NCBI GenBank assembly: GCA_037442925.1
Contig: JBBIPG010000060.1
Span: 1 to 14,182 of the forward strand
DNA: 14,182 bases
Direction: 5' to 3'
Source: Candidatus Fraserbacteria bacterium
GTDB taxonomy: Bacteria; Bipolaricaulota; Bipolaricaulia; RBG-16-55-9
In this document: one piece after another, positions 1-14,182 of the stretch
How positions within the stretch are numbered: the stretch's first letter is position 1
Layout of the letters: each line of letters starts with the position of its first letter
Notes under the pieces: generated by a model
The model's database searches: none
What the model saw: only the letters and a program-made list of their open reading frames with translations
What the model was told of the DNA's origin: nothing
Program-made: the position numbers and the translations under genes

Positions 1-100
1 TGGGTCGCCCACTCGCAGGCGGCAAACGATAAGTTACAGCAGGCTGCTGCCCGCGGTCTGTGACTGGTGCCGGTTTATGCCAGATAGGCCCTCGCATCAT
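1..100 (-). CDS. Possible 5' part of a hypothetical protein running off the left edge (MMRGPIWHKPAPVTDRGQQPAVTYRLPPASGRP...)
   Basis: ATG at 100-98 is preceded by an SD-like AAGGGTGA and an upstream promoter-like sequence. The frame is open to position 1. No homology recognised. Confidence 0.3.
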   Translation of the reverse strand, partial: MMRGPIWHKPAPVTDRGQQPAVTYRLPPASGRP

Positions 101-164
101 ATGATTTCACCCTTATTTATTATGCGCGCATATCGTATCTTAACTATAGTTGCTGAGTTATAGA

Positions 165-194
165 AATATATCACACCTGTTCAGAGGATGTCAA
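165..194 (-). promoter_or_regulatory. sigma70-type promoter pointing left, downstream of 5S
   Basis: Minus strand TTGACA (194-189), 18-nt spacer ending in TGa, then TATATT (170-165). AT-rich context. Confidence 0.55.
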
Positions 195-236
195 GTGTGT
201 TCGCTAGAATCCTTAGGAAGGGGGCGAAAAATAAAG

Positions 237-358
237 ATCCAGGCAGCGACCTACTCTTGCGGTCCCTTACAAGACCACTACCATCGGCGCCGGAGGGCTT
301 AACTGCCGGGTTCGGAATGGTTCCGGGTGTTTCCCCTCCGCCATCGGGCCACCTGGAA
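237..358 (-). rRNA. rrf: 5S ribosomal RNA
   Basis: Reverse complement has typical 5S motifs (CCATTCCGAACCCGGCAGTTAAG, GCCGATGGTAGT, GAGTAGGTCGCTGCC) and a terminal helix TCCAGGT/GCCTGGA. Lies about 100 nt downstream of 23S. Confidence 0.96.
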
Positions 359-363
359 TCTCT

Positions 364-425
364 TAGCTTTCAGCCATCAGCGCTCAGCTACAAGCTCTTA
401 GCTGACTGCTGATCGCTGACCGCTA
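364..425. repeat. Inverted array of heptamer repeats (nnTCAGC x3 / GCTGAnn x3) forming a hairpin in the 23S-5S spacer
   Basis: tagc-tttcagc-catcagc-gctcagc-ta, 8-nt loop, ta-gctgact-gctgatc-gctgacc-gcta. Confidence 0.75.
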
Positions 426-428
426 TTC

Positions 429-458
429 GTTTGGTCACTCAAAAGTGAATAGAGTGGA
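429..458 (-). other. 3' arm of the pre-23S processing (RNase III-type) stalk
   Basis: gtttggtcactcaaaagtgaatagagtgga matches the reverse complement of 4406-4435 at 28/30 positions. Confidence 0.85.
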
Positions 459-914
459 TCGCACAAGCGCTCGGTCGATTAGGACCGCTCGGCTCCACTG
501 ATTGCTCAGCTTCCACCTGCGGCCTATCTACCTGCTGTTCTCGCAGGGACCTTACCTCGTCCGTCCCGAAGGACAGACGAGACGGAGACCTTATCTTGGG
601 GTGGGCTTCACGCTTAGATGCCTTCAGCGTTTATCCCGTCCAGACCTAGCTACCCAGCGGTGCCCCTGGCGGGACAACTGGTACACCAGCGGTCCAGCCC
701 CCTCGGTCCTCTCGTACTAGAGGGAGTGCCCCTCAAGTCTCCTACGCCCGCGGCGGATATGGACCGACCTGTCTTGCGACGGTCTAAACCCAGCTCGCGT
801 ACCTCTTTAACCGGCGAACAGACGGACCCTTGGGACCTGCTTCAGCCCCAGGATGAGATGGGCCGACATCGAGGTGCCGAACCTCGCCGTCGATGTGGAC
901 TCTCGGGCGAGACT

Positions 915-945
<31 letters not shown>

Positions 946-1422
946 ATGATCGATGGCCCTTCCACACGGGACCACCGGGTCACTTGGACCTGCTTTCGCA
1001 TCTGCTGGAGATGTCTCTCTCGCAGTGAAGCCGGCTTGTGCCCATGCACTCCACAGCCGATCGCCAACCGGCCTGAGCCGACCTTTGCGCGCCTCCGTTA
1101 CCATTTGGGAGGCGACCGCCCCAGTCAAACTGTCCGCTTAGCACGGTCCTTCCGCCGCTCGTCACGGCGGTCAGTTAGAGCCCTCATGCTCAAAGGGTGG
1201 TATTTCAAGGACGCCTCCACCGAGGCTAGCGCCCCGGCTTCGTTGGCTCCCACCTATCCTACACAATGACCATCAAGACCCAATGCCAAACTCCAGTAAA
1301 GCTCCACGGGGTCTTTCCGTCCTGCCGCGGGTCGTCGGCATTTTCACCGACGCTTCAATTTCGCCGAGTCCCTCGTTAAGACAGCGCTCAAGTCGTTATA
1401 CCATTCATGCGCGTCGGAACTT

Positions 1423-2127
1423 CACGTCGCTCCTCTATTTCTAGAGGCGTAGACTATATCTTCACTACTTCCTTCGCGTACTTCCGTTTGCCCGTGTTGA
1501 TAGTGAAGACCAACTCAATGATCTCTTGGAAGCCTTGCTCCGTCAGGTGTTCGCCGCGACTCATCTTCTTGCAGACGAGTGCGAACTTCTCAAAGTCTTT
1601 CCGCTTGCTCGAGAGCAGAGGATACTTCTCAAAGTGTGGGATCACCTTCTCCACGAGATCACGAACACTACGGACCTCATACTTCAGTGTCTTATCAGAT
1701 CTGTCAGGCCGGATGCTACCGCAGCCAAAGTGCTGCTTATACATCCATAGAATCTCCGCTCGATCATGGTTCTGAGAGACGGAGAAACTGGGGCGAATCT
1801 CCCAGCCAAAAGCATGGCGTCTGCTCTTGCTAATAGCGACGCAAAAGCAACCTTCGCCATCGGCGTATCCTGACAGGTATACTTTGAGGTCCATATTGAC
1901 CTTCACCTTCGTTCACGTTCGGGAAGCAGTGCCGGCGTATTATAGCAGCTTAGGATTTGCTCATATGAGCGTGGCTGCTATCTCGGTCTTTCGACCTCAG
2001 TCGTTACGGGGTCAGGGCTCTTACTGAGCCCGACTTCCCACGGTATTACCCTCTCTTTTGCACGGCTCCTAGTGCCGCAACGAGATTGGGCTTCACCGTT
2101 ATAAGCCAGTATGGGCAATTGTTCATT
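1423..2127 (-). mobile_element. Group I self-splicing intron (IA3-like) at 23S position L1951, 705 nt, with a homing endonuclease gene in the P8 loop
   Basis: Removal restores GTCGGGT|AAGTTCCGAC. P1 GGGU|AAU pairs with AUUGCCC with a U-G wobble at the splice site. P = UAUAACGGUGAA, Q = GGUAAUACCGUG, R = CGUAACGACUG. Two extra stems follow R (GGUC-GAAA-GACC and AUAGCAGC..GCUGCUAU). P8 = CACUGCUUCC/GGAAGUAGUG, S = AAGAUAUAGUCU, P9 = CCUCUA-GAAA-UAGAGG, terminal G at 1423. Confidence 0.94.
1454..1894 (-). CDS. Intron-encoded single-motif LAGLIDADG homing endonuclease (I-CreI-like, about 146 aa; alternative GTG start at 1906)
   Basis: YLSGYADGEGCF motif, then FSVSQ, FGCGSI, VIPHFEKYPLLSSKRKDF and HLT..G..EI..L...IN, all typical of rRNA-intron LAGLIDADG enzymes. 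SD-like GAAGGTGA lies upstream of ATG 1894. Confidence 0.93.
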   Translation of the reverse strand: MDLKVYLSGYADGEGCFCVAISKSRRHAFGWEIRPSFSVSQNHDRAEILWMYKQHFGCGSIRPDRSDKTLKYEVRSVRDLVEKVIPHFEKYPLLSSKRKDFEKFALVCKKMSRGEHLTEQGFQEIIELVFTINTGKRKYAKEVVKI

Positions 2128-2167
2128 ACCCGACTAGGAACTTCGCTACCTTAGGACCGTTATAGTT

Positions 2168-2406
2168 CACCTTGTCCTCATGTCGCCATGAGGGGTGGAC
2201 CATATCTTCACCCTAGCTTGGTATTCAGCCAGGGGCCTGGCGTATGGTCTCTGAGGATTCTGGAATCACAAATCCAGCCTTTCCTGCTGATCGTCCGCAC
2301 CGGACAGTTTATCACTGCAATTGCAGTACTACCGGATACACGGAGTTCCCAGCATATAGCCAGGTTTGTCTTCAGAGATTGCTCCCTGAAGGCCGCAACT
2401 GTTCTT
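2168..2406 (-). mobile_element. ORF-less group I intron (IB-like) at 23S position L1911 in helix 69, 239 nt
   Basis: Removal restores GGCCGT|AACTATAACGGTCC. P1 GGCCGU|AA pairs with UUGCGGCC (U-G at the splice site) and P10 is AGUU/AACU. P2 = UUCAGGGA-GCAA-UCUCUGAA, P = AUAUGCUGGGAA, Q = AUCAGCAGG, R = CUCAGAGACCAUA, S = AAGAUAUGGUCC, P3 = CCUGGC/GCCAGG, P9 = CUCAUG-GCGA-CAUGAG, terminal G at 2168. Confidence 0.93.
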
Positions 2407-4405
2407 ACGGCCGGCCTTCGCTGGGGCTTCAGTTCGGAGCGTGAACTCCTCCCTTTGACCTTCCAGCAGTGGCCAGGTCTCACTCCCTATACATCCTCTT
2501 TCGAGTTGGCAGGGAGCTGTGTTTTTACTAAACAGTCGCCTGAGCCTGCTCTCTGCGACCCGGATTGCTCCGGGCACCCCTTCTTGCGAACGTACGGGGT
2601 CATTTTGCCGAGTTCCTTAACGAGGGTTCTCTCGCCCACCTGAGTATGCTCAACTTGCCTACCTGTGTCAGAGTGCGGTACGGACTCTCCCCAGCTCCGT
2701 AGAGGTTTTTCTCGGCCGCCGATCAGACTTCCTTCGGGCCCGTAGGCCCTCCGCATCACGCCTCGACTTGACCGGGCTCCGGATTTGCCTAGAGCCCGAT
2801 GCCTTGGCGCTTGCACGGGAATCCAATATCCCGCTCGTCCCGACCGGCGGCGTCCCCCCATCGTCAACGCGGGGAAGAGGGGCCGGACTATTAACCGGCT
2901 GTCCATCGGCTACCCCTTCCGGGTTTACCTTAGGGCCGCCTAACCCTGGGTGGATGAGCCTTCCCCAGGAAACCTTGGGCATTCGGTGGCCGAGGTTCTC
3001 ACTCGGCTCGCGCTACTCATTCCGGCATTCTCACTTAAGAGCAGTCCATCTGGCCTTGCGGCTCGACTTCGCTCCGCTCTTAACGCTCCCCTACCACTCG
3101 TCTTATCCGAAGATAAGACGAATCCGCAGCTTCGGCGCCGAGCTTGAGCCCCGTTACATCTTCGGCGCCCCCCCACTCGACCGGTGAGCTATTACGCACT
3201 CTTTAAAGGATGGCTGCTTCTAAGCCAACCTCCCGGCTGTTTAAGTAGAGAGACATCCTTTCACACTTAGCTCGGACTTGGGGGCCTTAACTGGCGGTCT
3301 GGGCCGTTTCCCTCACGACTATGAAGGTTATCCCCCACAGTCTGACTCCCACCGATTCACCGGCGGTATTCGGAGTTTGGTTGGGTTTGGCTTGCGCCGC
3401 ACCCATCCAGTGCTCTACCCCCGCCGACTTCTCAGGTGAGGCTAGTCCTAAAACTATTTCGGGGAGAACCAGCTATTACCAGGGCCCGGCGGGCTTTTCA
3501 CCGCTACCCATAGCTCATCCCAGGATTTTTCCTCATCCACGGGTTCGGGCCTCCCTTCGATGTTACTCGAAGCTCACCCTGGCCATGGGTAGATCGCCTG
3601 GCTTCGGGTCTGTTCCCGGTGACTTGTCGCCCTATTCGGACTCGCTTTCGCTGCGGCTGCGCTGGACGGACCCAGCTTAACCTGGCCACCGAAAACAACT
3701 CGCCGGATCATACTGCAAAAGGCACGCGGTCAGGCCAGCGCCCCTTGACGCTCCCTCCTCCCTTGCGGGATTTAAGAGCGTCACGTAAGACGCCGGGACC
3801 CTCCCACTGCCTGTAGGCAGATGGTTTCAGGCTCTATTTCACTCCCCTTCCGGGGTTCTTTTCACCTTTCCCTCGCGGTACTATATTCACTATCGGTCAG
3901 CTGTGAGTATTTAGCCTTGGAGAGTGGTCTCCCCAGCTTCACGCCGTATCACGGGTACGACGCTACTCAGGTACAGCTCGGGAGAAGAAGACCTTTCGCC
4001 TACGGGACTATCACCCTCTTCGGTCGCCCGTTCCAGTGGCTTTGCCGGCCGTTCGGCTAGACCTTCTCTTTGTAACTCCCAGATGAGCTGCCCTACAACC
4101 CCAGACGAACTTGCGCTCGTCTGGTTTGGGCTCTTCCCGTTTCGCTCGCCGCTACTTAGGGAATCTCAAGAGATTTCTCTTCCTCCGGGTACTGAGATGC
4201 TTCACTTCCCCGGGTTTGCCTCACCCTTCTACTCAGTTCGAAGAGTGATACTCCGCCTTCCGCGGAGTGGGTTGCCCCATTCGGGAATCCCCGGATCAAC
4301 GCCTGCTCGGCGGCTCCCCGAGGCTTATCGCAGCCTACCACGCCCTTCATCGCCTTCAGCTGCCAAGGCATCCACCATCTGCCCGTACTGAGCTTGCGCG
4401 ATTTC

Positions 4406-4435
4406 TCCACTCTATTCACTTTTCAATGACCAAAC
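4406..4435 (-). promoter_or_regulatory. 5' arm of the pre-23S processing stalk containing a boxA-like antitermination motif
   Basis: Minus strand GTTTGGTCATTGAAAAGTGAATAGAGTGGA. GTCATTGAAAA resembles rrn boxA (GTTCTTTGAAAA type). Complementary to 429-458. Confidence 0.75.
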
Positions 4436-4484
4436 TATCCCCACCATTCTATGGAGGGAGTTGTGTCGATTATGGCAACCAGAT

Positions 4485-4513
4485 AGTATAACACCGCCCC
4501 TCCTGGTTGTCAA
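4485..4513 (-). promoter_or_regulatory. Proximal rRNA promoter (P2-like) for 23S-5S
   Basis: TTGACA (4513-4508), 17-nt spacer, TATACT (4490-4485) preceded by TGt. About 85 nt upstream of mature 23S. Confidence 0.85.
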
Positions 4514-4549
4514 GGATCGTGTGGATCACAACGTGAGACAATCGGGCTC

Positions 4550-4578
4550 ATCTTATCACAAAGATCGCCCCGCTGCAA
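4550..4578 (-). promoter_or_regulatory. Distal rRNA promoter (P1-like)
   Basis: TTGCAG (4578-4573), 17-nt spacer ending in TGa, TAAGAT (4555-4550). Lies 65 nt upstream of the proximal promoter. Confidence 0.55.
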
Positions 4579-4622
4579 GGGACATGTGCCCCTCTCTGGG
4601 CCGAGCGCCGTCATCTGGGACT

Positions 4623-4967
4623 CTACGGATGATCCTCGCTGGCTTCGATGGGGCTCTCCTCCCACAGTCCCTCCAGATCGTAGAACCCGCGCGCTTTCGG
4701 ATCGAAAACATGCACGATCACATCGCCGTAATCGAGCACAATCCACGTCTTAGAATCCAGCCCCTCGATGGCGAAGGGCTTCCTCTCCAACCCCTGCTGG
4801 ATGTTCTCGGCAATCGCATGCCGTTGTCTGGGGTTGTCCGCCTCGGTGATGACGAAGAAATCCGTTCCCCATGAAGCCTCTTCCAGATCCAGCACGACGG
4901 TCTGCTCGCCCTTTTTCTCCTCGATGAGCCGAAGGATCCGCTCTACGATCTGCTCGCTCGCTCTCAG
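4623..4967 (-). CDS. rsfS: Ribosome silencing factor RsfS (Iojap family), about 114 aa, probable CTG start
   Basis: EEKKGEQTVVLDL, TDFFVIT, WIVLDYGDVIVHVFDPKARGFYDLEGLW. The conserved N-terminal helix lies upstream of the GTG at 4895 used by the ORF track. CTG at 4967 overlaps the LCP stop (CTGA) and follows SD GGGGGAG. Confidence 0.92.
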   Translation of the reverse strand: MRASEQIVERILRLIEEKKGEQTVVLDLEEASWGTDFFVITEADNPRQRHAIAENIQQGLERKPFAIEGLDSKTWIVLDYGDVIVHVFDPKARGFYDLEGLWEESPIEASEDHP

Positions 4968-6226
4968 TTCGATTCTCCCCCTGCTACAGAGTCACCTGCC
5001 CCCAGGATAAGCACCAGATCCGCTTCGTTCAACTCCACGCTGCGGTTATTGGGAGGCACGGCCGTGGTGCGGAGCACCTTCTCTAGAATCGGCCAACGGT
5101 CTTCTCCGAAGCGTTGCTGGGTCGCTGCCGTGAACTCCGCGGGGGTCATGGCCGTAAGAGAGAGCTTGAGCGCCGTCCTCAATCGCTGGGCCTTGTCTTT
5201 ATCGCCGCTCACGTTGATCAGATAGCTCTGGGGGTAATCAAATGTGTCTCCGGCATTCCAGTAGGCGACGACGTGAAAGCCCTGGGCTTGGAGTAGATCG
5301 CCCACCTTCTTTGCCAGCCCCTGGCGCTTGACCTCATCGGGATGGCCGTTTAAGACGATCACCTTCACGTCTCGATTCGTCACGACGTCCCGTCCCTGGA
5401 AGAACTCGGCCACGAGCGCGGCCGTTTCCACCGGCTCGGCGCGGAAGTAACTCACGTCGTTGAGGAGCACAGGCTGACCGGGAAGCATGGCGACTTGGAG
5501 GTTTTCGGGGCGTAGTCGCTGGAGACGTTCCACCAGACGATAGACATCGACGACGGCCATGTTCGTCTGGAGGTTCGGCAGCGTTGCCTCAACCAACTCT
5601 TTGACCTTCGCAGCCTGAACTTGGGCCAGCTTCTGAGAGAGAGCCTTCACAAACTCTTGCTGCCGACGGATGCGGCCTAGGTCTTCTCCGCTCGCGGCAT
5701 CGCGATAGCGCCAGAAGTCCAGAGCCTGCTGGCCGTTCAGCGTCTGTGTCCCGGCAGCCAAGTTGATATGAAGATTCTGTTGCGAATCGTCATAGCGCAT
5801 GGGCCTCTCAATGGTGAGGGTGACACCACCGATGGCATCGATGAATTGCGTGAAGCCCTGGTAGTTCACCACGGCATACCAATAGAGAGGAACCCCCAAA
5901 AGCTCGGAGATGAGCCGGCTCGTCAGCTCGACACCGCCTCGCCCATAGGCCGCGTTGAGTTTATCGAATTCGCCCGTCGGGTACTTGACGCGTAGATCCC
6001 GCGGGATGGAAAGCAACTTGACACTTTGCTCCTCTAGCTTCCCTACCAGGATCGTGTCGGTCCGCCGGCTGGTGCCCCAATCGTCTAACCCTAAGATGAG
6101 GACGTACTCGTTTGCGCCTTTCACACGGACGGGCCCACCCTCTTGATACCACCAGGCGACGGCCAGTCCCCCAAGCACGAAGACGGCTGTGATGACCAGC
6201 AAGAAGAGCTTATTCCTCACACTCAT
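4964..6226 (-). CDS. LCP (LytR-CpsA-Psr) family protein with N-terminal TM anchor and C-terminal LytR_C domain
   Basis: TM segment LFLLVITAVFVLGGLAVAWW. LCP motifs LILGLD, RTDTIL, LSIPRD, KLNAAY, FIDAIGGV, LNGQQALDFWRYR and DLGRIRRQQEF. LytR_C motifs VIVLNG..GLAKKVGDLL..GF and ADLVLILG. Start ATG 6226 (or GTG 6220) follows a purine-rich SD. Confidence 0.92.
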   Translation of the reverse strand: MSVRNKLFLLVITAVFVLGGLAVAWWYQEGGPVRVKGANEYVLILGLDDWGTSRRTDTILVGKLEEQSVKLLSIPRDLRVKYPTGEFDKLNAAYGRGGVELTSRLISELLGVPLYWYAVVNYQGFTQFIDAIGGVTLTIERPMRYDDSQQNLHINLAAGTQTLNGQQALDFWRYRDAASGEDLGRIRRQQEFVKALSQKLAQVQAAKVKELVEATLPNLQTNMAVVDVYRLVERLQRLRPENLQVAMLPGQPVLLNDVSYFRAEPVETAALVAEFFQGRDVVTNRDVKVIVLNGHPDEVKRQGLAKKVGDLLQAQGFHVVAYWNAGDTFDYPQSYLINVSGDKDKAQRLRTALKLSLTAMTPAEFTAATQQRFGEDRWPILEKVLRTTAVPPNNRSVELNEADLVLILGAGDSVAGGESN

Positions 6227-6242
6227 CCCCTCTCTGCCTTCT

Positions 6243-6271
6243 TTTGTAGTCTCTTTCACCGCGCCCGTCAA
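6243..6271 (-). promoter_or_regulatory. Putative sigma70 promoter for LCP-rsfS
   Basis: TTGACG (6271-6266), 17-nt spacer, TACAAA (6248-6243). Confidence 0.4.
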
Positions 6272-6430
6272 GGACGAGAGTCCCCTACGGGGCTTAGGGG
6301 AACTTTCGACGGGCTTGGCGAGTACATGAACGCGCCAGAAACGAACGGGATGGACAACGGTCAGCCGCGCGGGTCACGTAAGGATGAGCCGCAAGGTGAG
6401 CGAAGTCGGGGACAGGAGACTTGAAAGGCG

Positions 6431-6439
6431 TGTTATAAT
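6431..6439 (+). promoter_or_regulatory. Extended -10 promoter for the prkA operon
   Basis: TGtTATAAT is a perfect extended -10. No good -35. Lies about 30 nt before the first SD-ATG. Confidence 0.6.
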
Positions 6440-6519
6440 TGAGAAGAACGACGGAGAGCGAGGAGGACAGCATGTCAGATCGCGAAGCACGAGACCAACG
6501 GCGAGGAGGTGAGCGAACG

Positions 6520-8577
6520 ATGAATCACGCTGTCCGCGAGATCGCATCGAAGCTCAAGCGAGAGCAAGTTCACGACAAGTACAAGGCCATCCGTTTCGAT
6601 GAGTACCTGGAGATGCTGCCGCAGGATCCGCGACTCGTCCGCAATGCCTATCAGCGGCTCTATGATATGATCATAAGCCACGGCACCCACATCTACAAGA
6701 GGGACGGTAAAGAGATCACACGCTACCGCTTCTTCGATGACCCCTTTGGCAATGGAGAGGATGCCATTTACGGGATCGACGAGGCACTCAAGAATTTGGT
6801 GGATATTTTTGAGGCTGCCGCCAAAGGCCTGGGCCCGGATCGCCGCATCATCCTGCTGCACGGGCCGGTGGCCACGGCCAAATCCACGATCGGAAGGCTA
6901 CTGCGCCGCGGCCTGGAAGAGTACTCGAAGACGGATGAAGGGCGGCTCTACACGTTTGAATGGGACATCAGCCATTTCGACGACGAGCCCTTGGATATCG
7001 TCCCCTGCCCGATCTTCGAAGAACCCTTGCGGCTCATCCCTGAGGTAGAGCGCCGGCAGTTGCTGATCTCCCTCAATCAGATCTTCAAGGAAAACCATCG
7101 AGCGCAGTATGAGCTCGATGTCGAGGGAGACCTCTGCCCCAAGTGCCGCTTCTATTTCAACCGGTTGATGAAACTCTACGACGATGACCTCGAGTCGGTC
7201 CTCAAGCATGTCACGGTCCGTCGGCTCATCATCAGCGAGCAAGACCGCCGCGGAGTTGCCACCTTCGAACCCAAGGACAAGAAGAACCAGGACGAAGAGG
7301 AACTCACCGGTGGGATGAACTGGCGGCTCGTGCAAGTCTACGGCTCGGACTCAGATCCCAGGGCCTTCAACTACGATGGAGAGCTTTGTGTGGCCAACCG
7401 TGGCCTCTTCGATGGCGAAGAGCTCCTCAAACTACAAGAAGAATTTCTGTACGACTTTTTGCACGCGACCCAGGAACACGTGATCAAGCCCAAGAAGAAT
7501 CCACGCATCGGCATCGACACCGTCATCTTGGGAAGGACCAATAACCCCGAATACAAGCGGGTCAAGGCCAATGAGAAGATGGAGGCGTTCAACGATCGCA
7601 CGCGCAAGGTCGATATCCCGTATGTGCTGCGCAAGACCGACGAGAAGAGGATCTATGAGAAATTCTTCCAGGGACCGCGAGTCGGCGGCAAGCACATTGC
7701 CCCCCACACGCTGGATATGGCGGCGCTCTGGGCGATTCTCACCCGACTCGAAGAACCCGGTGGCGATGTGACCCTCTTGCAGAAGGCCAAGCTCTATGAC
7801 GGAGAAGCCATCCCCAATCGCACGGTCGATCTGCAGAAGCTGCAAGAAGAGGTGCGCGAAGAGGGATTCTTTGGTGTCAGCCCGCGCTACGTCATCGACA
7901 TGATCAGCAAAGCCCTCGTCAATGACAAAGAGGGGTGCATCAATCCATATCGCGTGCTGGCCATGCTCGAGGACAATTTACGGCATCACGCGGCCATCGA
8001 TGAGAACAGGCTGGATGAGTATAAAGAGCTGATCGAGATCGTGCGGGAAGAACTCTCCGGGATCGCGCAAGAGGAAGTGCGACGGGTCATCTCGCATGAT
8101 CCTGAGGAGCTGCAGGAAGTGGGACAAAAATACTTGGATCACGTGTTGGCATATCTCAACGATGAGAAAGTGGAAGACAAGTACACGGGCGAGGAGAGGG
8201 AGCCCGACGAAGAGTTCATGCGAGCGATCGAGAAGCAGATTGGCATTACCGAGGCTCAGAAGGACGATTTCCGGCAGGAGATCGCCAACTGGATCAGCGA
8301 GCGTGCCCGCAAGGGGGAGTCATTCAACCCCGAGGACAACGACCGACTCCGACGGGCCATTGAGAAGAAGCTCTGGGAGGACAAGAAACATAACATCAAC
8401 TTCTCCGCCATGGTCTCGGACAAATCGACGGATCCCGAGCACAAGCGGCGCAAGGGAGAGTGGGTCGAGCGCCTCAAGAGCGAGTTCGGCTACTGCGATG
8501 TCTGCGCGGAGAACGTGATCGATCACGCCGGAGCCGAAGTCGCACGCGATGAGCTCCAGAGACAAGAGCGGGTGTAA
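6520..8577 (+). CDS. prkA: PrkA/YeaG family AAA+ ATPase / serine protein kinase (685 aa; alternative start 6472, 701 aa)
   Basis: RNAYQRLYDMI, P-loop LHGPVATAKST, KNQD..ELTG, YGSDSDPRAFNYDGELCVANRG, IAPHTL, G.SPRYV and PDEEFMRAIE. Followed by yeaH and spoVR. SD GGAGGTGA precedes ATG 6520. Confidence 0.95.
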   Translation: MNHAVREIASKLKREQVHDKYKAIRFDEYLEMLPQDPRLVRNAYQRLYDMIISHGTHIYKRDGKEITRYRFFDDPFGNGEDAIYGIDEALKNLVDIFEAAAKGLGPDRRIILLHGPVATAKSTIGRLLRRGLEEYSKTDEGRLYTFEWDISHFDDEPLDIVPCPIFEEPLRLIPEVERRQLLISLNQIFKENHRAQYELDVEGDLCPKCRFYFNRLMKLYDDDLESVLKHVTVRRLIISEQDRRGVATFEPKDKKNQDEEELTGGMNWRLVQVYGSDSDPRAFNYDGELCVANRGLFDGEELLKLQEEFLYDFLHATQEHVIKPKKNPRIGIDTVILGRTNNPEYKRVKANEKMEAFNDRTRKVDIPYVLRKTDEKRIYEKFFQGPRVGGKHIAPHTLDMAALWAILTRLEEPGGDVTLLQKAKLYDGEAIPNRTVDLQKLQEEVREEGFFGVSPRYVIDMISKALVNDKEGCINPYRVLAMLEDNLRHHAAIDENRLDEYKELIEIVREELSGIAQEEVRRVISHDPEELQEVGQKYLDHVLAYLNDEKVEDKYTGEEREPDEEFMRAIEKQIGITEAQKDDFRQEIANWISERARKGESFNPEDNDRLRRAIEKKLWEDKKHNINFSAMVSDKSTDPEHKRRKGEWVERLKSEFGYCDVCAENVIDHAGAEVARDELQRQERV

Positions 8578-8600
8578 ACGCCCTTTCGAAGGCGGTGATG

Positions 8601-8630
8601 AGAAGGGAGCGGACTCTTCCGCTCCCTTCT
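8601..8630 (+). promoter_or_regulatory. Perfect 13-bp intercistronic hairpin between prkA and yeaH
   Basis: agaagggagcgga-ctct-tccgctcccttct. No U-tract on the + strand. Ends 7 nt before the yeaH ATG. Confidence 0.7.
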
Positions 8631-8637
8631 GCAAAAG

Positions 8638-9783
8638 ATGCCCAAGAGGATTCGAAAAGACCTGGAGCGCTACAAGCGCATCGTCCGCGGGGAGATTCGT
8701 AAGAACCTCAAGGATCTCATTGAGAGTGGGGAGATCGTCGGCCAACGAGGTAAAGACATCGTCAAGATACCCATCAAGAGCATTCGCATCCCTGAATTTC
8801 GCTACGACCCGCGCGATGCCGGGGGCATCGGTTCTGGCGAGGGCGAGTTGGGTCAACCCATCCGGCTCGATGAGGATGGGGATTTTTGGGGACGGCCTGG
8901 CCAAGGCACAGGCATCCATCTCCCTGAAGTCGAGATCGAGCTGCGAGAGCTTGCGGAGATCTTGGGGGAAGAGCTGGAGCTACCCCGGATTCAACCCAAA
9001 GGGGAGCGCCGCTGGGTCCAGGGAGGGGAGGATTATACCGATGTTTCTGTGGTCGGGCCAGAGACGCTGCTCATGAAGCGACGGGCCTACCGAGAGGGTC
9101 TCAAGCGTCAGTTATTGCTCACCGAACTAGGGAAGGATGGTGCGGTAGAAGGGATGCCCCCGGCTTTGCGTCCTCCACTGCTCGTCACCCCCATCCGGGA
9201 AGACAAGCGGTATCTGCATAGCGAGCCAGAGCCGGAGCCCCAGACCAATGCCGTCATCCTCTTCATGCGCGATGCCTCCGGCTCGATGAGCGGAGAGAAG
9301 ACGGAGATCATTCGCCAAGAGAATTACTGGATTGACATCTGGCTGCGCACTCACTACGACAATGTGGAACGGGTGTACATCCTGCACGATTACGAGGCGC
9401 AAGAGGTCGATGAAAAAGAGTTTTATGAGCTATCCACCGGTGGAGGCACCCGTATCTCCAGTGCGTATGAGCTGTGCGGGAAGATCATCGAGCGTCGCTA
9501 CTCGCCGGAAGAGTGGAACATCTACCCCTTCCACTTCTCCGACGGGGAGAACTGGATTGGAGATACAGAGAACTTCTGTGTGCCGCTGCTCCAGGATGAA
9601 TTGCTCCCGCGCTGCAACATCTTCTGCTATGGGCAAGTGACGCTGGGACGCCGCTCCGCCGGCTTGCATCTTGTCAAGCTCGAGGAGCATCTCGGACAAG
9701 ATGAGCGATGGGTGAGTTCCATCATTTCGGGCCGAGAAGACATCTTGCGTTCCATTAAGGACTTTTTGGGGAAAGGGCGCTAG
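8638..9783 (+). CDS. yeaH: YeaH/YhbH (DUF444) family protein with vWA/MIDAS domain
   Basis: KIPIKSIRIPEFRY, Gly-rich linker, EELELPRIQPKG, NAVILFMRDASGSM, GGTRISSAY, WNIYPFHFSDGENW. Located between prkA and spoVR. Confidence 0.93.
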   Translation: MPKRIRKDLERYKRIVRGEIRKNLKDLIESGEIVGQRGKDIVKIPIKSIRIPEFRYDPRDAGGIGSGEGELGQPIRLDEDGDFWGRPGQGTGIHLPEVEIELRELAEILGEELELPRIQPKGERRWVQGGEDYTDVSVVGPETLLMKRRAYREGLKRQLLLTELGKDGAVEGMPPALRPPLLVTPIREDKRYLHSEPEPEPQTNAVILFMRDASGSMSGEKTEIIRQENYWIDIWLRTHYDNVERVYILHDYEAQEVDEKEFYELSTGGGTRISSAYELCGKIIERRYSPEEWNIYPFHFSDGENWIGDTENFCVPLLQDELLPRCNIFCYGQVTLGRRSAGLHLVKLEEHLGQDERWVSSIISGREDILRSIKDFLGKGR

Positions 9784-9785
9784 GG

Positions 9786-11429
9786 ATGAACCCACTCAGC
9801 ATACAGGAGCTGGAAGGCCTTCGAGGCGAGGCGCGTCGACTGGCCGAAGAGGCCGGCCTGGATCCGTGGGAAGTCACCTTTGGCGTGGTGGATTACGATA
9901 GAATCAATGAACTGTCGGCGTATGACGGGTTCCCTCTGCGCTACCCGCACTGGCAGTTTGGCATGTCGTATGATTATTTCCGCAAGAGGGGTGCCTATTC
10001 CGGTTGGTGGACCTACGAACTTGTGCTCAATACCCGGCCAGCCCTGGCGTATCTGCGAGCGAGCAACACGGTCGTCGAGACGAAGGGCGTGATGGTCCAT
10101 GTCTACGCCCACGTCGATTTCTTCCGGCACAATCGTTGGTTCAGCAAGACGAACCGGGACATGATTCGGCTGATGGAGAACCATGCGACGCGGGTCGAGC
10201 GCTACATGAATCAATATGGTGTGGAGAAAGTCGAGTCGTTCCTCGATAAGGTCTTAAGTATTCAGTACAACATGGACCCGCACGCTCCCTTCATCAAGCG
10301 TCGCTGGCAGGCCAAGCGCAGTTCCAAGGACGAAGACGAGGGGAATGGGCTGGTCGAAGCCAGGCGGATCCCCGTCAAGCGCGATTACATGGAGCGTTTC
10401 ATCAACCCACCGGAATGGGTCGAGAAGCGACGCGCTCGCATTCGCGCAGAGCTAGAAGAGAAGAAGCTACGAGAGGCCACGGAATTGGAGCGCCCTCAGA
10501 AGGATCTTCTGCAGTTTCTCATGAAGCACGGTCGGCTCGAGGATTGGCAGAAGGACCTCATCGCCTTGGTCCGCGAGGAGTCGTACTACTTCGTCCCGCA
10601 GATCCAGACGAAGGTGATGAACGAAGGATGGGCCAGCTACTGGGAGTCTAAGATCATGGCCGAGTTTGCCGGTCCCAATGAGTTCTTAGATCACGCCGAT
10701 ATGATGAGCAAGGTGCTGGGAGGCAGTGCGCTCAACCCCTATCGTCTGGGCAAGCTCATCTGGGGAGACATCAAGGAACGCTGGGACAAGGGTAGATTCG
10801 GTCGCGAGTGGGAACTGTGCAAGGACAAAGAGAAGAAAGAGAAGTGGGATACCAGAGCTGGCTTGGGGATGGAAAAGATCTTCGAGGTCCGGCGCAACTA
10901 CAACGACGTCACGTTCATCGATGAATTCTTCACGGAAGACCTCTGCGAGAGACTCAATCTCTTTGCCTACGAGTACATTCCGGAGACGGGCGCGTATCAC
11001 ATCACATCGAGGAGCTTTGAAGATGTAAAAAAGAAGCTGCTGCTGCGGCATACCAACTTGGGCAAGCCGACCATAAAAGTCGTGACGGGAAACTACGACA
11101 ACAAGGGCGAGCTGCTCCTCATTCACGAGTGGAACGGCATTGGACTCGACGGGGAAGATGCCAAACAAGTGCTCAAGAACATTCACGCGATGTGGGGACG
11201 GCCCGTGAACTTAAAGACGATTATCCTGCGCAGGGTCCGCGATCCAGATCCGACGCGCAATCGCATCCATCCGGAGCGACCGCTGACGGCGGTGGTCGAA
11301 GAGCAAGGGGTGTTGCTTCGCTACGATGGGGAGACCTTCCGGGAACTGGCGCTCAAGCCTGAGGAAGTGGCCGACATCCGCGTCGATGATGTGAACTACC
11401 ATACCATTCCCGAGGAATGGATCGGCTAA
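9786..11429 (+). CDS. spoVR: SpoVR/YcgB family protein
   Basis: GFPLRYPHWQFG, YELVLN, HVYAHVDFFRHN, VREESYYFVPQIQTKVMNEGWASYW, LNPYRLG, WGRPV. Confidence 0.95.
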   Translation: MNPLSIQELEGLRGEARRLAEEAGLDPWEVTFGVVDYDRINELSAYDGFPLRYPHWQFGMSYDYFRKRGAYSGWWTYELVLNTRPALAYLRASNTVVETKGVMVHVYAHVDFFRHNRWFSKTNRDMIRLMENHATRVERYMNQYGVEKVESFLDKVLSIQYNMDPHAPFIKRRWQAKRSSKDEDEGNGLVEARRIPVKRDYMERFINPPEWVEKRRARIRAELEEKKLREATELERPQKDLLQFLMKHGRLEDWQKDLIALVREESYYFVPQIQTKVMNEGWASYWESKIMAEFAGPNEFLDHADMMSKVLGGSALNPYRLGKLIWGDIKERWDKGRFGREWELCKDKEKKEKWDTRAGLGMEKIFEVRRNYNDVTFIDEFFTEDLCERLNLFAYEYIPETGAYHITSRSFEDVKKKLLLRHTNLGKPTIKVVTGNYDNKGELLLIHEWNGIGLDGEDAKQVLKNIHAMWGRPVNLKTIILRRVRDPDPTRNRIHPERPLTAVVEEQGVLLRYDGETFRELALKPEEVADIRVDDVNYHTIPEEWIG

Positions 11430-11438
11430 AAAACGGCG

Positions 11439-11467
11439 TTGAAAAACGGGAACCACTCGATTAACAT
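11439..11467 (+). promoter_or_regulatory. Putative sigma70 promoter for phoH-HD genes
   Basis: TTGAAA (11439-11444), 17-nt spacer, TAACAT (11462-11467). Confidence 0.5.
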
Positions 11468-11504
11468 CTAGGCCGGTGTTGTTGCGCACCAGGCATGACA
11501 TAGA

Positions 11505-12485
11505 GTGGGGGATTCATCACTGAGTAAGCGAACGAAAGTACAGCGGGAGATCGCCTTGAAGGACGTCACGGAGGCGACGGCGCTGTTAGGTCCATTCAAT
11601 CGAAATCTCAATGCCATTCGCGAGTGGTTTCCCGTCCAGATTCGAACTCGGGGAGATCAGCTCTTCCTCGAGGGCGACGAAAAGGAAGTTGCCCAAGCAG
11701 CTCAACTCTTCGAAAAGTTAAGAGAACTCATCGAAGAAGGGCACATTCCAGAGATCAGCGACGTGGAGTATCTAGCGGAGCAGATCCGTGGCGAACAGGA
11801 TGTCAGTTCCGTTCTGGTAGATGTCGTTCAACATACCCACTGGGGAGAGGCAATCCGACCGAAAACCAAGGGGCAATCTCGCTATGTTCAAGCGATGGAG
11901 AAGCAGGAGATCGTCTTCGCCATTGGACCCTCGGGAACGGGCAAGACGTATCTGGCCGTCGCCATGGCCGTGAATTTCTTAAAGAAGGGCAAGGTCAATC
12001 GACTCATCCTGACTCGGCCGGCTGTCGAGGCCGGAGAAGAACTGGGCTTCTTGCCGGGAGATATCCAAGCCAAAGTCAATCCCTATCTGCGCCCGCTCTA
12101 CGATGCCCTCTATGACATGCTCCCTGCCGATGAGGTGAAGCGCTATCTTGACACGGGCCGAATCGAGATTGCACCGCTGGCTTTCATGCGAGGGCGGACA
12201 CTCAACAACAGCTTTATTATTCTGGACGAAGCGCAGAACACCACCTCCGGTCAGATGAAGATGTTTCTCACTCGCCTGGGGCTGCACTCCCGCGCCGTGA
12301 TCACAGGGGACGTCACCCAGATTGACCTCGAAAGAGGGGTCTCCGGCCTAGTGGCCATTCAGCGCATCCTGGCAGGGATCGACGAGATCGCTTTCCTTTA
12401 TCTCGACAAAAGCGATGTGGTGCGCCACCCTTTAGTCAAGAGGATCATCGATGCGTATGAGAAGATGGAGCAAGCGAAAGAGTGA
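11505..12485 (+). CDS. phoH: PhoH family ATPase (YbeZ/PhoL type with N-terminal KH-like region)
   Basis: GPSGTGKTYLAVA, ILTRPAVEAGEELGFLPGD, PYLRPLYDAL, APLAFMRGRTL, LDEAQN, MFLTRLG, GDVTQIDL, DVVRHPLV. Start uncertain (GTG 11505 or CTG 11520). Confidence 0.96.
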   Translation: MGDSSLSKRTKVQREIALKDVTEATALLGPFNRNLNAIREWFPVQIRTRGDQLFLEGDEKEVAQAAQLFEKLRELIEEGHIPEISDVEYLAEQIRGEQDVSSVLVDVVQHTHWGEAIRPKTKGQSRYVQAMEKQEIVFAIGPSGTGKTYLAVAMAVNFLKKGKVNRLILTRPAVEAGEELGFLPGDIQAKVNPYLRPLYDALYDMLPADEVKRYLDTGRIEIAPLAFMRGRTLNNSFIILDEAQNTTSGQMKMFLTRLGLHSRAVITGDVTQIDLERGVSGLVAIQRILAGIDEIAFLYLDKSDVVRHPLVKRIIDAYEKMEQAKE

Positions 12486-13932
12486 ACTGAAGAGCGCGCT
12501 GAAGCGTCAGGTCCCGAAGGTGCGGGTATGGCTGTATGCCGTCGTGACGGCGCTGGCCTTGGCAGGCTTAGCGGCGTTTCGGATCAACCTCTCAGCGTCT
12601 CCCTGGGTAAAGTGGGCTGCCAGTTGGCAACAGCTGGTGGGTGATTTTCTTGTCGTCGCCTTGTTGGTGATGCTTTGGGCGGTCTATCTGCAGCTCTGTT
12701 ATTCAGAACTGCTGCGTACCGCCCGGATGCGGGTGTTTCTGGTAGGGGTCGTCGTCTCGGTGGCCCTGCTGGGGCGATTCACGGATCTATTGGCCCCGTA
12801 CTTGGTGCCGGAGCAAATGGGGGCATATCTCGTGCCGGTCGCCTTCGGGGCTGGCTTAGTGACGATCTTCACCGGCGCGGAGGTGGGCTTTGCCGTAACG
12901 ATATTATTGAGCCTCTGGGTGGGGTTGGGCAATGCAGTCCATCCGATGACGGCAATGCTCGCGGCATTCGGCAGTGGCAGTGTAGCTGTGCTCCGCTGCG
13001 CTCGCTTACGCAAATTCTCGGATCTGCCTCTTACGGGGTTGGAGATCGGCGTCGTCGGTGTGATCTTGCAGGGGGGGGCTGCGCTCTTCTATCAGGGGAG
13101 CGAGGCGGTCAATGGCGTGAGTCTCCTCTGGTCGGGGGTCAACGGTCTGATGAGCGTACTGCTCATCTTTGGGGGGCTTCCTCTGGCTGAATTCATCACT
13201 CAGAAGACGAGCCCCTTGGGCCTGGTAGAGCTTCTCAATCCCTCCCATCCCCTGTTGGTCATGCTCCGAGAGCAGGCGTCGGGGACGTATCATCATAGTT
13301 TTAACGTGGCGGATCTGGCCGAGAACGCGGCACAGGCCATCGGAGCGGACCCCCTGTTGGCCAAAGTCGGCGGCTACTATCACGACATTGGGAAAATCAA
13401 GCGCCCGCAGTTCTTTGCGGAGAACCAACAAAACGGTCACAACCCTCACGATGAGATCTCGCCCAGCATGAGCAAGGTCATTCTCACCTCTCATATTAAA
13501 GAGGGTGTCGAGCTGGCTCAGGAATATGGCCTCAGGGAAGACGTCATTCAGTTTATCCGGCAACATCATGGCACCTCCGTGATGCGGTATTTCTATCTAA
13601 AAGCTCTTCGTGAAGGGAAGGCCAGCCCCTCGTCCATGGATGATTATCGCTATGTTGCAGAATTGCCCCGCACTCGGGAGACGGCCATCGTGATGCTGGC
13701 GGATGGAGTGGAAGCAGCCTCGCACAACGCGAAGGATGCGGCGCAGCTCGAGCAGATCATCACAGAGGCCATGAGTGGCCCGCTCAAGGACGAGCAACTG
13801 AAAGAAAGTCCTCTCACCTTACGCGATCTCGAAAAGATCAAACAGGCGTTCATCGCAACGCTACGGGCGATGAGGCATGATCGTATCCGTTCCTATCCCA
13901 AGGACTCGGAGATCAAGAGCGCGCCTCGGTAA
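12451..13932 (+). CDS. Membrane-bound HD-family phosphohydrolase (7TM-HD, HDIG; PgpH/YqfF-like candidate cyclic dinucleotide phosphodiesterase)
   Basis: About 7-8 hydrophobic segments, then LVELLNPSHPLL, GTYHHS..VA.LAE, YYHDIGK, FFAENQ..NPHD, HHGT and MLADGVEAAS. Occupies the usual position after phoH. Confidence 0.9.
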   Translation: MRMRRWSKRKSELKSALKRQVPKVRVWLYAVVTALALAGLAAFRINLSASPWVKWAASWQQLVGDFLVVALLVMLWAVYLQLCYSELLRTARMRVFLVGVVVSVALLGRFTDLLAPYLVPEQMGAYLVPVAFGAGLVTIFTGAEVGFAVTILLSLWVGLGNAVHPMTAMLAAFGSGSVAVLRCARLRKFSDLPLTGLEIGVVGVILQGGAALFYQGSEAVNGVSLLWSGVNGLMSVLLIFGGLPLAEFITQKTSPLGLVELLNPSHPLLVMLREQASGTYHHSFNVADLAENAAQAIGADPLLAKVGGYYHDIGKIKRPQFFAENQQNGHNPHDEISPSMSKVILTSHIKEGVELAQEYGLREDVIQFIRQHHGTSVMRYFYLKALREGKASPSSMDDYRYVAELPRTRETAIVMLADGVEAASHNAKDAAQLEQIITEAMSGPLKDEQLKESPLTLRDLEKIKQAFIATLRAMRHDRIRSYPKDSEIKSAPR

Positions 13933-14081
13933 GACCTTGTTGAATGGCTCGGTAATGTTCTTATTGCGGAGCGGCTTGCGAATCTCTCTTGACTATGCAG
14001 GATTTGCATATTCACAAGTCTTTCATGAGGGCAAAAGCATGGTATCCTAGCCTTCACTACTGAAAAAGAAGGGGGGGTACC

Positions 14082-14182
14082 ATGCCGATCCTGGAACAAC
14101 TCCAGAACCACTTCCCATCCTATGTCTGGAGACACGTCCTGTCAATGTTGGTGGGGTTGATGCTGCTTCGGGAGGCCAAGAC
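14082..14182 (+). CDS. 5' part of an ORF running off the right edge (MPILEQLQNHFPSYVWRHVLSMLVGLMLLREAK...), possibly an IS701/IS4-like transposase
   Basis: Strong SD GAAGGGGGG before ATG 14082 and TGgTATCCT extended -10 at 14040-14048. The frame is open to the edge. The RH....L.GL.L...KT pattern loosely recalls IS701-type N-termini. Confidence 0.4.
   Translation, partial: MPILEQLQNHFPSYVWRHVLSMLVGLMLLREAK

Follow-up and report, generated by a model that had tools for sequence, protein, structure and literature searches.

The 23S rRNA gene of this Candidatus Fraserbacteria genome is interrupted within helix 69 (H69), which raises the question of whether the interrupting segment is a functional group I intron at L1911 and, if so, how unusual that site is among bacteria and how the intron came to occupy it. 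According to the accessible text of two studies, H69 forms bridge B2a and carries pseudouridines at positions 1911, 1915 and 1917 (PMC3973299; PMC2602781), with the H69-H71 region being a known intron hotspot (PMC2602781). The window, by which is meant the whole stretch of 14,182 bases analysed, opens at the start of the 14,182-base contig C60 of the host genome (G000), an assembly of 2.07 Mb that is 94% complete. The H69 3′-strand motif occurs once in the whole host genome and no uninterrupted 1911 junction was found in it, while rRNA genes are often collapsed in metagenome-assembled genomes and an intron-free 23S copy may still be present in the host.

Membership of the group I introns is indicated by a covariance match over the P3-P9 core, an exon U facing a guide G in P1, a terminal G, and a P7 with G-C pair and bulged A that forms a pseudoknot with P3, all of which are present. 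The element had been described in the original prediction as compact. The Rfam model RF00028 matches window positions 2416-2176 on the minus strand over its full length (model positions 1-253) at 73.9 bits against a gathering score of 50. Since the dinucleotide AA is common to the start of the intron and the 3′ exon, excision of 239 nt restores the same exon product in three registers, only one of which (2406-2168) combines an exon U with an intron-terminal G, the very boundary that had been singled out; a further 24 nearby U...G pairs were listed and none restores the exon. The site had been named by E. coli numbering, and the same position was obtained when the exons were aligned globally with K-12 rrlH, with window 2412 corresponding to G1906, 2407 to U1911, 2167 to A1912, 2155 to C1924 and 2128 to U1951, such that the insertion lies exactly between U1911 and A1912 in H69 (Table 1).

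Table 1. Features of the host rRNA locus and of the L1911 intron, in window coordinates.
Feature	Position	Strand	Remarks
Host 23S rRNA gene	459..4399	-	RF02541, 2495 bits; bacterial; only assembled copy; two group I introns
5S gene	356-238	-	
L1911 group I intron	2168..2406	-	239 nt, no ORF, terminal G at 2168
5′ exon end, H69 5′ strand (E. coli G1906-U1911)	2407..2412	-	Pairs with the internal guide in P1
Internal guide sequence	2391..2400	-	P1 3′ strand 2398-2391; P10 strand 2400-2397 with exon 2167-2164
P2 hairpin	2371..2390	-	8 bp, GNRA loop; all 8 pairs change on both sides
P3	2364-2359 with 2241-2236	-	Fold, hand-set structure and covariation
P4	2354-2349 with 2290-2285	-	P5/P5a extension also within 2236..2364
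P6	2284-2282 with 2257-2255	-	Loop houses the LAGLIDADG ORF in relatives
P7, guanosine-binding helix	2251, bulged A, 2249-2245 with 2202-2197	-	Within 2197..2251
P8	2234-2227 with 2218-2211	-	
P9.0	2196-2194 with 2171-2169	-	Positions the terminal G
P9 hairpin	2193-2176	-	GCGA loop; single hairpin at the 3′ end
Middle exon	2128..2167	-	40 nt, E. coli 1912-1951: H69 loop and 3′ strand, H70/H71 region
Second group I intron, known site L1951	1423..2127	-	705 nt
Single-motif LAGLIDADG ORF of the L1951 intron	1454..1906	-	150 aa; PF00961, E 3e-25

The structure was set by a computed fold together with a hand-set structure, derived from the host intron sequence, and the intron with its flanks folds with z = -5.26, none of 200 shuffles folding as well. 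In the fold P1 consists of eight pairs, six between the exon (2412-2407, including the U.G wobble) and the guide and two that extend it, all against 2398-2391, while P10 has four pairs and reuses the U bases of the two P1 extension pairs; both the 8-bp P1 with its wobble and the 4-bp P10 that had been proposed were therefore recovered. From its likeness to L1923 and L1931 introns, which are classed as IB4 in the accessible part of PMC6125680, the intron may be assigned to subgroup IB4.

Covariation was examined in a MAFFT alignment of 26 ORF-less members of the L1911 family of 345 nt or less. In these 95.1% of cells are paired and both partners have changed in 34 of the 63 pairs, neither value being reached in any of 500 shuffles and slid controls giving 37-45% paired, with the caveats that paired-cell counts are inflated by a structure derived from the host sequence, that kin can beat shuffles and that the values are not probabilities. 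At the 5′ splice site the P1 U.G wobble is present in all 26 short members, and in P7 the G-C pairs are invariant in all 26 with 96.8% of cells paired. In five of the 67 listed introns the H69 pair 1909/1921 of the respective host is swapped from C-G to G-C with the guide base changing along, the other 62 keeping the usual state. At the 3′ splice site complete pairing of P9.0 is seen in 66 of 86 distinct listed 3′ ends, compared to a shuffle mean of 27.6 and maximum of 40, and to one and two of 86 in the slid registers. By motif match GNRA-type loops are found in L2 and L9 of all 67 listed L1911 introns, and P10 spans two to four pairs in L1911 introns, reaching four in 42 of the 67 listed. 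Judged from these alignments, covariation fixes both splice sites of the L1911 introns.

The P7 helix had been read as bearing a compensatory change that implied selection for activity. The strands, GACCA (2249-2245) and UGGUC (2202-2198), and their coordinates were correct, but the change is not specific to the copy: UGGUC forms the 3′ strand in 53 of the 67 listed L1911 introns (with GACCA as partner in nine and GGCCA in 40) and is found again in L1917, L1923 and many L1931 introns. Among the L1911 introns one P7 pair does show covariation, with C-G in 18 and U-A in seven. On this comparison the P7 variant is an inherited clade trait and not special to the host copy.

Assembly was checked against sequencing runs. 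Contigs of run X1, the probable source run, cover window 1391-2621 without differences, and a contig of run X2, from a different study, spans window 1200-2622, both introns included, and differs at 82 letters and by 13 gaps, belonging to a relative that carries the same short L1911 form. As this contig is continuous through both introns mis-assembly is unlikely. The wider proposal, that the segment was wrongly assembled, is an L1917 intron assigned to the wrong place, or is dead and non-splicing, a relic or intervening sequence, draws on the facts that rRNA regions of metagenome-assembled genomes can be chimeric and that L1911 and L1917 endonucleases are close relatives; it is highly improbable in view of the independent X2 contig, the at least 66 further distinct complete introns that share both junctions, the guide and P9.0 covariation specific to 1911, and the L1917 introns, whose guide differs and which lack P2.

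What can be read directly from the sequence is the complete P1-P9 core, together with both junctions and membership of the family. We consider it very likely that the element is an ORF-less group I intron after U1911, one expected to self-splice and to have arrived by horizontal homing of an endonuclease-carrying ancestor. Following the standard group I mechanism, the guide would capture the 5′ strand of H69 through P1 and the U1911.G wobble, with free guanosine bound in P7 cutting after U1911; P9.0 would then bring the terminal G into the same pocket as the guanosine, and P10 would align A1912-U1915 for the exons to be joined. It had been claimed that splicing must precede H69 folding and modification, and in the modelled structure this holds: because the entire H69 5′ strand would be taken up by P1 and the loop by P10, H69 could form only after ligation, with bridge B2a and pseudouridylation at 1911, 1915 and 1917 following only after splicing. 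The predicted stability of P1 is -12.5 kcal/mol vs. -6.4 kcal/mol for H69. The same logic is equally valid for the known L1917 and L1923 introns and is not unique to L1911. No clean joint across 2167/2407 was present among the matches listed from contigs of runs X1, X2, X3, X7, X10 and X17 (six of 21); short X10 contigs that run from the 5′ exon into an intron-free 3′ exon were not taken as splicing evidence, intron-free relatives being abundant. With regard to the modification of H69, the host genome encodes two RluA/RluD-subfamily proteins, while the RlmH family (PF02590) had no match in the 94% complete genome and methylation at 1915 may be absent from the host.

Splicing of a real intron could also depend on protein, either a chaperone of the host or the LAGLIDADG protein of the neighbouring L1951 intron serving in trans as a maturase. 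A maturase-like activity is described in the accessible text of PMC3984707 for the LAGLIDADG protein of a Thermotoga neapolitana 23S intron, and the LAGLIDADG ORF in the second intron of the host 23S gene is intact, while the L1911 intron keeps all core and peripheral elements with their GNRA-type loops, and ORF-less L1911 introns exist in genes that have no intron at 1931, 1943 or 1951 (e.g., L033, L036 and L042), making a need for such help unlikely. The host L1951 protein groups with another L1951 protein in the tree and is therefore not an L1911-type enzyme. Window position 2135 (minus strand), equivalent to E. coli 1944, is A in the host and U in E. coli and in a relative of the same genus, with A in one of 69 other locus matches; A1944 pairs with U in the extended P1 of the L1951 intron, to which it may be linked.

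The distribution of the L1911 introns was established by scanning 185,579 GTDB species genomes for a G directly before an intact 1912-1934 exon, a pattern blind to genes that have additional introns at 1917, 1923 or 1931, with the loci sorted by motif parsing and alignment. The 17 matches yielded 11 L1911 introns: eight in Actinomycetota, whose carriers include Ca. Hakubella thermalkaliphila and Ca. Solincola, two in Omnitrophota and one in Anaerolineae (Chloroflexota). In five archaeal matches (L032, L040, L041, L044 and L045; Halobacteria and Methanomassiliicoccaceae) G replaces U1911 with no insert, and one match (L031), a deletion or misjoin, was dropped. A metagenome scan gave at least 120 matches, those listed comprising 62 complete L1911 introns and 46 with only the 3′ end in view, with 12 listed matches dropped as having no intron 3′ end; 102 ‘L1911’ matches from a looser count, which included false long matches, were not used. 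Apparent L1911 relatives in the host phylum (30 loci examined) proved to be L1917, L1923 or L1931 introns.

Including the host copy there are at least 74 complete L1911 introns, at least 67 of them distinct, ranging from 197 to 740 nt. Of the 67 listed, 26 are 345 nt or less, nine are intermediate and 32 exceed 700 nt. A LAGLIDADG frame of at least 110 aa from the motif lies in P6 in 31 of the 66 listed relatives, a few being frameshifted, several introns of intermediate length carry LAGLIDADG remnants, and no LAGLIDADG motif was found in the 239-nt host copy. The length classes and ORF remnants read as a decay series, and by the same comparison the host intron is an ORF-less member of a mobile L1911 family and not an isolated oddity. 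Within this family L036 (Omnitrophota), L053, L060, L103, L116 and L146 have a P1-loop insertion of 40-55 nt and a GAUCA/UGAUC P7, five of them grouping with L036, while L129 and L135 are very small (197-198 nt), have no P5 extension and are good candidates for a minimal ribozyme. Among metagenome loci L048-L167, 71 of 90 distinct listed L1911 3′ ends have an exon break at 1931, 20 nt on, which is apparently a second intron; one subset of these co-occurring L1931 introns closely resembles the L1911 introns in core and P9.

The site had been predicted to be rare in bacteria and the genome counts agree, with one of 184 genomes of the host phylum carrying an L1911 intron vs. 83 with an uninterrupted junction, among them all eight genomes of the same family, and six of 301 Acidimicrobiia (five without the seed genome) carrying one vs. 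129 intact. The remaining genomes matched neither pattern, their 23S gene probably being unassembled. No intact second 23S copy was found in seven carriers (the host and six Acidimicrobiia), such that removal of the intron would be essential if no copy went unassembled.

The L1911 endonucleases belong to the PF00961 family and have LAGLIDADG relatives of solved structure, with a search of NCBIfam returning no family for them. Two quick trees both group the L1911 with the L1917 endonucleases (99%; 95% SH-aLRT), apart from those of 1923, 1931 and 1951. The median identity of L1911-L1917 pairs is 44%, against 29-35% to other sites (29% to L1923 and 34% to L1931), and the L1911 protein of locus L099 is 73-77% identical to the L1917-intron proteins of eight host-phylum genomes, which the trees place beside it (98%). 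An AU test on a quick tree of 35 subsampled rows, from which six frameshifted or truncated rows had been dropped, does not reject a single clade of L1911 endonucleases (p = 0.183). As to its history, the intron would derive from an ancestor of the lineage common to the L1917 introns that encoded a LAGLIDADG protein in P6 and homed into the host lineage, the gene being deleted later. Resolution of the core tree is poor (115 columns, with some blocks extracted wrongly and 25 rows left out) and hence no donor can be named.

Vertical inheritance from an early ancestor or reverse splicing, with the intron never endonuclease-dependent in the host lineage, would fit a host copy that has no ORF remnant, the similarly short form in the X2 relative and the mostly ORF-less nearest neighbours with which the host intron forms a group in the core tree (96% SH-aLRT). 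Set against this, the uninterrupted relatives, the whole of the host's own family included, mean that vertical descent would need many losses, and the same core group holds L099 with its full LAGLIDADG ORF, leaving either route quite improbable beside homing and later loss of the gene.

The closest known systems are the L1917 introns (C9, Thermotoga subterranea, PMC1995217; CPR 1917, PMC11270868), which on the accessible parts of those papers also lie in H69, 6 nt away. They resemble the L1911 introns in having near-identical P3-P7 core motifs, and in both the ORF, when present, begins in P6 and often runs into core elements. The L1911 guide differs in pairing with G1906-U1911 and not with the H69 loop, and the covarying 8-bp P2 of the L1911 intron has no counterpart in the L1917 introns examined here, nor in the L1917 and L1931 introns of the accessible part of PMC1995217. 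The L1911 3′ end is a single P9 hairpin, unlike that of L1917, and the host copy in addition has no ORF; with its insertion after U1911 and its P2, the host intron falls outside the L1917 family. The IB4-type L1923 and L1931 introns of bacteria, archaea and organelles (PMC6125680 and PMC1995217, as far as their accessible text extends) share the core motifs and the P7 variant, with one L1931 subset having the short P9 end seen in L1911 (BLASTN summed bits 166 vs. 200 for L1911 relatives), but they differ in site and guide and their endonucleases are more distant.

The protein relationships suggest one homing target with two insertion points for the L1911 and L1917 endonucleases, the simplest reading being a single predicted enzyme lineage aimed at H69 and used by two ribozymes with different guides. 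It is conceivable, if somewhat doubtful, that the same enzyme cuts intact H69 and that the two ribozymes, 6 nt apart, are mutually exclusive competitors. The collection scans leave out double occupants by design, and a more permissive pattern found no L1917 intron in the seven carriers, which are too few to show exclusion. If one target does serve two ribozymes, this would be a traceable change of site, by guide rewiring or endonuclease capture, with homing kept.

L1911 had been called atypical for bacteria, and it is missing from the bacterial, CPR and archaeal lists consulted. Table 1 of PMC1995217 gives L1917, L1931, L1951 and L2593 for bacteria; the accessible text and supplement of PMC11270868 give 1917, 1931, 1952, 2593, 2604 and 2657 for CPR, with no mention of ‘1911’; and the accessible part of Table 1 of PMC6125680 gives the archaeal LSU sites 1923, 1931, 2500 and 2593, with no ‘1911’ in its accessible text. 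No bacterial L1911 group I intron was found in the open literature, in the accessible portions of PMC3984707, PMC8395846, PMC4853749 and PMC11835236 among others, subscription papers and intron databases being outside the scope of the search, and the database of PMC11835236 and the CRW tables may list L1911. From the available text, the ‘position 1911’ intron of PMC13190283 is an unrelated group II intron of an algal mitochondrion (family rnl-2080), and the target of I-MG11 (PMC13748971) is not H69.

The host element is thus, on the sequence evidence, a real, well-formed and probably active ORF-less group I intron at a bacterial site that is apparently rare and undescribed. L1911 may also be the site of a nuclear intron in the myxomycete Fuligo septica; nuclear group I introns are a different lineage. 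The literature searched gave no support either way for the myxomycete site. The element class, the mechanism and the H69-H71 neighbourhood were known already, such that the surprise is moderate, what is apparently new being the bacterial insertion site with its multi-phylum family. It adds a group I site inside a universally conserved intersubunit-bridge helix of bacterial ribosomes. Short natural L1911 variants (197-250 nt) lend themselves readily to in vitro tests, and a common L1911/L1917 endonuclease lineage makes the old question of how introns move to new sites directly testable.

In many Bipolaricaulota 23S genes (loci L002-L027) an intron occupies L1917, L1923 or L1931, some of these introns having an endonuclease gene and others none. 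Upstream of the 23S-5S pair of the host (window 238-4399) stand rsfS and an LCP-family gene but no 16S gene, as in unlinked rRNA genes, the 16S motifs lying on another contig (C32). A nearby PhoH protein is 88% identical to a Candidatus Fraserbacteria RBG_16_55 protein, with the other organism-named matches being to Acetothermia/Bipolaricaulota, which assigns the host to Bipolaricaulota. On the plus strand, window 6439-13932 holds a prkA-DUF444 (yeaH)-spoVR cluster, after which come phoH and the gene of a 7TM-HD hydrolase, an ordinary conserved arrangement.
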